A DNA stretch of 64,000 bases from a virus. Its lineage: Duplodnaviria; Caudoviricetes. The stretch covers positions 1 to 64,000 of IMG/VR virus record IMGVR_UViG_3300009424_000011; one strand, 5' to 3'. The notes under the pieces are model-generated. The model had not been told where the DNA came from, ran no database searches, and was given only the letters and a program-made list of their open reading frames with translations. This document shows, one piece after another, positions 1 through 64,000 of this stretch. The number at the start of each line of letters is the position of its first letter. Positions within the stretch are counted from its first letter, which is position 1. A program made the translations under genes and the position numbers.

Positions 1-990
1 ATAGCGCTCCTTCCACTCGTTGATGGCATCCTTCTGGGAACCACCACGCTTGGCGAAGACGAAAGCTTCCTTGAGCGGGAACACCGCCCGGAACTTGGGC
101 ATCGGCTTGTGCTTGACGAGGATGACCACACCCTCTTCGGTGTGGTGGGCGTCGTCGATGATCTCCAGATCGTCAACGATCTGAGGCAAAGTGCCCTTGA
201 CCTTGATCAGGTAATCGCGAACAGCCTCTTCATCAACCTCACCTTCCTCGTTCCACTTGATGAAGTGGTCGCGCTTGATGACACTGGTGTCCTTGAGGTG
301 GCTGTGAGTCGTGTAGATGACGGCTTCCAGACCATACTTCTGGATGGTCTCCATCACATCCGTCAAGGGAGCGCCCGAATCGAGATCGACCCCAAGGATG
401 TGGTTCTCGATCATGGCAACAGCTTTGCGAGCGCCGTTGGCCGACTTCCCTTGTAAGAAGCAGGGACCGTCTTTCTGCCCTTCCTTGTGATCTTGCAGCA
501 CAGTTTCGAACTGGCCGAAGGTGCTGGAAATCTCTTTCCACTTGCCTTGGCCTTCGTCGCGGCGACGACCAGTCATGAGGGTGATCTGGCGATCCGATCC
601 CGGCGTTTTCAGGTCGAGGTCTTCCGGGAGATACCAGTTCAACCCGTCGAAGTCAGGCTTGCCCTTATGCATGAAGACGCTGAGAGGGCACATATGCAGG
701 CCCTGCTTCATGCCGGGGATCGGATCACCGTCGATCATGTAGATCATTCCGCCATCGACATCGAAGGACGGCTGAGGAACGACGACTTCCGGGTTACCAG
801 CTACGAAGACGCCCACGGCAAAGCCTTCGTCGGTGACGAGATCAATCCACGGGTCATCGGCATGGGAAGCGAACGCACCGACTTCGAGAAGGTCATCGCT
901 GGTGATATAGCTCCCGTCGGCTGCTTCGACGGTGACGGCTCCAGATGCACGACCCATCAGGTCGTGAATGAGTTGGGTGTAGGGGGTCAT
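1..990 (-). CDS. AEP-family primase/polymerase (N-terminal part; runs off the window edge)
   Basis: Missing from the ORF track; hand-translated from ATG 990: MTPYTQLIHDL...HILGVDLDSG...VIYTTHSH...KFRAVFPL, matching AEP motifs (DxD, YTTHSH, RxxxPL). Confidence 0.75.
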   Translation of the reverse strand, partial: MTPYTQLIHDLMGRASGAVTVEAADGSYITSDDLLEVGAFASHADDPWIDLVTDEGFAVGVFVAGNPEVVVPQPSFDVDGGMIYMIDGDPIPGMKQGLHMCPLSVFMHKGKPDFDGLNWYLPEDLDLKTPGSDRQITLMTGRRRDEGQGKWKEISSTFGQFETVLQDHKEGQKDGPCFLQGKSANGARKAVAMIENHILGVDLDSGAPLTDVMETIQKYGLEAVIYTTHSHLKDTSVIKRDHFIKWNEEGEVDEEAVRDYLIKVKGTLPQIVDDLEIIDDAHHTEEGVVILVKHKPMPKFRAVFPLKEAFVFAKRGGSQKDAINEWKERY

Positions 991-998
991 TGGTGACC

Positions 999-1445
999 TT
1001 ATGCTGTGAGGGAAAAGGACAGGCTGGTCACCGGGCCGCCTGTGTTCTTATCGTGCTTGGATGCCGCTTCGACGGCTTCCTCAGCGGAGGCTCCATGAGC
1101 CATGGCACCTAGCGCCAGTAGAGCGCCAGAACCGATTGCGGTGTAATCGGCAAAGATGGGGAGTAGATAACCGTTATCGAACTCGAAGAGATCGCCGGTG
1201 GTGTTGTCGATGATCAGGGCCGAGAAGTCGTTACCGTGATCGAGCAGAACTTGAGGAACGTCATCCTCAGGGCAACCACCAGCACACCAAGCTTCCAGAG
1301 GTCGTCGAAGCCATGCCGGACCAGCGAGGGCAACGGTGAACCCACCACACTTGGCGATCTTCTCGCGGGAGCCGTTGGTGATACTGGTGTAGGAGATCAA
1401 TGTATCGGCAGCCAGCAGGCCCGAGCGGTAAGCTATGGTCGTCAT
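999..1445 (-). CDS. Ntn-hydrolase, HslV/proteasome-beta-like peptidase
   Basis: N-terminal MTTIA, AADT, IGSG and D..TGG motifs. Confidence 0.7.
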   Translation of the reverse strand: MTTIAYRSGLLAADTLISYTSITNGSREKIAKCGGFTVALAGPAWLRRPLEAWCAGGCPEDDVPQVLLDHGNDFSALIIDNTTGDLFEFDNGYLLPIFADYTAIGSGALLALGAMAHGASAEEAVEAASKHDKNTGGPVTSLSFSLTA

Positions 1446-1569
1446 GTAGCGCTATCTCCAGAAGAGCGCCATGGTTAAGCTAGAATTGCCGTCATGTCAA
1501 GCAAGAATGTCGCACCTTGGACACACTGGACGGTTGTGGACAGCTACGGACGAAAATAATTTCCGCATG

Positions 1570-1605
1570 AATCGAAAGGCCCGGCCATCTTGCGACGGCC
1601 GGGCC
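1570..1605 (-). terminator. Intrinsic terminator
   Basis: Minus strand GGCCCGGCCGTC-GCAA-GATGGCCGGGCC followed by TTTCGATT. Confidence 0.7.
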
Positions 1606-1606
1606 A

Positions 1607-1776
1607 ATGCCGGGAGCTTCACAGCGAGTTGGAGACAGACCTTCATCTCCCGGCGGTAACTGGCGGGGGCCGGGCTACGAACCCGTCCACACGATCCTCA
1701 ACAATCCTCCGGGCACCCGGCGATCTCTTCTCGTGCTTCGGCCACTGGTTAAGGCCACTTCCCCGATAAACTCGAT
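1607..1776 (-). ncRNA. Putative structured ncRNA
   Basis: Lies between promoter 1783-1811 and a terminator; no convincing ORF; contains GGGTTCGTAGCCC...CCCCGCCA and a GCCGGGAG/CTCCCGGC stem. Confidence 0.45.
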
Positions 1777-1782
1777 GACAAA

Positions 1783-1811
1783 CAAATAGGATGATTCGTC
1801 CGGTTCGTCAA
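1783..1811 (-). promoter_or_regulatory. sigma70-like promoter with GANTC in the spacer
   Basis: TTGACG-17-TATTTG; spacer contains CGAATCA. Confidence 0.6.
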
Positions 1812-1821
1812 TAACTATTTT

Positions 1822-2013
1822 ACATCTCTTTCGCCAACGCCCCGACGTTTGGGCTGGGATTCGAACCCAGACGCCCGCGCCTTCCCACCATGGCTAGGAG
1901 GTTTACATCCCCCTGTTCCGGATTCGAACCAGAATATCAGCCGGGCCGCTCAGCCGTGACCCTCGCTTTCGACCGCCTAGAACAGTAGGACGAGACGTTG
2001 GCGAAAAAGATGT
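1822..2013 (-). ncRNA. Structured ncRNA with a 23-bp closing stem and two T-loops
   Basis: ACATCTTTTTCGCCAACGTCTCG pairs with CGGGGCGTTGGCGAAAGAGATGT (G-U pairs favour minus strand); two GGTTCGAATCC hairpins inside. Confidence 0.65.
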
Positions 2014-2014
2014 T

Positions 2015-2406
2015 GTCCCGAAACTGTTGCTACGCTCGGGACCACGCGCCACCTAGAGGTGTGAGGCCCTAGGGATTTTGTCGCTTACGCGGCGAGACGA
2101 ATCTCTTCGCTGGCGACGACCACATCATTGTCGTTGACAGTTGATGAATTTGATCCGCATACGGGCGGTATCTAAACGGGGCGCTTCTCCACATCGGCCT
2201 TACGGATCGATCCTAAATTCACCCCCATCAAAGAACCCCGCTGCCTTACAAAGGACCGTCGTCCAGAGCCTAGGCGGATCGTCACCCTGACCGCGTTTCA
2301 GGCGGCCGCAGGGGTCTTTGGTGGAGGTGCCGAGTTCTGCCCTCGGGTCTCCGCTTGACTTAGATGGCCTTCTACGACCGTAGTCTTCATGCCGAAGCAC
2401 TTGACG
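2015..2406 (-). ncRNA. ssrA: Two-piece (circularly permuted) tmRNA; tag (A)VNDNDVVVASEEIRLAA
   Basis: Acceptor piece ends GACCCGAGGGCAGAACTCGGCACCTCCACCA at 2319; intervening hairpin 2227-2318; coding piece starts GGGGGTG at 2226 with G3-U70; tag ORF 2138-2085 ends LAA-stop. Confidence 0.93.
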
Positions 2407-2412
2407 AGGAGA

Positions 2413-2441
2413 AGAATAAGCGATTCGCACATCACTGTCAA
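2413..2441 (-). promoter_or_regulatory. tmRNA promoter with GANTC
   Basis: TTGACA-17-TATTCT; spacer contains CGAATCG. Confidence 0.75.
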
Positions 2442-2466
2442 CTGAAAATTGAGAGCGCGTCGAAAA

Positions 2467-3045
2467 TCAGAGATAGGGCGAGGGCGAAGTCACCTTGACG
2501 CTGGCAACAAAGAGCGGTTGCGAAATGGCCGACAGCCGGTCAGCGAGGGCTCGCGAATCGATCACGAAGCGCGGCGATCGTGAACTGTATCCGGCCAGAA
2601 ACTCTGCTTCCGACAGAAGCTCTACGTCGGTCGCAGAGTGGAAGCGCATCTGGCGCTTGGCCGAGCCCGAGTGACAGCCAAGGGTGGTGGCAACGAAATC
2701 ATTGACCTTCGATTGCTCGCCGAAGAGGCTGGCGAAGAATCGGTTCTGTTCCTCAGGAGTGGCGTTGACGGTCCAGTTGTCCACATTCCGCCCCAGAACC
2801 ATGAGAGCCCCGGTCCGCAGACCCGGAAGCCAAGAACCAACCACGTTGCGTTCGACACCGAAGTCGGCCGCTGTGGAGTGAACCATCATGTTGAGAGCGC
2901 CGGAGACATCCACGGTCACCATCTGTCCGGTCAAGCCGGGCCATCCACTGTAAGAGGCGAAACGCTCAACGTCCTGCGAACTCTTACCAAGCAAGCGCTG
3001 TAGCTGGCTGATGCCGAATGTTTGCTGGCGAGCAGAAAATTCCAT
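2467..3045 (-). CDS. Hypothetical protein, possible N-terminal HTH
   Basis: 192-aa ORF with GGTGGA RBS and its own TTGACA promoter near 3080-3106. Confidence 0.6.
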   Translation of the reverse strand: MEFSARQQTFGISQLQRLLGKSSQDVERFASYSGWPGLTGQMVTVDVSGALNMMVHSTAADFGVERNVVGSWLPGLRTGALMVLGRNVDNWTVNATPEEQNRFFASLFGEQSKVNDFVATTLGCHSGSAKRQMRFHSATDVELLSEAEFLAGYSSRSPRFVIDSRALADRLSAISQPLFVASVKVTSPSPYL

Positions 3046-3113
3046 TAGTTATTCCACCTACATTTTTGAGAGACACATCGTTAAGATAAAAGCCAACGAT
3101 TGTCAATCGAAAA

Positions 3114-3449
3114 TTACGGTGTGGCGGGAGAGGTAGGAATCGAACCCACGTCAGCGGGTTTGGAATCCGCTGTCTTACCATTAGACGACACTCCCATAGT
3201 GCCAACCCGACCGCGAAGATAATCTAACGCTTCGGGGAGCCCGGTGATCGTCTGCCGGGCGACCACTGGGAAACGGATATTGATGTGGACGACATCGCCG
3301 AACACGCGGATCAAACCAGCACCGGGAAAACGTCCTCGGCCGGGCCGCCGGTTGTTCCAGCGGGTCCGCTTGTAGTGGGTGAACTCTTCGCCCTCGTGGG
3401 GAACTCCAAGGATCACAGCGCACTCAGCATAAAAATCGTCTACGTTCAT
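3114..3449 (-). CDS. Hypothetical protein whose 3' end reads through tRNA-Trp
   Basis: GAGGTG RBS then ATG; no stop codon before the tRNA. Confidence 0.55.
   Translation of the reverse strand: MNVDDFYAECAVILGVPHEGEEFTHYKRTRWNNRRPGRGRFPGAGLIRVFGDVVHINIRFPVVARQTITGLPEALDYLRGRVGTMGVSSNGKTADSKPADVGSIPTSPATP
3122..3195 (-). tRNA. tRNA-Trp(CCA)
   Basis: Cloverleaf; loop TTCCAAA; CCA encoded. Confidence 0.9.
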
Positions 3450-3463
3450 TTCACCTCATAATC

Positions 3464-3549
3464 TGGAGCCGCCCACAGGATTTGAACCTGCGTCCTTTCG
3501 GAACCTCCGGGTTGCAACCGGGTGCCTTACCAGACTCGGCCAAGGCGGC
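3464..3549 (-). tRNA. tRNA-Cys(GCA) with long variable arm
   Basis: Loop TTGCAAC; U73; variable arm GTTCCGAAAGGAC. Confidence 0.85.
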
Positions 3550-3553
3550 TTGA

Positions 3554-3596
3554 TTGACATATCATGTGAACTAAGCGATTTCACATGATATGTCAA
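3554..3596. repeat. Perfect 17-bp inverted repeat with TTGACA at both outer ends
   Basis: TTGACATATCATGTGAA-N9-TTCACATGATATGTCAA. Confidence 0.85.
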
Positions 3597-3634
3597 AGCA
3601 TATATTATCGGGTGGATATATGCTTCAACGTATG

Positions 3635-3722
3635 TGGAGGAAAGCGGGGGCATCGAACCCCTGACCCCGAAGGGTCACGACAGCGTTCCAAGCTGATTAG
3701 GGAGCCGACCCACGCGCTTTCC
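3635..3722 (-). tRNA. tRNA-Ser(GGA), 8/4 fold
   Basis: 8-bp acceptor GGAAAGCG/CGCTTTCC; 4-bp T stem; loop TTGGAAC; long variable arm. Confidence 0.85.
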
Positions 3723-3730
3723 ATATGTTG

Positions 3731-3818
3731 TGGAGGAAGGTGGAGGCATCGAACCCCTGACCCCGAAGGGTCACCCCGGCTTAGCAAGCCAGTTGAGGAG
3801 CCGACCTCGGCACCCTCC
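3731..3818 (-). tRNA. tRNA-Ser(GCT), 8/4 fold
   Basis: 8-bp acceptor GGAGGGTG/CACCTTCC; 4-bp T stem; loop TTGCTAA. Confidence 0.85.
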
Positions 3819-3824
3819 TCTAAT

Positions 3825-3900
3825 TGGAGCCGTTTGTCGGAATCGAACCGACTCTTCTCTCCCCTACCAAGGGAGTGCAGTCCCAGCTTGCTCAAACGGC
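3825..3900 (-). tRNA. tRNA-Thr(GGT)
   Basis: Loop TTGGTAG; cloverleaf; CCA. Confidence 0.85.
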
Positions 3901-4041
3901 GTTACTTGTTACAACCTCCAGCCATAAACTGACGATCGATCTCTTCGACCACGTTGAACAGGGAACCATCAGGTTCAACCAGAACAAACGTGAACTCCCC
4001 GATCTGCCGCACAGTGCAGCGATGGATCGGAGCTAAATTTT

Positions 4042-4115
4042 TGGATGCCCCTGTTGGGATCGAACCAACGTCTTCGCCTTCAAAGGGCGCTGACTTACCA
4101 TTAGCCGAAGGGGCA
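4042..4115 (-). tRNA. tRNA-Gln(TTG)
   Basis: Loop CTTTGAA; U1-A72. Confidence 0.9.
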
Positions 4116-4165
4116 TCAGGTTGGTCAGTTTGTTCGTCAAGAACTTCCATAACTAACTCCATAAT

Positions 4166-4240
4166 TGGATGCCCGAGCAGGGGTCGAACCTACATTTCAG
4201 GATTCAGAGTCGAGCGACTTGCCAATTAGTCGATCGGGCA
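4166..4240 (-). tRNA. tRNA-Gln(CTG)
   Basis: Loop CTCTGAA; two mismatches in the anticodon stem. Confidence 0.85.
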
Positions 4241-4256
4241 ATTGTTCCACGGCTTA

Positions 4257-4332
4257 GGGGTGACCGGCGGGATTCGAACCCGCCATCTCCGGCATCACAA
4301 GCCGGCGCATCATCCATCTCTGCCTCGGCCAC
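4257..4332 (-). tRNA. tRNA-His(GTG)
   Basis: Loop TTGTGAT; C73; ends CC(T); G-1 not encoded. Confidence 0.85.
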
Positions 4333-4354
4333 ACCTAAACCGTGGAACATTATC

Positions 4355-4429
4355 TGGAGCCGGATGAGGGAATCGAACCCTCGTCTTCGCGTTACAAAGG
4401 CGCTGCTGCTACCACTGAGCTAAACCGGC
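4355..4429 (-). tRNA. tRNA-Thr(TGT)
   Basis: Loop TTTGTAA; cloverleaf; CCA. Confidence 0.85.
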
Positions 4430-4444
4430 ATTGAACTTCATATC

Positions 4445-4529
4445 TGGTGGGTGCGGTGGGACTCGAACCCACAAAGCGGCCGAATTTTAAGTCCGGTGAG
4501 TCTACCAATTCCCCTGTCGCCACGCACCC
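4445..4529 (-). tRNA. tRNA-Leu(TAA), atypical fold
   Basis: Loop CTTAAAA; A73; short variable region; insertion before the D arm. Confidence 0.8.
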
Positions 4530-4543
4530 GTAGCTTGTTGTGT

Positions 4544-4626
4544 TGGTCCGCGATCCCGGACTTGAACCGGGAAGCCTAGGCCACGCCCTCTCAAGACGCT
4601 GCGTTTACCAATTTCGCCAATCGCGG
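4544..4626 (-). tRNA. tRNA-Leu(GAG)
   Basis: Loop TTGAGAG; variable arm; A73. Confidence 0.9.
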
Positions 4627-4634
4627 ATTTAAGT

Positions 4635-4718
4635 TGGTGTGAGCGGGGAGACTCGAACTCCCAAAGCTACCGGGTCTGAGCCGGCAAGGTATACCATTCC
4701 CTATGAAGCCACGCTCAC
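4635..4718 (-). tRNA. tRNA-Leu(CAG), atypical fold
   Basis: Loop CTCAGAC; same insertion architecture as Leu(TAA). Confidence 0.8.
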
Positions 4719-4762
4719 GTAACTCTTATTAAGCTCCTGTATTCACAGGTATTCTCCTAAAA

Positions 4763-4855
4763 TGGTGGGTGACCGAGGACTCGAACCTCTCGCCATCCGT
4801 CCCCCACGTTCTGAAACGGCACCGGGGTTACAGGCCGGCAGGGGGAAGATCACCC
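4763..4855 (-). tRNA. tRNA-Tyr(GTA), rearranged (no conventional D arm)
   Basis: Loop CTGTAAC; acceptor and T arm with ACCA; TCCCCC near the 5' end pairs with GGGGGA after the variable arm. Confidence 0.7.
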
Positions 4856-4867
4856 GAAACTTGTGAT

Positions 4868-4907
4868 GAAACGAAAATAGCGCCAGAACCCGGTGGGCTC
4901 TGACGCT
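4868..4907 (-). terminator. Attenuator terminator, operon C
   Basis: AGCGTCAGAGCCC-ACC-GGGTTCTGGCGCT followed by ATTTTCGTTTC. Confidence 0.75.
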
Positions 4908-4917
4908 CTGAAAATGC

Positions 4918-5014
4918 TGGAGGAGCGAGTGGGATTTGAACCCACGGAACACATCTCTCGATGGTCCAACGGTTTTCGAGACCGCCGCAATAACCCAGAC
5001 TCTGCCACCGCTCC
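4918..5014 (-). tRNA. tRNA-Ser(CGA)
   Basis: Loop CTCGAAA; long variable arm. Confidence 0.9.
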
Positions 5015-5049
5015 TCTTGGAAAGAGAGCAGCGCGTCAGGGCTGCTCCC

Positions 5050-5133
5050 TTAGAAGGGTGACAGGGAACTATACTGGCTATGCCAGCATAGTAAGGAGCC
5101 CGTAAGGCTTTGCAAGGCGGTCTGTGTGAACAT
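5050..5133 (-). CDS. Leader peptide C, MFTQTALQSLTGSLLCWHSQYSSLSPF
   Basis: ATG lies 7 nt after the -10 box (apparently leaderless); 21 of 26 non-initiator codons are Ser/Leu/Thr/Gln/Cys/Trp/His/Tyr, the downstream tRNA set. Confidence 0.85.
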   Translation of the reverse strand: MFTQTALQSLTGSLLCWHSQYSSLSPF

Positions 5134-5140
5134 GCTGCGA

Positions 5141-5169
5141 AGTATATGGAAGGAAGTTAAAGGAGTCAA
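5141..5169 (-). promoter_or_regulatory. sigma70 promoter of tRNA operon C
   Basis: TTGACT-17-TATACT; GACTC overlaps the -35; A-tracts upstream. Confidence 0.85.
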
Positions 5170-5211
5170 CACTTATTTTTGCTGACGGTGTTTTTTTTTT
5201 TGATCTGGGCG

Positions 5212-5281
5212 TGGAGCCCCCGGCCGGAGTCGAACCGACGCCTTAGAGCTTAGAAGGCTCATGGCCCGCCTCGGCGGGGGC
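5212..5281 (-). tRNA. tRNA-Arg(TCT) with truncated D arm
   Basis: 70 nt; loop CTTCTAA; perfect acceptor; CCA. Confidence 0.75.
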
Positions 5282-5288
5282 GGTGATC

Positions 5289-5363
5289 TGGTGCAAGAAG
5301 ATGGGTTCGAACCACCGACGCGTAGGTTTTCAACCTACCGCTCTACCACTGAGCTATTCCTGC
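5289..5363 (-). tRNA. tRNA-Phe(GAA)
   Basis: Loop TTGAAAA. Confidence 0.92.
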
Positions 5364-5369
5364 AATCTC

Positions 5370-5445
5370 TGGTGCCGCCTCAGGGACTCGAACCCCGGTC
5401 TTGGGCTTCGGACGCCCGCGCTCTCTCCAGTTGAGCTAAAGCGGC
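5370..5445 (-). tRNA. tRNA-Arg(CCG)
   Basis: Loop GTCCGAA. Confidence 0.88.
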
Positions 5446-5456
5446 ACTGACTTATC

Positions 5457-5530
5457 TGGTAGCCCTACCGGGGCTCGAACCCGGTTTCTCGCCGTGAAAG
5501 GGCGGACTCTTACCCATAGAGGATAGGGCC
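5457..5530 (-). tRNA. tRNA-Glu(TTC)
   Basis: Loop CTTTCAC. Confidence 0.9.
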
Positions 5531-5538
5531 ATATAAAT

Positions 5539-5615
5539 TGGTGGTCTGCGAGGGAGTCGAACCCATCAACCTTCCGCTTCGTAGGCGGTTGCTCTTCCAG
5601 TTGAGCTTCCAGACC
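5539..5615 (-). tRNA. tRNA-Arg(ACG)
   Basis: Loop CTACGAA. Confidence 0.88.
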
Positions 5616-5634
5616 GAACTCGTAAACTAATTCA

Positions 5635-5708
5635 TGGAGGCCCTACCGGGGCTCGAACCCGGTTTCTCACCGTGAGAGGGTGGACTCTTACCCATAGAGG
5701 ATAGGGCC
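5635..5708 (-). tRNA. tRNA-Glu(CTC)
   Basis: Loop CTCTCAC; near-duplicate of Glu(TTC). Confidence 0.9.
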
Positions 5709-5766
5709 TCATATGGTCATATATGGCACACAAGACGGGCTTGTAGGTCATATCTGACCGGTTAAC

Positions 5767-5875
5767 TGGCGCAGCAGCCGGGATCGAACCGACATCTTCC
5801 GGTTCTTCGCCCGGCCATCCTAGTCCCAGAGGTCATGACACTCTGTCCCCGTTGTCGGGGATTAGACGATACTGC
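5767..5875 (-). ncRNA. tRNA-like RNA with two extra hairpins in the D loop and an 8-nt anticodon loop
   Basis: T arm GTCGG-TTCGATC-CCGGC; GCCA end; 6-bp acceptor. Confidence 0.6.
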
Positions 5876-5879
5876 AAAC

Positions 5880-5954
5880 TGGCGACCGTGACGGGATTCG
5901 AACCCGCAACCTTCGGATAGACAATCCGCTGCCCAACCGTTGGGCTTCACGGCC
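5880..5954 (-). tRNA. tRNA-Asp(GTC)
   Basis: Loop TTGTCTA; G73. Confidence 0.9.
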
Positions 5955-5966
5955 AATAATAAGTGA

Positions 5967-6042
5967 TGGAGCGGCCGGCGGGGATCGAACCCGCGCTGAC
6001 GGAGGGTGGAAGCCTCCCGCTCTACCGCTGAGCTACGGCTGC
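5967..6042 (-). tRNA. tRNA-Gly(TCC)
   Basis: Loop CTTCCAC; U73. Confidence 0.9.
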
Positions 6043-6070
6043 ATCATCACTCATCACTAACAACTTCGAC

Positions 6071-6145
6071 TGGAGCGGGTAGCGGGGATCGAACCCGCGA
6101 CCTTCTACTTGGCAAGCAGGCGCTCTACCACTGAGCTACACCCGC
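6071..6145 (-). tRNA. tRNA-Gly(GCC)
   Basis: Loop TTGCCAA; U73. Confidence 0.92.
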
Positions 6146-6171
6146 ATCTAGTCGTAAACTATTGATATTCT

Positions 6172-6247
6172 TGGTAGACCGAGTGGGGTTCGAACCCACG
6201 ACCTCAAGATTAAAAGTCCCGCGCTCTGCCTACTGAGCTACCGGTCC
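6172..6247 (-). tRNA. tRNA-Lys(TTT)
   Basis: Loop CTTTTAA. Confidence 0.92.
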
Positions 6248-6265
6248 ATGCCAAGAACCAGCCGG

Positions 6266-6304
6266 GAAACGAAAAACGCCCCACCGGGCGACCGGTAGGG
6301 CGTT
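6266..6304 (-). terminator. Attenuator terminator, operon B
   Basis: AACGCCCTACCGG-TCGC-CCGGTGGGGCGTT followed by TTTCGTTTC. Confidence 0.8.
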
Positions 6305-6322
6305 CAAAAATCGATGTCGTTT

Positions 6323-6398
6323 TGGTGGACCTTGTAGGGCTTGAACCTACCACCTTGCGGTTAAGAGCCGCCTGCTCTACCTACTGAGCTAAAGGTCC
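6323..6398 (-). tRNA. tRNA-Lys(CTT)
   Basis: Loop CTCTTAA; A73. Confidence 0.92.
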
Positions 6399-6434
6399 GT
6401 CAAAACGACACCGATAGCTCTACGCACTACCGGG

Positions 6435-6497
6435 TTACGAGGTGAAACCTCGTTCTTCGCCTCTCCGGCGATCTCGTTTGGTAAATCCGTAGGTCAT
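6435..6497 (-). CDS. Leader peptide B, MTYGFTKRDRRRGEERGFTS
   Basis: AGGA upstream; 14 of 19 non-initiator codons are Lys/Gly/Asp/Glu/Arg/Phe, the downstream tRNA set. Confidence 0.85.
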   Translation of the reverse strand: MTYGFTKRDRRRGEERGFTS

Positions 6498-6550
6498 AGC
6501 AGTTACTCAAAATCCTGTTTGGTGGACACTGTGTCCGTTGTTGAAGCCGA

Positions 6551-6579
6551 ACTATATGTGATTCGATTCGTTATGTCAA
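6551..6579 (-). promoter_or_regulatory. sigma70 promoter of tRNA operon B
   Basis: TTGACA-17-TATAGT; tandem CGAATCGAATCA in the spacer. Confidence 0.88.
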
Positions 6580-6608
6580 CACAAAAATCACACTGGCGTA
6601 TTTTTAAT

Positions 6609-6785
6609 TTACCCTGCGAGGAGGGGCGGCGTCGCCAATTCGAACTCAGCCCCAGTCGCCGTGGTGGCAATGATCCGGTCACCCTTGGCTTCGATGTCAG
6701 CGACGTTGACGATCTTACCGCACGAATGAGTGATGGTCATACCAGCACCAGCCCGGCGGATTTTCCAGCTATACAAAGTGTTCAT
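6609..6785 (-). CDS. Small hypothetical protein (58 aa)
   Basis: AAAGGA RBS before ATG (MNTLYSWKIRR...). Confidence 0.6.
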   Translation of the reverse strand: MNTLYSWKIRRAGAGMTITHSCGKIVNVADIEAKGDRIIATTATGAEFELATPPLLAG

Positions 6786-6847
6786 GTCGGTTCCTTTAGC
6801 ATGATTGCTTCGGCCGACAATAGGCCAAATTTTGGCCGTGTCAAGTA

Positions 6848-6925
6848 TGGTGGAGCCGGTGGGAATCGAACCCACCTCACAGACCTTGCAAGGGTCCGTC
6901 GCCTTCCCTTGGAACATGCGACCCC
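6848..6925 (-). tRNA. tRNA-Ala(TGC)
   Basis: Loop CTTGCAA; G3-U70; atypical D arm. Confidence 0.85.
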
Positions 6926-6931
6926 AAACTG

Positions 6932-7006
6932 TGGTGCTTCGTGAAGGTGCTGCCCCTCCTACCTCTGCCTTGTCACGGCAGCGCTCTACTGGTGAGCTAA
7001 CGAAGC
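6932..7006 (-). tRNA. tRNA-Val(GAC), non-canonical T loop
   Basis: Loop GTGACAA; T loop GGCAGCA. Confidence 0.8.
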
Positions 7007-7007
7007 G

Positions 7008-7081
7008 TAATCCCGGTAGGATTTGAACCTACGTTTCATCTCTTATGAGGAGAGAGCTTTAGACCACTAAGCTACAGGATC
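7008..7081 (-). tRNA. tRNA(CAT), Ile2 or Met
   Basis: Loop CTCATAA; CCA not encoded. Confidence 0.8.
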
Positions 7082-7083
7082 AA

Positions 7084-7473
7084 TTATTTCTTATACCAGC
7101 CATTCAGGCTCGGATTGTGGTGTTCGATATGGCAATTATGACATAACACAACACATTTGGCGAACTCTTTCATTATAGTTTCTTCTTTGTGATTCGAAAG
7201 CTCTCTTAAAGTAAGCTCGAAACCTTTTGAAGTCTCATCTGTATGATGAAAACACAAAGCAGCTAGATTATCTCTGTAACCACATTCTTCACAACCACCT
7301 CCTCGAAGGTTTATCAACTCCATTTTTCTTTTCAAGCCTCGGGCTTGTTGTTTTTCGTAGAGTTGATTCCTCACATTACCGTTTTTGTTCTGACATGCTC
7401 GTGAGCAAAACTTGGTCTGTTTACCAGTCAATTCCGTTTGGCAAGTCAGACATAAGACGTTCATCTCTGTCAT
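7084..7473 (-). CDS. HNH endonuclease inserted in the tRNA array
   Basis: CxxC...FCSRAC, CEECG, FHH and LCHNCHIEHH motifs; AT-rich relative to flanks. Confidence 0.85.
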   Translation of the reverse strand: MTEMNVLCLTCQTELTGKQTKFCSRACQNKNGNVRNQLYEKQQARGLKRKMELINLRGGGCEECGYRDNLAALCFHHTDETSKGFELTLRELSNHKEETIMKEFAKCVVLCHNCHIEHHNPSLNGWYKK

Positions 7474-7781
7474 TAAAAATCCAAACGAGCGACGTATTTT
7501 CCTTCGCCGATCGTGTCGAGGTAACCATCGCGCTGGGCTTCCCAGCCAAGTCCGCGATCTGCTACCTCTACCGCCAAGAGCGCGTCGCGATTGTCCCGGT
7601 TATCAGCGGTCAAATCCGCTTGGGCCAGTGCGACACCTTCCTGATAGTCCGAGAGAAACTGCCCATCATGCGATCTCGACCAATGTTCCCGGACACCTTT
7701 CCATGTGGTATCAGACGGGCCCGGATCGGTCTCCCGGAGTTTTCGTCCGGGTCGATCGTAGCTGATGTTGTAGCGTTCCAC
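7473..7781 (-). CDS. Hypothetical protein
   Basis: AGGAG RBS; 102 aa; stop overlaps the HNH start. Confidence 0.6.
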   Translation of the reverse strand: MERYNISYDRPGRKLRETDPGPSDTTWKGVREHWSRSHDGQFLSDYQEGVALAQADLTADNRDNRDALLAVEVADRGLGWEAQRDGYLDTIGEGKYVARLDF

Positions 7782-7796
7782 TCACTTCTCCTAAAT

Positions 7797-7880
7797 TGGC
7801 TCGGCGGGGAGGGGTCGAACCTCCGCCCTTTCGGGGACACCGGTTAACAGCCGGGCACATTACCACTCTGTCACCACCGA
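7797..7880 (-). tRNA. tRNA-Asn(GTT) with long variable arm
   Basis: Loop CTGTTAA; U1-A72; G73; variable arm GTCCCCGAAAGGGC. Confidence 0.85.
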
Positions 7881-7888
7881 ACATAAAC

Positions 7889-7976
7889 TGGTAGCGAGAC
7901 CTCAACCTACTGATCAACCGGGAGTGCGAGTCGTCAACTCATCCGCCGGCCGAATGTTCGGTCTATTAGTCTCGCT
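7889..7976 (-). ncRNA. CCA-terminated non-cloverleaf RNA
   Basis: 9-bp stem AGCGAGACT/GGTCTCGCT followed by ACCA; no T loop. Confidence 0.55.
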
Positions 7977-8027
7977 CTTACAGGGAGACTAACCCCTGCG
8001 TCCTCACCCCGTCAAGGGTTTGGTAAC

Positions 8028-8105
8028 TGGTCCACAGAGCAGGGCTCGAACCTGCGCAAGACGCCGATTATCGGTCGGCCGCTCTACCAACTGAGCTATC
8101 CGTGG
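8028..8105 (-). tRNA. tRNA-Ile(GAT)
   Basis: Loop CCGATAA (C33). Confidence 0.88.
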
Positions 8106-8106
8106 A

Positions 8107-8182
8107 TGGTTGGTGATGCAGGCTCTGCCCCTGCCGCCTCTGGTATGTGACACCAGCGCTCTCCTGAATGAGCTAATCACCA
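8107..8182 (-). tRNA. tRNA-Val(CAC), non-canonical T loop
   Basis: Loop GTCACAT; T loop GGCAGAG. Confidence 0.8.
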
Positions 8183-8212
8183 ACAAACTCTTTGTCCCAT
8201 CCGATTTGACGG

Positions 8213-8323
8213 ATGCCGGGGACGAAATCAACAAGGCGCTCTAACCACCTGAGCTACACCGGAGCCTTGCCCCGGTGGCCGGATTCGAACCGGCGTCCTC
8301 CTCGTTCTACAACCGCCCCGCAT
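8213..8323 (-). ncRNA. Circularly permuted tRNA mimic (YrlA/Y-RNA-like)
   Basis: Order is T arm, loop-closed acceptor stem, D arm; the 5' and 3' ends pair in place of the anticodon arm. Confidence 0.7.
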
Positions 8324-8461
8324 ACGCCGGTTAATTACTCCGGCTTAGACGCGTCTCAACGAGACGGTTCGAAACGTCCCAGTGGTTTTACTAGCTCCGC
8401 TGATCGTGCGGGGCACCTGACGATCTCGGCGATCGACGAGGAGGTGGCTGGGTCACCTATC

Positions 8462-8532
8462 TGGTAGCAAAGGGTGGATGTGCGCCACCGGGTCAAAGGC
8501 TTATGAGGCCCCGCCCCCACTGAGGCTCTGCT
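8462..8532 (-). tRNA. Degenerate tRNA-Met(CAT)
   Basis: Loop CTCATAA; ACCA; tiny D arm; T loop CGCACAT. Confidence 0.6.
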
Positions 8533-8538
8533 ATAACT

Positions 8539-8617
8539 TGGTCAGGCGGGCAGGATTCGAACCTGCGATCCCCTCCGTCCGAGGGAGGTAGGGACGGCCA
8601 GACTCCCCTACCGCCTG
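8539..8617 (-). tRNA. tRNA-Pro(CGG)
   Basis: Loop CTCGGAC; C1-G72; A73. Confidence 0.9.
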
Positions 8618-8629
8618 ATACTCTTGAAA

Positions 8630-8705
8630 TGGTCAGGATCGTAGGGCTCGAACCTACGGCCTTCCGGTCCCAAACCGGACGCTCTTCCAACTGAGCTAGA
8701 CCCTG
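8630..8705 (-). tRNA. tRNA-Pro(TGG)
   Basis: Loop TTTGGGA; C1-G72; A73. Confidence 0.9.
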
Positions 8706-8742
8706 AAACGAAATCGGGGGCCATGTTGCCATGGCCCCCGAT
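8705..8742 (-). terminator. Attenuator terminator, operon A
   Basis: ATCGGGGGCCATG-GCAA-CATGGCCCCCGAT followed by TTCGTTTC, abutting tRNA-Pro. Confidence 0.85.
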
Positions 8743-8771
8743 CGAGATAACTGCTTGGAGAGTGAAGTGGC

Positions 8772-8861
8772 CTAGCCACCAACCATCTGTTCGCACGCCA
8801 TCGCGACCGGGACCATAATGGCCGGTGCTGCTGGGTTATTCATGGCGACTACGTTGAACAT
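8772..8861 (-). CDS. Leader peptide A, MFNVVAMNNPAAPAIMVPVAMACEQMVGG
   Basis: AGGA upstream; 22 of 28 non-initiator codons are Asn/Val/Ala/Met/Pro/Ile, the downstream tRNA set. Confidence 0.88.
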   Translation of the reverse strand: MFNVVAMNNPAAPAIMVPVAMACEQMVGG

Positions 8862-8913
8862 GGTTGAACTCTGAAATCCTGTTTGGCCGGAACATCCCGG
8901 TCTTGATGATCGA

Positions 8914-8942
8914 AGTGTAACGACATCCGATTCGAATGTCAA
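8914..8942 (-). promoter_or_regulatory. sigma70 promoter of tRNA operon A
   Basis: TTGACA-17-TACACT; CGAATCG in the spacer. Confidence 0.88.
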
Positions 8943-9130
8943 CTAAAAAATTGCACTCACCCATTTTATCTGGTTTCGGAGCAGGGCGGCTCCTTTAACT
9001 CTCTGTCACCTGCTTGAGGATTCAAGGGGCTCCATGGAACCCACAGGAACTAAATGCGAGGATATTCGAACCACCCTTGGTTACCTACCGGGTCACCCCT
9101 GCGGACAGGGAAGTGAGAAAAACTCGAACA

Positions 9131-9488
9131 TCACTCGCAACAAGGAGAGCGGACTAAAGTTCGCGAATCATCCGTCCCGGTTTCCCGACGGTGCCCGCCT
9201 CCCTTGTTGCAAGTGAAACATCTGTGATCAGGCCGGCGGCCAAAGCACTAGCAACACCCATACACGGTTTTTATCCGGGTCTGTCGTCTCCGTTCGACGG
9301 GAGTCCACTCGCCTTAAACCTATCTGGTGCCGCCGGCCCGATCACAAATGGATCACTCGTAATGGGGCCTCTCGAAGCTCGGCCGGGTTCACTACGCCCT
9401 TCCTTCCGCCGGTTCAGTGTAAACCCACGGATCGCCGGTTAGGTCGCGTGACCGCCGACATTCCGCTGAGAAGCTTCATTACGAGTGA
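9131..9488 (-). ncRNA. Three abutting stem-closed ncRNA modules (9131-9216, 9219-9350, 9353-9488)
   Basis: Each is bounded by a roughly 17-22 bp terminal inverted repeat; 2-nt spacers between modules. Confidence 0.65.
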
Positions 9489-9495
9489 AGCGTTA

Positions 9496-9664
9496 TGGAG
9501 CCCGGAGGTGGAGTCGAACCACTGGCCTATCGTTCCACAGGAGATCAACCCTGCTTTCCGATCCACCGCGCCGCTTTCGAAGGCGACTTCACCTAAACAT
9601 CCCTGACCAACTCCCGACAACTTTCCATGGAAGCTACCAATCTGTTGTGGCGGTTACTCCGGGC
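9496..9664 (-). ncRNA. 169-nt tRNA-like RNA (acceptor plus T arm with a large insert)
   Basis: GCCCGGAG/CTCCGGGC followed by TCCA; T arm GTGG-TTCGACT-CCAC. Confidence 0.65.
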
Positions 9665-9667
9665 TAT

Positions 9668-9848
9668 CGTTTTCTATGATGACCCAGCGGGTTTGCAGCG
9701 ACGCCCAATGCGATCAAGCCACGGCTCGAATTACTGGACCTGATGCTTCGACGATCCGTCTGCATTCGAGAATTGCTGGGATCGACCTGACCTGCGGGAA
9801 CCGAGGGGAAGGTAGCTAACCTTCTTTGCTGGGCCAACATAGAAATCG
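9668..9848 (-). ncRNA. Stem-closed ncRNA module
   Basis: CGATTTCTATGTTGGCCCAGC pairs with GCTGGGTCATCATAGAAAACG. Confidence 0.6.
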
Positions 9849-9853
9849 AAAAA

Positions 9854-10200
9854 TGGAAGCAGGTTGAGATTACACCCGCTACGATCCGTCATTCGTCAGA
9901 TTATAGTGACCTTGCGAGTCACCTTCCCGACTTATCCACCAAGCCCCTTGCGGTAGCTCAGTTCCAGACCAACGCCGCCTTTTTCTCCCGGTTCTCACGG
10001 GACCGCTGGCATTTGCGGTGACACTGCATGATATTCGGCAGTTTCGATTCCGCTGACTGTCTCCAGCCATTAAGGGCTTGCGGGCCCAACGAAACTTCTT
10101 CCACCAACCAACCATCACCTTGCGAGATCAGGTCGGGCCACATTGAGGCAAGCCTCTATGGCATTAGGCGTCTTTCACATGCAGTCGTGGCAATCTTTGC
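9854..10200 (-). ncRNA. Large structured RNA, possibly GOLLD-like
   Basis: About 350 nt non-coding directly after a tRNA; five CGCAA(G) motifs consistent with GCAA tetraloops; 3' GGGTGTAATCTCAACC. Confidence 0.45.
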
Positions 10201-10203
10201 GTT

Positions 10204-10279
10204 TGGAGCAGACTGGTGGGTTTGAACCACCGATCTCACGATTAAGAGTCGTTTGCATTACCAACTATGCTAAGTTTGC
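10204..10279 (-). tRNA. Second tRNA(CTT), nominal Lys, with U73
   Basis: Loop CTCTTAA; cloverleaf; TCCA end. Confidence 0.8.
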
Positions 10280-10418
10280 AAGGTTATCCCGGTGAAGCGG
10301 TCCTCGCGGACCTGACTGCGCTTGCCTGAATTGACCGATCGGGACCGGCGGGGTTAAGTGGCCTTACCCCCTTTATGTGAGTTGCCTCACACTATCGCCA
10401 TCAGGCTGGCATTCCGTC

Positions 10419-10447
10419 TCTCTATTAGGTGATTCGATTCGTGTCAA
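10419..10447 (-). promoter_or_regulatory. Promoter of the ncRNA cluster, double GANTC
   Basis: TTGACA-CGAATCGAATCACCTAA-TAGAGA. Confidence 0.65.
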
Positions 10448-10459
10448 CACTTAATCAAA

Positions 10460-10692
10460 TCAACTCGTCGAGATATTCCATGACTTACCGCGTGACAGGA
10501 CCACTTGCGCTGGCTTGGCCTATCGTGCTGGGGGCCGGTGATCTCGGGGCTTCCCCCGTTCTACCCGCCCTTGACACGAAACGTATCCGCACCAGACCGG
10601 CCAATGACTCGCTCGCGCCCAAGTTCGACGCTGCGGGGTCAGAGTGACTCCGGCTGTTCCTGCCCCTCGGAAAACCATGGAGCAGACGTTGG
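10460..10692 (-). ncRNA. Putative ~230-nt ncRNA with paired ends
   Basis: Own promoter at 10699-10727 (TTGACA-17-TAATTC); TCCATGGTT/AGTCATGGA and GCAGGA/TCCTGT pairings; no convincing ORF. Confidence 0.5.
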
Positions 10693-10771
10693 AGGGCCGA
10701 ATTACCGATTCTCACTGTCAGTGTCAACATAAAAATGACAGTCAGTGAAAATTATTTGGCTCTCACTATAA

Positions 10772-10804
10772 GGAAAGGGCCGCCACCTTCGTGACGGCCC
10801 TTCC
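10772..10804 (-). terminator. Intrinsic terminator
   Basis: GGAAGGGCCGTCAC-GAAG-GTGGCGGCCCTTTCC. Confidence 0.6.
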
Positions 10805-10814
10805 GTTTGCGTGG

Positions 10815-11396
10815 TTACGCCTTGATGTCAGGCGTGCCACGCCAGATGCGAAGACCTTCGACCTTGGGGCCCTTGCCATTGACCTGCTCGTAAACCGTGC
10901 GGCTCCAGAACAGGCACTTGTGGCGCTTGCGGGCAGCAGAAAGCTTGCCCTCGGCCTTGTCAGTCATCGGGATGAAGAACGAGAGACCAACGATCTGTCC
11001 GTTCTCATCCTTGTAGGCGGGCGGAAGCTCGCCGAACGGGTATTCCTCGACACCAGCCGGCCGGCCGGAACGTCCGACCATCACAGCTTCGGTGATCAGC
11101 ACCTGCTTGGTGCCGCCGCGAAGCTCTTCGACCGGAGCGGACTTACCGGAAGCCGAAGCCCCCTGCTTTTCCATCACCGGAGCAGCGGCATCTGCCTGAC
11201 GCTGCTTGCCCAGACCAGTAGCGGCCTTGGCGCGGGTCTTGGGAGCCGCCTTGGCACGGGGCTTCGAAGCGGCCTGCTGCTGCTTCTCGCTCAGTGCCTT
11301 GGAGGCTTCGTTCGCAGCGTCGAGGGCTGCCTGATCGATCTTCTTGCGCCCACGGGCGGGGGTTTTCACTGCATTCGTCATGTCTGTATCCTCCAT
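10815..11396 (-). CDS. Basic Lys/Ala-rich putative DNA-binding protein
   Basis: Histone-like N-terminus; C-terminal YPF...SFFIP...RIWR domain; start may be the second Met. Confidence 0.6.
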   Translation of the reverse strand: MEDTDMTNAVKTPARGRKKIDQAALDAANEASKALSEKQQQAASKPRAKAAPKTRAKAATGLGKQRQADAAAPVMEKQGASASGKSAPVEELRGGTKQVLITEAVMVGRSGRPAGVEEYPFGELPPAYKDENGQIVGLSFFIPMTDKAEGKLSAARKRHKCLFWSRTVYEQVNGKGPKVEGLRIWRGTPDIKA

Positions 11397-11455
11397 TTGT
11401 TGTCGGTGATTCGTTCTCTATGACGCTCCACCTAGTTGGTCAAGAAAAAAGTTTG

Positions 11456-12082
11456 TTAGAGTGCCATCACCATCGCAGATGCATCTTCGGTGAGTTCGAT
11501 ATACGCTTCGGTAGTTTCCATCCGAGCGTGACCCATCAACCGCTGAACGTCACGAAGTGAGCAGTGGTGAGCGTTAGCTGTTCGGGCAAGCTGGGTTCCA
11601 AAAGTTCGGCGACCCGAGTGAGTGGAAGCGCCTTCGAACCCGAACGACTTGAGCATCTTGAGATAGTAAGTCTTCAAGGCTTCCGGGGACATCTGCTTGA
11701 ACTCAGCATCTTTCGGGATCGGCCGGCCCCGTGCCAGAATCCAACGGAAGGGCTGCGAAGAAATCGCAACGAACTTGGCGTTGGGATATTCCTCGCGGAA
11801 CTCTTCCAGACAGGTTCTGATCAGGGGGTTCATCGGGATGTCACGCATCCGCTGCTTCTTACCAACATCGGAAAAGATGTTGATCTGCTTGGCGATAGCG
11901 CCATCGACATCGGTCATCGCGCTGATCTTGATCTTGGCGATCTCACCGACACGCAGCCCGGCCTTGAATGACAGAGCCACAATCAGCTTGTCACGCTTGG
12001 GCATGACGCTGTGGGTTTCGATGTGAGTAAGCAGCCGATAGAACTGCTTCTCATCGAAGGTCTTGGCACGCTTGATAGCCAT
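11456..12082 (-). CDS. Tyrosine recombinase (catalytic domain only)
   Basis: GLRVGEI, HSGRRTF and LMGH...TEAY motifs. Confidence 0.9.
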   Translation of the reverse strand: MAIKRAKTFDEKQFYRLLTHIETHSVMPKRDKLIVALSFKAGLRVGEIAKIKISAMTDVDGAIAKQINIFSDVGKKQRMRDIPMNPLIRTCLEEFREEYPNAKFVAISSQPFRWILARGRPIPKDAEFKQMSPEALKTYYLKMLKSFGFEGASTHSGRRTFGTQLARTANAHHCSLRDVQRLMGHARMETTEAYIELTEDASAMVMAL

Positions 12083-12116
12083 AGTGTTTCACTCCTTTGT
12101 TGCTTTCGGTAATCGC

Positions 12117-12145
12117 GAGTTAAGGCGATTCGCGATTCGTGTCAA
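12117..12145 (-). promoter_or_regulatory. Recombinase promoter, double GANTC
   Basis: TTGACA-CGAATCGCGAATCGCCT-TAACTC. Confidence 0.65.
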
Positions 12146-12170
12146 CAAATAAGTGGAAAAACTACTGGAC

Positions 12171-12563
12171 CTACGAGAACACCGAGAATGGTGGGGTGGG
12201 TAGACCTTCTTCCAAATAGGAAAGATGATGGTCAATGCGGCGCACGGCGAGGATCAGCTTGGCTGCCTCAGCGTCATACACCTCTTTCATCATGTGGCAA
12301 TGATCATAAAGCCGGTTGATGTAGTCCAGTTTCAGAAGCGCCAGATGTTTCACCGCCGCCACCAAGATCGGACTCTCTTCCTCGACTACCAATGTGAAGT
12401 CATAGTCCACAGTCAGGTCGATCACCTGCGGCTGCATGGTTTCGCCGATAAATCTGATACGATCGATGTTCGAGCAACCATCAGGTCCGTTCGCACGGTG
12501 ATCGGTGATCAGCGCATCGTGGATTTCTTCCAAGGTCATTACCGGGCCTTCGGACATGCACAC
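12171..12563 (-). CDS. Hypothetical protein
   Basis: ORF with phage-like codon usage; start uncertain. Confidence 0.55.
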   Translation of the reverse strand: MCMSEGPVMTLEEIHDALITDHRANGPDGCSNIDRIRFIGETMQPQVIDLTVDYDFTLVVEEESPILVAAVKHLALLKLDYINRLYDHCHMMKEVYDAEAAKLILAVRRIDHHLSYLEEGLPTPPFSVFS

Positions 12564-12711
12564 CGCTCATATTCAGGATCGGAGGAGTCGATCAAGGCAC
12601 CCTGCCAGTCGGGGCAGAAGTGAAGGGTTGGGTTCAGGAAACGGCACTCATCAGGGATGACCCCATCCCGTTCGATTTCGTTGCACTTGGTGGGGCTCAA
12701 ACCTCGTGGCA

Positions 12712-12930
12712 TTACGCAGTCTCCTTGCGGTGGCATCCGTGAACTGGACAGTCTTGGTGGTAGCGGACATACACCTTCCAGCGGTGCTTCTCGCGCTTCT
12801 CGTCATAGATGCGTTCCACCACGTCGATCCGCTTGTCTTCCGGGACCTTACCTTGACACAGGCAAGCGTCTTCATCCCAATCCGTGGGGAGTGGGGTGGA
12901 AGAAATAACCGAACCTTTTACGATCTTCAT
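12712..12930 (-). CDS. Small Cys/His-containing hypothetical protein
   Basis: MKIVKG...CLC...HQDCPVHG. Confidence 0.5.
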   Translation of the reverse strand: MKIVKGSVISSTPLPTDWDEDACLCQGKVPEDKRIDVVERIYDEKREKHRWKVYVRYHQDCPVHGCHRKETA

Positions 12931-13025
12931 GGAGAACTCACCGACATTCTGAGTTCGCACCATAGCAATTTTGAGTTGACAGTGCAAGCTAATTCGTCTA
13001 GCTGGTAACCGAATCAGGAGAACTT

Positions 13026-13520
13026 ATGGACATCGCCGCTTTCACCGATCAGGACATCGAAGACTACTGCCACGCGCTGGTAAACAAGATGCGTGACGAC
13101 CTCTGGGCCCAGCGCTATGCGGCTCGCCATAAAGCGATGCTGGAAGCATCTCTCGAAAACCGCTTCGCTATCATCGAAGAAGAGATGACCGACGCCAACA
13201 AGGCAAAGGACTTCCCGCCGCACGCCAGTCCCTTCCCGACCGAGGCACAGCGAAAGAACATCCAGCAGCAACAGAAAGCTGGTATCTCGATCGCTATCGC
13301 AGCAAATCAGATGAGCGGGAAGACAACCCTGCTGTTGATGATTTTGGAGATGCTGGCCGACGCCGGCGCTCTGAGCGTTTCCGATACCCGTCACATCACG
13401 AGCAACTTGGGTCATTTTCTGATGACCAAGCGCTATGTCGATGAAGAAAATGTGGAAGTGATCGACCTCGACATCGACCTGAATGCGGTGTTCGCTTTTT
13501 ACGATGGGCTGGTTACGTGA
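13026..13520 (+). CDS. Hypothetical protein
   Basis: AGGAG RBS; TTGACA promoter near 12977; contains SGKTT. Confidence 0.65.
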   Translation: MDIAAFTDQDIEDYCHALVNKMRDDLWAQRYAARHKAMLEASLENRFAIIEEEMTDANKAKDFPPHASPFPTEAQRKNIQQQQKAGISIAIAANQMSGKTTLLLMILEMLADAGALSVSDTRHITSNLGHFLMTKRYVDEENVEVIDLDIDLNAVFAFYDGLVT

Positions 13521-13684
13521 GTGAGGCACACCACACCATCACGCTCCAACACGATCCAGACAACCCGGCGGCAGTAGCGTTGGTTGATCGCATATATGCG
13601 ATGATCATGCCAGAATGCGTCGGCATCAGCACCTGTTGGGAAGACGGGATCGAAGAGCATCGTTTCCGTATCGCTGGTTAAGTC

Positions 13685-15493
13685 GTGGAGCTTTCACAAT
13701 CCCACGACCGCTACATCATCACGTCCCGCGAGTCTCGTTGGGCCGAGCTTCGTGATGCCGGTTGGATATTCGATCGGCGCAACAGGTTCTACACCACAAC
13801 GGACTGGCGTAAAGCGGCCGAGTATATCGAATGGTCTGACTCCGACGAGTTGTGGAATGATCTTGATGCTAAGCTGACCGAACTGGAAGAGGCGATGAAC
13901 GCCTCCTATTCCATGTTCGCCGAAGCGGACATTGCCCGGCCGCATCTGGTCAATCACAAAGGGGAGGTGCTGGATTATTTACCTTACCAGAAGGCTGGTA
14001 TCCTCTATGCCGCTGAGCGTGATGACACCCTGATTGGGGATAGTCCGGGGCTTGGTAAGACGATCCAAGCGATCGGCCTGATCAACCATCTCGGGCTCAC
14101 CAATGGGATTATCGTATGTCCCTCGACCTTGAAGCTGAACTGGCTCAAGGAGATGTTGAAGTGGTTGGTGGACAAGGACCTCACCGTGGGCGTCGCCGCC
14201 GGCTCTGATGTTCCGGATACCGATTTCGTCATCATCAACTACGACATTCTCCACAAGAACCGGGAGAAGTTGTGGGCAGAACATTGGGACATCTTGGTTT
14301 GTGATGAAGCCCAGTATCTGTCCAATGGGAACTCCAAGAGAACTCAGGCCATCTTTGGGACTTGGTTCTTCGACCCGAGGACAGAGAAGTGGAAGCGTAA
14401 ATATGAGCGGATGAAACAACGGGTGGGTAGCACCCGGAAGCTTCCCTGCCTACCAGCGAACATTCGGCTGATGCTCACCGGGACTCCGATGATGAAGCAG
14501 CCGAAGGATATGTGGACGATGATCCGCGACTTCGATCCTGAGGGTCTGGGGAAGTGCTGGGAAGACTTCGCCATGACGTATTGCGATGGTGTGATGTCTC
14601 CGTTCGGCTTACAAGCCACCGGTGGTTCGAACCTGTCCGAACTCAACGAGAAGCTTCGCCGGGCGTTCATGATTCGCCGCCTCAAGAGCAACGTGCTGAA
14701 AGACCTACCCAGCAAGACGAGACAGGTGATCGTCTTTCCGCCTGAGGGCTTGAAGAAGACCATCAAGACCGAGCGTGACAAGTTCACCGACGCGCTCGCC
14801 ATGCTCGACGCGGCCAACACCGGGATCGAATACAACAAGAAGCTGGTCCTCGAAGAAGTGGACCCGGCTCTTATCCTCGACACAATGGCGACCATCCTGC
14901 CTCAAGGCTTCGATGCGCCGGAGATCGACGACCTTGACGTAGGGGAGCTTGCACCGGGCTTTGCGGCCTACTCAGAGGCACGCCGTGATCTCGCGCTGTC
15001 CAAGGTGCCGATGGCGGCCGAACACATCCAGCGGCTCGTAGACGCCGGTGAGAAGGTAATCGTTTTCGCGATCCACAAGGACGTGATCTCGGAACTTCAC
15101 GCTAAGTTCCCCACGGCCGCCCGGATCGTTGGTGGGATGGGTGCCAAGAAAGTCGAAGCTGAGAAGCTGCGATTCCAAGGTGACAAGGATGCCCGGATCG
15201 CTCCCGATCCAGAATGCAATGTCATCTTGTGCAACCTCAAGGCCGGCGGCGTCGGCCACACTCTGACGGAAGCCACCGTCGTCGTGTTCGTGGAGATGTG
15301 GTCGGTTCCCGGCGACATGGAACAGTGCGAAGACCGGGCCCACCGGATCGGCCTTGAACACAACGTGCTGATTCACTTCTTGGTCGTTGATGGCACCATC
15401 GACGCCTTGACCATCCAGACACTGGTGGATCGTATTTCGATGATCCAAGAAGGTGTGGATGGTATCGAACCAACAATGAAGATGGGAAGATGA
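13685..15493 (+). CDS. SNF2-family helicase
   Basis: GLGKT, DEAQ, LTGTP and QCEDRAHRIG motifs. Confidence 0.92.
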   Translation: MELSQSHDRYIITSRESRWAELRDAGWIFDRRNRFYTTTDWRKAAEYIEWSDSDELWNDLDAKLTELEEAMNASYSMFAEADIARPHLVNHKGEVLDYLPYQKAGILYAAERDDTLIGDSPGLGKTIQAIGLINHLGLTNGIIVCPSTLKLNWLKEMLKWLVDKDLTVGVAAGSDVPDTDFVIINYDILHKNREKLWAEHWDILVCDEAQYLSNGNSKRTQAIFGTWFFDPRTEKWKRKYERMKQRVGSTRKLPCLPANIRLMLTGTPMMKQPKDMWTMIRDFDPEGLGKCWEDFAMTYCDGVMSPFGLQATGGSNLSELNEKLRRAFMIRRLKSNVLKDLPSKTRQVIVFPPEGLKKTIKTERDKFTDALAMLDAANTGIEYNKKLVLEEVDPALILDTMATILPQGFDAPEIDDLDVGELAPGFAAYSEARRDLALSKVPMAAEHIQRLVDAGEKVIVFAIHKDVISELHAKFPTAARIVGGMGAKKVEAEKLRFQGDKDARIAPDPECNVILCNLKAGGVGHTLTEATVVVFVEMWSVPGDMEQCEDRAHRIGLEHNVLIHFLVVDGTIDALTIQTLVDRISMIQEGVDGIEPTMKMGR

Positions 15494-15496
15494 CCT

Positions 15497-15670
15497 ATGT
15501 GGTTCACTGAATGTGGTCAATGCGGCTGGATTGGTCCAGTGACCGAGTTGAACGAACACCCGACCCGTCCCATGCCGATGGACCTTGGGTTCTGTCCGGA
15601 ATGTGATTGCGAGTGCGAAGTCCTCTACGATGAGGATGAAGTCGCCAAGATCATTGCAGATTATGAATGA
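15497..15670 (+). CDS. Small zinc-finger protein
   Basis: Hand-translated MWFTECGQCGW...FCPEC. Confidence 0.55.
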   Translation: MWFTECGQCGWIGPVTELNEHPTRPMPMDLGFCPECDCECEVLYDEDEVAKIIADYE

Positions 15671-16008
15671 GGAAGGAAACTGATATGGAATATGATTACG
15701 AAGTGAAGTCGTGGCCGTGGTTCTTCGAAGAGATGATCGTGGGACGCAAGAAGCACGACATGCGGGACAAGCGCGATCGGGATTATGCCATCGGCGATCG
15801 GATGCTGCTGCGTGAGTTCGATTCCCGGACTGGTCAATACACCGGCCGAGCGGCGATCGCCAAGATCACCTACATCACAGACAACGTGACTCCGTGCGCA
15901 ATGTCGTCCTCTGCTCTCGACAATTCGTTCGCTGTTCTGTCGGTCGATGTCGAGACGCCGCGTCTTTATGTGGACGGTCTTCTGCACACCCCGGCTCCGG
16001 GTTACTGA
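15667..16008 (+). CDS. ASCH/DUF3850-like protein
   Basis: KSWPWFF...GRKKHDMR...DRDYAIGDRMLLRE. Confidence 0.75.
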   Translation: MRKETDMEYDYEVKSWPWFFEEMIVGRKKHDMRDKRDRDYAIGDRMLLREFDSRTGQYTGRAAIAKITYITDNVTPCAMSSSALDNSFAVLSVDVETPRLYVDGLLHTPAPGY

Positions 16009-16087
16009 GGCAGGCACCGACATTATCGCTTGACACTGACCGGCATTTCTGCTTAACAGTGTCCATCCCGACCAAGGAAAACCCCAC

Positions 16088-16855
16088 ATGCTCAACCACC
16101 CGACACAGGCGAAGCCTTCTGTGTGTCTCTCTGACAGCCAGTGGCAAGCCCGGATCAATCGCAACCGGGCAGTAGCCAAGGTATCGAGCCTCGAAGGGGC
16201 GATCCAAATCTACAAGGGGCGCTACTTCTGGCCGCTCCAGCCGAAGCATCCGGGCAACGAGATCGACATCGAGACGATCGCTCATACGTTGGCTGTGATG
16301 CCCCGCTGGGGCGGCCAGACTGCCGATCGCTACGGTGATCCTGTCCGCTACTCGGTTGCCCAGCACTCGGTTCACGTCGCTGACATTTGCGCCCTGAACC
16401 GCAAGAAACTGGTCCCCAAGTGGGATTGGTCACTGTCCGGTTCACCGGCTCTATACGGCCTGATCCATGACGCGCCAGAAGGGTATGGGTTCGCTGATCT
16501 GGTTCGCCCGGTCAAGTATTCGGTCAACGGATACAAGGACGGCGAAGATGCCCTGATGGAGCATATCATCGAAGAACTCCGTTGCCCGGTGGATCAAGCG
16601 ATCCGGGAATGCGTCCGCCGTGTGGACAATATGATGGTGTTTCTTGAACGGGACGAACTCATGGGGCCACCGGTGGTGCCATACACCAACGAGCAAGACC
16701 ACCCCCGAATCTCGATCCACAACGTGGTTCCAGAGTTCCGTGTTTGGTCGGCCAAGGAAGCCAAGGACCGCTTCATTCGCCGCTACCAGACCATCATCGA
16801 AACCGAAGGCAACTACGAGCCTTTGGAATACACCAAGAGAGGATTTCTCCTGTGA
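16088..16855 (+). CDS. HD-domain nucleotide phosphohydrolase (YfbR/DatZ-like)
   Basis: PRWGG, YSVAQHS and LIHDAPE motifs. Confidence 0.8.
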   Translation: MLNHPTQAKPSVCLSDSQWQARINRNRAVAKVSSLEGAIQIYKGRYFWPLQPKHPGNEIDIETIAHTLAVMPRWGGQTADRYGDPVRYSVAQHSVHVADICALNRKKLVPKWDWSLSGSPALYGLIHDAPEGYGFADLVRPVKYSVNGYKDGEDALMEHIIEELRCPVDQAIRECVRRVDNMMVFLERDELMGPPVVPYTNEQDHPRISIHNVVPEFRVWSAKEAKDRFIRRYQTIIETEGNYEPLEYTKRGFLL

Positions 16856-17106
16856 ACATCCATATCCGCCTCGCATCGCCCATTCTCCCCGAGGGCGCGA
16901 TCATCGACGCCGACATCTCCCGCACTGACGACCTCACCATGCTGTCCGATGCGATCGTTAAGGTTTACGAGGAAGCGGACAAGTCGCGTGTCCCTACTCC
17001 CGGAATCCGGCTGCTGGAACAGAAGGTGGACCGCATGGTCAAGGCGGTGATGGACGGCTTGCCGCCCGAAGTGAAGCTGGACATCGCCAACAAGGCCGCC
17101 AAGTGA
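16852..17106 (+). CDS. Hypothetical protein
   Basis: GTG start coupled to the upstream stop; AGAGG RBS. Confidence 0.55.
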   Translation: MNIHIRLASPILPEGAIIDADISRTDDLTMLSDAIVKVYEEADKSRVPTPGIRLLEQKVDRMVKAVMDGLPPEVKLDIANKAAK

Positions 17107-17630
17107 ACTGCTGTCCCCCACCGATCGGCCGGAGCGATGTAGACCCTCGCTTCGATTACGAAGACGAGATCATGCGCCGAGCCTACCGCATCGACAAGTG
17201 GGATCAGTTCTATCTCGGCATGGCACAATACATCGCCACAGCCAGCAAGGACCCTTCCACCAAGGTGGGGGCTGTGATCGTCCGGCCCAACAACACGGTC
17301 ATCAGCGTCGGCTATAACGGCTTCCCCCGTGGCATGTCAGATCACCCGTCTCTCTATGAGGATCGGGAGACCAAATACAGCCGCATCGTTCACGCGGAAA
17401 TGAACGCCATTCTCAATGCCCATGGGCCGGTGGATGGCTGCACTCTCTACTGCACGTTCACTCCCTGTGACCGGTGCGCCGTCTTCGTCGTGCAGGCTGG
17501 GATCACCCGCGTTGTGAGCCCTGAGCCCACACCAGAACAGCTTGAACGGTGGGGAACCAGCCTCGCCGCGACACGCGCCATTTTTCAAGAAGCGGGTGTC
17601 ATGATGACCACGCTGAGTTCCGAGGAATAA
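17103..17630 (+). CDS. dCMP deaminase
   Basis: HAEMNA and PCDRC zinc motifs; SKDPSTKVGA. Confidence 0.92.
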   Translation: MNCCPPPIGRSDVDPRFDYEDEIMRRAYRIDKWDQFYLGMAQYIATASKDPSTKVGAVIVRPNNTVISVGYNGFPRGMSDHPSLYEDRETKYSRIVHAEMNAILNAHGPVDGCTLYCTFTPCDRCAVFVVQAGITRVVSPEPTPEQLERWGTSLAATRAIFQEAGVMMTTLSSEE

Positions 17631-17631
17631 C

Positions 17632-18372
17632 ATGACATCGCTACCTGAACTGAACTGGCGCGAAGGAACCGCTGAGGAGATCGCAATGGGAATGGGCGTT
17701 CCTCTCGCGATCGCCGAGGAAATGATCCGACGCAAGGCGCTGGAGAAGAAGGACGCCGCCATGCTTGGCGACTCCGGATACGAGCGGATCGAAGCAGATC
17801 ATTACTGCACGCCGCCGGAGAACGTGGACTGCCTTCTCCAGCACGTCAACATCCATCCCAACGTTTGGGAATGCGCGGCCGGCAAGGGTGACATCTCGCA
17901 GCGTCTGACGGACTTCGGCCACACTGTCTGGTCGAGCGACATCATCGATTATGGTTACGAAGATCGCTTCACGATCGGTGACTTCCTCAAGATGGACAAG
18001 CTGCCTGATCCCTCGATCAAGGCGATCGTTTCCAATCCACCCTACGCCGGTGATCTCCCGGAAGAGTTCATCAAGCACGCCCTCAAGCTCATGCAGCCGG
18101 TCAAGGGTCAAGTCGCGATGTTCCTGCGGAACGAATACGACTGCTCGAAGGGGCGTATGCCACTGTTCGGTCTCCCACCCTTCCACAAGAAAATCGTGGT
18201 CTCCAAGCGCCCGCGCTGGGTTGCTGGCTCCACCGGATCGCCGCGCCACAACTATTCGTGGTTCGTCTGGGACTGGCGTCACAAGGCCGGTGCTGCCGGC
18301 ATCGCTTACTCCCATCCCGATTTTGCACCCAAGCCCGGCCAGCCGAAGTCCGGCCCGCTCGTTCTGAACTGA
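17632..18372 (+). CDS. DNA amino-methyltransferase (N6-adenine type)
   Basis: ECAAGKG SAM-binding motif and NPPY. Confidence 0.85.
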   Translation: MTSLPELNWREGTAEEIAMGMGVPLAIAEEMIRRKALEKKDAAMLGDSGYERIEADHYCTPPENVDCLLQHVNIHPNVWECAAGKGDISQRLTDFGHTVWSSDIIDYGYEDRFTIGDFLKMDKLPDPSIKAIVSNPPYAGDLPEEFIKHALKLMQPVKGQVAMFLRNEYDCSKGRMPLFGLPPFHKKIVVSKRPRWVAGSTGSPRHNYSWFVWDWRHKAGAAGIAYSHPDFAPKPGQPKSGPLVLN

Positions 18373-18378
18373 GGTCCC

Positions 18379-20013
18379 ATGGAATATCTTGAACTGGTCG
18401 CCCAGCACGGCGGTATCCGCCCGGCTGCCCGCGCCCTCAACATCGCCGAGTCCACACTGCGTTATCGCATGAAGCGAAACATTGCAGTGCAGGAAGACCT
18501 CGGTGAACAGATCGAGTTCGTGTTCTCATCGAACCGTCCGCTCCGGCCGACGGTTTACGAACCGCTGGATCACACTCGCTATTTCATCCTGACTTCGGCT
18601 CAAGACAGTTCGGACATCCACGAGGACTTCTGGAACGCGCTAAATGTCTACGCCCACTGGCTGGGCGAATGTGAGATCATCGTTTCAGGGTTCACCTACA
18701 GCAAGAAGCTGTTCGAGGATCACGACACCCGTTCATCCAAAGTCGGCTTCCACCCGTCTGTGGATGACTTCATCGTTCATGACCGCGTGCGGCTGGGCGA
18801 CGAAGTGGATTTCTGCGGCGAGATGAACACGCTACCGACGGCTGTTACCCCACTGTCTGGTTTCGCCACCTACACCCGCGCTCGCTGGGGCGTCTTCCCG
18901 CACCCGAAGGTCCAGTTGGAATCGGTGGCGACGATGAAGCACGAGCGTGCCAAGCAGTTGATGACCACGGGTTCGGTCACGCTACCGAACTACGTCCGCA
19001 AGAAGGCCGGTATCAAGGCCACCTTCCACCACCAGATTGGTGCCGTGCTGGTCGAGATGACTCCGGACGGTGCTACCTACTGCCGGCACCTGCTGACCAC
19101 CGATCTTGAGAATGGCTCGTTCTACGATCTCGATCGCTATGTCACCAGCCAAGGTGTGACGACCAATCACCGCGTCGAAGCGATCAGCTATGGTGACATT
19201 CACCACGAAAAGCTGGATCACGAAGTCGCCATGCTGACGTGGGGATACCATGTCCCGTCGCAGGAAGCTTGGGACATCGACAATTTCCGAGACCCACACG
19301 ATCCGCGCCCGCTGCCGCTGATCCACCGGCTGCGGCCGAAGTATGAGTTCTTCCACGACCTCAGCGACTTCTCGCCGCGCAACCACCACAACATCAAGGA
19401 CCACCACTTCCGGTTTGCTGCCCACACTCGCGGCGGACAGAACAACAATGTCCAGTTGGCTTTGAATGGCTGCGCTGAGTTCATCAAGCAAATTCATCGG
19501 GATGACTGCACGTCAGTGATTGTGGAATCCAACCACGACCAAGCCCTTCTCAAGTGGCTCAAGACGGCCGACTATCGTGATGATCCTGAGAACGCCTTGT
19601 TCTTCCTGAGTTGCCAGAAGTGGCTCTACATGGAGATGCAGGCCGGGAACAGTTCGCCGGACGTGTTCCAGCAAGTCATGCGGGAGATGGGAACACCTGA
19701 GGACGTTGTGTTCTGCAACGAAGATCAGTCTTTCATCATCTGCGGCGACATCGAATGCGGTATGCACGGCCACCTTGGACCAAACGGGTCGCGGGGTTCG
19801 CCGCTGGCGATCAGCCGATCAGGCCGTAAGTCGAATACCGGCCACACCCACAGCCCGGCCATCCGCGATGGTGCCTACGTTGGTGGCGTCTCTGGTAGCC
19901 TCGACATGGGTTACAACAAGGGCCCTTCGTCGTGGTCGCACAGCCACATCATCACGTATCAAAACGGCAAGCGGACGATCATCACGCTCAACAAGGGAAG
20001 GTTCCACGCATGA
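18379..20013 (+). CDS. HTH plus calcineurin-like metallophosphoesterase
   Basis: N-terminal HTH; GDIH, SNHD, HGH and GHTH motifs. Confidence 0.75.
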   Translation: MEYLELVAQHGGIRPAARALNIAESTLRYRMKRNIAVQEDLGEQIEFVFSSNRPLRPTVYEPLDHTRYFILTSAQDSSDIHEDFWNALNVYAHWLGECEIIVSGFTYSKKLFEDHDTRSSKVGFHPSVDDFIVHDRVRLGDEVDFCGEMNTLPTAVTPLSGFATYTRARWGVFPHPKVQLESVATMKHERAKQLMTTGSVTLPNYVRKKAGIKATFHHQIGAVLVEMTPDGATYCRHLLTTDLENGSFYDLDRYVTSQGVTTNHRVEAISYGDIHHEKLDHEVAMLTWGYHVPSQEAWDIDNFRDPHDPRPLPLIHRLRPKYEFFHDLSDFSPRNHHNIKDHHFRFAAHTRGGQNNNVQLALNGCAEFIKQIHRDDCTSVIVESNHDQALLKWLKTADYRDDPENALFFLSCQKWLYMEMQAGNSSPDVFQQVMREMGTPEDVVFCNEDQSFIICGDIECGMHGHLGPNGSRGSPLAISRSGRKSNTGHTHSPAIRDGAYVGGVSGSLDMGYNKGPSSWSHSHIITYQNGKRTIITLNKGRFHA

Positions 20014-20101
20014 TTATCGCCATCCAGATGGACAACGGATTGTCCAGCATCGTCGAGATCGATGAGATGCTTATGGATGTCATGGAGGAACCAAGAGACC
20101 G

Positions 20102-20641
20102 ATGAGCAATCCTTGGAATTACGTGGACCCGCTCAAGAACTCCATCCTCACAATGTTCTTGGGAAAATGCATTGGCGCTGGGGCATCTCGTGAAGTCTAC
20201 GAGGTTATCCATGACCCGACGCTTGTGATGAAAGTCGAGACCACCGCCCGGACATTCCACAACCAGACCGAATGGCTGGTCTGGCAGGAGATGAAGGAAT
20301 GGCCGATCTCTGACTGGTTCGCACCTTGCGTAGACATCGATCCCTACGGGAATGTCTTAACCCAGAGACGGACAGAGCCCTTCAAGTGCGACAAGGACTT
20401 CAAGGCAGCCCTGATGCGGACAAGAGGCGGTGTCATCCCGTCGGTTCTCCACGACATCCACTACGCCAATTTCGGAATGCTTAACGGTCAAGTCGTTTGC
20501 CACGATTACGGCTACCACGGCTTCTTCGAGGAGATCGGCCGCAATATGTCGATCAATGCCGGCTACATCAAATACGATGATCCGGTGGACGAAGAAGAAC
20601 ACGACTTTACTGATGGAGGCCAACTTGCCCTCGACATTTGA
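20102..20641 (+). CDS. Protein-kinase-like protein
   Basis: GAGASREVY, VMKVE, HDIHYANFG and DYG motifs. Confidence 0.65.
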   Translation: MSNPWNYVDPLKNSILTMFLGKCIGAGASREVYEVIHDPTLVMKVETTARTFHNQTEWLVWQEMKEWPISDWFAPCVDIDPYGNVLTQRRTEPFKCDKDFKAALMRTRGGVIPSVLHDIHYANFGMLNGQVVCHDYGYHGFFEEIGRNMSINAGYIKYDDPVDEEEHDFTDGGQLALDI

Positions 20642-20975
20642 ACTCATTGAAAAGATCACGGACGCCTTGCTCTGGGTGAGCATCATCGTCTGTGCTTTCA
20701 TTATCTTGTCTGCTATGAACGGAAACGATGATGACCCAGACCTCTACGCCTGATGAACTCCCAGACGGATTGTGGGAGGACAATGGTATCCTGTTCTTCT
20801 GCTGCAACGTCTGCGATAAGGCAACCGAATGGCCGGAAGAACCCGAGGACTTCGAGTTTGGTCACTACGCAAATGTCTGCGGCGGATCGCCTCGCTGCTG
20901 TCCGTGACCGACATTTTGAATTGACAGTGACGGCGTTTTGTGGTTAACAAAACCTTCCTCCGATAGGTAGTCCCC

Positions 20976-23291
20976 TTGAAGCTCAAGCCGAAAAAATATC
21001 GTCGTCTCGTATTCGACGCGGAAACCGATGGCCTGCTTGAGCAAGTCACGGTCTGCCATTGCGTCGCGGTCCGAGATTATGACACCGGCCAGCGGTGGGT
21101 GTTCCGCAAGAACAAGCGCGAGGACACGATCCACAAGCTGTTCGCGCTGCTCGACGACGCTGAGGAAATCTGGGGCCACAACATCGTGGCCTACGACATT
21201 CCCATGCTGGAAATCCTCTTCGGATACCAGCCGCAAGCACGTATCCGCGACACGCTGATCCTCGCTCGTCTGATGTTCCCCGACCAGAAGGACAAGGACT
21301 TCCGTCTGTTCGAAGGCGGCAAGCTCGAAGGTAAGCTGATCGGCAAGCACACGCTCGATAGCTGGGGCCAACGTCTCGGCATGTATAAGGGCGACTACAA
21401 GGCGATCAAAGAAGCGATCGGTCTCGAACGGGGTTACCTCAAGGACTCCGAGGAAATGCGTCTCTGGGTCTGGGGGACGTGGACCGAAGAACTGGAAGAA
21501 TACTGCGTCAATGACGTAGAGGTCACCTGCCTTCTGGTCAAGATGATCGAGAGCCGCGAGGCTTCCCCTGATGCTGTCTATGTGCAGCACCGTCTCGGTG
21601 ATCTCATGGCCCGGCAGCAGGAGAACGGATTCCCATTCGACGCACCACGCGCCAAGATGCTGGCCGGAGAACTCACGGTCGAGCAAGCCAATCTCGAAGC
21701 CAAGCTCGCGATCTCCTTCCCCGGTCGTTTCATCCCGAAGAAGCGGATGGACACAGCACCGATCGGCCGGAACGTCAACGGCGGCGAGTTCCCTGACTTC
21801 TGGGGAACCGCTGAGATCAAGTTCGATTCCAATCTGTCGGCCAGCGAAGCGATCGCCAAGCAACGCGCCGAGATGGATGAACTGGTCCCTGACCGCCGGT
21901 GGTATGGCTACCCCGAGACCAAACCAAAGGATGCACTGAACTTCAAGGACCCGCTCCGCGCTCGTTACAGCGCCGGGGCACACTTCACGCCGATCATCTG
22001 GCAGGAGTTCAAGCCGACATCACGCCCCCAGATTACCGACCGACTGCAAGAGCTTGGTTGGGAGCCTGAGGATGAGGACTATACCGAGAAGGGTAACGTC
22101 AAAGCGAACGACGTGATCCTTCGCCGGATCGTCGAGAAGTTCCCGGTCGCCGAAGACCTTGCCGATCTGCTCGCGATCCGCAAGCTGATGGGCCAGTTGG
22201 CTGACGGCAAGCAGGCGTGGCTCAAGGTCTACAATCCTACCACCGGGTGCATCCACGCCTACGTCAACCCATGCGGCGCGGTCACCACCCGTGCGACGCA
22301 CGCATTCCCGAACCTTGCACAGGTCCCGGCCGTCCGCAAGAAAAAGCCCAAGATCACTGCGCTCAAGCCGATCACCAAGCCGACCGGTATCATCCGCCCG
22401 AATGCCATCTTCAAGGGTGGTCCGGTGCTTGTGATGCACAAGGGACGGCGCTGCGATAACTGGCAGGAGCTTGCTCAGTCCGTTGATGAAAATGGCGAGC
22501 CGTTCTTCAAGCGTGATGATGATGGCGATCTGATCGTCGAAGTCATCATTCTCGGGCTCAAGGGCGGCTGGGGCTACGAGTGCCGCTCGCTGTTTACGGT
22601 CTATGAAGGCTTCAAGCTTGTCGGGTCTGACTTGGCTGGTATCGAGCTTCGCTGCCTCGCACATGAAATGGCGAAGTATGACGGTGGTGCTTACGGGCAG
22701 GTTCTGCTCGAAGGTGACATCCACTCTGAAAACCAGCGCCTCGCCGGGCTGGATATGCGTGACACGGCCAAGACCTTTATCTACGCCTTCCTCTATGGGG
22801 CGGGCGACGAGAAGATTGGTAAGATTATTTCTCCTCTTTCAAGCCCAGTTCAACAGGCAAAGATTGGTAAGGAACTCAAGCAGAAGTTCCTCAAGAACTT
22901 GCCGGCCCTGAACAAGGTGATCCGTGACATCCAGCGTCAAGCCGGACGTAAGTTCCTCGAAGGTCTGGATGGCCGTCGTCTGTTCGTGCGCTCCAAGCAC
23001 GCGGCTCTCAACACCGACCTGCAAGGCATGGGTGCCACGATCGCCAACTGGTGGCTGATCTTTGTGGAAGATATGCTATATGAAGAAGGTCTTGAATATG
23101 GTTGGGACAAAGATTTCGTATTCTGCGCTTGGGTCCACGATGAGATTCAAATTGCTTGTAGAGAAGGTCTTGAAGAAAAAGTCATGGAAGTCTGTGTCAA
23201 GGCTGCATTAGAAGCTGGTAATTACCTTAACTTTGCTCTTCCAGTTGACGCGTCAGCTTCGTGTGGTTATGCTTGGCACGAGACACACTAA
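20976..23291 (+). CDS. Family A DNA polymerase, T7-like (3'-5' exonuclease plus polymerase)
   Basis: DAETDG, DLAGIELR, AKTFIYAFLYGAG and VHDEIQ motifs. Confidence 0.95.
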   Translation: MKLKPKKYRRLVFDAETDGLLEQVTVCHCVAVRDYDTGQRWVFRKNKREDTIHKLFALLDDAEEIWGHNIVAYDIPMLEILFGYQPQARIRDTLILARLMFPDQKDKDFRLFEGGKLEGKLIGKHTLDSWGQRLGMYKGDYKAIKEAIGLERGYLKDSEEMRLWVWGTWTEELEEYCVNDVEVTCLLVKMIESREASPDAVYVQHRLGDLMARQQENGFPFDAPRAKMLAGELTVEQANLEAKLAISFPGRFIPKKRMDTAPIGRNVNGGEFPDFWGTAEIKFDSNLSASEAIAKQRAEMDELVPDRRWYGYPETKPKDALNFKDPLRARYSAGAHFTPIIWQEFKPTSRPQITDRLQELGWEPEDEDYTEKGNVKANDVILRRIVEKFPVAEDLADLLAIRKLMGQLADGKQAWLKVYNPTTGCIHAYVNPCGAVTTRATHAFPNLAQVPAVRKKKPKITALKPITKPTGIIRPNAIFKGGPVLVMHKGRRCDNWQELAQSVDENGEPFFKRDDDGDLIVEVIILGLKGGWGYECRSLFTVYEGFKLVGSDLAGIELRCLAHEMAKYDGGAYGQVLLEGDIHSENQRLAGLDMRDTAKTFIYAFLYGAGDEKIGKIISPLSSPVQQAKIGKELKQKFLKNLPALNKVIRDIQRQAGRKFLEGLDGRRLFVRSKHAALNTDLQGMGATIANWWLIFVEDMLYEEGLEYGWDKDFVFCAWVHDEIQIACREGLEEKVMEVCVKAALEAGNYLNFALPVDASASCGYAWHETH

Positions 23292-23770
23292 TGCTTCGTG
23301 ATACAGCCGCTTTAGGATTAGCATCAGAACTTTTAGTTGCCTCCCATCTGGCAGCTAAAGGTTTTGATGTCCATATGTCAATCGCATCCCAGTCCCGAGC
23401 CGACCTCGTATACATTAAAGAAGGTAAGGCTGTGCGTGTGCAGGTAAAGACAGCGCAGTGGTCTAAGTTTGGTGATGGTCACTTTGCTTACGAGAGATGC
23501 CCACTTCTAACTAAATCTCATCTTAATGGATACACTCCTGATGAGATCGATGAACTATGGGTAGTCGGAACTCATCTATGGTGCTTTCCTATTGATAAAC
23601 TGATAGGGAAAAGACATATCGCTTTGGGTTCAAATAATCCTGAACCCCGTAGCCGGTATAAATGCAATGGGTATATCCCCGGAGACTATGTTGTGATCCG
23701 AGGAAGTTACGAACGTCCGTTCAGAGAACGTCATAGCTACAGCGAAAGTAACATTAAGGAAACACAATGA
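23291..23770 (+). CDS. PD-(D/E)XK homing-type endonuclease
   Basis: SE...ADLV...VQVKT; AT-rich; TAATG overlap with the polymerase stop. Confidence 0.75.
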   Translation: MLRDTAALGLASELLVASHLAAKGFDVHMSIASQSRADLVYIKEGKAVRVQVKTAQWSKFGDGHFAYERCPLLTKSHLNGYTPDEIDELWVVGTHLWCFPIDKLIGKRHIALGSNNPEPRSRYKCNGYIPGDYVVIRGSYERPFRERHSYSESNIKETQ

Positions 23771-23954
23771 CCGAACCTGCCATCGTTATCGTCGTCGCAG
23801 GGCTTGCCTTGTATCTTCTGTATAATCTGAGCCTTACCAATCCACATGGGTGGTCCGATTATCCGGATTGTTCTCGTAGCACGCCCAGTAAACTTGTCGC
23901 ACTGTTCGTTGCGGCTGTGGTGGGCCTGATCATCTTTCTTCTGGAGTATTTCCT

Positions 23955-24302
23955 GTGAAGCTCACCACCGAATATGCCTTGCGTCTCTACGATGATGATA
24001 GCGGTGATTACCTCGCACTCAGCCCGAACGTTGATGGGGCCGGTCTGTTTGAAATCAGATCGGTTGCTTCCGGCCAGACCGAAGGATGCTTGGTTCTCAC
24101 CGGGGAGCAAGTGGATGCTTTGATCGAAGGGCTCAAGAAGCTCCGCGAACTCAACATGCCTATCCCCAAGCTGGTGATCGATTTCCCCATTTCAGGTGTG
24201 GACATCACACCGGGGCCGATTGTCCGCTCGCCGGAGGGCTCACCTATTCGCTCCCCGATAGGCCCGGCCTACGACCCTGCCCAGCCACCTTTTTCGCGCT
24301 GA
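23955..24302 (+). CDS. Hypothetical protein
   Basis: GGAG RBS; in the same gene run. Confidence 0.55.
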   Translation: MKLTTEYALRLYDDDSGDYLALSPNVDGAGLFEIRSVASGQTEGCLVLTGEQVDALIEGLKKLRELNMPIPKLVIDFPISGVDITPGPIVRSPEGSPIRSPIGPAYDPAQPPFSR

Positions 24303-24371
24303 CCGCCATTTTCACTTGACATCACAGACAGTTTGACATAACGCAGTCTGGACAACAAGGTTCTCCCCGAC

Positions 24372-25094
24372 ATGAACATCCTCTTCTTCGACGTGGAATC
24401 CACCGGCCTACCCCGGAAGGACCCCGAGACTGGTGAGACCCACCAGCCGAATATCACGCAGCTTGGTTTCATCCTCGAACGCCACGGCGTTGATGTCATC
24501 ACGCTCGACGCCCTCATCAAGCCCGACAACTGGTATCTCCACGAAGACCCCACCGGCGAACTTCCGCCTTCGATCATCTCACACAAGGCTATGGAAGTCA
24601 CCGGCATCACGCCCGAGATGTGCGAAGAGCAGGGTATCCCGATCGCCGATGCGGTCGAGATGTTCATCATCGCAGCGGAACATGCCGACCTGATCGTTTG
24701 TCACAACACCGCCTTCGATACCAAGGTGATGGAAGGTGAATACGCTCGCCTCCGACCGAACCACAAGACGCCGAGTGATGTCTTCGCCGGATCGCCCTTC
24801 CTCTGCACGATGAAGACCGCCACACCGATCTGCAAGATTCCCAAGAAGGGAGTCGTCCGGGTCGGTAGCACCAACTACAAGTGGCCCAAGCTGGAGGAAG
24901 CGGTTCCCTTCTTCTTCGGCGTCGAGATGGAAAACGCTCACTCCGCTATCGTCGATATTTCGTGGACCCGTAAGGTGTTCCATGAACTGGTCGCGCTGGG
25001 TGCCTTCGACAAGGAAGTCCGACGGCTGGAACGAGCCGGCAAGATCACCCCGGCTCTCTACGAGGAGTTCATGGCGCTGGGAGAAGCTGCCTGA
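24372..25094 (+). CDS. DEDDh 3'-5' exonuclease (DnaQ-like)
   Basis: FDVESTG, HNTAFD and AHSAIVD motifs. Confidence 0.88.
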   Translation: MNILFFDVESTGLPRKDPETGETHQPNITQLGFILERHGVDVITLDALIKPDNWYLHEDPTGELPPSIISHKAMEVTGITPEMCEEQGIPIADAVEMFIIAAEHADLIVCHNTAFDTKVMEGEYARLRPNHKTPSDVFAGSPFLCTMKTATPICKIPKKGVVRVGSTNYKWPKLEEAVPFFFGVEMENAHSAIVDISWTRKVFHELVALGAFDKEVRRLERAGKITPALYEEFMALGEAA

Positions 25095-25532
25095 TGATCG
25101 TGCAAGAGAGCGTTTGGGCTGTGATGTGTCGTAACCCCAACGGCGAAGGGTGGAAGTGTTTGGGCATAACCACCGATGAAGATGAAGCTGAGGCAATCGC
25201 ACGGGTCGCTATCGAGACCGTCACGCAGAGCTACAGTTTCCACAACCAGTCTCTTCGTTCCGCTGTCGATGCGGCGTTGCAGACTGTTCGTATTATCCCA
25301 GCCGTTCTCGGCTACGATGATTGGGACATGATCCGTGTCGAATAATCTCTCCCGTATCGATCCCGAACTACACTTCCCGATCGGGCAGGTGTTCGAGGTC
25401 CCCGACCAATACAACGGCCATCAGCGTGGCACTTTCTACTTCCGGAGCTTGTTCACCCACGCTCTTCGAGGTACCTTCAAGACGCAAGAGCAGGCTTCAT
25501 TCCACCTGATCCGCGACGACGACGGCTCATAA
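25094..25532 (+). CDS. Two small hypothetical ORFs (25094-25345 and 25335-25532)
   Basis: Overlapping, operon-like arrangement. Confidence 0.45.
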
Positions 25533-25556
25533 ATCTCCAGCATTAAGGTAAACACA

Positions 25557-25931
25557 ATGGGTTATATTTCCGGCACCGCTGCTGTCAATCTCGCACGGGT
25601 ATGTCACGAAGCCAATCGCGCATGGTGCGAATACAATGGCGACACCAGCCAACCAGCATGGGAAGACGCTCCCAAGTGGCAGCAGGATTCCGCGATCGCC
25701 GGTGTGCGCTTCGTGGTCGGCAACCCGGACGCTGGTGATAGCGCCAGCCATGAATCGTGGATGCGTGAGAAGGTCACCGATGGCTGGGTCTACGGCGAGG
25801 TCAAGGACCCGGAAGCCAAGACGCACCCCTGCATGGTTCCGTTCGAAGAGCTACCGCCAGAGCAGCAGTTCAAGGACCGCCTGTTCCGGACCATCGTCCT
25901 CAGCACGGCCAAGGGGTTGGGAGTCCTCTAA
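25557..25931 (+). CDS. RyR-domain phage protein
   Basis: HESWMREK..DGWVYG..KD...KTHPCMVPFEELP. Confidence 0.8.
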   Translation: MGYISGTAAVNLARVCHEANRAWCEYNGDTSQPAWEDAPKWQQDSAIAGVRFVVGNPDAGDSASHESWMREKVTDGWVYGEVKDPEAKTHPCMVPFEELPPEQQFKDRLFRTIVLSTAKGLGVL

Positions 25932-26437
25932 TGACCGCATCACTGCTCACTCTCAATACAACAATTCCAGCCGCTGATCTGCCGGGCACGCCAGTCGTGG
26001 TCGTCTACGAAAATGGTGACTGGGAAGTCGCATTCGCTGGTGACGTGGATGCGATCCAAGAAGGTAACGATAGCTTCCACAGCCATCACGCGTTCTCCGA
26101 AGTATTCGTCCTCGTGATGATCCACTTCGAAATGGGCGACGAAGATGATCTCGATGTGTCAGATGGTGTGATCTATTTCACCATCTCGGAAACGGTCAAC
26201 GAAGGTGCCGAGGATGAACCAGTTCTGGTGATATTCCAAGACGGCGAGATCGATGTCACCGAACGCTACCACGCCGAGAGTATGGTCGCCACCGATCCCA
26301 CCATGGATGTCATCCAGAACTTCATCCCGCTGCTCGAACTGTTCAAGGACTTTGCGAAGTTTCGTGGTCGGCATGAGGACATCATGTTTGGTGAGTCCGA
26401 TTTCGACGCCGACGATGACGAAGATGAGGACGAGTGA
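25931..26437 (+). CDS. Acidic hypothetical protein
   Basis: Coupled ORF, Asp/Glu-rich. Confidence 0.6.
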   Translation: MTASLLTLNTTIPAADLPGTPVVVVYENGDWEVAFAGDVDAIQEGNDSFHSHHAFSEVFVLVMIHFEMGDEDDLDVSDGVIYFTISETVNEGAEDEPVLVIFQDGEIDVTERYHAESMVATDPTMDVIQNFIPLLELFKDFAKFRGRHEDIMFGESDFDADDDEDEDE

Positions 26438-26961
26438 TGACCCAGTTCACCAATCTACGTGATGCCAATCGCGCTCGCCAAGCTGAGTGGGATACCGGCG
26501 GCGACATCACCCTGTCCTATGCGGGCAATGAGCTTGCCGGTGAAGCTGGTGAACTGATCGAAGCGGCTACCGATATTCTTTTCGGCGGCTCCGATCAGGA
26601 AGCGCTCATCCAAGAGATTGGTGATGTGATTATCTGCTGCGATCTCATTGCTCTGCGCTGCGATCTCGAACTCAATCTGGAGCCGGAAATTCCGTTGTTC
26701 GGTATGCCGAAGGACATCATGCTCGATCTGGCGATTCAGGTCGGAATGGTCTCCAACACGATCAAGAAACAAGAGCGCGAACGCTTCGGAATGGTAGGCG
26801 CTCGTGGCTCACTCGAAGACCTGAACCGAAACCTCAACGAAGTGGTGGTCTATGTCTTCCGACTGGCCCGTTGCTTCGATCTCCACGCCGGCTCCTGTGT
26901 CGCCCAGAAGTTCAACCTAACGAGCCGCAAGTATGGGCTCAAGACTGAGATGGTGGTGTAA
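26434..26961 (+). CDS. MazG-like NTP pyrophosphohydrolase
   Basis: ELAGEAGE...QEIGD. Confidence 0.7.
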   Translation: MMTQFTNLRDANRARQAEWDTGGDITLSYAGNELAGEAGELIEAATDILFGGSDQEALIQEIGDVIICCDLIALRCDLELNLEPEIPLFGMPKDIMLDLAIQVGMVSNTIKKQERERFGMVGARGSLEDLNRNLNEVVVYVFRLARCFDLHAGSCVAQKFNLTSRKYGLKTEMVV

Positions 26962-28022
26962 TGGCTGCGCTCAATTTCGATGGCATGTTCCAAGCCTTCT
27001 CGGATTCCAACGAGAAGGAATGGAAGTATGACCGCAACGCATCGGTCGGTGCGTCGGAAGCTTTCTCTTGCCTGAGGAAGGTCCACTTCAAGAAGTTCCA
27101 GTATGATCCGGATGACGATCACGAACAAGACTGGGGTGCCGCCAAGCGCGGTGACATCATCGAAAACTTCTTCGCTGTCCCAGCGACACAAGCGATCATG
27201 ACCGAAGGCGCGGAACTGCTCTACGCCGGTGATGAACAGGAAACCCTTCGTAAGGGCCGCCTGTCAGCAACACCGGACGGTCTGGCAACCGGGCTCGATC
27301 CGGATGCGCTGGCTCAGCTTGGTATCGATGACATCCTGTCCGAGGATTTGGTGATCGAATACAAGTCGTTCGATCCCCGCGCCAACATCAAGGAAGCCAA
27401 GGAAATCCACGTCGGTCAGGTTCAGGTCCAGATGGGCCTCATCCACGAACTCACTGAGTTCCGACCGGAGTATGCGGTGATCGTCTACTTCAACGCATCG
27501 TGGCTTTCGGACATCCGTCCCTACGTCGTCAAACGCGATCCGAAAATCTACGAGGCTGCCAAGCAGCGCGCCAAGATGATCTTCGCGGCTGAGAACCCGG
27601 CCGATCTGATGGCTGAGGGCAAGATTAGTGGTGAGTGCAATCTGTGTGAGTTCACACAGGAGTGCGCCTTCACCACCGGTGAGAACTTCCCCAAGGCCAA
27701 GCGCAAGATCGAAGACCCGGCGATCCTCGATCGTCTGGTGCTGCTTGCCGGCCGGCAGAAGGAATTTGCTGCTACCGCCAAGGAAGCAGAACACGAGAAG
27801 AAGGTGATCGAAGCAGAGATCAAGGAAATTCTCCGTGAACACGATACCAAGGGTGTTGGTGATGACCGTTTCACCATCAGCAACTCGTGGTGTGCGGGCA
27901 AGAAGTCGCTCGACACTCTTTCGCTTGCCGCTGATCTCCAAGACTTGGGGAAGAGCATCGATGATTACCAACGCGAAGGCAACGGATACGAGCGCCTGAC
28001 CGTCAAACTCAAGGACGCATAA
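26961..28022 (+). CDS. Cas4/YqaJ-like PD-(D/E)XK exonuclease
   Basis: ASE..C, TPDG, IEYKS, QVQVQMG and CNLC...C motifs. Confidence 0.8.
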   Translation: MAALNFDGMFQAFSDSNEKEWKYDRNASVGASEAFSCLRKVHFKKFQYDPDDDHEQDWGAAKRGDIIENFFAVPATQAIMTEGAELLYAGDEQETLRKGRLSATPDGLATGLDPDALAQLGIDDILSEDLVIEYKSFDPRANIKEAKEIHVGQVQVQMGLIHELTEFRPEYAVIVYFNASWLSDIRPYVVKRDPKIYEAAKQRAKMIFAAENPADLMAEGKISGECNLCEFTQECAFTTGENFPKAKRKIEDPAILDRLVLLAGRQKEFAATAKEAEHEKKVIEAEIKEILREHDTKGVGDDRFTISNSWCAGKKSLDTLSLAADLQDLGKSIDDYQREGNGYERLTVKLKDA

Positions 28023-28023
28023 C

Positions 28024-28272
28024 ATGGATACCAGTGCGGTTGATCCCGACATCACCCCGTGGACGATCGTGGATATTTCCTCGGAAGACTACCGGACCTA
28101 CAGCTACGCCAATGGTGCAAAGTTCCGCATCAACCGGCCAGTGACACTCTACCTGCTTGCCGACGGCGGGCACCGGGTTGTCGATAAGGACGGTGTGACC
28201 CATCGCCCCGAGCGCGGCTACCTCGGTATCTCGTGGAAGTCCAAGGATGGTCAGCCGCCCTTCGTCGCTTAA
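28024..28272 (+). CDS. Hypothetical protein
   Basis: 82-aa ORF with RBS. Confidence 0.6.
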   Translation: MDTSAVDPDITPWTIVDISSEDYRTYSYANGAKFRINRPVTLYLLADGGHRVVDKDGVTHRPERGYLGISWKSKDGQPPFVA

Positions 28273-28376
28273 TTATCCACCACCGACATTTTGGCTTGAC
28301 ATTAACCTTAACGGTGTGTAGCTAGAATGCCTCTGAACAACCAATACCGAATCACCTTCCGAAAGGTTCTCCCGAC

Positions 28377-28667
28377 ATGAACACACTCAACTCTTGGCTG
28401 CTGCGTTTCATCGCACGCAGCAGCGACTCGCTTGTCGCCTTCGTGGTCGCGCTTGATGCCAAGCTCGACATCTTCCTCGCTCAGAACGACGAAACCGTGA
28501 ACGCTCTCGAAGAGCGGATCGAAGACGTGCTGTCCGACGCCGAAGCCCAGATCAGCAGCATCCGTGAAGAAGCGGACAAGGCGATCGATGAAGTTCGCGC
28601 CGACATCGACAAGGCTGTCGAAGCGGCCAAGGTCCTCGCCAAGCTCAAGAGCGTCCTCAAGGACTAA
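28377..28667 (+). CDS. Coiled-coil hypothetical protein
   Basis: Follows the promoter at 28296. Confidence 0.6.
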   Translation: MNTLNSWLLRFIARSSDSLVAFVVALDAKLDIFLAQNDETVNALEERIEDVLSDAEAQISSIREEADKAIDEVRADIDKAVEAAKVLAKLKSVLKD

Positions 28668-28720
28668 TCTGCCCTCGCCGGGCGGGTCGCCCGGAAACCC
28701 CCTCTAAAAATGGAGTAACT

Positions 28721-29764
28721 ATGGGACAGCTTGTTCCTCAGTCCGGCGGCCGTGATGTCGCTACCACCGGTGCAAACCCTTGGGCGGAAGCCGGCAAGGG
28801 TGTGGCAGACGGTGCCTACCTCAAGTTCAATGGCAACGACGGCCGCTGGTCGTTCGGTCAGGACGACGAAGACCTTCCCGCAAAGAGCCGCGTCGTCGGT
28901 GACATGGGAACCCTCGCGTTCGGCTGGATGTGCTGGGTCGAGAGCGCGGTCGAGGAAGAAATCCTCGTTCCCGTGGTCGATGGCAAGCCGCCGATGGAAC
29001 ATGAACTGGAAGATCATGGACCCTATGACGATGACGATGGTTGGCGCGAAGCCGCTTCCATCAGCCTCGTTCTGGAGAGCTATGGCACCGACGATCAGGA
29101 CGAAGCCGTCGGCACCCCGCTGCTCTGGAAGACTTCCACCGGTGGTCAGGTCCGCCAGCTTCGCAAGCTCTCGGCCGCTTACGGTCGCGTGTTTGCCCAG
29201 CACCCCGGCGAGTTTCCGATCATCGAACTCGGTGCGGAATCCTACGTGCCCAAGGTCAAGAAGCACGGCAAGATCAAATGGTCGCCGGTTCTCAAGATCG
29301 TTGGCTGGATGACGGCCGAAGAACTGGCCGGGCTCACTGGTGACGGTGATTACGACGACGAAGACGACTTCGAAGAGCCGGCACCGGCCGCCAAGAAGAA
29401 GAAGGCGATCGCTCCGCCGCCCGAGGAAGAAGAGGAAGAGGAAGCACCGGCTCCGGCCCGTGGTCGTCGCGCTGCTGCCCCGGTTGAGGAAGAGGAGGAG
29501 GAAGAAGCCCCTGCTCCGCGCCGTGGTCGCCGTGCCGCTGCTCCTGTCGAAGAAGAAGAGGAGGAAGACGAGCCCGAAGCTCCTGCTCCGCGTCGTGGTC
29601 GTAAGGCTGCTGCTCCGGTCGAGGAAGAGGAGGAAGAAGCTCCTGCTCCCCGCCGTGGTCGGGCTGCCGCTGCTCCGGTCGAAGAGGAAGAGGAGGAAGC
29701 TCCCGCTCCCCGTCGTGGTCGTGGTGCCGCCGGTGGTGGTCGCCGGGTCCGCAACTTCGACTAA
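28721..29764 (+). CDS. Putative ssDNA-binding/annealing protein with repetitive acidic/basic tail
   Basis: YLKFNG...W N-terminal domain typical of phage SSB-like proteins; replication-gene context. Confidence 0.55.
   Translation: MGQLVPQSGGRDVATTGANPWAEAGKGVADGAYLKFNGNDGRWSFGQDDEDLPAKSRVVGDMGTLAFGWMCWVESAVEEEILVPVVDGKPPMEHELEDHGPYDDDDGWREAASISLVLESYGTDDQDEAVGTPLLWKTSTGGQVRQLRKLSAAYGRVFAQHPGEFPIIELGAESYVPKVKKHGKIKWSPVLKIVGWMTAEELAGLTGDGDYDDEDDFEEPAPAAKKKKAIAPPPEEEEEEEAPAPARGRRAAAPVEEEEEEEAPAPRRGRRAAAPVEEEEEEDEPEAPAPRRGRKAAAPVEEEEEEAPAPRRGRAAAAPVEEEEEEAPAPRRGRGAAGGGRRVRNFD
29410..29725 (+). repeat. Five ~60-bp tandem coding repeats, poly-E-APAPRRGRxAAAPV
   Basis: Visible in both DNA and protein. 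Confidence 0.9.
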
Positions 29765-29833
29765 CGGTTAGATGGGGAGGCGCACCCACGCCTCTGCGCC
29801 TCCCCATCGCCCATCACTCACAGGAGACAGAGC

Positions 29834-30157
29834 ATGACCAATCAGGTCGCCAACCCTTTCGATTTCATCACGCGTCTTCCCGAGGCGTCGATTACCCAGC
29901 CCTACGAAAAGCATCCGGGCATCTTCATTCAGGCCGCCTTGATCGAAGGACCGGGCCGTAATGTGTTCATCGAAGCGATCTTCGGTCCCAACGTTCCGAC
30001 TGTCACCTACACGGTGAACGTCGGTGGTCGTGGCTCGCTCGTGATCGCCGAACAGGAGTTCCGTGATCTCCTGTCGTCGGGTCTCGCACTGTTCGAGATT
30101 CGCACCACCGCGAGCGAAGCTCCGACACCCACGTCGGCTGCCGCGAAGGCTGACTGA
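29834..30157 (+). CDS. Hypothetical protein
   Basis: AGGAG RBS. Confidence 0.6.
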   Translation: MTNQVANPFDFITRLPEASITQPYEKHPGIFIQAALIEGPGRNVFIEAIFGPNVPTVTYTVNVGGRGSLVIAEQEFRDLLSSGLALFEIRTTASEAPTPTSAAAKAD

Positions 30158-30164
30158 TCACGCT

Positions 30165-30446
30165 ATGGTCCTGACCGACTCCTCTCTCCAGACCCTCATG
30201 CTCGCTCTCAGCATTCTCGTGCTTTTCGCCGGGACCCTCCTTTACTGGATTAACGAGCCTGAGAAAGTCAAGGGAGCGGGGCGGTTTGCGTTCAAGCTGA
30301 TCCTCAGACTCCTGTCTTACCCGGTGACGGTGGTATCGATCATTGTGCCCTTCATCTTGATGATGTTGTTTACAGTGATTGCCTATACCCTTCACCGGGT
30401 AAACGGTGAGCATGTCAATTACAAAGTCAAGGTCACCTTCGACTAA
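30165..30446 (+). CDS. Membrane protein
   Basis: Two hydrophobic segments. Confidence 0.5.
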   Translation: MVLTDSSLQTLMLALSILVLFAGTLLYWINEPEKVKGAGRFAFKLILRLLSYPVTVVSIIVPFILMMLFTVIAYTLHRVNGEHVNYKVKVTFD

Positions 30447-30455
30447 GGAACTCCA

Positions 30456-31784
30456 ATGTTCGAGCTTTCCCCACAGCAGGGAGACGCCGTGCGCCGCATC
30501 CGCGAATGGTTCAAGAACAGCACCGCGATGAAGCAGGTGTTCGTGATGTGTGGATTTGCAGGCACCGGTAAGTCCACCATCCTGCCTGACATCCTAGACG
30601 CCCTTGGGCTTGATCCTGAACAGGTGGCCTTCTGTGCGCCGACTGGTAAGGCCGCCAAGGTCATGGGAACCAAGCTCCGGGCTCAAGGCATCAACGTCTA
30701 CCCTTCGACAATCCACTCGCTGATCTACACGCCAAAGCCGCAGAAGGCCGAGGCGCTGGAGCGCGAGTTGGCTGAGATGAAGACCTTCGTCACCATGCTC
30801 AAGGCTGGTAGCGTAGCTCCGCCGTCGGGCAACTTGAAGGCTGATCTCCACGAAGCCGAGAAGAAGATTCACATCCTCACCCGTGACCTCGATCGCGCCT
30901 ACGATCTGAACGATCTCCGCTTCTCACTCAACCCCGACTCGCGTCTCGTGCAGTCTGACATCCACCTCATTGTGGTGGACGAAGGCTCCATGGTCGGTGA
31001 GCAGATGGCCGAAGACCTCATGGACTTCGAGATTCCCATCCTCGTGATGGGTGATCCCGGCCAGCTTCCACCGGTTGGTGAAGACCCCGGCTTTCTCAAT
31101 GGTTCCCCGGATGCCTTCCTGACCGAAGTCCACCGGCAGGCTGCCGACAACCCGATCATCCACCTTGCCACTCTGGTTCGCAAGGGCCAGCGGGGTGACT
31201 ATGGTGACTACGGTAACGGTGTTCTGATCGTGCCGGCGAAAAAGGACATCTACACACTCGATCTGGATCGGGATGCTCAGGTGATCGTCGGCACCAACAA
31301 GAACCGTTGGAAGCAGACCAGCAAGATGCGCAAGGAAGGCGGCTTTCTCGATACCTTGCCCCACAAGGGTGAGCCGCTGATCATGTGCCGCAACAGTCGG
31401 ACCTATCCGAATCTCGTCAACGGGACACAAGTTTTCTCCGCTGAGGATCACGGAATGGCTGCTGATGGTGCCGACCGTTTCCTTGCGAAGATTCGCGATG
31501 AGGAAGGCAAAGCCTATTCGATGTTCTGCTACCAAGGACTTCTGGAAGAGCATTTCGGCCGCGTCAAGAACTTCGCCACCACGACCAAGGACCGGGCCTT
31601 CCGTTCGCGAATCAATGACCACCAGCTTGACTTCGGCTGGGCGATCACTTGCCACAAGGCGCAAGGCAGTCAGTGGGATGAAGTGATCGTTCACGATGAT
31701 TCGGGTTCGTTCCGGGAAGATGCCGACAAATGGCTCTACACGGCCATCACTCGTGCGGCAGAACGACTGGTCATTGTCGCATGA
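30456..31784 (+). CDS. SF1B helicase (Dda/RecD-like)
   Basis: GFAGTGKS, DEGSM, GDPGQLPP, HKAQGS and YTAITRA motifs. Confidence 0.92.
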   Translation: MFELSPQQGDAVRRIREWFKNSTAMKQVFVMCGFAGTGKSTILPDILDALGLDPEQVAFCAPTGKAAKVMGTKLRAQGINVYPSTIHSLIYTPKPQKAEALERELAEMKTFVTMLKAGSVAPPSGNLKADLHEAEKKIHILTRDLDRAYDLNDLRFSLNPDSRLVQSDIHLIVVDEGSMVGEQMAEDLMDFEIPILVMGDPGQLPPVGEDPGFLNGSPDAFLTEVHRQAADNPIIHLATLVRKGQRGDYGDYGNGVLIVPAKKDIYTLDLDRDAQVIVGTNKNRWKQTSKMRKEGGFLDTLPHKGEPLIMCRNSRTYPNLVNGTQVFSAEDHGMAADGADRFLAKIRDEEGKAYSMFCYQGLLEEHFGRVKNFATTTKDRAFRSRINDHQLDFGWAITCHKAQGSQWDEVIVHDDSGSFREDADKWLYTAITRAAERLVIVA

Positions 31785-31892
31785 GAAATGGCTTAAAACC
31801 GCCAGTTTGACTATCAGGTTCCATCAACTCAGCGCTAATTTTGCACGGACTACCGTGACCACTTGCGCCATGTTAGAGAAAGTATCAGAAGC

Positions 31893-32480
31893 ATGACATC
31901 GGCACCGAAGCTCATCGGCCTACTAGGTCGGAAGGGATCAGGCAAAGATACAGCGGCCCTCGTGCTGCTGTCTCAGGGTTACCAGAACGTCAAGTTTGCG
32001 GGGGCCTTGAAAGACATGCTGAGATGTTTCTTGACCTATCGTGGTCTTGATGCTCAGACTGTCGAACGAATGGTAGAAGGCGATCTCAAAGAGATGCCGA
32101 CTTCCTACCTTTCGGGTCAAACACCAAGGTTTGCGATGCAGACTTTGGGGACGGAATGGGGTCGCCAACTCATCGCAGATGATCTCTGGATCAGCACTGC
32201 GATAGGGCTCACCAGTGGACGGGACACCGTGATCACTGATGTGCGCTTCCCCAATGAAATGCGGGCCGTTGAAGCCGCCGGTGGTGTATGCTTTGGCATC
32301 ACGGCCGACTGGATCAAGCCCATTGAGGGGGAACACGAATCCGAAGCTCTGATTGACGAATTGATTGCGAAGCTCCCAGCAGGTCAAAAAATCACCAATC
32401 GGCGGGCCGCGCCGGGCCAAGAGCCCTACGCGATCCAAGAGTTCCAGATGCGCTTTCTCGACAAGCTGCGTCTCCTGTAG
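31893..32480 (+). CDS. Deoxynucleoside monophosphate kinase
   Basis: GRKGSGKDT, PRFAMQTLGTEWGR and DVRFPNE motifs. Confidence 0.9.
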   Translation: MTSAPKLIGLLGRKGSGKDTAALVLLSQGYQNVKFAGALKDMLRCFLTYRGLDAQTVERMVEGDLKEMPTSYLSGQTPRFAMQTLGTEWGRQLIADDLWISTAIGLTSGRDTVITDVRFPNEMRAVEAAGGVCFGITADWIKPIEGEHESEALIDELIAKLPAGQKITNRRAAPGQEPYAIQEFQMRFLDKLRLL

Positions 32481-32534
32481 AAGGCATGTCCTTCTTCTGG
32501 AGGATAACTTTGCCTGTAACTGGAGTAACTTATT

Positions 32535-33035
32535 ATGGCATTCGTCACCTTGACTGTTAGCGACATTGATCTTGCAGCGGCCACCTACAAGGTTGATTTC
32601 TCGGCATCTGGAACCGAGATCGATGACGGACAGGCTACCGCCGCATATTTCACGGCGTTCTATCTGAATACGATTGTTGCCACCGAAGAGTTTGCGGATG
32701 GCGTTGTCGCCTTCGGTCGCGACCTGATTGACAGCATGACGCGGGACAACCCGGAAATGCCGATGACCGAACAGCCTGCCAAGATGACGATCTCCTTGAT
32801 CGATAAGGACCTCACTACCGGTCGTTACAACGTCTCGCTGGATAACGAAGGCGGTGATCCGACCGGTCACAGCCTTCCTACCACGGCTCAGGTCGTTGGC
32901 ACCTACATGCGTTACCTTCTTACTGATGTGGATTTCCGCAACGCGGTCTGGAAATTCGCTGAGGAATACGTGGCCCAGAACGGGTCGGCGAAAATCGCCA
33001 ACGCGGATTCCGCTCCCTCTTCGATCGCAGCCTAA
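32535..33035 (+). CDS. Hypothetical protein with internal duplication
   Basis: Two similar halves (DIDLAAATYKV and DKDLTTGRYNV). Confidence 0.6.
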   Translation: MAFVTLTVSDIDLAAATYKVDFSASGTEIDDGQATAAYFTAFYLNTIVATEEFADGVVAFGRDLIDSMTRDNPEMPMTEQPAKMTISLIDKDLTTGRYNVSLDNEGGDPTGHSLPTTAQVVGTYMRYLLTDVDFRNAVWKFAEEYVAQNGSAKIANADSAPSSIAA

Positions 33036-33045
33036 GGAACTCGCC

Positions 33046-33615
33046 TTGAATCTGACGCACCCCGAACTCGTTGCCGCACTGGCGAAGCCCGGCAACGACA
33101 TCCTTGCATCGTTGACCCCTGAAAAGGTCGATATGTGGCACGCTGCCACCGGCATCTCCGGTGAGGCTGGTGAGATCACCGAGGCTCTTTTCAGCTTCGA
33201 ACTGAGCGACCGCACCGAACTCGATCTGGAAAACCTGATCGAAGAAATGGGCGACATGGAGTTCTATCTCCAGCAGCTTCGCACCAACGTCGGCATCACG
33301 CGTGAGTTCCTTTACGAGCAGCGGTTCGATTTCTACCAGTCGGACCAGCCGATGGTCGTCGCGGCTCTGATCAACATGGCTGCCAGCCAAATCCTCGATC
33401 AAGTCAAGAAGCATGTTGTCTACAACAAGCCGCTCGATCGGGATGCTCTGACTGTGGCCCTGTTCCGTATGGAATGCCAACTCATCATCATGCGCTCACT
33501 CTCCGGCGTCAAGCTTGAGACGGTTCTGGACCAGAACATCGCCAAGCTCAGCGTCCGCTACGCCGGGATGAAATACACCGACGCCGATGCCCAGAACCGC
33601 GCCGACAAGGCGTAA
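33046..33615 (+). CDS. MazG-like NTP pyrophosphohydrolase
   Basis: GISGEAGE, EEMGD and NIAKLSVRY motifs. Confidence 0.8.
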   Translation: MNLTHPELVAALAKPGNDILASLTPEKVDMWHAATGISGEAGEITEALFSFELSDRTELDLENLIEEMGDMEFYLQQLRTNVGITREFLYEQRFDFYQSDQPMVVAALINMAASQILDQVKKHVVYNKPLDRDALTVALFRMECQLIIMRSLSGVKLETVLDQNIAKLSVRYAGMKYTDADAQNRADKA

Positions 33616-34467
33616 TCCTCAACAAGGAAATTATTACATGCCCATGAACAGTTTTGAGAAGGCTCAGGCCACGATCGGCTGCGTTGCGATTCTGATGTGG
33701 CTGGGTGGTATTGGTGTCGTCATCACCATCGCTGTCCTGATCATCAAAGCTCTCTTGAAGTATATCGGCTCATGAGCCGCTTCAATCTCCGCCGGCGCTT
33801 CAAGCGCTTCGTCTCGGCCATCACGGGCCGGTTTGTCAGCCGCAAATACGCCGAGGAAAATCCCGCCGAGACGTATGAGCGCACCTTCGAAGTGGACAAG
33901 TGATGGACCTTCTCCGCTTCGTTGACAAGGACAACGGACCCTACTTCATTGACGGCCGGGCATTGTTTGCTCTTTGTCCGGACGCCACCCAGCAAGAGAC
34001 CAAGTTGGTCGCCTTCGGTCAGTTCGGTGTGATTGCATCGCTGGACCTTTCGGCCGATGTCGAAGAAGTCGCCCTGATGATTGAACGTGCCGTTCCCGGT
34101 GCGCGGATTCATCGAATCGATTAACTTTCGATTGACAACCACCGCCATTATGGATATGCGGTGACTTGAAAACAGGGGAAAGAAAATGGATAGAAAGCTT
34201 TCTTGGATTCAGGCCACCGCGATCCTTCTGCTCGCTGCTGTTGGTCTCGCCGTAGTGATCGATGTGGTAGCCGGCAAGTGATCACTCACATGGACATGGA
34301 ATCCTATGGATTTGACGAGTGGGATTCCACTGGCGCTTTGTTCGACATGAAGTCCGGTTTGACTTTCGTTGACAACATCGATCCCCGATACGCAGGCTTG
34401 AACCGGGCCCAGCGACGCAAGGCAATGGCTGTCGAGAACCGTGCATTTCGCAAGAGGATGAAGAAGC

Positions 34468-34761
34468 GTGGCTGATCCCGATGAGACCATCGACGCCCTG
34501 CTGGGCTATCACAAGGCTGTGATCGCTCGCGGTGTGTTCGGTGAGGACTCCAAGATTTACGAAGAGATCGACGAGTTCGCCGATGCTCTTGACCAGAACG
34601 TCCAGATCATGGCGCTGGTCGAACTCTCCGATGTGATCGGAGCGATCGAAGGGTGGCTGGTAAAGCATCACCCGACTGTGACCCTTGCAGACCTTGCCGC
34701 GATGGCGGCTGTCACCAAGCGGGCTTTCGAGTCGGGTGTGCGGGAGAACCGTGATGGCTGA
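34468..34761 (+). CDS. Small MazG-fold-like protein
   Basis: KIYEEIDE...VELSD. Confidence 0.55.
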   Translation: MADPDETIDALLGYHKAVIARGVFGEDSKIYEEIDEFADALDQNVQIMALVELSDVIGAIEGWLVKHHPTVTLADLAAMAAVTKRAFESGVRENRDG

Positions 34762-35345
34762 GGCCATGGTCATGGAGCAGTGTCCGTTCGATCTTCGGCT
34801 TGCCCGGACGCCTTACTTGGTGCTGCCCAAGCTCGCACTGCAAGTCATGCCCATGGAATGGCGCAAGCGCTTCGAAGCGCTTCTGGTCGAGATGGAAGAC
34901 GCCGGGATCGAAACGCCGGATTATCACGTCTTTCGTGACGATGGGCAGGGCGAGCGATATACCCGAGCCCGTGTGGTCAACGAGCAGACCGGCTTTGTCC
35001 GTCTCGTTGGTGGTGAAGATGATCCGTGGGCGGATTACCGATACGATCAGCATCGCAAGGTCGCTGAGCTTTGCCCTGAGTTTGCCGCGAGGCAGGAGAA
35101 CTGTGATGACTGAGATCAAGGCCCAACCGGTTTTCTATCCCGAGATCGTCGAGACGGCTGAGGGTCGGTTCCTTGTTGACAAGGACGGTAAGGTCCTCGA
35201 ACGGATTCCCGATCCTGACGAATGCATGGAGTGTGGTGATACCGGTCCGTGGGTCGATGAATGCACCCAGCTTTGCGAGATGTGCAGCGACTTCATCATG
35301 GGGCCAGACGATTTCGGCGACGAAGACCAAGAGGACGATGACTGA
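34754..35345 (+). CDS. Two hypothetical ORFs (34754-35113 and 35106-35345, the latter with CxxC pairs)
   Basis: Coupled ORFs with RBS. Confidence 0.5.
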
Positions 35346-35955
35346 TATGACACCCATGATCGACTACGCGCTACTCGGCCGGGCGGTCACGGAGTATCAG
35401 AAACGCGGCTACGTCTACAAGGAAGTCCCTTGGCTAGTGCCTGAGGCACCGATCCGCGCCACCTTACCGCCGGAGTTTCCTGTCTACGTTGCCGGTCCCC
35501 GTTTTGACCACCGCGACCATGATGGTAAATGGATCGGCGCGACTGATGCCTTCGAAGAAGCCCACTACCTCGTGGGGTCTGCCGAGCAAGGCTTTTTGTC
35601 CATGGGTCTCAAGCCCGGCGCATACATCGGTGTGACACCTTGTTTCCGCCATGAGCCAGTCCAGAACATCTTCTACCAGACTGGATTCATGAAGGCCGAA
35701 CTCTTCGTCACTGTCGAAGATGCGACTGTCGATCGCGTCATGCATGACGCCCGCGAAGTGGTCGGTGTCCTGAGTGGGATCGATCCGGATATTGTTGCCA
35801 CTGACATTGGCTTCGATCTGGAACTCGCCGAGATTGAGATCGGCTCCTACGGTGAACGGGTCCACCCAGAGTTCGGTCGTTGGGTCTACGGAACTGGTCT
35901 GGCGCTTCCTCGGTTCAGCGTAGCCAAGGGTCTCTCCACCGTCCTCCAGCACTAA
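35338..35955 (+). CDS. Class II aminoacyl-tRNA synthetase (SerRS-like) catalytic core
   Basis: Motif 1 GY..KEVP; GSAE; motif 2 CFRHE...FMKAE; motif 3 GTGLALPR. Confidence 0.7.
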   Translation: MTDMTPMIDYALLGRAVTEYQKRGYVYKEVPWLVPEAPIRATLPPEFPVYVAGPRFDHRDHDGKWIGATDAFEEAHYLVGSAEQGFLSMGLKPGAYIGVTPCFRHEPVQNIFYQTGFMKAELFVTVEDATVDRVMHDAREVVGVLSGIDPDIVATDIGFDLELAEIEIGSYGERVHPEFGRWVYGTGLALPRFSVAKGLSTVLQH

Positions 35956-36066
35956 TTCGTGTCAAGCGGTATATTTGCTGCACAGCAAATTTACTCCTTG
36001 ATCACCACCGACATTTTCGCTATACTGTGCGGCCGTTTTCACTTCATCTACGGACACCCAAAACTC

Positions 36067-37833
36067 ATGCCAGTCTCCCCGAACGAGGTCATTATCGATC
36101 TCGGGCGCGACGCTCTGCTCGCTCCGCACGCCATTGAAACCCTACAAGATCGCTACATGGTTGAAGGGGAGACCAGTCCTCAACATGCGTTCGCCCGCGC
36201 CTCGGCAGCCTTCGCCGATGACGCCGCACATGCCCAGCGACTCTACGATTATGCTTCCAAGGGCTGGTTCATGTTCGCCACCCCGCTACTCTCCAATGGC
36301 GGCACCGAGCGCGGTCTTCCGATCTCCTGCTACCTCAACTACATGGCCGACAGCCGCAAGGGCATCAACGCCCACTACGAAGAGACTTCGTGGCTCTCCA
36401 GCCTCGGTGGTGGTGTTGGTGGCTACATCGCTGTGCGCGGCGCGGAAGGCACATCCAAGGGTTCGGCGTCGTCCGGCGGCATCCCGTTTGTCTGCATCCT
36501 CGATCGCTACATGCTGGCGTTCTCGCAGGGTAAGACCCGGCGCGGTAGCTACTGCGCCTATCTCGACATCTCGCACCCGGAAACGGATGAGTTCCTTGAG
36601 CTTCGCAAGCCGTCGGGTGGTGACGCAAACCGCAAGGCACTGAACCTTCACCACGCCATCAACATCACAGACGACTTCATGCGCGCCTGTCTGGCCGATG
36701 CTGAGTGGAACTTCCGCAGCCCGAAGACCGGCGAGATCAAGAAGACGGTCAACGCCCGCGCTCTGATGCGGAAGATCGTCGAGACGCGCCACCAGACCGG
36801 CGAGCCCTTCATCCTGTTCAAGGACACCGCCAATCGTGCGCTGCCCCAGCCTCTCAAGGACAAGGGCCTCAAGATCAATCACTCGAATCTCTGCACGGAG
36901 ATCATGCTTCCGACGGCCGAAGATCGCACAGCGGTCTGCTGCCTGTCGAGTCCGAACCTCGCGGCCTACGATGAGTGGAAGGATCACCCGCTCTTCATCG
37001 AAGACCTCATGCGGATGCTCGACAACACGCTGGATGACTTCATCGCGAAGGCTCCTCCGGAACTGTGGCGTGCTGTCGCCTCAGCAAAGAACGAGCGGTC
37101 GGTCGGTCTGGGCGGCATGGGCCTCCACACCTACTTGCAGGATCACGGGATCGTGTGGGGCAGTGACCTTGCTCGCGCCTACAACGTGATGATGTTCGAA
37201 GACTTGCAGAAGAAGACGATCGCGGCTTCGCTCAAGCTCGGTGCTGAACGCGGTGAAGCGCCAGACATGGCCGGCACCGGGCATCGCTTCTCCCACCGCA
37301 TGGCTGTGGCTCCGAATGCTTCGTCGTCGATCTTCGTGCCGCAGGGTCCGATCTCGCCGTCCATCGAACAGTGGCCGGAGAACATCTTCATCCACAAGAC
37401 TCTGACCGGTTCGCACACCGTTAAGAATCCGTCGCTGGTTCGCCTGCTCGAAACCAAGGGCAAGAACACCAAGGAAGTCTGGAAGGACATCCTGCTCCAC
37501 GAAGGTTCGGTCCAGCATCTGGACTTCCTGACCGATCAGGAAAAGGCTGTGTTCGCCACCGCCTTCGAGACCGACCAGCGCCTGACCATTCAGATGGCGA
37601 ACGATCGTTCCGGCTACGTCGATCAGGGCGTTAGCCTTAACATCTCGGTGCCCGCATTCGTGGACGCCGACTACATGCTCGAACTGCACTTCATGGCTTG
37701 GGCCGGTGGTAGCAAAAGTATGTATTATGTGCGGTCCAAGGCTCCCAAGAAAGCTGAGAACATGAACACCAAGGTGGCTGCGCTGGAAATGGTCATGCCC
37801 GAAGATGAAGGATGCCTCGCCTGTGAAGGATAA
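36067..37833 (+). CDS. nrdA: Ribonucleotide reductase class I alpha subunit
   Basis: PISCY, SNLCTEI, VCCL, APNASSS and C-terminal CLACEG. Confidence 0.95.
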   Translation: MPVSPNEVIIDLGRDALLAPHAIETLQDRYMVEGETSPQHAFARASAAFADDAAHAQRLYDYASKGWFMFATPLLSNGGTERGLPISCYLNYMADSRKGINAHYEETSWLSSLGGGVGGYIAVRGAEGTSKGSASSGGIPFVCILDRYMLAFSQGKTRRGSYCAYLDISHPETDEFLELRKPSGGDANRKALNLHHAINITDDFMRACLADAEWNFRSPKTGEIKKTVNARALMRKIVETRHQTGEPFILFKDTANRALPQPLKDKGLKINHSNLCTEIMLPTAEDRTAVCCLSSPNLAAYDEWKDHPLFIEDLMRMLDNTLDDFIAKAPPELWRAVASAKNERSVGLGGMGLHTYLQDHGIVWGSDLARAYNVMMFEDLQKKTIAASLKLGAERGEAPDMAGTGHRFSHRMAVAPNASSSIFVPQGPISPSIEQWPENIFIHKTLTGSHTVKNPSLVRLLETKGKNTKEVWKDILLHEGSVQHLDFLTDQEKAVFATAFETDQRLTIQMANDRSGYVDQGVSLNISVPAFVDADYMLELHFMAWAGGSKSMYYVRSKAPKKAENMNTKVAALEMVMPEDEGCLACEG

Positions 37834-38279
37834 TTTTCTCGATAGCTATGCTGATGCTTTTCCCGATTTCAAGGGCGATCTGGTGGGTCGGGTAGTCGGT
37901 TACGAATACCCCCACCAGCCCCACCCCAGCCACATCAAGCCGGGGCGGACTCCTCGTCTCAAGCGCACCATTTGGGGGAGGGTCTATGCTCAGATTCACC
38001 GTCAAAATCACGTTATGCTCTATACCGAAAGTGGTGAGATTCGGGGGTGTCAAATCACCGATCTGCATACCATCATGCCGGAGACCTACTGATGGGTATC
38101 GATCCCGACTTCCTCCCCGTCGTCGGTGACATCGTGACGCTTGGAGATGAGCCCGACTGCATCATCCCACCCGGTGACTACGAGGTCACCCAAGTCAACC
38201 CCGACGGTTCCTTCCATGTGGGCGGGAACACCGCTGTCTGGCCGCGCCGGATCATCGCCCGAGAACACCGCTACCGGCT

Positions 38280-38777
38280 GTGACCAGCTTCCAAGGACAG
38301 CGCGGTCTCACCAACAATGAACGTTTCGACGCTATGTTCAAAGTGTCAGAAACTGGTTGTTGGGAGTGGCAAGGATCATTGGACAAGGACGGCTACGGGT
38401 TGTTCTGGGACGGTGAGAAACAGAAGAACGCTAGGGCTCATCGCTTCGCTTACGAGCGTTTACACGGTCCCCTAGGTAATCTCCAAGCCTGCCATCGTTG
38501 CGATAACCCTGCATGTGTTCGTCCAGAGCATTTGTTCGAAGGCACGAACAAGGACAACATGGATGACAAAGCTGAAAAAGGAAGAACTCTTGGCTTCGCC
38601 GCTATGAAAGGCGAACAACATACCCAAGCAAAGCTTACCGAAGTCGATGTATCTCAAATTAAACGCCGCCTAGCAAGCGGAGACAAGCAAAAAGAAATAG
38701 CAAGAGATTACGGCATAGATGCCACAGTGATTTCTCGCATTAAGACAAGAAAGATTTGGAAAGATGTCCATTTTTAA
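38280..38777 (+). CDS. HNH homing endonuclease
   Basis: CWEW, GYG, AHR, CHRCDNPACVRPEHL and GT..DN; AT-rich. Confidence 0.9.
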   Translation: MTSFQGQRGLTNNERFDAMFKVSETGCWEWQGSLDKDGYGLFWDGEKQKNARAHRFAYERLHGPLGNLQACHRCDNPACVRPEHLFEGTNKDNMDDKAEKGRTLGFAAMKGEQHTQAKLTEVDVSQIKRRLASGDKQKEIARDYGIDATVISRIKTRKIWKDVHF

Positions 38778-39774
38778 GAAGAGCGCTGCATACAAGCCTT
38801 TCCAGTTTCCGTGGGCGTTCGAAGCTTACGATATGTTGCAGAAGACTCATTGGCTTCCATCCGAAGTTCCTCTTCAAGAGGATGTGCATGACTGGAACTC
38901 AAAGCTCACCCCATCCGAGAAGAATCTTCTCACCCAGCTTTTCCGCTTCTTCACCAAGGGTGATGAAGACATCACGCACGGCTACCTTGATGTCTACATC
39001 CCGATGTTCAAGCCGACCGAGATTCGCATGATGCTCTCGGCAATTGCGACGCAGGAAGCCAACCACATCCACTCGTATTCTCAGTTGATCGATACGGTCG
39101 GGATGCCGGAGTCCGATTACAGCGCCTTTGCCGAATACGCCGAGATGGCTGAGAAACACGAGTATATGTTCGCTGATCGGACCGAAGGGACTGACGGCCG
39201 GCGGTTCACCCCGCGTGAGCGTCTGGCGCTCGATCTGGCGGTGTTCTCGGCCTTCGGGGAAGGTATGCAGCTTTTCTCCAGCTTCGCTGTCCTGCTGAGC
39301 TTCAAGCGCCGCAACCTGATGAAGGGCATGTCCACCATCGTTGAGTGGTCGCTGCGTGACGAGACTCTGCACGTCGAATGTATGCTCAAGCTCTTCCACA
39401 CCATGATCAAGGAGAACCCGAAGCTCTGGAACGAAGATGTCAAGGCAGCCATCCGCCAGATCGCCAAGGACATGGTGCGGCTCGAAGACCGCTTCATCGA
39501 CCTCATGTTCGCCATGGGCGAGGTCGCCGGCATCACGGCCGAGGAGACCAAGACCTACATCCGCTACACGGCCGATCGCCGCATGATCCAGTTGGGTCTC
39601 AAGCCGATCTACCGCCAGAAGGAAAACCCACTCGACTGGATCGACGAGATGATGGCTGCCCACACGCACACCAACTTCTTCGAAGGCCGATCGACCGAGT
39701 ATGCCAAGGGCGGCGTGACCGGCTGGGATGAGAATACGTGGAACTTCGTTTCCAAGTTCGAGGATAACGCGTGA
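38764..39774 (+). CDS. nrdB: Ribonucleotide reductase beta subunit
   Basis: EANHIHSY, EGMQLFSSF, DETLH and NFFE motifs. Confidence 0.95.
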   Translation: MSIFKKSAAYKPFQFPWAFEAYDMLQKTHWLPSEVPLQEDVHDWNSKLTPSEKNLLTQLFRFFTKGDEDITHGYLDVYIPMFKPTEIRMMLSAIATQEANHIHSYSQLIDTVGMPESDYSAFAEYAEMAEKHEYMFADRTEGTDGRRFTPRERLALDLAVFSAFGEGMQLFSSFAVLLSFKRRNLMKGMSTIVEWSLRDETLHVECMLKLFHTMIKENPKLWNEDVKAAIRQIAKDMVRLEDRFIDLMFAMGEVAGITAEETKTYIRYTADRRMIQLGLKPIYRQKENPLDWIDEMMAAHTHTNFFEGRSTEYAKGGVTGWDENTWNFVSKFEDNA

Positions 39775-40034
39775 TGCAGATCGTCGTCTACTCCAAGCTC
39801 GGGTGCCCGTTTTGCTCGCTCCTCAAGATGGAGCTTGTGAAGCGTGGCTATACCTACACCGAAGTCGATCTGACCGATGATTCGCTCCGTCAGGATTTTT
39901 ATCAGAAGACCGGAACAAACACTGTGCCTCAGGTCTTTATCATGGATCAGGACGCCAGTCTGACTGATCCAGTAGGGAAGCGGTTAGGCGGATACAGCGA
40001 TCTGTCAAAAGATTGGTCCGTCTTGGAATCCTGA
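39771..40034 (+). CDS. Glutaredoxin
   Basis: CPFC, TVPQVF and GGY motifs. Confidence 0.9.
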   Translation: MMQIVVYSKLGCPFCSLLKMELVKRGYTYTEVDLTDDSLRQDFYQKTGTNTVPQVFIMDQDASLTDPVGKRLGGYSDLSKDWSVLES

Positions 40035-40167
40035 TATATTCCTCCTATTTGACGGGTCAAAAATGCAGTTGAGAACATTCTAAATGATCTTGACTGCATT
40101 TTCGCTTGACACCGAATCGGTCTTTGCCCTAGTAAGCGAATCACCGAAACAAATGGAGAAACTAGAC

Positions 40168-40923
40168 ATGGCTGCTCACGCAACCCTTACGAAGCCTCCC
40201 GGCGGACGTGTCACCGGGAAGTCCAAAGCAAAAATCCAGATGCACGCTGTGCCTGCTGTTGCACGCCGCTCTGATCTCGCTGGTTCTGACAGCGATCTCG
40301 ATCTCGGATCACTGGGCGGGCGACTGGCCTATGCCCGACTGCGTGAAAATGTGACGCAGGATCAACTCGCCAAGGCGGCCGACAAGTGCCGTGGCACCAT
40401 CGTCGCTTACGAACGCAACACAATCATGCCGCCGATCCCGATCGTCGAAGCACTGGCGCGGGTCCTCAAGGTCTCGCCATCCTTCCTCGCATTCGGGGAA
40501 CACGGCGTCAAGGCCGTCGGCGACATGAATGCGGCCGAAGCGACCGTCAATGTGGACGAGATCACTTTCGGCCGGGATGGTTCCTACAACAGTGGAACTT
40601 TCGCGATGCCGCGATCGCTGGCCGAGAGTTACGTGGAAAGCGTCCGCACGCTCAAGGTCTACGTCCTCGGTCACAATGCCGATGCGTTCGGCTTGCGTCA
40701 GGACACTCGCCTGTTCGTGGACTCCAGCGTCCAGTCCGTCTCGAACGAGTTCGATACCTACGTGATCGAAGTCAACGGCGGTATGGAAGTGATCCGCATC
40801 GCCCCGTCTTTTGCCAAGTCGAGCAAGGTCATGGTCGAAGGCTCGCGGGGTGACAAGCAGGAAGTCGCCGCCAAGGACCTCAAGATTTTGGGTGCAGTCG
40901 TCTCGACGCTTCGCCCTCAGTAA
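40168..40923 (+). CDS. XRE-family HTH regulator with S24-like C-terminal region
   Basis: RLAYARLRENVTQDQLA...IVAYE...LARVLKVSPSFLAFG. Confidence 0.8.
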   Translation: MAAHATLTKPPGGRVTGKSKAKIQMHAVPAVARRSDLAGSDSDLDLGSLGGRLAYARLRENVTQDQLAKAADKCRGTIVAYERNTIMPPIPIVEALARVLKVSPSFLAFGEHGVKAVGDMNAAEATVNVDEITFGRDGSYNSGTFAMPRSLAESYVESVRTLKVYVLGHNADAFGLRQDTRLFVDSSVQSVSNEFDTYVIEVNGGMEVIRIAPSFAKSSKVMVEGSRGDKQEVAAKDLKILGAVVSTLRPQ

Positions 40924-40944
40924 TAAGCGTTGGCACGCTTTGGG

Positions 40945-40978
40945 AAAGGCCCGCTGGAGCGATCCAGCGGGCCTTTTT
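40945..40978. terminator. Likely bidirectional terminator at the convergence of the two arms
   Basis: AAAGGCCCGCTGGA-GCGA-TCCAGCGGGCCTTTTT. Confidence 0.85.
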
Positions 40979-41144
40979 GATTACCGGGCCATGAAGTGAT
41001 CGATCGATTGATGGGGCGGGGTAAGCTCGCAGCGAACACAGGCCCAGTTCCCATCGCGCCATGGGAGCCGCATATTCCAGCGCTCACACTTGCGGCAATA
41101 GAGCGGGTCCTTGTGCTGCCGCCAGAGATTGATCAGGAAACGTT

Positions 41145-41384
41145 TCATGCGAGTTCTCCGAGTGCCCTACCGGTCAGGTAGCAGCAGATGACCATGATGA
41201 TCGGCAGCGCAAGCAAATAGCCGGCCGTAAGTTGTCCCATAACATCCTCAGCGAAGTCGCCGAGATGGAACAGGATGTTGTTGTCACCATCGTATTCGAT
41301 GAGGGGCGTGAGGATATACCCGGCAGCTATCAGAACCATTCCGATCACCAAGTAGCCAAGACACAGGTATCCCAGCGCATCCAC
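41145..41384 (-). CDS. Small membrane protein
   Basis: Two hydrophobic segments. Confidence 0.5.
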   Translation of the reverse strand: MDALGYLCLGYLVIGMVLIAAGYILTPLIEYDGDNNILFHLGDFAEDVMGQLTAGYLLALPIIMVICCYLTGRALGELA

Positions 41385-42004
41385 TACATCACCGGTCCGA
41401 GGTAAGCGTCGCACAGGGCTTCGGCGTTCTTGGTGCAGGTCGGCCACTCGATCTTTACGATCTCCAGAAGCGGATCAGCCAGAGCCCGGCAGGCTTCGAT
41501 GTGGTGATCGGAGTCCTCGAAGAACACGAACTGACGATCGGGCCAATCCTTGCGAAGCTCTGCCAGCAAGAGCGCCTTGGATGCCCGGCCGAGACAGAAG
41601 ACCTCTTGAGGGTAGATCAACTGCTGTTGGGTAAAATCGAGCAGCCTACGGACCGCCCAAAGCCCGCTACGTGCCGTAACGATGAAATATGGGTCACCAC
41701 TGTCACTCAGCGATCGAGCGAAGCTGGTGGCCTCCTCGTGGGCGTCTGGGACCGATCCCCACGCATACCCTTGGTAGACCATGTGCCGAAGGTAGTTGGT
41801 GCTAGGATAGAGGGCTGCATCTACAGACGCAAAGGGGGCTTTCTCCTCCAACCGACGACGCTCCATTGGACGTTCATCCATTCGGAAAATCTTCTCCTCG
41901 CACTGCGTGGCGAGAACGCCATCGAAGTCGAAAAAGAAGATCGCATCGGACGAATAATGATTCCGCTGGAACGCCTCGTTTGCTTGTTGAATAATATATC
42001 CCAT
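41384..42004 (-). CDS. HAD-superfamily phosphatase
   Basis: FDFDGV, VTAR and FFEDS motifs. Confidence 0.75.
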   Translation of the reverse strand: MGYIIQQANEAFQRNHYSSDAIFFFDFDGVLATQCEEKIFRMDERPMERRRLEEKAPFASVDAALYPSTNYLRHMVYQGYAWGSVPDAHEEATSFARSLSDSGDPYFIVTARSGLWAVRRLLDFTQQQLIYPQEVFCLGRASKALLLAELRKDWPDRQFVFFEDSDHHIEACRALADPLLEIVKIEWPTCTKNAEALCDAYLGPVM

Positions 42005-42339
42005 CACGGCTCCCAATGTGTGAAGAAGTTGTTTAGGAATCCGTTAAGCCATTCGGCTGCAACCGGGTTCTTCGAATGAATGGTGTAGGTAAAGTCACCA
42101 GTCAGGCGTCCATCCATGATCTCATCGACCAGCCATTTAGCGCAGTGAATCCCTTCCTTATCACCGTCGGCGAGGTCGTTGTCGAAAGAGATATGAACTG
42201 GTAGCCCGAACTCACCAATGCAGGATCGGAACTCATCGTAGCTCCTGACGATCACGTATCGAGCCGGCGGGATTTCTACCCAAGTAACATCACCGGGCAT
42301 ACGAACATCATCAAGAAAGAGATGGTATCCCATGATCAA
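42004..42339 (-). CDS. Stand-alone receiver-like (cyclic-phosphate processing) domain
   Basis: LFLDDVR, ISFDNDL and IHSKNP motifs. Confidence 0.7.
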   Translation of the reverse strand: MIMGYHLFLDDVRMPGDVTWVEIPPARYVIVRSYDEFRSCIGEFGLPVHISFDNDLADGDKEGIHCAKWLVDEIMDGRLTGDFTYTIHSKNPVAAEWLNGFLNNFFTHWEP

Positions 42340-43001
42340 TCCTTGATGAAGTCGGAGTTCTTGAACGCCGGGTGGTTGCGGACTTCCTGTCGATCGACAA
42401 GAGGCCAGTGAGTCTCAGGCAAGAGGTGGTTCACCGAATTGCCTTTGAGGTTGTAGCGATCCCGGCTCAGGGAGACCTTCACGAAGGTCCGCATCCCAGC
42501 CTCGAATCCGGTGGGTGATCTGTGCAGAACCGTGTTGTCCAGACGGAGCAAGTGCTTGTCCGGGTAGGTGCGGAGACCTACGTGGTCGAAGGCTTCGGCA
42601 TAGCGGCCGATCTTTGCCATCTGGCGCAACGACTCGTCGCAGTCCTCGGACAGCATCCAGCGGTTTTGCTGGATGAGAAACACCGTCGGGGCCCGGTCAG
42701 ACCAGATGTAGTTCACATCATCCGTCCCGTAGCCATCGATGTGCCAGCCGGGTCGGTTGCCGATGTATCCACCTTCCACCCAGAGTGTCTTCGCGGTCAG
42801 ATAGACGTAGCTGTCCATCCATCGGTCCGGATCGTCAGCGCGCACAGCCGAAAGGATGGGGTCGAACTGTCTGAGGTTATGTGGCACGAGCGCCAGCATA
42901 TTCCCCGGTTCGGACACCGGAAGATACATCCAGAACATCATCTCGCTGGGTGTGAGAGCTACCAGTCCGAGGTCCTTGGGAGGAGCGCCAGCGGGTTTCA
43001 C
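42336..43001 (-). CDS. 2OG-Fe(II) oxygenase-like protein
   Basis: RPGWHIDG...LHRSP...RTF. Confidence 0.55.
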   Translation of the reverse strand: MKPAGAPPKDLGLVALTPSEMMFWMYLPVSEPGNMLALVPHNLRQFDPILSAVRADDPDRWMDSYVYLTAKTLWVEGGYIGNRPGWHIDGYGTDDVNYIWSDRAPTVFLIQQNRWMLSEDCDESLRQMAKIGRYAEAFDHVGLRTYPDKHLLRLDNTVLHRSPTGFEAGMRTFVKVSLSRDRYNLKGNSVNHLLPETHWPLVDRQEVRNHPAFKNSDFIKD

Positions 43002-43817
43002 CGCATGGCTTCCACAGGGAACTTAGGCGGGCTGGACAGGATGTCATCCATGATCGTCAATGGTGTGAGCGGGTGATCCGCACCATACCACTCATTGGCG
43101 TTCTGAGCCCACTCCCACGCCTCTTCTGAGGTCGGGAAGATGGCAAGGACGGTCATGACGTAACCAGCTTGGTTGCGCTTGACGACGGCGGAGCAGCGGG
43201 GATCGGCATCAGATGTATCCATTCTCTTCGAGTTCCTGCCGGGTGGCGGCGCGGAAGGTTACGACGCGCTCACGCGGCATCGAGCGTTCATCGATCGTGA
43301 CATCTTCGACGACGACAGCGGTGTAGGTCGGGTGATCGAACACATCTCCTGCGAAGATCGGCGGGCCCTTCTCAGGCTCCCGGACCTTGAAGGTGGGCAT
43401 TATCTCCTTTGAGCTGATGATCAGCGTCATTAGTTTTCTCCTATGGTTGAAGGAACATCCTGCCAACGCAGGGGCTCACGTTTCGTGGAACCGCCCAGCC
43501 AGCGATATTGCTTGGTCGCGGCCGAAGACAGACTGGCGTTGATCTTGCGGGCGATCTTGTCGAGCGCTCGTGCCTGATCCATATCGCCTTCGTCCTTGGC
43601 GCTGGCGGCTGCCAAAGCGACCGCGAGGAAATCGTCTTCACCGACGTTGATCGTAGCCATCAGTCCGTCACCTCCAACAATACGCAGTTTGTTTCTCGGG
43701 TGAAGAACGAGGTGTTTCGACCAGACGCCACCAACAACATTCCGTTGAAGCTGTTCAGCACCACGAATCGTTCCTCTGGATCAGAGTGCTTCGGGATCGT
43801 CACGATGTCTCCGAACC

Positions 43818-45944
<2,127 letters not shown>

Positions 45945-46016
45945 TCAGTCTCCAATTAGAAAGGCCCACTTCCAGTGAAGGAGGCGGGCCTGTCTGTCAA
46001 GTCAGAATTGCAGTGG

Positions 46017-46886
46017 TTAACCGATAATGGCGTCCATGTTTTCACCGGTCAGCGTCTTGCGATACTGAATCCAGCCGGCAAGGTTGCCATGAAGTTCGGG
46101 TTTATCCCATCCATTGAACCGGCGTTGGTCAGGAGTCGCCTGATGCTCGGCCGGGCTGGCGTGGATCGGCTGATCGACCAGCAGCATATCGTGCAGCTTG
46201 AGGTCCGCTTCGGGCGTCGTCTTGGTGCCGTCGTGGTTGTTGTAGCTCACACGGGCGCACCGGGCGGTGCTGATCTTCTTGCACAGATTGATGCCGTGGA
46301 TCGCAAGCTCTTCCTTGGTGATGTAGGGCAGGTGCCATTCACCCATCGGCAGGTCTTGCGGGACCGAGTTGGTTCGTGCTTCGTGAATCGCTTCGGCCAG
46401 CGCACAGATAGTGGGGTCAGCGGCACCATGCCGGCGAAGGCCATCCCAGTTGCCCCAGTAAACGCTCGTGAGGACGACCTTGATGTGAGCGAACGGCTCT
46501 GTGATGCGGTTGACCACTTGCTTGTGGATGCCCAATGCATCCATCGCTTCGGCGTGACGGATCGCATCTTCCATCGCGGCGAGCCAGATCGTCTGGGCAG
46601 CCAGCGTGGTCTCTTCGGAAGCGACTTCGTAGCCCTGCATACCCGGCTGGTTCATACGCCACGAAGCGGGCACGGCCGGGTTCTCCCGGATCATCTTGAT
46701 CGCACGCTTGGTCGGGATAGCGCGGCTCGATGAAGCGTTCCGGGAGAACACGCGGTGGGTCATCAGTTCAGAGTGAATGAAGCGGGGGTAGACCAGTTCC
46801 ATGGTCGTCAGACGGACGCCGGCGGGCGAGATGGAGTCGGCAAGGATGGTCGCGCTGACCAGCGGGGAGAGAATCACAGAGGTCAT
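46017..46886 (-). CDS. thyX: Flavin-dependent thymidylate synthase
   Basis: ELMTHRVFSRNASSSRAIP; HASPAEH. Confidence 0.9.
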   Translation of the reverse strand: MTSVILSPLVSATILADSISPAGVRLTTMELVYPRFIHSELMTHRVFSRNASSSRAIPTKRAIKMIRENPAVPASWRMNQPGMQGYEVASEETTLAAQTIWLAAMEDAIRHAEAMDALGIHKQVVNRITEPFAHIKVVLTSVYWGNWDGLRRHGAADPTICALAEAIHEARTNSVPQDLPMGEWHLPYITKEELAIHGINLCKKISTARCARVSYNNHDGTKTTPEADLKLHDMLLVDQPIHASPAEHQATPDQRRFNGWDKPELHGNLAGWIQYRKTLTGENMDAIIG

Positions 46887-47002
46887 TGGGTTTCCTAAGG
46901 ACGGGAGCTACTTGGCGGGACGTGTGACCCCGGAGGGTGAGTGACGTTCCCCCGCCGTTCGCTCTTGCAAGGCGGACTGTATATTCAGAATGGCGGTGAT
47001 TG

Positions 47003-47347
47003 TCAATCTTTTTTCGGGTCTTTACCGGCGTTGATTGCCGCTACCACCTCGTTGAAGATTTCGATCTTGGTTTTCACCCGGTCGAGGCGCTGGCGGCAGT
47101 CTTCACCAGCTTCGTCGATTCCGACAACCCGCTCGATTGCGGTCACCAGCGCCGTGTCAGATGGAAGCTGGCCGGCCGGTGCATCCATGCAGACCAGTTC
47201 ATCCGACCGGAACGTCGGCGTCAGGAACTCCACCCGTGTTTCTCTGCTGGCGCAGGCGGTCAAGCTCATTGAGAGTATCAATGAGCAAAGGAGGGGCTTG
47301 AGCATCGCGCTCTTCAACCGGGGCATCTTCGATTTGGTTTCGGACAT
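47003..47347 (-). CDS. o-spanin (lipoprotein)
   Basis: Lipobox SLTAC; overlaps the i-spanin; start probably at a downstream Met. Confidence 0.75.
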   Translation of the reverse strand: MSETKSKMPRLKSAMLKPLLCSLILSMSLTACASRETRVEFLTPTFRSDELVCMDAPAGQLPSDTALVTAIERVVGIDEAGEDCRQRLDRVKTKIEIFNEVVAAINAGKDPKKD

Positions 47348-47633
47348 TGGCGTAATCCTTGATGGTCTGCCGCTGGAGGTCTTCGAAGCGGCGGTCCACT
47401 TCGATCGTGCGGGTGTTGATGGTTTCCTTGGTTTCGTAGGTCTGGATCGTAGCGTTGGAATCGGCTGCTTCGACGGCTGCTGAGACAGCCTCTTTCTGTT
47501 GGTGATTCAGATAGAGGTAGGTGCCGCCCCCGATCGCCAACAGCAAGGTGATGATGGCGGCCGGGATCAGGAACTTCTTGCTCTTGAAAAAGAGCTTTGC
47601 GGCTGCCCAAGTCGGGATTGAAACAAGTGGCAT
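47199..47633 (-). CDS. i-spanin
   Basis: N-terminal TM plus coiled coil; follows the endolysin. Confidence 0.75.
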   Translation of the reverse strand: MPLVSIPTWAAAKLFFKSKKFLIPAAIITLLLAIGGGTYLYLNHQQKEAVSAAVEAADSNATIQTYETKETINTRTIEVDRRFEDLQRQTIKDYANVRNQIEDAPVEERDAQAPPLLIDTLNELDRLRQQRNTGGVPDADVPVG

Positions 47634-47636
47634 GGT

Positions 47637-48470
47637 TTACCCTTTCTTGAGGAATTGATCTGCAAGGTAGCCGCGTTTTCCCGGAGCGTATTCGACATGA
47701 CTCCACGCTCCGAGGTCTTCGATCACCACCACCTCAGAGCCGCCCGACAGGGTAGTCAGGATCGCGCCTGATCCGTTGGGTGCGGCCCGGACGTTGAGGC
47801 GCGGGGTGTTGACAAGGAAGCGGCTCTTAGCCGGCTGCATCCCATCGGCGCGATCTTCGCCGCCATGGATGACGGCCTTGAAATCACCCATCGGGAAAGC
47901 CGGGCCCGGATCGGTCTTCCAGCCCCGTGTGTCGATGTCTTCATGACCGGCGATCAGTGTGATACCGTAAGCCTCCTTGATGGCCTTGAGAGCTTCGAGG
48001 CCGGCGTTGATCTGGGCCTTGGAATACCCCGGCCAGACAAAAGTCCCGCCTCCCACACGGCGGTTTGGCGCACGTAGACTGAGATCGAAACGGTCCAACG
48101 TTGCCTTCGGGACGGGTCGCTTGCCTTCCCAATCCATGATTGTGCCGTCCTTGGCGATCCGGAAAAATCCCGGATTAACGAACTCGAACCCGATCGTGAA
48201 GTTGTTGCATCCGGTCCGGCCAGCCAGCTTCGACGGTCCGGCGTGCCATGCAACCCGGTTGAAGGGGACAAGCTGCGTGATCGTTCCATCAGTATCGATC
48301 ACCAAATGTGCAGATACCTTGGCAGCCGGATTTGTCAAGGTTCGAATTGCACTATCGGCATTGAAACTGGCGGTGTAGTGCATGATTGCACCAGTCGGTG
48401 TCATGAACCCGGAGATGTTGGGAGACCGCACGACGCGCACGCCTTCGAGGATGTGGTTTTTGACTTGCAT
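47637..48470 (-). CDS. Endolysin: amidase_2 plus SH3b
   Basis: HYT, SAH, AWHAG, GHEDI, KTDPG; LNVRAAP SH3b domain. Confidence 0.92.
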   Translation of the reverse strand: MQVKNHILEGVRVVRSPNISGFMTPTGAIMHYTASFNADSAIRTLTNPAAKVSAHLVIDTDGTITQLVPFNRVAWHAGPSKLAGRTGCNNFTIGFEFVNPGFFRIAKDGTIMDWEGKRPVPKATLDRFDLSLRAPNRRVGGGTFVWPGYSKAQINAGLEALKAIKEAYGITLIAGHEDIDTRGWKTDPGPAFPMGDFKAVIHGGEDRADGMQPAKSRFLVNTPRLNVRAAPNGSGAILTTLSGGSEVVVIEDLGAWSHVEYAPGKRGYLADQFLKKG

Positions 48471-48482
48471 GGTATCTCTTTC

Positions 48483-49070
48483 TTATCGCAGACCGAGGAT
48501 CATCATCGATCCGCCGGTGATGTTCCCAGCAGCGCTGAGCAGGAGCCGAACGGCATCCACCTTCGCGTTGCTGGCTTGGAAAATAACGTTACCTTCGTTG
48601 CTCTGGATAACCTTGATAGCCCCATCGATGTTAGTCGGCAGGCGCATGAAAATCGTTCTTTGACCGTTGTTGGTTCTGACATGGCTGGCGGCATTATTCC
48701 TGTTGGTCAGGGTTCCTGTATTCGCCAGAAGAGTGTAGTCAGTTGCACCAGAAAAGTAGCTCACTCCGTTATTGGTGCTAAGCTGTAACAAACGAAGAAC
48801 AGAAGCACTGGTTGAAATATCTTTACAGATAACAATCAGTTCTTTGTAATCGCCCAGATTGTTTGCATCGACCATCGTGACGTTAGTCGTCCACGTCCAC
48901 TGGAAAGCGATCTCCCACTTAGGACCAAATACCGATCCGGGATCGCCCGCGAGAGCGGCAATGTCGCCGGCACTCGTCCTCACGCTCTCCCCGTCCTGAA
49001 CGATGTGAACCTGCTCTGAGCCATCCAGCAGGCCCGCTACGTCTAATGCTAATGTGTCTTTATCAGCCAT
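48483..49070 (-). CDS. Tail-region hypothetical protein
   Basis: Context; beta-rich. Confidence 0.55.
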   Translation of the reverse strand: MADKDTLALDVAGLLDGSEQVHIVQDGESVRTSAGDIAALAGDPGSVFGPKWEIAFQWTWTTNVTMVDANNLGDYKELIVICKDISTSASVLRLLQLSTNNGVSYFSGATDYTLLANTGTLTNRNNAASHVRTNNGQRTIFMRLPTNIDGAIKVIQSNEGNVIFQASNAKVDAVRLLLSAAGNITGGSMMILGLR

Positions 49071-49082
49071 TTCAATTTCCTT

Positions 49083-52000
49083 TTAGGTAAGGATTCCACC
49101 AGTGTCTCCGGAGAGTAGCAAGCGCCCGGTTTCGCCATTCAACAAAAGCGACCCAGAAGGCAGCTTGGTCGGGTAACGATTGCCCGGAGGTGTGAAGTTT
49201 TCGGTGTATCGTTCAACGTCTTTGGTAATCCGAATTTCGTCGTAATACCCGCACCATCCGAAAACATTGGATGCGACATTCCATTGGCCGATCCGGAAAA
49301 CCCGGTTCCACAACGTTGCAAACGCGGTTCTACCGATATTCTGACGTTCGCCGTTTACGAACAGAACCGCTCTACCAGTTTCGTCACGACAATAGGCGAT
49401 GTGATACCACTGATCGATGATGCTTTGGACGTTTGTCGTCGTCACACCATCCATCAGGATACCAGTAGTCGCGCCATCAATAGCGCCGTTATTACCGTTT
49501 AACTGGTTGTGAATACCGATACTCGGTAACGCTGTGTTAACTGGATGAGTTCTGTAGAACCAGCCCTCGAAAGTCATCTGGGGACCAAAGGCCCCTCCTT
49601 CAAAGTCAGCCAGTTTGACTTCGACATAGAACGAATTACCTGTCACCAGAGACAAGTTGGACGCTATGGCTGTGTCTCCGAATGGAGAATCGATCGAGGC
49701 TACGGACACACCGACCGGAGCGATGTGTTCTCTGTATCGGGGGTTACCCAGATTCTCGATCACCCCATTACGGGTAGACAGAAGGCAGACTACGTTATCC
49801 CAATGCTCATCCCCTGCCGGAGTCGGCGGGACCGGGATTACTGGCATCTCCCCTGACGCCGGGATGTAGCAATATGCCTCGTGGAAGTTCGTCGGGAAAT
49901 TGATCTGGTTGGTGCCATTCACGACTTCGCCATAATTCATCGAGCCCATGATAGCCATGACGACCTTACGGGCACCGACCGGGATCGGACAATCGACATT
50001 GAGACCCACAAACCTTGGCGATGCAACCCGTGGGTTAGGTGAACTGAAAACCCGGCGGCCGACTACTTGATCTGACACATCCAGAAACTCGACATAGGCC
50101 CACCCAAAATCATCGACCTCATTCTGAGTTGCGATAGCCTTAAAACGAAAAGCCGCCAGTCCGTTGTCGATGCTGGTGAAGTAGCTGCTCGGAAGATCAT
50201 CCACACACCGAAGGTCCATCACCCTCTGGGTTGTGGTCAGCGAAGTAGCCAGCCAACTCAGGTTTGCTGTATCGATAATGGTGCCGCCGCGAGCGTCGGT
50301 CCATTCCGTATTGTCAGTCTTGATGATCGAGCCCATCAACTGAGTCGGTTTGCTGAGATATTCGCGAGCATCCTCAAACCCGTCAACGAGACGGGCAGAG
50401 ATGCGGCTCATGACGTAGTTACCTTGGAAAGCACTCAACCCAGCTAGGATACCCACCTCAACGGTCCGGGTTCCCACTGGTAGGAACATAGCCCCTTGCG
50501 TGTTCTTGAAAGTCTTATCCGTCACAACAGCGTCGCTGCTGGATGCGTTTAGCATTTGACTATTCTTATCCAACGCGAGCGCCACGAGGGTGCCGTTCCC
50601 AGCGTGATCGAAAGGGGCAGCCGCTAGTGCGGAGTATTCAAGGAAGACTCCACCTGCATCAATGTCATCAAGATATTGAACAGGGATAAGGAGTCTATGA
50701 TAATCCAACAATGTGGTGGAAGAATTTCCTGTAGCCCAACGCCAGCGATCATTCGGGTCTTCTTCGTAAAGAACACCAGAAGTATGGATAGTCCTAGGGG
50801 ACGGGCTGGCACCGACAACGCTCCGCCAAGTTACTGCTCCGTCCTTGGGATCAGGGAATGCCAAGTCATAGGGGTATGTCGCATCCGGGAGGATCGGGGC
50901 GGCATAAGCCGGCCCACTACGCGGGGGCGGTAAATCCGCGATCGGGCTATTGATGAAGTCTTCTTCCCGGTAACGAACGGCGTCCCACGTCATCCGCAAG
51001 CAGCGGATTACGCGAGCCGAGTCAGCATTGATGGTCAAATCAGCCGTCGGTGTGTCAGGTGCAAATGGAGCCACGGCGCTACCCATGTATTTACCCTGCT
51101 GGTAGAACCGATAAACCCCCATCTCGTCACGGGTAATTATTGTGGTTTCAGTGGCTCTGGGGAAATACCAGTCAGCATCTATGTTGGGCCACGAAAACAC
51201 CTCAACAAAAGATGTCCCATTCCAGACGCGAAAGGCTATAACAGAAGTTCCGGTAGCGAGGTGCCAGTTGCCCGGACAAATAATCTGAACGACACTGTTA
51301 CCCGAAGAACTATTCCAACCAATATCGACTTCAAAGGTGAAAGGCTCCGTCCGCCCACCAAAGTTCCATTGTCCGTCCACATGCGCTATGGTTCCGACGC
51401 CGCTGAATTGTAAGCTACTTGCGGTTAAACCAGTGATCGTGGCTCCGCGCTTGTAATCAATAGCAGCACCATCGAAAGGATCGAGGACACACGTAGTCTT
51501 ATCCCAGAAAGGATCGGTATTGAATGGCTCGTAGTCAACAGGGCCAATCGGATTCGGGGCTGTTGGAATGACAAACCCGGCATCAGAAGCATACCGAGCA
51601 ACCCCCTTTGTTACCCGGAAATCATCCAATAAGCCCTCAAAATTATTCATACCACCAATAGACGATGAGTGGTTTCTACCCATCAAGATCAGCTTAGTAT
51701 CAACCTTTCGGATTTCATTTGGAAAAGTCCCAGTTGCCACGGTTTGACCGTTGACATACATACGGACCGTCCCCTCGATGTCGCGCTCTACGCAGATGTG
51801 AGTCCACGTATTGGCTGGTAAGTCCGCTCCTTCGAGATTGAAGAAGTTGGCTTCCGTCCCATCGATCGAGGCTCTGAAAGTCAGGGCGTTGTTGTTGGTC
51901 CCAATGAACCAAGAACGCTCCGTTTTCAGATACCAGTTACCCATGATATAGCGGAAACCGCTAAACGCCGGACGATTGATCCAGCCCTCAATGGTAAAAG

Positions 52001-52442
52001 CCCCGCGTCCGAAATCGAACCGCTCTGGATTGCGATCGTAACGGATTCCCATGGTGTTACTGGAGACAGATTCAAATGCCTTTAGGAACTTAGCCGGCGT
52101 GTCCCGGATGAACAAAAACCCCCTATCTCCGTTCACATAGTCATTGTATTTCGACAGGTCCCGAAACCCCTTATCCGCTTGGAGAAGAAGAGAGACTTTG
52201 TTGTAGTAAGGATCACCGGGAATACCTAACGAGGCACTGGTCGTGGCTTGCAGGAGTCGTGTGGTGGGTTCAATTTCGTCGGCGTTTTTATTATTCCGGG
52301 CAAGCGCCTTGATACCCAATTGGCTGACGCGCACGTCGGGGATATTCTTGACAAGGCTCTGCACACCGATCTGAGCCAGACGTGCGTCAGGATCGCCCTT
52401 TACGAGCCCTTGGATGCCAATCTGAGTAACGCGTGCCGTCAT
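49083..52442 (-). CDS. Tail protein with LamG/concanavalin-like domains
   Basis: Two FTxEGW...W.HI...D..RxTK.V.RY modules. Confidence 0.75.
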   Translation of the reverse strand: MTARVTQIGIQGLVKGDPDARLAQIGVQSLVKNIPDVRVSQLGIKALARNNKNADEIEPTTRLLQATTSASLGIPGDPYYNKVSLLLQADKGFRDLSKYNDYVNGDRGFLFIRDTPAKFLKAFESVSSNTMGIRYDRNPERFDFGRGAFTIEGWINRPAFSGFRYIMGNWYLKTERSWFIGTNNNALTFRASIDGTEANFFNLEGADLPANTWTHICVERDIEGTVRMYVNGQTVATGTFPNEIRKVDTKLILMGRNHSSSIGGMNNFEGLLDDFRVTKGVARYASDAGFVIPTAPNPIGPVDYEPFNTDPFWDKTTCVLDPFDGAAIDYKRGATITGLTASSLQFSGVGTIAHVDGQWNFGGRTEPFTFEVDIGWNSSSGNSVVQIICPGNWHLATGTSVIAFRVWNGTSFVEVFSWPNIDADWYFPRATETTIITRDEMGVYRFYQQGKYMGSAVAPFAPDTPTADLTINADSARVIRCLRMTWDAVRYREEDFINSPIADLPPPRSGPAYAAPILPDATYPYDLAFPDPKDGAVTWRSVVGASPSPRTIHTSGVLYEEDPNDRWRWATGNSSTTLLDYHRLLIPVQYLDDIDAGGVFLEYSALAAAPFDHAGNGTLVALALDKNSQMLNASSSDAVVTDKTFKNTQGAMFLPVGTRTVEVGILAGLSAFQGNYVMSRISARLVDGFEDAREYLSKPTQLMGSIIKTDNTEWTDARGGTIIDTANLSWLATSLTTTQRVMDLRCVDDLPSSYFTSIDNGLAAFRFKAIATQNEVDDFGWAYVEFLDVSDQVVGRRVFSSPNPRVASPRFVGLNVDCPIPVGARKVVMAIMGSMNYGEVVNGTNQINFPTNFHEAYCYIPASGEMPVIPVPPTPAGDEHWDNVVCLLSTRNGVIENLGNPRYREHIAPVGVSVASIDSPFGDTAIASNLSLVTGNSFYVEVKLADFEGGAFGPQMTFEGWFYRTHPVNTALPSIGIHNQLNGNNGAIDGATTGILMDGVTTTNVQSIIDQWYHIAYCRDETGRAVLFVNGERQNIGRTAFATLWNRVFRIGQWNVASNVFGWCGYYDEIRITKDVERYTENFTPPGNRYPTKLPSGSLLLNGETGRLLLSGDTGGILT

Positions 52443-53476
52443 AGTGTCAAACTAACTCGTGGTTGTAATGCATTTACAGAAAGAGGTGTCCAAGTTACAT
52501 CACCATCAGGGTCTCTATTGAACACAGCTATCACAGGCCCATAGCTGGTCGATAATGTTGTCTCCAAACCTTCCGACACGATCCCGTTACTGACCACACC
52601 TAGCTTAATTGCCCGGTCACCTAATCCATCTTTACGAGCTATACCGAAGACCTTCACCGCCAAGACCTCGGTAGGGTTGCTGGCTAAGTCAGTGACTCCG
52701 AAGGAAGCTGAGCCCCCCACAGTTGAGCTTGAGATGTAAGTGGTGTCGCCATCCTCGCTGGTATCGTCCACAGCTTCCCACGCCGTTCCGGTGTTGGGAG
52801 TCCACCCGGTGATGGTCCCGTCCGCATTTGCGAACAAAGTCTCAACTTCGACATCCCCTAGGAAGTCATTGTTCTCGTCACCAGTTTCATCCCATAAGGT
52901 AATATCATCAATATCAACCACACCACCGAAAGCAAAAGCTAGGTTTAGCCTCACTGAATCCACCGAAACCGCACCGTTTACGTTGTTTGTGTCTCTTTCG
53001 ATGTAAATGATGGTTTTTCCGTTGAGCTTTACTTCAAAGAATCCACCATCGACTCCGAAGTCGGCTGACCTACCTTTGACTTCGATATGATACCACTGCC
53101 CAAAAACCAGCGGGACAGGGTATGTCACGTTGGGATTACCTGTTCCACCGGCTGTGGTCGTATAAAGTCTACCGATGTTATCCATCTGTAAAGAGTATTG
53201 AGCAACACCATCACGCTCTACGCGATACAGGATGCGTCGGTTCGATTGACTTTCCATGCTTATGACACGGACACGGAAAGAAGCACCCATTACTGTCAAA
53301 GGCGGCGGGGATACAGGGACGAGAACCGAGCCACCACCGGAAACGATCCGGAGGGCTTTTCCTCTCCCAGATTCTGTATCGGTTACCAACGAGCAGCCTG
53401 CACCTACAGTTGAAAAAGTCCTTTGAACATCTTCAAGTGTCTCGAACTCGTCAAAACCAATTAACTCGTAAATCAT
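52439..53476 (-). CDS. Virion/tail protein
   Basis: Context; GFD..., WYHIEVK and DD...FLGD.V. Confidence 0.6.
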   Translation of the reverse strand: MIYELIGFDEFETLEDVQRTFSTVGAGCSLVTDTESGRGKALRIVSGGGSVLVPVSPPPLTVMGASFRVRVISMESQSNRRILYRVERDGVAQYSLQMDNIGRLYTTTAGGTGNPNVTYPVPLVFGQWYHIEVKGRSADFGVDGGFFEVKLNGKTIIYIERDTNNVNGAVSVDSVRLNLAFAFGGVVDIDDITLWDETGDENNDFLGDVEVETLFANADGTITGWTPNTGTAWEAVDDTSEDGDTTYISSSTVGGSASFGVTDLASNPTEVLAVKVFGIARKDGLGDRAIKLGVVSNGIVSEGLETTLSTSYGPVIAVFNRDPDGDVTWTPLSVNALQPRVSLTL

Positions 53477-56400
53477 ACTCTTGTTCCTGCGAAACTCACC
53501 GAAAGGTTAGCTAATTCACTAACATCAGATGGACTAACCACTGACAAACGGTCTCCAGCAACAAACGATGCACCCTCAGCGGCTACGAATGTTCCTGTAT
53601 TTTCTCCAAAAGCGAAGCTTACGGTTCCGATAACCGTGTCATTCTTCTTGATCTGGAAAGTCACAGGACCGATGGGTGTGATATTTGCGTAAGCGAACGA
53701 TCCTTCGAAATTGATTGGGAGCGTGAAGTCCCGTGTAGCGGTGTAGGTGAACACTTCGAAAAGACCCGGAGGAACACCTTGGAAATACGAAGAAATATCG
53801 AAGTCCAATAAGGTGGAGGTCACCACACCAATTAGAGAGACAACTGCTGAGTATCGTCCGGGGCCGGTGGCGGAAGAAGTGGCGTTGTCTTGGATTATGA
53901 CCGGTGGGTTGTTCGAAATACGACCAAAAACGCTTGAGCCATTAGCGGCGTTGACAGACGCCAATGTCGTCCAGTTTGCTGGTAAGCTGTTGTTTGAAGC
54001 TGCTCGATTGAAGGCAAAACCAAGTGCCAAATCTCGGTCAGAAGAACTATCACCATTCAAAGGAATGGTAGATGCAGCCGAACCACTTCGGAACCCAGTT
54101 ACGCTGCGAATACCGGCCACTGTGCTACCAACGATGCTGACTGCTTGGACCACGCCGTTGAACGAGCCTCCAAAAGTTACGGTCACAGACCCGGACGATA
54201 TATCAGCAGGTGTCATGATGCGTCCAAGCACAGCACCGTTTGATCCTGTTCCAATAAGGTTTGCGTATTGTGACCAACCAACAGGTGCTAAGGTTTCCCA
54301 GCCATGTCCTGTGAAAATAAGAACCAAATCACCAGCCACCGTCCCGCTCGGCCAATTGACCACAACGGAATTTGCGTTGAAAGCCTGTGCCGCGCTGGTT
54401 GCCCGGATACTAGGTGGGTTCGCCAAAGAGCTACCTACAACCCCACCGCCGGAACCACCGGTGACGTTGATCTCGACTTCACCTGCACCTGAATCGGTAA
54501 CGGTAACACCGTCGCCGGTAAAGTTCAGGCGCGAAGCCTCGGAGATGACTTCCACCCCTTCATCTTCGATCGCCACAGCGCCGCCGCCGCCGCCCCCGCC
54601 TCCACCGGGGATGTTGACTTCTACCTGACCACTACCAGCGTCAGTGACAGTTACCCCGGCACCAACGAAGTTTATGCGGGCTGCCTCAGGGACGACCTCA
54701 ACGCCTTCGTCGTCGATCCCTACAGCGCCATTACCGCCGCTGAAATAGGTCTGAGCGTAGCGGAACTGAAACCAATTAACGTAGGGAGAGTTGGAAGTGC
54801 TTCCCGCTGTCTTGGTGAATCGATAATATCTGAAAGCCGCCAAATTGGCGAACTCACGTTCAAGGTAGACAAGGCCGGCGACAGTGATAGGGGTCCAGTC
54901 CCAACCAGCATCAACGTCTACCCAGTTAACGTCATCGTTGCTCCCTTGGAAGCTCCACGTTCCCTGAGAAACACCGTTATTTTGGAAAATGCGAAACCCT
55001 TGAATGATCTTGGTATCACCCGATCCGAAATCGATCTTGACGATCTGTGATCCAGAAGAGCTTGAGAAGTAAAAATCATTCCGTGGCATCGTATCAAACG
55101 ATGCTGAGATATTTCCCCCCCCCAGTCCGGAGAAGGTGATTTCAGCGCCGGGCTCCCAGCGTTGACCATATTTCCACGGGTTCTCATCGATCGTGAACGT
55201 GCTTCCGTCCGCGATTAAGGAATCAACTGTGATCGTGTTCGCCACATCATCGTGGGTGATCAGGATGTTGCTTCCCGCCACCAGCGCGGTAGCGATGGTG
55301 TCCCGGACGAACTCAGGGTCCGAAGCGGCCGTGATCGTGATCGTATCAGCCGCGTCGTTCGGGGTAATGGTGATGTTAGCCCCGGCCACCAGAGCCGAAG
55401 CCATGGTGTCTCGGATCGTTTCCGGGTTTGTCGCCGAACTGATCGTGATCGTGTTGGCCGCATCGTTGACATCGACAGTGATGTTCGTGCCAGCCACCAG
55501 CGTAGCACCGATCGTGTCGCGCACCGCTTCGGCATCCAGACCGCCGGATGCTGCGATGGTGATCGTATCGCCTAGATCATTTACAGTGATCGTGACATTG
55601 GCACCGGCCACCAGCGCGGTCCCAATCACATCACGCACGATTTCCGGGTCGGTCGAGCCTCCCCCGCCCCCGCCAGTCGCGGTGATTGTGATGGTATTTC
55701 CCGCGTCGTTCGGTGTGATGGTGATGCCATCACCAGCCACCAAGGCGGAACCAATCGTGTCGCGAATGACTTCCTGATCCATCGCCACCGAAACGGTGAT
55801 GGTGTTCGCTGCGTCGTTGTGGACGATCGTAACGTTCGAGCCCGCGACCAGAGCGGAAGAGATCGTGTCCCGGACAACTTCCGGGTCGGTGGTCGAGTCG
55901 ATCGTAATCGTGTCGGCTGCGTCGTTCACGTTGATCGTGATATTGTTCCCAGCGGCCAGCGTAGCGCCAACCACATCGCGGACTTGCTCAGCGTCCAGAC
56001 CTCCTCCGCCCCCGCCTCCGAGCGAGTCTATCGTGATGGTTCCGGTCACGTCGTCATAGGTGATCAAGGTGTTCGAGCCGGCCACCAAGGTGTCCGCTAC
56101 GATGTCTTGAATGACCTCGGTGTCCATCGTCGCAGCAAGCGAGATAGTGTTCGCCGCGTCATTGACGCTGATCGCCATGTTGGCACCGGCCACGAGAGAC
56201 GCACCGATAGTGTCGCGAACCCCTTCGGCATCCAACGCACTAGTCGAGATCGTGATCGTATCCCCAGCATCATTGATCGACCACGACAGGTTTGTCCCGG
56301 CGCGTAGCGCCGCTCCTATCGTATCCCGAACCTGTTCGGCATCCAGACCGATCGAAGCAGCCGAGATGGTGATCGTGTTTGCCGCATCGTTGTTGACGAT

Positions 56401-58164
56401 CGTAACGTTGGTGCCGGCCACCAAAGCTGTTGCCAGCGCATCGCGGGCGTTCTCGTCGGTGTAAGTAACCGGCGGTGTAATCCATTCGATACCACTGGCA
56501 TCCGGCTTGACCGCCAGTAGCTTGTTCTCATTACCGATGATCGGCGGAATATCTTCCGCGCCCACGCCGCCTGACGACACAGTGTCGCCAAACACATCGT
56601 AGACATCGACAGCTACGCGCTTGATCCGCACGGTGCCATTTAAGGGCACAATGAGCGATCCACCGGCCGGTGCATTCACTGTTACGCCCGGTGCCGGGAC
56701 AATGCTCAAGGCGGCTCCGACCGCCACGTAGACATACCACTCACCATCCGCTGGAGTCGGATGATCGATGTTCGCTCGGATATTGAGTGTCTTGGTGCCT
56801 TCGTTGATGTAGCGCCGATACTGGAAGGTCTGAGAAGCATCGAGATTGCTGGTGGTCGTGTTGTCTGAAACGACCTCGGCGTTGATCTTCAACCACTCGC
56901 CGTCGATCCGACCATACAGCGATCCGTTCGACGGGGCTTCCTCAAGGAAGTCCAGCGGGATACCATTGATCTTGAACGTCTGGGGAACCCCAGATTCCCA
57001 AGGTGCCGGCGAGCGGTCACCTAAGCTGATCCAAGCGCTTCCGTCCCAATACTGGATCAGGAAGCGTGTGGTGCCGTATTGCGGGAAGGAGTCGATCGAA
57101 GACAGCCGAACGCGGCGCGGAGCCACAGGAGCCCCAAAGTCGTATTCGATCCAGACTTCACCGACGTAGGTGGCTTCGGTCAGCCAGCCGTCAGCCGGGT
57201 CAGTGTTGTTGTTGAATGCCCGGCTCGGTTCGTTTCCCGTCAGGAAGTTGGAAGCCGTAGCGGTCCCGGTCCCGGTGAGATCGATTCCATCCTGATCCAA
57301 GAACTCGACTTCACCGAAGCCTACCTGATCGGTCTGCTCAATGAACTCAGGGTCTCCCGGCTCCACACCCGGAGGGTTCTCAGGCCACACACCCGGCTCA
57401 AGCAGGAGGATGCGCCAGCGGCTGGCTTCTTGGAAGTTGACCGCTTCGGCGTCCGACGCTTCCACGAACTCAAGGCCAGTGGCAAGATCATTTACCCTAA
57501 CGAGCTTTCCACCTTGCCCAGCATAGCTGGCCGGTGTGTCGGATAGCTCTGTGAAAGCACCAGCAAAATCAATTTCTGACCACTCGACACCGGTGGCTCC
57601 GGAATTGACTTTCAAGAATCGGTTAGCGTTACCTGCGAGTGTCGGGAACACAGCGGCGTCCGTGAACTCCAGAGCGGTTTCGGTCTCGTTGACGGACAAA
57701 AACTTCCCAGTCTGACCGGTGAAAGTCTCAGGGGCATCAGTCAGGGACAGAAACGTAATGACGCTCGGCGGTTCAGCCGCAACGCTCATGTCGAGCCCAT
57801 CAGCGGCACTGATCAGGCGCGACTCTCCGTTCGGGATCGTGACGGTATCACCACCACCCGAAACAAAGCGAACGGTAAGGCCGTGGCCGCTAACATTCCG
57901 AACCACGATCACACGATTGTATGGGTTACCGTTGACCTCGATCGGAAAAAGCAACTCACTGGCTTCTGTTGCCCCGGCGGCTGTGAAAATGAAGTTCCGT
58001 GTTGCTTCGGGGACGCTCAGAGTAACGTTACCAGCAGCCATCGACACGGCCAACTTTGCGTTGGTCGCGTTTTCCAACGCGATGATCGCGTCGTTGATCG
58101 TGGTCTCTTTCCCGTTCTGAGAAGTCGAAACCTGCGTGATACCGAGGATGGGTGTGCTGGGCAT
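53473..58164 (-). CDS. Long tail fibre with repeats and discoidin-like domains
   Basis: 1563 aa; L.D.P..Y.GQ.GK repeats; 11 DxExVRD repeats. Confidence 0.8.
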   Translation of the reverse strand: MPSTPILGITQVSTSQNGKETTINDAIIALENATNAKLAVSMAAGNVTLSVPEATRNFIFTAAGATEASELLFPIEVNGNPYNRVIVVRNVSGHGLTVRFVSGGGDTVTIPNGESRLISAADGLDMSVAAEPPSVITFLSLTDAPETFTGQTGKFLSVNETETALEFTDAAVFPTLAGNANRFLKVNSGATGVEWSEIDFAGAFTELSDTPASYAGQGGKLVRVNDLATGLEFVEASDAEAVNFQEASRWRILLLEPGVWPENPPGVEPGDPEFIEQTDQVGFGEVEFLDQDGIDLTGTGTATASNFLTGNEPSRAFNNNTDPADGWLTEATYVGEVWIEYDFGAPVAPRRVRLSSIDSFPQYGTTRFLIQYWDGSAWISLGDRSPAPWESGVPQTFKINGIPLDFLEEAPSNGSLYGRIDGEWLKINAEVVSDNTTTSNLDASQTFQYRRYINEGTKTLNIRANIDHPTPADGEWYVYVAVGAALSIVPAPGVTVNAPAGGSLIVPLNGTVRIKRVAVDVYDVFGDTVSSGGVGAEDIPPIIGNENKLLAVKPDASGIEWITPPVTYTDENARDALATALVAGTNVTIVNNDAANTITISAASIGLDAEQVRDTIGAALRAGTNLSWSINDAGDTITISTSALDAEGVRDTIGASLVAGANMAISVNDAANTISLAATMDTEVIQDIVADTLVAGSNTLITYDDVTGTITIDSLGGGGGGGLDAEQVRDVVGATLAAGNNITINVNDAADTITIDSTTDPEVVRDTISSALVAGSNVTIVHNDAANTITVSVAMDQEVIRDTIGSALVAGDGITITPNDAGNTITITATGGGGGGSTDPEIVRDVIGTALVAGANVTITVNDLGDTITIAASGGLDAEAVRDTIGATLVAGTNITVDVNDAANTITISSATNPETIRDTMASALVAGANITITPNDAADTITITAASDPEFVRDTIATALVAGSNILITHDDVANTITVDSLIADGSTFTIDENPWKYGQRWEPGAEITFSGLGGGNISASFDTMPRNDFYFSSSSGSQIVKIDFGSGDTKIIQGFRIFQNNGVSQGTWSFQGSNDDVNWVDVDAGWDWTPITVAGLVYLEREFANLAAFRYYRFTKTAGSTSNSPYVNWFQFRYAQTYFSGGNGAVGIDDEGVEVVPEAARINFVGAGVTVTDAGSGQVEVNIPGGGGGGGGGAVAIEDEGVEVISEASRLNFTGDGVTVTDSGAGEVEINVTGGSGGGVVGSSLANPPSIRATSAAQAFNANSVVVNWPSGTVAGDLVLIFTGHGWETLAPVGWSQYANLIGTGSNGAVLGRIMTPADISSGSVTVTFGGSFNGVVQAVSIVGSTVAGIRSVTGFRSGSAASTIPLNGDSSSDRDLALGFAFNRAASNNSLPANWTTLASVNAANGSSVFGRISNNPPVIIQDNATSSATGPGRYSAVVSLIGVVTSTLLDFDISSYFQGVPPGLFEVFTYTATRDFTLPINFEGSFAYANITPIGPVTFQIKKNDTVIGTVSFAFGENTGTFVAAEGASFVAGDRLSVVSPSDVSELANLSVSFAGTRV
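55215..56465 (-). repeat. Eleven ~36-43 aa coding repeats (D.E..RD.I...LVAG.N.TI..ND...TITI)
   Basis: Counted in the translation. Confidence 0.9.
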
Positions 58165-58212
58165 TAGGGCTCTCTATGAGGCGACAGTGTATAGTCAAAA
58201 TGTCGCTGGATG

Positions 58213-61200
58213 TCAATAAAATTCGGTCTGGTTCCAGCGTCCCTCACCTACCCGCTCGAAAGCGATCCACTTGGCGATGCCATCCACCACACCTTGTTCG
58301 GTGATCCGGGCCACAAAATTTGTGGATGATCCCAGTGTCGAGAGTGGGAAGCTGATTTCCAACGGAAGGTCTTGCCCGTTGGAATCAAAGATCGGGACAT
58401 GCTCAACCAGCGTAGGTGGGAGGTTTGTATCGATCACCTCGAAGCCTCGACCCGGCCACACCTGACAGGCGATCTTGGACGTTTGCTTTGCACCTTCCTT
58501 GAAGTGGATGTTGCTAATCCCATCCTGCAACGGAGCAATAATCCGCGAACGACGTTGAACCATGATGGTGATGTCAGAACCATCGTCGTCGATCTTGATG
58601 TCTTCCGGGGTGTAAGGCATGAGATCGCGAGGCTGGAGGTCTGCCCGGACTGGGATTGCATCTGCAATAATCTGCCCAGCGGTGACAGCAACGATCTCAG
58701 TCGTAGTCACGTAGGATTCCGGCGGCCGGACAAACGAGGTAATTGCCTGTGGTTCCAGAAGCAGAAAGAGTTCGTTCGGCTTGTGACTACGCAACGCATA
58801 GTTGGTGCCGCGTCGCGCCCGACGGAGCCCGGTCAGCCACCACTCACCGTTGGGCTGCTGAACAGCGTCCCGGAACTGAATGACTTCCTCACCAACCAAG
58901 GCCGCGTTCATGTCGAAGTTGAGCATGTCTAGTTGCGTCACAGACTCAAGCTCATCGTTGGGGTTGTTCAATACTACCCGCAAGACAGTAGTTTCATCCG
59001 TCGATTCGTAAGCCGTGGTGTAGGGGAGTTCGTTGATCACCACCCCACGCGTAGTGTCGGCTCCGATGAACCCAATCCGCTGATCTTCGATACCATCGTA
59101 GACATAGATTGCTGCTCCACTGAAAGTGAAGGCATTTGTTCCAGCGGAAACGAAACATACAGATGAACCACTTGTGTCGTAATCTTCATCCCGCAATAAC
59201 GGTGTGTTAATCACGATCGGATAGGCTGGGTAACCATCTTCAATTGTTTGCTCAGGGGATTCGACCCGGCTACCTACTTTGGTCGAGACATAGGCGCTGG
59301 CTTTCTCAGTCACCCCGGACGCTTCGATCGAGAAGTCCTGCCCGATCGTAACCTCAGTCAAGCGTGTGAAATAGACAGCCTTATCGGTGGTGATCGTGAT
59401 CACGTCCGAAGGCTCATATTTCAGGTAGCGCCACGGCAAGCTGAATTGCAGTCCGACGCGGTTTGCCCACGCCATCTTGAGAAGCTTGTCAGCCGATTGC
59501 TTAGCCATATCCGGCGTCCATACCAGCGGCAAGTCAATGATGTCTTCCTTGGCCGTCCACATGGTCGGAAATGGGCCGGAATTGCGGCGAGACGACTGCG
59601 ATCCCTGTTGGTGATCACGCGAAGTATCATAGTAGTTCACCGTGACCTTGAGAGGCATTTCAAGTTCCTGAACAAGGTTCTCCTTGATCATCTCGTCGCC
59701 CGGCCGAGCAAGCCAATCTTGTGGAATGACAACTTCGGAGTCGCGTCCTCGCGTCCGGAACTTGAGCTTGTAGTCACTCTCGAACGCGTCGAACATATAA
59801 CCAGTAGCCAACTGCTTTAGAGCATCGGCTGCTGACGATTGCCGATCAATGGAAAAACCAATGATCTCCTCGTTGAACAATCCGGTGGTGTCAACATCAT
59901 CAACAGTCAGAACGTTGGACTTCGTAGCAATATCCCTGACCACATCAGAAAGTCTGACAGCTTTCGCACTGTCGTTGAACCAGATACGACGGAAATTGTA
60001 TCTGGTTGTAGTGATAATACTACCGCTAACATCATCCCAGTATTGCCGACCGCTGATATAGATAGGGCCACCCCAAGTGCTACCATAAGGAACGTCTTTT
60101 ACGATCGAACCATCCTGTAGGCTGATCTGCTGCAAGTTTACTTTAAAGTTACGGTTAAGGCTATCAGCAATGTAACCAAAAGTTCCACCATTTAAGCGGG
60201 ACCATTGCATAGGGCCACTTGGGACTATGATTTCCGGGTCGGCATTGATGAATTTATATAACCCCGTTAGCGGATTATATTTGAATGCAACAGCGATGGA
60301 TCGTGTTCCATCGTTCGAGCGACCAACAGAGAAAAAATGTCCGTCAGATGGATCGTAAAGACAAAGCGATGCAATGTAAGTTTCACCCGGTAACGGACGC
60401 AACGTCGTGTTGAAAGCAAGGCTACCACCTTGTCTCCAAAAGACATTTCCGTTATTATCAGGCGGAGCTAAGGTAAACCCTCCAATCCCACCGCTCAAGA
60501 AGTCAGCGATCTGGAGGCCGTTGTTTCCATTACGCCAGCCCCACACAGAGCCAAGGGCTGGGAACAAGTGTTGCGGAGACCAAGCTGATTCATACCAGCC
60601 CACCGGTTGCCCGCCCGGTGTGATGATCCAGTTATCGCGTGTCCACCCTGCCAGAACGATGTATCGCCCATCCAAGGTTGCGGTAGCTTGGTTACCAAAA
60701 TTAGCACCCATAGCTAAAGCACCTTGGTCCGGTCCACTCTGGACATAAAATCCAGACAGAGAGCGGGAACCAACACCTACAAGATTGATACGAGCGCCAG
60801 TGCTGAGGCTATAAATGGCTAATGGACGCGAGTTACCAGACCCGGCGTCCTCGAAGAAAATACCAGCCCAAGGCGCAAAGCCATAGCGTTTAGTCAACCA
60901 CATATCCGATCCCGACCAACTCTGCATTTGCTGCATGGTATTGAGATCAAACACCTGTGTGGTGTCATCCCCGATGATGCTGGAATAGACTTTGCCGTTT
61001 TCCCAGTCAGGAAACCAGAATCGTCCATCGGGCCGCTCTACCGGGCCGGCCGGTCCTTCTTTGACTTCGACAGAAGGAAAAGATTCGGCAGGAGCCTTAG
61101 TGACTTCCATTGTGAACTGGGGAATCCGGTTACCGAAATCCTCAAGCTGGAGTCGCTCAAACACGACATAAGCCAAGCCGCGATGAGCCGAGACGTTCCC

Positions 61201-61761
61201 AACACCCTTATCGGCTTCGATCAGGGAGTCTGGAAGCTGCTCTTCGTTACCGAGGTAGATACGCATATTGACCCGCTTCTTCTTTGTGCTTCCGGTTCGG
61301 AAGGACAGAAGAATGGGTGCGAGAATACCTGACTGACCTGCGTTGAGCGGGTTACGGGTGCCATTGCTGCTGACATCGTAAATGAGCTTGCTGTCAGCCC
61401 AGATACGAAGAACTTCCCGGATCGGGCCCTTACACAGTCCTAGGGCAAAGGAAGCATCGTAGGAGTAGGTTTCGATCTTCGGGCCACCCTTACCGGCGCG
61501 GCGTGTCTTCTTGGTTTCCTTGATCCCGGTTGTCCAGATCAAGTTCGTGCTGAGCCGAACGGTTCCGTAGATTTCAGGGATCGCAATCCCGTAGGTCGAG
61601 GAGGAAACCTTGAGATCGTTGAGGCGCGGTCCCTTGATGGTCGGACCGAACAAGGTAGCACCAATCATACCACCAAGTGCCATACCGATCGACGCGCCCA
61701 TCGGGCCGCCGATCAAGAAGCCGATGACGCCGCCGGCGATGGTGGTAACAAGTTGACCCAT
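58213..61761 (-). CDS. GTA-like tail tip/host-specificity protein, copy 2
   Basis: IPEIYGTVR..NLIW, IWADSKL, AHRGLAYVVF and LRRARRGT. Confidence 0.85.
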   Translation of the reverse strand: MGQLVTTIAGGVIGFLIGGPMGASIGMALGGMIGATLFGPTIKGPRLNDLKVSSSTYGIAIPEIYGTVRLSTNLIWTTGIKETKKTRRAGKGGPKIETYSYDASFALGLCKGPIREVLRIWADSKLIYDVSSNGTRNPLNAGQSGILAPILLSFRTGSTKKKRVNMRIYLGNEEQLPDSLIEADKGVGNVSAHRGLAYVVFERLQLEDFGNRIPQFTMEVTKAPAESFPSVEVKEGPAGPVERPDGRFWFPDWENGKVYSSIIGDDTTQVFDLNTMQQMQSWSGSDMWLTKRYGFAPWAGIFFEDAGSGNSRPLAIYSLSTGARINLVGVGSRSLSGFYVQSGPDQGALAMGANFGNQATATLDGRYIVLAGWTRDNWIITPGGQPVGWYESAWSPQHLFPALGSVWGWRNGNNGLQIADFLSGGIGGFTLAPPDNNGNVFWRQGGSLAFNTTLRPLPGETYIASLCLYDPSDGHFFSVGRSNDGTRSIAVAFKYNPLTGLYKFINADPEIIVPSGPMQWSRLNGGTFGYIADSLNRNFKVNLQQISLQDGSIVKDVPYGSTWGGPIYISGRQYWDDVSGSIITTTRYNFRRIWFNDSAKAVRLSDVVRDIATKSNVLTVDDVDTTGLFNEEIIGFSIDRQSSAADALKQLATGYMFDAFESDYKLKFRTRGRDSEVVIPQDWLARPGDEMIKENLVQELEMPLKVTVNYYDTSRDHQQGSQSSRRNSGPFPTMWTAKEDIIDLPLVWTPDMAKQSADKLLKMAWANRVGLQFSLPWRYLKYEPSDVITITTDKAVYFTRLTEVTIGQDFSIEASGVTEKASAYVSTKVGSRVESPEQTIEDGYPAYPIVINTPLLRDEDYDTSGSSVCFVSAGTNAFTFSGAAIYVYDGIEDQRIGFIGADTTRGVVINELPYTTAYESTDETTVLRVVLNNPNDELESVTQLDMLNFDMNAALVGEEVIQFRDAVQQPNGEWWLTGLRRARRGTNYALRSHKPNELFLLLEPQAITSFVRPPESYVTTTEIVAVTAGQIIADAIPVRADLQPRDLMPYTPEDIKIDDDGSDITIMVQRRSRIIAPLQDGISNIHFKEGAKQTSKIACQVWPGRGFEVIDTNLPPTLVEHVPIFDSNGQDLPLEISFPLSTLGSSTNFVARITEQGVVDGIAKWIAFERVGEGRWNQTEFY

Positions 61762-61781
61762 GGGTTTTGGCTATCTGATAA

Positions 61782-62183
61782 TTAAGGCGCAGAAACCGCG
61801 ATCATGTCCAACCCGTTGACAGCGAGAATCAAGCGGGCCTGTCCGTCCGGGATTTCCACGGCAGCACCAGCCCCGGTCTCGAAGCTTACAGTCAGAACAG
61901 CGCCGCTGGTGTTGCGGACGCAGACGACCCGGTTGAAGTTCGCAGCACCGATCGTGTTCGGGAATCGCAAAGTGCTTACTCCCGTCGCGTCGATCGCGGT
62001 GTAGATGAAGTTTCGGGTAGCTTGGGTCTGGGTCAGAACAACGTCGTTGCTGCTCGTAAAGGAAACATCCAGATTCGCATTCGTCGCATTTTCCAATGCG
62101 AGGATCGAGTCGTTGATGGTGATCTCTTTGTTGTTCTGAGAGGCCGAAACCTGCGGGATGTTGAGGAGCGGCGTGTTGGGCAT
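61782..62183 (-). CDS. Short paralog of the tail-fibre N-terminal domain
   Basis: MPNTPLLNIPQVSASQNNKEITIND versus MPSTPILGITQVSTSQNGKETTIND. Confidence 0.8.
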   Translation of the reverse strand: MPNTPLLNIPQVSASQNNKEITINDSILALENATNANLDVSFTSSNDVVLTQTQATRNFIYTAIDATGVSTLRFPNTIGAANFNRVVCVRNTSGAVLTVSFETGAGAAVEIPDGQARLILAVNGLDMIAVSAP

Positions 62184-62230
62184 CGGCTATCCTAAATGAG
62201 GAGAGTGTATAGGGAAAATGGCGGTGGTTG

Positions 62231-64000
62231 TCAATATAATTCGAGGAGGTCCCACCCGGCTGGACCATTTCGGATGGCTTGCACCCACTTGGGCGTGCCT
62301 GTCACTTCACCGATCTCTGCGAGTTGGATCAGGATCATGTCCTCGGCACCCAGAGAAGCCACAGGGAAGGTTGCTTCCACAGGGATGTCTTGACCGGCGG
62401 CGTCGAACAAATAGTTTGTCAAGGTCAGGTCTGGATCACCGACGGTGTTCACATCGGACAACCCCTTGCCGAACCAGACCTTGGTAACGATCCGGGCGCT
62501 GAGCATATCCCCTTCCTTGTAGTGAATGGTGCCCAGACCGTCTCTGAGAGGCGCTGTGACACGCGAGCGGCGTTCGGCGCTGATCACTACATCAGTGGCG
62601 TCATCGGTCACCTTGACCGCCTCAGGGGTGTAAGGCATGAGGTCTCGCGGGATCAAGTCCACCGAGATAGGCACCACGTCCGACAACGGCACTGAAACAG
62701 GGGCTGCCTTGAACAACCGAGTTGTCACATAGCTCTCAGGCGGGCGAGAGAATTTTCCCGTCGAGAGGCTGTTGACCAACAGGAAGTTCTCACCCGGCTG
62801 GTGGCCCAGCACAGCGTAGTTGGTGCCCCGACGGGCACGCAGGATGCCGGTCAGCGCCCACTCTCCGGTCGGCAGCAGTGTTGCGTCCCGAAACTGGATG
62901 ATTTCATTTCCGATCAAGGCCGAGTTGGCTTCGAAATTCAGGATGTCATCCTGAGTGACCGACTCAAGCTCCATGCTTGGATCGGACAGCCGCACCCTCA
63001 GGACCGTGGTGTCGTCGGTGGCTTCGTAGCTATTCGTATCCGGAAGAGCCTCTACGACGTATCCTGTGGTCGTCTGGCTATCGATGACACCAACGGACTG
63101 ATAGTCGCTACCGTCATCGATATACACTGCCGCCCCGTTGAAGGTGACTTCATTGGTGCCGGCCGAAAAGTAGCAGATAGAGGAGCCAGTGGTGTCGTAA
63201 TCGACATCACGCAGCAGCGGTGTATTCATGATGATCGGGAAGGCCGTCCCATCACCCTCAACGGTCTGGATAGGAGCCGGCGACTGGGCCCCGGTCGCGG
63301 TCGAGACATAAGCGGTCGCAACTTCGCTAACCGCCATCGCCTCGATCGAAAAGCTGGACCCGATGTTCGCTTCGGTCAGACGCAGATTGTAAGTCGTCTG
63401 GTTTTCCATCGTGATGGTGACGACATCGGTCGGATCATATTTCAGATAGCGCCACGGCAAGCTGAACTGATGACCGATCCGATTTGCCCACGCCATCTTG
63501 AGCAACTTGTCTGCACACTGCTTGGCCGAGTCCGCGTCCCATGTGATGGGCAGGTCGATCAAGTCTTCCTTGGCCGTCCACATGGTCGGGTAAGGGGCAA
63601 CCTTGCGCTTCGCGGTCTGGCTGTTCTGCTGGTGATCGCGAGCAATGTCGTAATAGTTGACGCTGATCCGAACCGGCATTTCAAGCTCTTGCGTGATGGT
63701 CTCTTTGATGACACCATCCTCGCCTTCCCGGACCATCCAGTCTTCCGGGATGTTGACAACCGAATCCCCGCCCCGCGAGCGGAACTTGAGCTTGTAGTCA
63801 CTTTCGTAGCCGTCAAACAGAAACGCTGTAGCCATCTGCTTCAAGGCGTCGCGAGCCGTGGTCATCCGGTCGAGAGAATAACCGACCAGAGGCGAGGCAT
63901 CCAGTTCAGTGATGTCAATGTCTTCTGGTGCCAAGACACCAGTGCGGAGACAGATGTCCTCGACAATAGCTGGAACGGTCACCTGTGACACGCTGTCACT
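62231..64000 (-). CDS. GTA-like tail tip protein, copy 1 (5' end outside the window)
   Basis: Paralog of 58213-61761 (TMWTAKED, FSLPWRYLKY, PRDLMPYTPE). Confidence 0.85.
   Translation of the reverse strand, partial: SDSVSQVTVPAIVEDICLRTGVLAPEDIDITELDASPLVGYSLDRMTTARDALKQMATAFLFDGYESDYKLKFRSRGGDSVVNIPEDWMVREGEDGVIKETITQELEMPVRISVNYYDIARDHQQNSQTAKRKVAPYPTMWTAKEDLIDLPITWDADSAKQCADKLLKMAWANRIGHQFSLPWRYLKYDPTDVVTITMENQTTYNLRLTEANIGSSFSIEAMAVSEVATAYVSTATGAQSPAPIQTVEGDGTAFPIIMNTPLLRDVDYDTTGSSICYFSAGTNEVTFNGAAVYIDDGSDYQSVGVIDSQTTTGYVVEALPDTNSYEATDDTTVLRVRLSDPSMELESVTQDDILNFEANSALIGNEIIQFRDATLLPTGEWALTGILRARRGTNYAVLGHQPGENFLLVNSLSTGKFSRPPESYVTTRLFKAAPVSVPLSDVVPISVDLIPRDLMPYTPEAVKVTDDATDVVISAERRSRVTAPLRDGLGTIHYKEGDMLSARIVTKVWFGKGLSDVNTVGDPDLTLTNYLFDAAGQDIPVEATFPVASLGAEDMILIQLAEIGEVTGTPKWVQAIRNGPAGWDLLELY

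Follow-up and report, generated by a model that had tools for sequence, protein, structure and literature searches.

How does a phage that carries a long array of tRNA genes control their transcription? The reason that phages encode tRNAs has been debated for decades, with codon compensation as the usual view, and to our knowledge the regulation of phage tRNA genes has barely been described. A newer view is that phage tRNAs replace those destroyed by host defences (PMC10264068, PMC11555353, PMC12409363).

The question is raised by a 64,000-nucleotide stretch of viral DNA (the window), taken from the start of a 96.8-kb IMG/VR virus record, whose minus strand contains, from about position 10,300 to 2,000, an array of 27 tRNA genes (ARAGORN, default settings) and a permuted alpha-type tmRNA. 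A sequence-only reading of one part of this array had proposed an attenuator in which a strand just past the stop codon of an Arg-rich leader pairs with the 5′ arm of a terminator, across an embedded tRNA-Lys(CUU) around which an inner stem closes, and all of these elements are indeed present on the minus strand where that reading had placed them. We refer to the region as module B, and consider it probable that it is a ribosome-mediated (leader-peptide) transcription attenuator gating ten phage tRNA genes. This interpretation draws on the sequence and its comparison among relatives, namely on the parts themselves, two helices that exclude each other, the closing stem, a kept reading frame and a match between leader codons and gated tRNAs; translation of the ORF, the efficiency of termination, the timing, the direction of regulation and the read-through are inferred.

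Module B, its phage and its relatives

The phage is a large phage of sphingomonad bacteria. Its nearest isolated relative is Erythrobacter phage XM05, followed, as judged by helicase similarity, by Erythrobacter phage vB_EliS-L02, Sphingobium phage Lacusarx and Citromicrobium phage RXM. The two-piece (permuted) tmRNA at the end of the array (2014–2445, minus strand) is of the alphaproteobacterial type and fits a sphingomonad or other alphaproteobacterial host.

Homologous modules were gathered by five routes: through the proteins that neighbor module B, by BLAST among the fetched loci, by searching metagenomes for the pattern of hairpin H2, by searching isolated phages for the helicase, and by searching IMG/VR and genomes for the pattern of hairpin H1 (hairpins are listed in Table 1). 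Thirteen distinct module B sequences were compared, that of the window and 12 further variants, which come from uncultured relatives (L008, L004, L005, L013 and L012), isolated phages (XM05, vB_EliS-L02 and Lacusarx), further IMG/VR contigs (V1, which is L017 and is identical to L021 and L022; V2, which is L018; V3, which is L020), and a 126.5-kb contig of Sphingobium sp. MK2 (V4, which is L024; NZ_JAZDXA010000011). V1–V4 were retrieved by means of H1 and the AAA codon, so both features are fixed by construction in these variants. The V4 contig, which lies within a bacterial assembly, has a Lacusarx-type module B and roughly equals the genome of Lacusarx in size; it probably represents a phage genome that was co-assembled with that of its host. 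A candidate in a Muribaculaceae MAG (L023) was rejected as a chance pattern match within a coding region. Strict DNA patterns gave no matches in IMG/VR, the pattern of the pairing between strands A and T5′ gave zero matches in the genome collection, the neighboring 192-aa protein has no tblastn match among isolated phages, and Citromicrobium phage RXM has the helicase with no tRNA array adjoining it.

The order of the parts is identical in all 13 variants, each with the embedded tRNA-Lys(CUU). Their positions in the window are given in Table 1.

Table 1. Parts of module B in the window, in order of transcription.
Feature	Positions	Strand	Description
Sigma-70-type promoter	6551–6579	minus	TTGACA-17 nt-TATAGT; 11 of 12 consensus matches
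Hairpin H0	6524–6536	minus	Transcript 5′ end; 5 bp, loop CAG; from folding
5′ UTR motif	6505–6520	minus	AAACAGGATTTTGAGT; recurs before the Pro-module leader ORF (near 8865–8880)
Leader ORF	6435–6497	minus	MTYGFTKRDRRRGEERGFTS; 20 codons plus TAA, from ATG at 6497 to TAA at 6435
Presumed regulatory codons 7–18	6479–6444	minus	KRDRRRGEERGF
Hairpin H1	6457–6471	minus	Within the ORF; TCGCC/GGCGA
Hairpin H2	6437–6453	minus	Ends on the first base of the stop codon
Strand A (antiterminator 5′ strand)	6422–6433	minus	CCGGTAGTGCGT; 1 nt past the stop codon
Closing stem, 5′ arm	6401–6415	minus	Six bases past strand A
tRNA-Lys(CUU)	6323–6398	minus	Encoded CCA; in the antiterminator loop; Rfam tRNA, 64.8 bits
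Closing stem, 3′ arm	6310–6324	minus	Overlaps C75-A76 of tRNA-Lys(CUU)
Intrinsic terminator hairpin	6274–6305	minus	14 bp (9 G-C), then TTTTTCGTTT; 6305–6272 with U5; six bases past the closing stem
Terminator 5′ arm, T5′	6303–6292	minus	ACGCCCTACCGG
Terminator loop	6291–6288	minus	
Terminator 3′ arm, T3′	6287–6276	minus	
Mini-hairpin	6277–6290	minus	5 bp, G-C; terminator loop and end of T3′; predicted only when A holds T5′
U tract	6266–6276	minus	TTTTTCGTTTC
Gated block	5212–6247	minus	Ten tRNA genes; starts 26 nt past the terminator

The TTGACA of the promoter is invariant in the nine variants aligned over this region, TTGAC precedes the leader in the other four, and the leader ORF starts about 47 nt past the likely transcription start. 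H0 is changed on both sides at two of its five pairs among seven variants, and vB_EliS-L02, Lacusarx and V1–V4 have different sequences at its site that are able to form a hairpin. H2 likewise has some changes on both sides (one pair is G-C instead of U-G in V3) and is shorter in the Lacusarx type. The H1 stem never varies among the variants, substitutions being confined to its loop. The terminator hairpin and its U tract are predicted in all 13 variants (there are no termination data); the energy calculated for this strong hairpin is about −26 kcal/mol in the window and ranges from −22 to −27 kcal/mol over the seven variants for which it was obtained.

The gated block consists of the genes for tRNA-Lys(UUU), Gly(GCC), Gly(UCC), Asp, Glu(CUC), Arg(ACG), Glu(UUC), Arg(CCG), Phe and Arg(UCU). 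No promoter-like site was seen in the 26-nt spacer between the terminator and the first of these genes, and the possibility that the ten have a promoter of their own, either in this spacer or overlapping the terminator, found no support. Elsewhere, runs of 11–18 A residues lie directly upstream of the −35 box in the promoter of the Ser module (5196–5206, minus strand; see below) and in the module B promoter of L012 (about 12,510–12,530, minus strand), and these could be UP-element-like tracts. A 58-codon ORF between tRNA-Ala and the module B promoter (6609–6844, minus strand) has a good Shine-Dalgarno sequence and its own promoter-like site; it is absent at that place in XM05 and has no Pfam match, and no Pfam match was found for the five small ORFs in the array.

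The terminator and the antiterminator helix

Strand A is Watson-Crick complementary to T5′ at 11 of 12 positions (6433–6422 with 6303–6292), as the sequence-only reading had claimed, and an 11 of 12 complement anywhere in the 147-nt leader arose in just 22 of 100,000 dinucleotide-preserving shuffles (2.2e-4). The two strands are 118–125 nt apart, and 146 nt separate the end of A from that of T3′. Pairs were counted on an alignment anchored at the first base of A, MAFFT having misplaced strand A of Lacusarx.

There are several features of the A:T5′ helix among the 13 variants. First, six pairs are invariant, two are compensatory and two are retained through wobble, the last being pairs 1 (G-C/G-U) and 4 (C-G/U-G). 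Second, pair 6 reads G-C in V2 and V3 but A-U in the 11 other variants; the T3′ partner of the same T5′ base is G in all variants (the terminator pair goes from U-G to C-G), so that only the antiterminator helix calls for the change in A. Third, pair 10 is C-G in nine variants, U-A in Lacusarx, V2 and V3, and U-G in V4, with Lacusarx having the matching substitution in A, T5′, T3′ and the terminator loop alike. Fourth, vB_EliS-L02 has kept the last G of T5′ though its terminator no longer pairs that base. Finally, position 8 is mismatched in every variant (U-C, U-U or C-C), and it follows from this constant mismatch that the antiterminator stays weaker than the terminator.

The inner stem proposed to close around the whole tRNA-Lys also withstood the comparison. 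It has 15 bp including one G-U (6415–6401 with 6324–6310), is changed on both sides at 11 of the 15 pairs, and extends the acceptor stem by way of a 2×2 internal loop, forming with A:T5′ an interrupted helix of about 27 bp. All five whole-structure measures exceeded those of 500 of 500 shuffles, and pairing dropped from 87% to 33–50% when the partners were slid by 1–3 columns. The covariation events are few and the phages related, and these statistics therefore speak for consistency and should not be taken as probabilities. That the antiterminator helix is mutually exclusive with the terminator is supported at the level of the sequences. The mini-hairpin predicted beside the U tract when A holds T5′ is available to 12 of the 13 variants, and is changed on both sides in Lacusarx and V3.

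The competition between these helices was followed in equilibrium thermodynamic models, which do not address kinetics. In transcripts that end before T3′ is complete, the minimum-energy structure has A:T5′ stacked on the closing stem, and the terminator competes once T3′ is present in the same series. The unbound segment from A to the U tract favors A:T5′ plus the mini-hairpin in 11 of 13 variants, by 2–8 kcal/mol, and 10–12 terminator pairs return in all 13 when A is barred from pairing. The ribosome was then represented as a 28-nt mask in ensemble calculations on the whole leader. With the mask at the stop codon, the probability of the terminator is 0.81–0.99 in every variant; with Arg codon 10 in the A site, that of the antiterminator is 0.80–0.99 in 10 of the 13, the antiterminator not being clearly favored in three or four Lacusarx-type variants (Lacusarx 0.65, V2 0.34, V3 0.31, V4 0.00). 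Predictions for the unmasked leader differ among variants; that of the window has a terminator probability of 0.98, which arises via local pairing of codons 2–6 with A that is not conserved. A conserved protector (1:2) helix between codons 1–8 and A was considered and rejected, the duplex being no better than shuffles in five of seven variants, and protector-like pairing in the window itself is modest.

The leader reading frame and the three-block array

An in-frame ATG or GTG and a stop codon are kept in all 13 variants, delimiting an ORF of 18–20 codons whose translation is inferred. The C-terminal 12–14 residues are nearly invariant (core KRDRREGxERGF). The nucleotide sequence that leads from the start codon to the Lys codon is almost wholly different among lineages and occurs in nine versions (TYGFT, TTRFG, LDFGR, TFGRT, TFERT, FTRFG, FFGT, MFDR and RFGF), every one of which has an in-frame ATG (GTG in L012) five or six codons upstream of AAA and no stop codon between. 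The stop codon is 0–1 nt upstream of A in all 13 variants, despite differing last residues (FTS, FSL, FTL). The Shine-Dalgarno sequence is weak in most variants (GAG or GGA at 6–9 nt, AGGA 17 nt upstream); it is GAG, 8 nt upstream of the ATG, in the window and AAGGAG, 8 nt upstream of the GTG, in L012.

The regulatory run had been described as using four different Arg codons, and these are present within codons 7–18 (CGA, CGC, CGG and AGA, with CGA a second time). The emphasis on Arg is nonetheless too narrow, as the 12 codons (Lys, Arg, Asp, Arg, Arg, Arg, Gly, Glu, Glu, Arg, Gly, Phe) between them call for all six amino acids of the gated block, namely Lys, Arg, Asp, Glu, Gly and Phe, and all 12 are readable by the ten downstream tRNAs (6247–5212). 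Over the leader as a whole, 14 of 19 residues are of the type of the downstream block, a level matched by only 1,650 of 500,000 random six-residue sets. In the variable N-terminal part this composition persists and the sequence does not (29 of 42 residues are of the block B type, by manual count), behavior that would be expected of a codon sampler. AAG, the codon of the embedded tRNA-Lys(CUU), is missing from every leader.

Module B is one of three blocks that make up the array (extra low-threshold tRNAs included), every block being preceded by a promoter, a short ORF and a terminator. The block of the Pro module serves Pro, Val, Ile, Asn, Met and Ala, that of module B serves Lys, Gly, Asp, Glu, Arg and Phe, and that of the Ser module serves Ser, Tyr, Leu, Thr, His, Gln, Cys and Trp, so that with the low-threshold tRNAs the three span all 20 amino acids. 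Residues of each leader match its own block in 22 of 28 cases (Pro), 14 of 19 (B) and 21 of 26 (Ser). The total of 57 of 73 was reached by none of 2,000,000 random 6/6/8 partitions of the amino acids, and the other five ways of assigning leaders to blocks give 5–30 matches. The Pro and Ser leaders are conserved in relatives, with in-frame indels.

The two other modules differ from module B in their layout. The Pro module (8705–8942, minus strand) has a promoter, the same 5′ UTR motif as module B and the leader ORF MFNVVAMNNPAAPAIMVPVAMACEQMVGG; its terminator is directly upstream of tRNA-Pro(UGG), with no embedded tRNA, and an invariant segment of the ORF, ATGGTCCCGG, is able to pair with the terminator 5′ arm (GGGGGCCAT in the window, GGGACC in XM05). 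The Ser module (4868–5169, minus strand; 5040–5260, minus strand, in L015) has a promoter whose −10 box is just 7 nt from the nearly leaderless ATG, and the leader MFTQTALQSLTGSLLCWHSQYSSLSPF, followed by a hairpin with CTGACGC in its loop, an embedded tRNA-Ser(CGA) and a terminator with GCGTCAG in its 5′ arm. Both arms of this terminator are changed in Lacusarx (A-U to U-A) and the leader loop is not; because the loop has not followed, pairing across the tRNA is less well supported in the Ser module than in module B.

Several further genes of the array escape default detection or are of unusual form. Two tRNA-Val-like genes missed by ARAGORN at its default settings (6935–7006 and 8106–8180, minus strand; anticodons GAC and CAC) have unusual T loops, GGCAGCA or GGGCAGA and not TTCGAAT, and similar genes are present in XM05. 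Five tRNA or tRNA-like genes found at low threshold or by eye (4765–4862, 4636–4713, 4445–4529, 3731–3818 and 3635–3722, minus strand) comprise a Tyr(GUA)-like gene whose D region is odd, Leu(CAG), Leu(UAA), Ser(GCU) and Ser(GGA). The 433-nt stretch from tRNA-Pro(CGG) to tRNA-Ile (8106–8538, minus strand) contains tRNA halves in unusual order, with a T arm and acceptor 3′ strand upstream of a 5′ half, a possible permuted tRNA mimic.

Proposed mechanism, alternatives and known systems

The course of events that we propose is as follows. Transcription would begin at the promoter, and a ribosome would translate the 20-codon leader. Fast decoding of codons 7–18 would carry the ribosome to the stop codon, with its mRNA channel over about the first ten bases of A, and with A covered T5′ would be free for T3′, such that transcription would end past tRNA-Lys(CUU). 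A stall at a hungry Lys, Arg, Asp, Glu, Gly or Phe codon would leave A free; the closing stem around the folded tRNA-Lys(CUU) would bring A beside the emerging T5′, and the two would pair before T3′ is synthesized. Once A:T5′ has formed, just a 5-bp hairpin would be left at the U tract, and polymerase would continue into the ten tRNA genes. The presumed outcome is negative feedback on tRNA supply, with tRNA-Lys(CUU) made either way, and suggests that the phage makes the gated tRNAs when they become scarce for its ribosomes.

From toeprinting and footprinting it is known that a ribosome whose A site contains a stop codon protects about 10 nt past that codon, and with the stop codon 0–1 nt from A, positions 1 to 9 or 10 of A would be covered. 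The proposal that a ribosome at the stop codon covers the antiterminator strand therefore fits the spacing in all 13 variants, and it also fits the masked folds; that the ribosome remains there during the transcription of some 146 nt is only inferred. The length of this gap requires a ribosome that is long-lived at the stop codon or arrives there repeatedly (over some seconds), or else a pause, and no pause signal was identified in the module. Also against the proposal stand the Shine-Dalgarno sequence, weak in most variants, the lack of a conserved protector helix, the constant mismatch in A:T5′, the small number of independent covariation events and the less clear behavior of Lacusarx-type variants in the model. 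In the read-through state, the model also leaves open that the mini-hairpin beside the U tract might cause weak termination. A bolder extension, which we regard as unlikely, is that the embedded tRNA is more than a spacer and serves both as another sensor and as a timer: folding during transcription together with the closing stem, it would set a delay in which the ribosome can act before the terminator is synthesized, while RNase P cleavage at its 5′ end would sever A, and together with the two sister modules it would form a three-channel homeostat covering all 20 amino acids. If this were so, read-through would depend on both decoding speed and spare capacity for tRNA maturation, and the homeostat could switch on replacement tRNAs when host defence destroys tRNAs.

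Leader-peptide attenuation is not the only reading of these parts. The RNA switch could be real and its input something other than the position of a ribosome, such as RNase P cleavage at the 5′ end of the embedded tRNA or a phage or host factor bound to A, H1 or H2, with the ORF incidental or otherwise used. The covariation backs the helices and not the trigger, the Shine-Dalgarno sequence is weak in most variants, the near invariance of H1 and H2 resembles that of binding sites, and a cut at the tRNA 5′ end would, we infer, detach A from the transcript. However, the frame, the start codon and the 0–1 nt spacing from stop codon to A are kept through unrelated N-termini, and leader composition follows its own tRNA block in three separate modules; both are unexplained without translation, and we doubt that such an input is the answer. 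Were translation granted, the product itself could be what is conserved, as a micropeptide with the core given above that acts in trans beside an ordinary single-tRNA transcription unit. Its last 12–14 residues are nearly invariant, and peTrpL of Sinorhizobium is reported to be an attenuator leader peptide with a function in trans (PMC7298713). We nonetheless find this very improbable: the residues that do not vary are those encoded in the H1 and H2 stems, and an N-terminus that conserves composition and not sequence is what a codon sampler should show and what a folded or binding peptide should not. A micropeptide would moreover be compatible with attenuation and does not exclude it.

Two further alternatives concern the helices. 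A:T5′ and the closing stem could together be a maturation helix, processed by RNase III or a similar enzyme, that excises tRNA-Lys(CUU) from read-through transcripts, the terminator being merely leaky and unregulated. The closing stem prolongs the acceptor stem and with A:T5′ reaches about 27 interrupted base pairs, and stems bracketing stable RNAs are known from rRNA operons. Yet no other tRNA of the array has such a stem, a codon-matched ORF with its stop codon placed on A is left unexplained, and the conservation of both A:T5′ and the terminator, which exclude each other, points to a decision rather than a platform; it seems improbable that processing is all that these strands serve. It is barely credible that the complementarity of A and T5′ is a functionless by-product, for example of a partial duplication of a terminator arm. 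A (CCGGTAGTGCGT) does resemble T3′ (CCGGTGGGGCGT), but the chance of such a complement is 2.2e-4, and A is kept in 13 variants whose flanks have diverged, changing in step with T5′.

If module B is a leader-peptide attenuator, the phage gauges decoding capacity directly and tRNA is made on demand; the logic of attenuation would extend from enzymes to tRNA genes, in an unusual design with a structured RNA gene in the loop of a regulatory helix, held by a covarying stem. Lacusarx, XM05 and vB_EliS-L02 were isolated on named hosts, which makes the idea directly testable. Full-text literature searches returned no paper describing leader-peptide control of tRNA genes, and in the genome papers of Lacusarx and vB_EliS-L02 the words 'attenuation' and 'leader' are absent and no control element within the tRNA array is described.

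Three known systems invite comparison. As in T-box riboswitches, read-through would be set by the state of the tRNA pool via a choice between terminator and antiterminator; T-boxes, unlike module B, bind uncharged tRNA directly, have no ORF, and control genes for aminoacyl-tRNA synthetases and amino acids. A T-box was rejected, as an Rfam scan of the module matched tRNA only, both with the gathering threshold and with E values allowed up to 1, and so gave no sign of a stem I specifier loop or of the conserved T-box sequence to which the tRNA acceptor end binds. As in the RNase III processing stems of rRNA operons, leader and trailer pair across a whole structural RNA gene. Unlike those stems, module B brackets a single tRNA, with a stem of 12–15 bp and an outer extension that competes with the terminator, and there are no cleavage data.

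The closest likeness is to the enterobacterial attenuators trpL, hisL, pheL, leuL, thrL and ilvL. Module B resembles them in having a short ORF near the promoter that is rich in regulatory codons, and an intrinsic terminator with one strand in common with an antiterminator; the position of the stop codon is also alike, such that a terminating ribosome would cover the antiterminator strand. Module B fulfils the sequence-level features of leader-peptide attenuators save for a conserved protector (1:2) helix, which is typical of trpL and is not required of every such attenuator, and unlike its enterobacterial counterparts it keeps a 5-bp hairpin in the read-through state. The distance from A to the end of T3′ is about half as long in the trp leader as the 146 nt of module B. 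The thrL and ilvL leaders sample more than one amino acid; module B samples six, and has a complete tRNA gene and a closing stem between its antiterminator strands. It gates phage tRNA genes and not biosynthetic enzymes, so the molecules sensed and the molecules produced are of one class. The proposed mechanism is classical; its novelty lies in what it acts on, tRNA genes, and in the presence of a tRNA within the switch.

Follow-up and report, generated by a model that had tools for sequence, protein, structure and literature searches.

Control of amino-acid biosynthesis genes by leader-peptide attenuation is textbook knowledge. Multivalent examples are found among the enterobacterial attenuators, with the ilvGMEDA leader sensing Leu, Val, and Ile and the thr leader sensing Thr and Ile; trpL, hisL, and pheL are also enterobacterial attenuators. 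The pheL attenuator has been reviewed (PMC3082878), and attenuator sensitivity has been treated in theory (PMC1183508). The Escherichia coli pheST leader attenuator, upstream of phenylalanyl-tRNA synthetase, responds to charged tRNA. Full-text literature searches returned no account, for phages or for cells, of tRNA genes controlled by leader-peptide attenuation. The papers describing the phages Lacusarx and vB_EliS-L02 discuss tRNAs and leave leaders and attenuation unmentioned.

The stretch of DNA analyzed here, referred to as the window, is 64,000 nucleotides long and forms a section of a 96.8-kb viral contig. ARAGORN and Rfam identify 27 tRNA genes on its minus strand, together with a permuted tmRNA. 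The closest deposited relatives of the window are the Erythrobacter phages XM05 and vB_EliS-L02, and a DNA search of deposited phages, near and distant, gave no matches besides these two. The evidence below suggests that the first tRNA operon of this CbK-like siphophage, which has a sphingomonad-type host, is likely gated by a ribosome-mediated leader-peptide transcription attenuator; the regulation is inferred, without experimental data. All coordinates are window coordinates, and the attenuator module lies entirely on the minus strand (Table 1).

Table 1. Elements of leader A and of the tRNA block that it is proposed to control, in order of transcription.
Feature	Coordinates	Strand	Basis or remark
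Promoter A, sigma-70-type: TTGACA (8942-8937), 17-nt spacer, TACACT (8919-8914)	8914..8942	-	Consensus scan, 10/12 matches
5' UTR hairpin CCGGG-AUGU-UCCGG, close to transcript start	8887..8900	-	Folding
Purine-rich putative ribosome-binding region: AGGA 8880-8877, AGAG 8872-8869	8869..8880	-	Read from sequence
Leader ORF, 29 codons + TAG, MFNVVAMNNPAAPAIMVPVAMACEQMVGG	8772..8861	-	ATG 8861, TAG 8774-8772
Putative sensor run, codons 3-22, NVVAMNNPAAPAIMVPVAMA	8796..8855	-	20 unbroken codons, N/V/A/M/P/I codons only
Segment 1, 5' strand of ORF-internal hairpin	8819..8853	-	RNAalifold; contains ACCGGCCAT (8826-8818)
Segment 2, codons 16-23, AUGGUCCCGGUCGCGAUGGCGUGC	8793..8816	-	Pairs with segment 1 or segment 3
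Stop-codon hairpin GUGGC-UAG-GCCAC, antiterminator tip	8767..8779	-	Folding
Segment 3	8730..8754	-	Spacer GCAGUUAUCUC (8754-8744) + terminator 5' arm GAUCGGGGGCCAUG (8743-8730)
GCAA loop of terminator	8729-8726	-	Hairpin fold
Segment 4, terminator 3' arm CAUGGCCCCCGAUU	8712..8725	-	Hairpin fold
U-rich tail UUUCGUUU, sharing last two stem positions	8706..8713	-	Read from sequence
Block A (control inferred)	6848..8705	-	ARAGORN + Rfam; order Pro, Pro, Ile, Asn, Met, Val, Ala
tRNA-Pro(UGG), first of block A	8705-8630	-	ARAGORN
Block A after tRNA-Pro(UGG): Pro(CGG), Ile(GAU), Asn(GUU), HNH-type ORF, Met(CAU)		-	ARAGORN for tRNAs
tRNA-Val(GAC), block A	7006-6935	-	Rfam only; anticodon loop GAC read from sequence
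tRNA-Ala(UGC), last of block A	6925-6848	-	ARAGORN

Comparative evidence comes from 12 distinct loci: the window, L009, L010, L011, L020, vB_EliS-L02, XM05, L013, L047, L048, L050, and L052. These were gathered by motif searches and by a search with the alignment of the neighboring tyrosine recombinase, which in module-bearing phages shares 50-92% identity with the recombinase of the window. The motif searches of viral and metagenome contigs returned mostly chance matches, which were set aside (portal-protein PANMVP motifs and unrelated genes; L006, L015-L019, L021-L038), and their only homologous matches were L005/L007/L008, L020, and L034. The order of promoter, 28-31-codon ORF, stop-codon hairpin, terminator, and tRNA-Pro is common to all 12 loci; the presence of the parts and their conservation are shown by computation.

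The promoter is among the conserved parts, as TTGACA or TTGACT with a TAnnnT-type -10 element can be read at the equivalent position in 12/12 homologs. The next strong promoter-like site found by the consensus scan on the minus strand lies at 6844-6817, just past tRNA-Ala, and two weaker sites (9/12; 7294-7267 and 7163-7135) fall within the HNH-type ORF. The 5' UTR hairpin is replaced in relatives by other stems at the same position (CCGGGACGCCCCGG, GCGGGAUUGCCCGC, GCGGUUCUCCGC), and in the full-length fold its 5' side is also able to pair with segment 2.

The leader ORF begins 53 nt past the -10 element. All 12 homologs have an ORF here, 28-31 codons long, the proposed frame is the sole frame free of stops across all of these loci, and an indel between relatives keeps the frame. 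The Shine-Dalgarno sequence is weak: AGGA lies 15 nt from the ATG (-19), and the only nearer candidate is a GAG motif at 7 nt (-11). Relatives have an AGGA or GAG-type motif at similar distances from the ATG. Translation of the leader ORF is inferred from sequence alone, with no transcript, ribosome, or reporter data to support it.

The ORF has a restricted codon alphabet. Across the six reading frames of the window, no run of the N/V/A/M/P/I alphabet is longer than these 20 codons, the runner-up having 13. By our arithmetic, a six-frame alphabet frequency of 0.281 predicts approximately 1e-6 runs of 20, and the run is not due to chance. The amino acids of block A are the six of the leader run and none besides. 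Five of the block A tRNA species were detected by ARAGORN, and Val(GAC) was added by Rfam alone. At the amino-acid level, all 20 run codons match block A tRNAs when Val(GAC) is included, a match that is shown by computation. Under strict wobble, the ARAGORN set decodes 14 of the 20, and addition of Val(GAC) raises this to 17 by our count, with GUA and two GCC codons not decoded. In relatives, the amino-acid match of run to tRNAs reaches 19/19, 18/18, and 18/20; it is lower where ARAGORN detects fewer tRNAs or where the locus stops early.

A run of 13-20 A/I/M/N/P/V codons recurs in the 12 distinct loci in differing orders. The alphabet is kept and the order changed in L013 NIPAINMIAAPANMVPAVIA, L047 VINNNPAPMIAAVAAIVMV, L048 AAIVNIAIMPAVNPAAMA, and L050 AMNNPAPVAIMVPAVA, and L052 likewise has the alphabet of the window run in another order. 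The C-terminal tails that follow the run vary freely among loci. Such a pattern, with composition kept but peptide order and tail not, would be expected from selection on which codons are read and not from selection on a folded peptide.

Downstream of the ORF, the terminator hairpin folds with 13 Watson-Crick pairs, one G-U pair, and a GCAA loop at -29.4 kcal/mol. Its stem stops 6 nt upstream of tRNA-Pro, and its tail TTTCGTTT ends at 8706, 1 nt short of the tRNA-Pro(UGG) start at 8705. A terminator is found directly upstream of tRNA-Pro in 12/12 loci, with folds of -18 to -29 kcal/mol. A simple terminator scan misses this site because the U-tract is interrupted by CG. The terminators of two sister leaders in the window, B and C (see below), end in the same tail.

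The proposed antiterminator joins segment 2 to segment 3. By hand count, and in agreement with the fold, ATGGTCCCGGTCGCGAT (8816-8800) and ATCTCGATCGGGGGCCAT (8748-8731) form 16 pairs, of which 2 are G-U, with one bulged G and one C/U mismatch. The full helix comprises approximately 22 pairs, 8816-8793 with 8754-8731. At its tip lies the stop-codon hairpin. The stop codon falls in the loop of this hairpin or at the 5' edge of the loop in all 12 homologs, and reading of the homologs reveals at least 8 different stem sequences. Of the first 8 loci, 7 fold into the 2:3 helix when the transcript is truncated before the terminator 3' arm. When a ribosome is modeled at codon 8, the helix is clear in 8/12 loci and partial in L048. 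Folding of the 12 loci gave no convincing equivalent 2:3 helix in L013, L047, L052, and, in part, L048.

Several results support this pairing. The window 2:3 duplex has an energy of -32.2 kcal/mol (z = -4.0), which none of 1000 dinucleotide shuffles equals. Matched duplexes range from -32 to -37 kcal/mol (about -34), with z = -3.2 to -4.7 against dinucleotide shuffles, and taken alone the matched duplex exceeds the terminator in energy. When segment 2 and segment 3 strands from different lineages are crossed, the average is approximately -25 kcal/mol. Both strands differ in sequence between the window group, XM05, and L050, and the two segments co-evolve in these three lineages, as shown by computation.

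Covariation points the same way. RNAalifold applied to a short MAFFT alignment yields 17 consensus 2:3 pairs, with 91% of cells paired as opposed to at most 46% for slid partners. The covariation score is 0.231 versus 0.04-0.11 for slid partners, and 1 of 500 shuffles reaches 0.231. Double changes occur in 9 of 27 segment-2 columns when each sequence is taken in its own fold, a count that is biased toward pairing by construction. Applied to the whole alignment from ORF to loop, RNAalifold gave the 1:2 hairpin and not 2:3, because the variable spacer cannot be aligned by MAFFT.

The competing protector hairpin pairs segment 2 with codons 3-15. Its RNAalifold consensus, from 8 sequences, has 21 pairs, and ACCGGCCAT (8826-8818) pairs with ATGG..CCGGT within this larger ORF-internal hairpin. 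The energetic support is uneven. In the window, the 1:2 hairpin has -19 kcal/mol and z = -0.3 against shuffles, which is chance level, and the shuffle test places L020, L013, and L050 at chance as well. The hairpin is significant in some relatives (L047, z = -6.3; XM05, z = -2.9; L048, z = -2.8). Segments 1 and 2 are similar to the 5' and 3' arms of the terminator, respectively, a likeness that is the usual signature of an attenuator.

Much of this architecture had been proposed in a sequence-only reading of the window, and most of its claims held. The unbroken run of 20 N/V/A/M/P/I codons at codons 3-22 was confirmed in the sequence and by the six-frame run count. The complementarity of 8816-8800 to a segment that includes the terminator 5' arm, with one bulge and one mismatch, was also confirmed, and the helix proved longer than claimed. 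An alternative protector pairing had been put forward; the pairing itself held and its topology is conserved, but in the window it is energetically no better than shuffled sequence. The claim of a 13-bp terminator abutting the first tRNA held, with one G-U pair to be added to the 13 Watson-Crick pairs and the tail ending at the base next to tRNA-Pro. The description of the whole as a classical 1:2/2:3/3:4 switch held only in part, as the parts are present and the position of the stop codon between segments 2 and 3 is non-classical.

That the folds are mutually exclusive is shown by computation, and their energies constrain how a switch could operate. In the full transcript, the terminator state has -78.1 kcal/mol versus -59.7 kcal/mol for the best state without a terminator, a gap of 18. 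For the full leader at equilibrium, the terminator forms with a probability of approximately 1.0 under every ribosome mask. Since the terminator always wins at equilibrium, the switch must be kinetic, as it is in classical attenuators; this inference was drawn without kinetic simulation. In both states the inner part of 2:3 remains paired, which keeps segment 2 beside the emerging 5' arm and should favor fast zipping. Without a ribosome, the truncated transcript favors 2:3.

Co-transcriptional folding with the ribosome masked at each codon had been suggested as a check on the switch. Equilibrium folding of the full leader under such masks does not discriminate between positions, and counting any pairing of the 5' arm proved too crude a measure and was abandoned. 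A more specific readout was obtained from the truncated transcript as the probability of the outer antiterminator pairs. Four loci representing three lineages were folded, the mask extending from -15 to +12 relative to the first A-site base. The outer antiterminator forms with a probability of 0.8-1.0 when the A site is at codons 2-12 and of 0.58-0.99 at codon 1. Its probability falls to 0 at codons 16-22 in the four loci (codons 15-23 in the window), returns past approximately codon 24, and is 0.79 with the ribosome at the stop codon. Segment 2 is free only for stalls at codons 1-12, as codons 13-23 lie on or adjoin segment 2. The model supports read-through after an early stall and termination when a ribosome is on segment 2. 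The footprint model alone does not account for termination once the ribosome has reached the stop codon, and a steric block at the helix tip or re-formation of 1:2 may be inferred. A separate observation is that codons 13-22 share the alphabet of the run, even though stalls there should favor termination; the simple model offers no explanation for this.

In the proposed mechanism, the transcript from promoter A would begin with a 29-codon test ORF of 90 coding bases, in which codons 3-22 specify Asn, Val, Ala, Met, Pro, and Ile. Segment 2 (codons 16-23) could pair back with segment 1 (codons 3-15) or forward with segment 3. When decoding is slow, the lead ribosome would be delayed at approximately codons 1-12, covering segment 1 and leaving segment 2 free. 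The 2:3 helix would then zip from its inner part once the 5' arm emerges, the terminator would come too late, and transcription would read through into Pro-Pro-Ile-Asn-Met-Val-Ala. When decoding is fast, the ribosome would reside on segment 2 or in the stop-codon hairpin, 2:3 would be prevented, and the 14-pair terminator would stop transcription 6 nt short of tRNA-Pro. The predicted outcome is negative feedback, with the tRNA set made on demand. It is by inference that the ORF is taken to be translated, and the timing of these events, the way the system responds, and the physiological signal that it reads are likewise inferred.

Leader A is accompanied by two sister leaders, for which checks were limited to presence, alphabet, and conservation. 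Leader B (promoter 6579-6551) has a tiny ORF with KRDRRRGEERGF upstream of Lys/Gly/Asp/Glu/Arg/Phe tRNAs, and leader C (promoter 5169-5141) has a tiny ORF with SLLCWHSQYSSLS upstream of Ser/Leu/Thr/His/Gln/Cys/Trp tRNAs. Both runs are tied for the longest of their own alphabets in the window. In leaders B and C the terminator follows the first tRNA, whereas in leader A it precedes it. Leaders B and C recur in relatives spanning those blocks, including the Sphingobium phage Lacusarx, the most distant examined. In Lacusarx, leader A is absent upstream of tRNA-Pro and from the inter-tRNA gaps, and a structured region of approximately 300 nt lies ahead of tRNA-Pro. No tRNA array was found beside the recombinase gene in phiCbK or in Mesorhizobium phage Cp1R7A-A1; the phiCbK array is located elsewhere.

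A side observation concerns that phiCbK array. Its gp083, annotated as a 45-residue "hypothetical protein," precedes a predicted terminator and a Pro-Pro-Lys-Lys-Leu-Leu-Leu-Ser-Ser block, and by our count 25 of its residues are P, K, L, or S. From this lead, it is possible that the leader arrangement extends to the CbK phages.

A bolder reading takes the three leaders together. In this reading, a "checklist" ORF of the phage tRNA array would read decoding capacity through ribosome speed and open the matching tRNA block only when decoding is slow, with leaders A, B, and C splitting nearly the whole amino-acid alphabet among three independently gated operons. Slow decoding might arise, for example, from scarce host tRNAs, from a mismatch with phage codon usage, or from anticodon-nuclease cleavage. 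On this reading, the leaders would be the first known instance of attenuation acting on tRNA genes. The balance of evidence leans toward this reading, if only slightly.

Several rival explanations use the same parts differently. The module might sense general translation capacity or coupling, such as ribosome availability in early infection, or its logic might be reversed, so that fast ribosomes moving past segment 2 cause read-through. In favor of either version, the footprint model has the antiterminator re-form when the ribosome is past codon 24, the stop codon included, the ribosome-free truncated transcript favors 2:3, and stalls at codons 13-22, which lie on segment 2, would promote termination. 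However, a general sensor would have no need of an alphabet limited to the amino acids that the downstream tRNAs carry; this alphabet is nevertheless kept in 12 loci despite reordering, and leaders B and C show a corresponding match to their respective blocks. Reversed logic would produce positive feedback, seemingly a poor design. This family of explanations is considered unlikely. Also unlikely is a constitutive element, either a leaky terminator or insulator that would close the short leader transcript or set the tRNA operon apart, or an element for tRNA-precursor processing or stability, with an ORF that is incidental or encodes a small hydrophobic peptide. In favor of this view are a strong terminator that prevails in every equilibrium fold, a weak ribosome-binding site, a hydrophobic peptide that could be located in the membrane, and the presence of block A without leader A in Lacusarx. 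On the other hand, a functional peptide would keep its sequence, whereas here the order is scrambled, the tail is variable, and composition alone is kept; a small membrane peptide was rejected because of the scrambled order and free tail. If the ORF were incidental, openness in one frame, a common start, and an end in a hairpin loop would not be expected in 12/12 loci. Nor would a plain terminator call for an upstream strand co-evolving with the 5' arm, as is seen in three lineages.

A third possibility dispenses with the ribosome: an RNA switch read by a protein, by uncharged tRNA in the manner of a T-box, or by Rho, with the ORF irrelevant. The alternative folds do arise with or without translation of the ORF, and the 5' UTR hairpin and the AAACAGGAUUU motif, both also present in leader B, might be bound by a factor. 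But conservation of the frame and the codon alphabet would be left unexplained, and this possibility is regarded as very unlikely. An Rfam search of 8690-8960 up to E = 10 found no T-box or other family, the sole match being a chance snoRNA. A T-box-like leader was rejected on this absence of an Rfam match and on the conserved frame, which points to a ribosome-read signal.

If ribosome-mediated attenuation is confirmed for leader A, phage tRNA genes would not simply be expressed; their products would be supplied on demand, with decoding speed feeding back directly on tRNA transcription. Such a system would bear on why phages carry tRNAs, whether for compensation of codon usage, during host shut-off, or for escape from tRNA-cleaving defenses. 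It would also provide a small natural device that senses how well a chosen codon set can be decoded and would point to a class of tiny genes overlooked by annotation pipelines. The proposal is testable at present because cultured relatives have the modules: vB_EliS-L02 and XM05 have leader A, and Lacusarx has leaders B and C.

The phage module shares its general plan with the multivalent enterobacterial attenuators, which are, along with the pheST leader, its closest known counterparts. Both place a short ORF with regulatory codons for more than one amino acid close to the promoter and an intrinsic terminator ahead of the first regulated gene, and in both the 2:3 and 3:4 pairings are mutually exclusive, with an early stall freeing segment 2, for the phage according to the footprint model. 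A 1:2 pairing that would exclude 2:3 is also part of both plans, but in the window its energy is at chance level. The phage module differs in being phage-encoded and in its proposed regulation of tRNAs instead of biosynthetic enzymes, so that decoding capacity would be directly both sensed and supplied. Its leader samples six amino acids in a 20-codon run, half of which lies on segment 2 itself, and its stop codon occupies the apical loop that separates segment 2 from segment 3, whereas the classical stop codon is found just before segment 2. The pheST leader offers another parallel, as part of the translation machinery is there placed under leader-peptide attenuation that responds to charged tRNA for the leader codons; however, pheST involves a synthetase and one amino acid, whereas the phage leader would involve seven tRNA genes and six amino acids. 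T-box leaders likewise choose between terminator and antiterminator upstream of translation-related genes according to tRNA status. A T-box binds uncharged tRNA directly and without translation, whereas the phage leader appears to be read by the ribosome.

Leader A, the 29-codon ORF of the proposed attenuator, has two sisters in the window, leaders B and C, and both sisters are kept in relatives, including Sphingobium phage Lacusarx. Downstream of leader B lies a Lys/Gly/Asp/Glu/Arg/Phe tRNA block and downstream of leader C a Ser/Leu/Thr/His/Gln/Cys/Trp block, and in both systems the terminator is found 3′ of the first tRNA. Leader C is probably leaderless, because its start lies only 7 nt past the -10 element of its promoter.

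Features of the leaders and their surroundings
Feature	Position (strand)	Description
Leader B	window 6435-6497 (-); Lacusarx L039:15157-15216	contains MTYGFTKRDRRRGEERGFTS; own promoter upstream
Leader C	window 5050-5133 (-); Lacusarx L039:16484-16552	contains MFTQTALQSLTGSLLCWHSQYSSLSPF; own promoter upstream
129-aa ORF	window 7084-7473 (-)	inside block A, between tRNA-Asn and tRNA-Met
Promoter-like site	window 6844-6817 (-)	TTGACA, 16 nt, TATTGT; directly past tRNA-Ala
Lone tRNA-Lys(CUU)	window 10204-10279 (-)	upstream of promoter A, within 8970-10415
gp083 (annotated)	L055:3541-3678	45 aa, MFALSHNSLSTKAASPASLSL...; Caulobacter phage phiCbK, JX100813
Second phiCbK small ORF	about L055:5345-5440	MSKTYRQFVRQIQVVRNI...; with terminator, ahead of Phe/Val/Ile/Ile/Val/Gln/Gln block

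Several elements recur among these systems. Leaders A and B have a common 5′ UTR module (8877-8900 and 6513-6545, minus strand) in the order small hairpin, AAACAGGAUUU, GAG motif and ATG. The first two residues are Met-Phe in leaders A and C of the window, in the Lacusarx copies of leaders B and C, and in phiCbK gp083. A near-identical interrupted tail, (U)UUUCGUUUC, closes the terminators of all three window leaders (8706-8713, 6265-6275 and 4869-4879, minus strand), and either UUUUGUUUC or UUUUCUUUUC is kept in the terminator tails of relatives. This tail may represent a tuned, leaky U-tract or, alternatively, a site at which the downstream tRNA is processed. When the leader A region is folded at full length and the terminator has already formed, the minimum-energy structure pairs positions 8895-8903 with 8805-8816 (-), which joins GACCGGGAU of the 5′ UTR hairpin to the 5′ half of segment 2 (leader A codons 16-23). 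The folding model thus predicts GACCGGGAU as a conceivable fourth partner for segment 2.

The six-amino-acid set of block A, the tRNA array behind leader A, is completed by one of two window tRNAs that were detected by Rfam only and missed by ARAGORN (6935-7006 and 4452-4520, both on the minus strand). The former has an odd T arm and is identified as Val(GAC) because its anticodon loop reads GUGACAA. Comparable tRNAs in relatives are likewise missed by ARAGORN, and the match between leader and tRNA amino acids there therefore appears lower. Leader A itself is absent from Lacusarx, where no matching ORF lies between the promoter and tRNA-Pro(CGG) (L039:13056-13363); this interval of ~300 nt apparently forms a structured RNA, and further tRNA-like pieces occur at 13450-13715.

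The 129-aa ORF has Cys and His motifs and appears HNH endonuclease-like by eye, a reading of motifs alone made without a family-library search. A similar ORF is present in the Lacusarx array ahead of leader C (about L039:16080-16440). As inferred from sequence alone, both ORFs are likely to be homing endonucleases that move together with tRNA operons.

Between blocks A and B, a small ORF (MNTLYSWKIRRAG...) lies 3′ of the promoter-like site (region 6609-6844, minus strand). On the other flank, the region upstream of promoter A (8970-10415, minus strand) contains ~1.2 kb without a credible ORF besides the lone tRNA-Lys(CUU). The equivalent position in relatives also carries a single tRNA (Lys, Ile, or Glu).

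Caulobacter phage phiCbK offers a possible parallel. Downstream of gp083 are a predicted terminator and then tRNA-Pro, Pro, Lys, Lys, Leu (three copies), and Ser (two copies), and by hand count P, K, L, or S make up 25 of the 45 gp083 residues. The match between small ORF and tRNA block is looser in phiCbK than for the window leaders, and the small ORFs and terminators there may exert the same kind of control.

Follow-up and report, generated by a model that had tools for sequence, protein, structure and literature searches.

A shortened GOLLD RNA followed by six structured RNA modules beside the tRNA array of an Erythrobacter-type phage

Introduction

What is made from a gene-free stretch of ~1.45 kb on the minus strand, beside the tRNA array of a phage? 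The question is raised by a locus in the window, i.e. the whole stretch of 64,000 nucleotides analysed here, which was taken from a 96.8-kb record (IMGVR_UViG_3300009424_000011; completeness estimate 57%) of an Erythrobacter-type phage. The window holds 27 tRNAs and one tmRNA, the latter a genuine permuted tmRNA at 2014-2445. The locus had been predicted to be a polycistron of abutting unknown structured RNAs, which would be processed separately and might serve as decoys or sponges for host RNA-binding or defence proteins. The observation behind this prediction was confirmed in part, and its interpretation was supported in part. As a fairly likely answer, it is proposed that the stretch heads the stable-RNA island of the phage and is a composite of a GOLLD RNA (an RNA reportedly described by Weinberg in 2009) and a train of six modules, M1 to M6.

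Results

Organization of the locus

The features of the locus, from the downstream limit to the most upstream site, are as follows.

8914-8942, minus strand: next promoter (TTGACA-17-TACACT; 10/12 matches in the promoter scan)
8971-9848, minus strand: module train M1-M6, six helix-closed modules with no Rfam family
9861-10412, minus strand: GOLLD RNA (Rfam RF02032)
9861-10203, minus strand: GOLLD 3' domain, conserved core (P14-P27 in the published helix numbering)
10204-10279, minus strand: tRNA-Lys(CUU) in the variable linker of GOLLD (J13/15)
10283-10412, minus strand: what remains of the GOLLD 5' domain, its initial ~120 nt out of ~350 nt
10419-10447, minus strand: P1, promoter of the GOLLD unit (TTGACA at 10447-10442)
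10450-10695, minus strand: U1, conserved structured RNA of ~245 nt upstream of GOLLD, not protein-coding
10699-10727, minus strand: P0, promoter-like site (TTGACA at 10727-10722, 17-nt spacer, TAATTC at 10704-10699)

The promoter at 8914-8942 is kept in all relatives, heads the first tRNA operon and is the downstream limit of the train. The claim that the stretch contains no credible coding sequence was borne out, the ORFs being short and single-base indels between the window and the relative L004 falling within them. By the Rfam search of 8600-10800 (to E 10), the promoter-proximal ~550 nt were assigned to GOLLD, a known family, while M1-M6 were left without any; besides GOLLD and the tRNAs, only noise and a chance hairpin match (mir-1976 at M5) were returned, with no self-cleaving ribozyme. 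No terminator was predicted inside the stretch, from GOLLD through M6. In Pfam searches of the ten neighbouring proteins, an SNF2 helicase and a small tyrosine recombinase were the only matches, none being RNA-related, and genes for TROVE/Ro60, RtcB, a CCA-adding enzyme and RNase III gave no match in the 96.8-kb record, a weak absence at 57% completeness.

Upstream promoters and U1

The promoter predicted at 10447-10419 is letter-identical in the window, L004, L005 and XM05 with varying flanks; P1 was not called by a sigma-70 consensus scan. One RNA contig (809 nt, run X20) ends at 10400, ~10 nt past the predicted P1 start. The transcription unit, supposed to start at 10447, has to be extended, as further upstream there are a structured RNA (10695-10450) and, ahead of it, another conserved promoter-like site (10727-10699). 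P0 sits within a perfect palindrome, after a terminator-like hairpin (10801-10767), and its block shows no variation in four phages; from its sequence, P0 may act as a promoter. The 81-aa ORF at U1 is interrupted by stops in L004, L005 and XM05. Of 108 predicted pairs in U1, 14 were changed on both sides among 4 sequences, a value reached by 0/500 shuffles, and pairing was 97% compared with 37-42% in slid controls. U1 had no credible match in Rfam, and an RNA-library contig (10516-10660, run X18) lies within it.

The GOLLD RNA

The structured leader, the tRNA and the ~350-nt RNA were wrongly regarded as unknown, since together they constitute a GOLLD RNA. The ~350-nt RNA rich in GCAA loops is indeed present, and tRNA(CTT) was recovered at 10204-10279 by ARAGORN and by the Rfam tRNA model (60.3 bits). 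RF02032 matched 9861-10307 over model positions 1-416 with 122.1 bits (E 3.9e-33), which falls short of the gathering score of 150 bits because the first model hairpin is missing. Sister loci scored 120-172 bits, four of them above 150 (157, 159, 158 and 172), and 5/8 of the loci with the full block were at or near the Rfam cut-off. Positions ~110-416 were aligned with high posterior probability, few non-canonical pairs being flagged, and the multi-stem core, the long-range helix and the GNRA hairpins of the 3' domain align end to end. The segment 9862-10207 is 77-92% identical to that of the relatives. The tRNA in the internal linker and the phage location beside a tRNA array agree with GOLLD as well; at the same place the relatives carry a tRNA for Lys, Glu, Arg or Ile.

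The variable 5' domain (P1-P13, ~350-420 nt) is represented by ~120 nt, which are joined to the tRNA by a few filler letters found only in the window. Eight sister loci have ~299 nt extra at 10294/10282, a block absent from the window, which therefore carries a natural deletion; lost with it are the first hairpin of the Rfam model and the greater part of the 5' cap domain. The alignment shows these ~299 nt in four relatives. In the first three hairpins of the remnant, both sides are changed in L02 on a reading of the alignment.

GOLLD has been resolved by cryo-EM as 14-mer and 12-mer cages (PMC12286853, PMC12990946). The 3' domain alone forms decamers, the 5' domain merely capping the assembly (PMC12990946, PMC12286853), and a 3'-domain-only construct still gives 8- to 12-mer rings in vitro (PMC12990946). 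Since the remnant in the window closely matches this construct, the phage probably makes an uncapped GOLLD assembly.

The module train

The modules, in order of transcription, are as follows.

9668-9848, minus strand: M1, 181 nt, 21-bp closing helix, conserved GCCCGCAGG and CGCUGCAAAC boxes
9496-9664, minus strand: M2, tRNA-derived cloverleaf of 169 nt (8-bp acceptor, U73, encoded CCA)
9350-9489, minus strand: M3, 136-140 nt, 18-bp closing helix and two hairpins
9219-9349, minus strand: M4, 131 nt, 24-bp closing helix
9131-9216, minus strand: M5, hairpin module of 86 nt, 15-bp closing helix
8971-9130, minus strand: M6, last segment, the 5' 95 nt conserved, including a T-loop-like GGUUCGAAU hairpin

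On the minus strand there is indeed a conserved train of structured RNAs, each self-contained and abutting the next. Helix-closed modules had been placed at 9668-9848, 9353-9488, 9219-9350 and 9131-9216, and the minimum free energy structure of 8960-9862 (z -5.4) divides exactly into the modules, with spacers as short as foreseen (0-7 nt). Single modules gave folding z values of -4.7 to -6.3, except M2 (-1.3), and all of them folded better and had more G-U pairs as minus-strand RNA. The covariation check that had been proposed gave strong results for M1 and M3. In M1 (six homologues; folding z -4.65; no match in Rfam), both sides were changed in 22/50 pairs, a value reached by 0/500 shuffles, and pairing was 94% (slid controls 34-44%). 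In M3 (eleven homologues; z -5.5), the corresponding values were 15/27 pairs, 0/500 shuffles and 97% (slid controls 32-53%), and the model R1 scored 120 bits on the minus strand and 34 on the opposite strand. The M3 hairpin loops, ACACUR and GUAGUGA, are invariant and mutually complementary; they are candidates for a kissing contact. M4 (z -6.1) varies little among five homologues, with both sides changed in 4 pairs. The closing helix of M5 (z -6.25) has the arms CACU.G.AA / ..GAGUGAU in common with M3, and R1 scored 20-28 bits on M5 homologues; the helix is invariant in four phages, and L004 and L005 have another interior in its place. The tail of M6 is shorter than in the sister phages by alignment and nhmmer. 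Its terminal ACCA, assigned to 8970, is in fact located at 8974-8971; there is no acceptor-like helix in front of it, and its homologue in XM05 is pre-promoter sequence.

A pattern search for M1 and M3 in 185,579 bacterial genomes gave zero matches, and searches of IMG/VR and the JGI metagenomes returned only this phage clade, the family being confined to one small clade. Two relatives, XM05 and vB_EliS-L02, have been cultured on Erythrobacter, so bench tests are feasible. Over 11 loci the modules form a mosaic in both content and order, and sister phages differ in number as well: M2 and M3 have changed places in L008 and L015, XM05 has M3 and M2 only, and M3 is located between a promoter and the tmRNA in three phages and 11 kb from GOLLD in G004. 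M3 occurs once per genome, except in G002. Full-length GOLLD accompanies the same modules in L004, L005 and L008, the gap from GOLLD to the modules is 8-12 nt in the window and L015, and terminator-like hairpins directly follow the 3' end of GOLLD in XM05 and L004.

The tRNA-like module M2

M2 had been described as a tRNA-like unit at 9496-9664; the acceptor found there has 8 bp and the T stem 4 bp, the T loop reads UUCGACU and the end UCCA. It has an expanded D arm and another arm that ends in an 8-nt distal GUUGAUCN loop. In five phages, the acceptor helices have unrelated sequences and each pairs 8/8; the D-like, inner and T helices covary. With its z of -1.3, M2 is thermodynamically ordinary. 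An ordinary tRNA (RF00005) was rejected, since a 7-nt anticodon loop is lacking and the tRNA models were silent (no ARAGORN call, no Rfam tRNA match to E 10), though acceptor, T arm and CCA are present. A tmRNA was likewise rejected: pair 3-70 is C-G, G-C, G-C, U-A and G-C in the five homologues, never G3-U70, and neither ARAGORN nor Rfam called a tmRNA at M2. A glycine-type acceptor identity (C2-G71, G3-C70, U73) was found in only 2/5 homologues. M2 is put forward as a candidate for a new class of tRNA mimic.

DNA and RNA libraries

The RNA data are assembled contigs, which carry no strand, true ends or levels. Contigs were seen over GOLLD, M2 and upstream pieces only; those over M1 or M3-M6 were missing among four runs, which does not imply that these RNAs are absent. 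GOLLD contigs (9877/9886-10257/10294) were present in four runs, and their ends at 9877-9887, before M1, recurred in four runs of three studies. In 17 aquifer DNA runs, the deleted GOLLD form reached a word share of 0.98-1.00; it was also found in RNA libraries, where a contig of run X21 reaches 10294 with no mismatch. The full-length form was found in an oil-sands RNA library, and a contig of run X20 spans 10282/10288 with 299 additional letters. M2 was represented by a stand-alone contig of 159 nt (9502-9660, depth 16, environmental RNA run X19); for at least this unit, the predicted separate RNA was recovered as its own piece and not as part of one long one. Run X18 also gave a contig of 10288-10448; since this run has contigs over the promoter and the DNA upstream, they may reflect read-through or DNA carry-over. 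Pieces of tRNA-Pro in X18 and X19 were ascribed to other organisms by their mismatches and loose ends.

Discussion

The explanation that is rated as likely, if not strongly so, combines a truncated GOLLD with a pool of separately released, trans-acting modules. A GOLLD RNA with an internal tRNA-Lys(CUU) would be transcribed from the conserved promoter at 10447-10419; the internal deletion of ~300 nt leaves a 3'-domain-type GOLLD, and an uncapped assembly would result. The modules come from a pool of at least ten interchangeable units peculiar to this clade, and sister phages have them either in the interval from GOLLD to the first tRNA operon or ahead of the phage tmRNA. They would be co-transcribed on the minus strand with the stable RNAs of the island and then cut into separate small RNAs. 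M2 would be matured in the manner of a tRNA, by RNase P at the 5' end and by trimming to the encoded CCA, and host RNase E or RNase III may free the long-stem modules by cutting in the closing helices or in the spacers, which are AU-rich and 0-7 nt long. Once released, the modules would be stable tRNA-mimicking or protein-binding RNAs; most likely, they would act in trans, in the infected cell, on host factors that handle tRNA or RNA.

The same long, near-perfect closing helices and very short spacers would be expected if the modules had no function in trans and were processing or stability scaffolds of a long stable-RNA precursor, keeping GOLLD insulated from the tRNA operons, and both from exonucleases, in the way of RNase III stalks and spacers in rRNA operons. 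Their location between stable-RNA genes, or between a promoter and the tmRNA, and the M5 closing helix, invariant around a replaceable interior, agree with such scaffolds, but a clamp alone needs none of the loops and junctions that are invariant in M1, M2 and M3 across divergent phages; M2 forms its own RNA contig, deeper than the GOLLD contig of the same run, and very different module sets suffice in sister phages (e.g. M3 and M2 in XM05). This explanation is regarded as unlikely. An equally low probability is given to the modules being a rapidly reshuffled library of decoy RNAs, tRNA-derived or closed by helices, that neutralise host defence or processing factors directed at tRNA or RNA, or building RNA-only assemblies alongside the GOLLD ring. 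As decoys, M2, M3 and related modules would rely on the tRNA-processing enzymes of the host itself for their release; the assembly variant rests on palindromic or self-complementary loops (GAUC in M2, ACACUA/UAGUG in M3). If either were true, the train would be an RNA-based accessory arsenal of the phage.

The M2/M3 swap in L008 and L015, the variable presence and order of modules among close relatives and the inverted repeats that bound each unit could also come from selfish palindromic DNA (MITE-like or integron-cassette-like) colonising the RNA island, for which the small tyrosine recombinase of 11456-12082 might provide mobility; a Phage_integrase-family gene is found ~1 kb upstream in all relatives. 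Membership of these classes was rejected, as dispersed copies and an enriched boundary motif were lacking: modules are single-copy (one M3 per genome except in G002) with no self-matches in the region, no boundary motif is common to them, AGTGAT shows no enrichment (36, with 31 expected), and GTGATC is enriched across the whole window and not in the train. Furthermore, no target-site duplication was seen at the M2 insertion point, folding is strand-asymmetric with many G-U pairs on one strand only, and covariation extends beyond the termini to internal helices, all of which makes a selfish element quite improbable. Slightly less probable still is a single giant RNA, in which the entire 1.45 kb would be an extended GOLLD whose 3' tail domains replace the lost 5' domain. 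The modules do abut GOLLD at 8-12 nt (window, L015) with no predicted terminator from there to M6, but the sister phages L004, L005 and L008 combine a full-length GOLLD with the same modules, XM05 and L004 have terminator-like hairpins just after GOLLD, the RNA contigs end at 9877-9887 with M2 on a separate one, and M3 of G004 is 11 kb away. That the stretch codes for small proteins is hardly credible: several ORFs of 47-83 aa can be drawn, but every frame is disrupted by single-base indels and module swaps among close relatives, the conserved positions are the paired ones, and stops interrupt the neighbouring 81-aa ORF in three relatives.

At least four new structured-RNA families have covariation support (U1, M1, M2 and M3), and M4-M6, whose helices are too invariant for covariation, travel with GOLLD, tRNA operons and the tmRNA. 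The cassette-like exchange between close relatives is the pattern expected of accessory or arms-race functions. GOLLD is among the largest RNAs of bacteria and phages, and this lineage gives three new handles on it. The persistence of a 3'-domain-only form in many aquifer samples and RNA libraries suggests that the capped cage is dispensable, at least here.

RNase III processing stalks are found in rRNA operons and T7 early RNA, and the substrates of the enzyme are about two turns of double helix. The modules resemble such stalks by helices of 18-24 bp formed from the two ends of each unit and by very short single-stranded spacers, but module helices carry invariant sequence and the enclosed RNA is not rRNA, tRNA or mRNA. 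RNAC and RNAD of T4 lie in the T4 tRNA gene cluster. Like the modules, they are phage stable RNAs made together with adjoining tRNA genes, and their function has been unknown for decades (PMC9697503); they have no likeness in sequence or structure to the modules, of which there are at least six, shuffled between close relatives. YrlA and Y RNAs are bacterial and phage tRNA mimics closed by a long stem (PMC4201824), and the modules share with them the small size, the location among phage tRNAs, the long terminal helix with T-arm-like elements and, as predicted here, the stability and the handling by tRNA enzymes. The ends of M2 differ in forming an acceptor stem with CCA and not a Ro60-binding stem, and membership was rejected as no YrlA match was found in 8600-10800; no TROVE/Ro60 gene accompanies the modules in the 57%-complete record of 96.8 kb. 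The GNCGAA motif of YrlA occurs in M1 and M4 but not at its defining position (PMC4201824) and was judged to be due to chance. Weak YrlA matches occur elsewhere, in tRNA operons of sister phages.

The four-way cloverleaf topology of M2, its coaxial acceptor/T helix of 12 bp with a canonical T loop, its discriminator base and its CCA are shared with tRNAs and the tRNA-like domain of tmRNA; M2 differs from them in the lack of G3-U70, of a tag frame and of a 7-nt anticodon loop, and from tRNAs in D and anticodon arms enlarged to ~65 and ~45 nt. It is an oversized tRNA look-alike, with a perfect acceptor/T helix and CCA, a lost anticodon and a piece in an RNA library. Finally, the GOLLD of the window is like other GOLLD RNAs in aligning to the full 3'-domain model, in its GNRA-rich hairpins and J13/15 tRNA, in being phage-encoded beside a tRNA array and in its occurrence in RNA libraries. 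It differs from the typical form in being ~300 nt shorter than eight sister loci and below the Rfam cut-off, and is the natural, evolutionary counterpart of the 3'-domain-only construct that was made in the laboratory and forms open rings.

Genomic context of the RNA island

The window derives from a 96.8-kb IMG/VR virus record with a completeness estimate of 57%, and the nearest cultured relatives of the phage are the Erythrobacter phages XM05 and vB_EliS-L02 (L02), each about 150 kb. The minus strand of the window carries a stable-RNA island made up of three tRNA operons, with 27 genes in total, and a permuted alpha-type tmRNA. A GOLLD RNA followed by a train of modules forms the head of this island. 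Genes for Ro60, RtcB, CCA-adding enzyme and RNase III were not found in the 96.8-kb record (57% complete), and the proteins neighbouring the island gave no functional hint for the modules. A small tyrosine recombinase (208 aa, catalytic domain only; 11456-12082, minus) is kept ~1 kb upstream of the island in all relatives, and a second tRNA-Lys(CUU) is located at 6323-6398. Weak YrlA (Y RNA-like) matches of 30-46 bits (cut-off, 69 bits) were obtained within the tRNA operons of sister phages (L004:9568-9671, L005:9925-10025, L007:13792-13894 and L006:7962-8036), corresponding to window 8213-8323, which had been read as a permuted tRNA mimic.

Identification of a truncated GOLLD RNA

The structured leader, the tRNA(CTT) and the ~350-nt GCAA-loop-rich RNA, taken in the original prediction as unknown structured RNAs, are together one known RNA, since a permissive Rfam scan gave a GOLLD (RF02032) match at 9861-10307 (minus; 122.1 bits, E 3.9e-33) with tRNA-Lys(CUU) 10204-10279 within the unstructured linker of the model, and the sister loci are alike. 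The alignment spans all 416 positions of the model, which is restricted to the 3' half that is conserved in the family. Among the sister loci, GOLLD scores were 120-172 bits; four exceeded the cut-off of 150, another reached 149, and a tRNA (Lys, Glu, Arg or Ile) was present at the matching position in every one of them. The embedded tRNA varies among close relatives, being Lys-CUU in the window and XM05, Glu-UUC in L02, Arg-UCU in L007 and Ile-UAU in L008. In the solved env-38 GOLLD, residues 1-420 and 421-833 form the 5' and 3' regions, respectively, and the linker is disordered, at times with a tRNA (PMC12286853; PMC12990946).

The GOLLD part of the window is a new, truncated variant of the family. 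About 299 nt present between window positions 10294 and 10282 in four relatives (multiple alignment A2), and also in L007, L008 and L015 by pairwise comparisons, are absent from the window. With this block, ~230 nt of the GOLLD 5' domain and the opening hairpin of the Rfam model are lost, and the score of the window therefore falls below the cut-off. A one-off assembly error as the source of the deleted form was ruled out by seventeen aquifer DNA runs, in which 98-100% of the sampled words of the stretch were present, and by a contig of RNA library X21 (9887-10294, zero mismatches), which reaches into the window-specific junction. The full-length form was represented by an 809-nt contig of the oil-sands RNA library X20, composed of 9886-10282, 299 other letters and 10288-10400, with its end ~10 nt past the predicted start of promoter 10447-10419, which is letter-identical across four phages. 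In published work, the 3' domain by itself (P14-P27, 375 nt) retained the ability to assemble, chiefly into decamers, and the 5' domain served to cap the particle and set its stoichiometry (PMC12990946). We therefore infer that the window phage would make an uncapped GOLLD ring.

Folding and conservation of the module train

After GOLLD, the remaining 890 nt are filled by six modules as follows.

M1: 9848-9668, minus, helix-closed RNA module
M2: 9664-9496, minus, helix-closed RNA module
M3: 9489-9350, minus, helix-closed RNA module
M4: 9349-9219, minus, helix-closed RNA module
M5: 9216-9131, minus, helix-closed RNA module
M6: 9130-8971, minus, helix-closed RNA module

The minimum-energy fold of 8960-9862 (z -5.4) divides into these same units, in agreement with the boundaries originally predicted. 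The z values of single modules were -4.65, -5.5, -6.1 and -6.25 for M1, M3, M4 and M5, respectively, and just -1.3 for M2, and for every module the minus-strand RNA fold was the more stable and the richer in G-U pairs. None of M1-M6 matched an Rfam family in the permissive scan, and no conserved reading frame was found across the train by comparison among relatives.

Eleven distinct loci (the window, XM05, L02, L004, L005, L006, L007, L008, L010, L014 and L015) were used for the comparison. For M3 (11 homologues), both sides change in 15 of 27 pairs, and 97% of the cells are paired, versus 32-53% with slid partners, and 0/500 shuffles reached any of these measures. In its fold, a closing helix of 18 bp is combined with one variable hairpin and two others whose loops, ACACUR and GUAGUGA, are invariant. 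A kissing contact between these loops is possible because they are mutually complementary. For M1 (6 homologues), 22 of 50 pairs change on both sides, exceeding all controls. M4 varies little among homologues, the closing helix of M5 is invariant with its interior replaced in two phages, and in M6 the first 95 nt, which include a T-loop-like hairpin, are conserved and the tail is variable. The train is composed of conserved folded minus-strand RNAs, as is GOLLD, and represents new RNA families so far confined to one clade of Erythrobacter-type phages.

At the end of the train, sister phages carry a hairpin (L004:8880-8935, L008:2040-2100 and L002:4560-4640; counterpart, window 8945-8975). In its loop, AUGUAGUG, the GUAGUGA loop of M3 recurs, its stem shows compensatory changes, and the hairpin is followed by AAUUUUUUAG; most of the hairpin is lost in the window.

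M2 as a tRNA derivative

M2 is a tRNA derivative. The acceptor helices of five homologues have unrelated sequences (GCCCGGAG, GCGCAGAG, GCGUGGGU, GGUUGGGA and GGGUGGGA) and form 8/8 pairs with the 3' strand in all five. Behind each acceptor come a T stem of 4 bp with a UUCGANU loop, then U73 and CCA; in two homologues a 7-bp acceptor with a 5-bp T stem is equally possible. Covariation in the helix right behind the acceptor is like that of a D stem with an expanded loop, and a third arm is capped by a hairpin whose loop, GUUGAUCN, is conserved. M2 has no 7-nt anticodon loop, G3-U70 or tag frame, and is called by neither ARAGORN nor Rfam.

Among RNA-library contigs, which cannot show strand or ends, one of exactly 159 nt from library X19 covered 9502-9660 of M2 (depth 16); the GOLLD contig of X19 had a depth of 6, and no contig connected the two. 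DNA carry-over would not be expected to yield such discrete pieces, which match two predicted stable RNAs.

IMG/VR was scanned for GGTTGATC followed by 18-30 nt and a T arm, and 66 places were obtained, 36 distinct ones of which were not ordinary tRNAs. The GUUGAUCN letters formed the loop of a hairpin (4-8 bp stem) in 12/36 of these versus 1/25 ordinary tRNAs, and two places (L024:2080-2179 and L030:1158-1297) were read by Rfam as tRNAs with a large insertion containing this hairpin; M2 may therefore represent the extreme of a broader class of phage tRNA-like RNAs with insertions. Across unrelated phage contigs (loci L020, L024, L030, L033, L034, L038, L039, L045, L057, L061, L062 and L066), tRNA-like RNAs carry the hairpin GG-GUUGAUCN-CC, whose loop is conserved in M2, ~20 nt ahead of a T arm.

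Modules as independent cassettes

Table. Order of units after GOLLD in the window and in related phages (MH and Mx, further modules)
Window: M1, M2, M3, M4, M5, M6
L008: Mx, M1, M3, M2, M4, M5, M6
L015: M1, M3, M4, M2
XM05: M3, M2
L02: MH, M3, another unit, M1, M6-like tail

The modules behave as independent cassettes. MH and Mx, both of which are additionally present in L005, are also helix-closed with compensatory changes. In L010, L014 and L006, M3 is flanked by a promoter on one side and the permuted tmRNA on the other, and it is 11 kb from GOLLD in the L010 genome, so the modules belong to the RNA island and not to GOLLD. Selfish DNA palindromes, as another identity for the modules, are argued against by their single copy, the lack of an enriched boundary motif common to them and the strand asymmetry.

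MH (L005:7903-8042 and L002:3836-3968) consists of an acceptor/T-arm minihelix (GCCGCUU ... AAGGCGGC UUCA) inside a near-perfect ~20-bp helix, the sequence of which differs between the two loci through compensatory changes. Its layout is like that of a Y RNA, although the YrlA model gave no match to it. Another expanded tRNA look-alike was observed at L010:2150-2345 (minus), between M3 and the permuted tmRNA. Its acceptor has 7 bp, its D arm is of class-II type and its T arm is canonical, and ~75 nt take the place of the anticodon and variable arms; this RNA lacks CCA and was not called by ARAGORN.

Predicted transcription upstream of GOLLD

The transcription unit had been predicted to start at promoter 10419-10447; it extends further upstream, as indicated by a conserved promoter-like site and the structure of U1.

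10801-10767, minus: terminator-like hairpin after the stop of a 193-aa ORF
10727-10699, minus: conserved TTGACA-17-TAATTC site, inside a perfect palindrome, downstream of the terminator-like hairpin
10695-10450, minus: U1, conserved, non-coding, structured RNA of ~245 nt

An 81-aa ORF within U1 is broken in three relatives, and 14 pairs of the U1 fold change on both sides, beyond all controls, in a comparison of four sequences only. Read-through from the upstream site into GOLLD is possible because contigs of RNA library X18 were located at 10516-10660 and 10288-10448. The palindrome around the upstream TTGACA (CACTGAC.GTCA ... TGACACTGACAGTG) could be an operator, and a 30-38-nt piece of the 10450-10727 block recurs at other island promoters in XM05 and L005.

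Proposed processing and comparison with known systems

The original prediction of a cassette of separate folded RNAs is partly supported, by the conserved module train and by GOLLD and M2 occurring as separate pieces in RNA libraries, with the correction that its first third is the known GOLLD. No terminator was predicted inside the train. By analogy with established tRNA-operon processing, M2 would be freed by RNase P and 3' trimming, and the helix-closed units would be parted by RNase E or RNase III at AU-rich spacers. Speculatively, the modules might serve as tRNA mimics, sponges for proteins or partners of the GOLLD assembly, acting in trans. Precedents are provided by GOLLD itself, by YrlA tRNA mimics within phage tRNA arrays (PMC4201824), and by the T4 stable RNAs RNAC and RNAD, the function of which is still unknown (PMC9697503).
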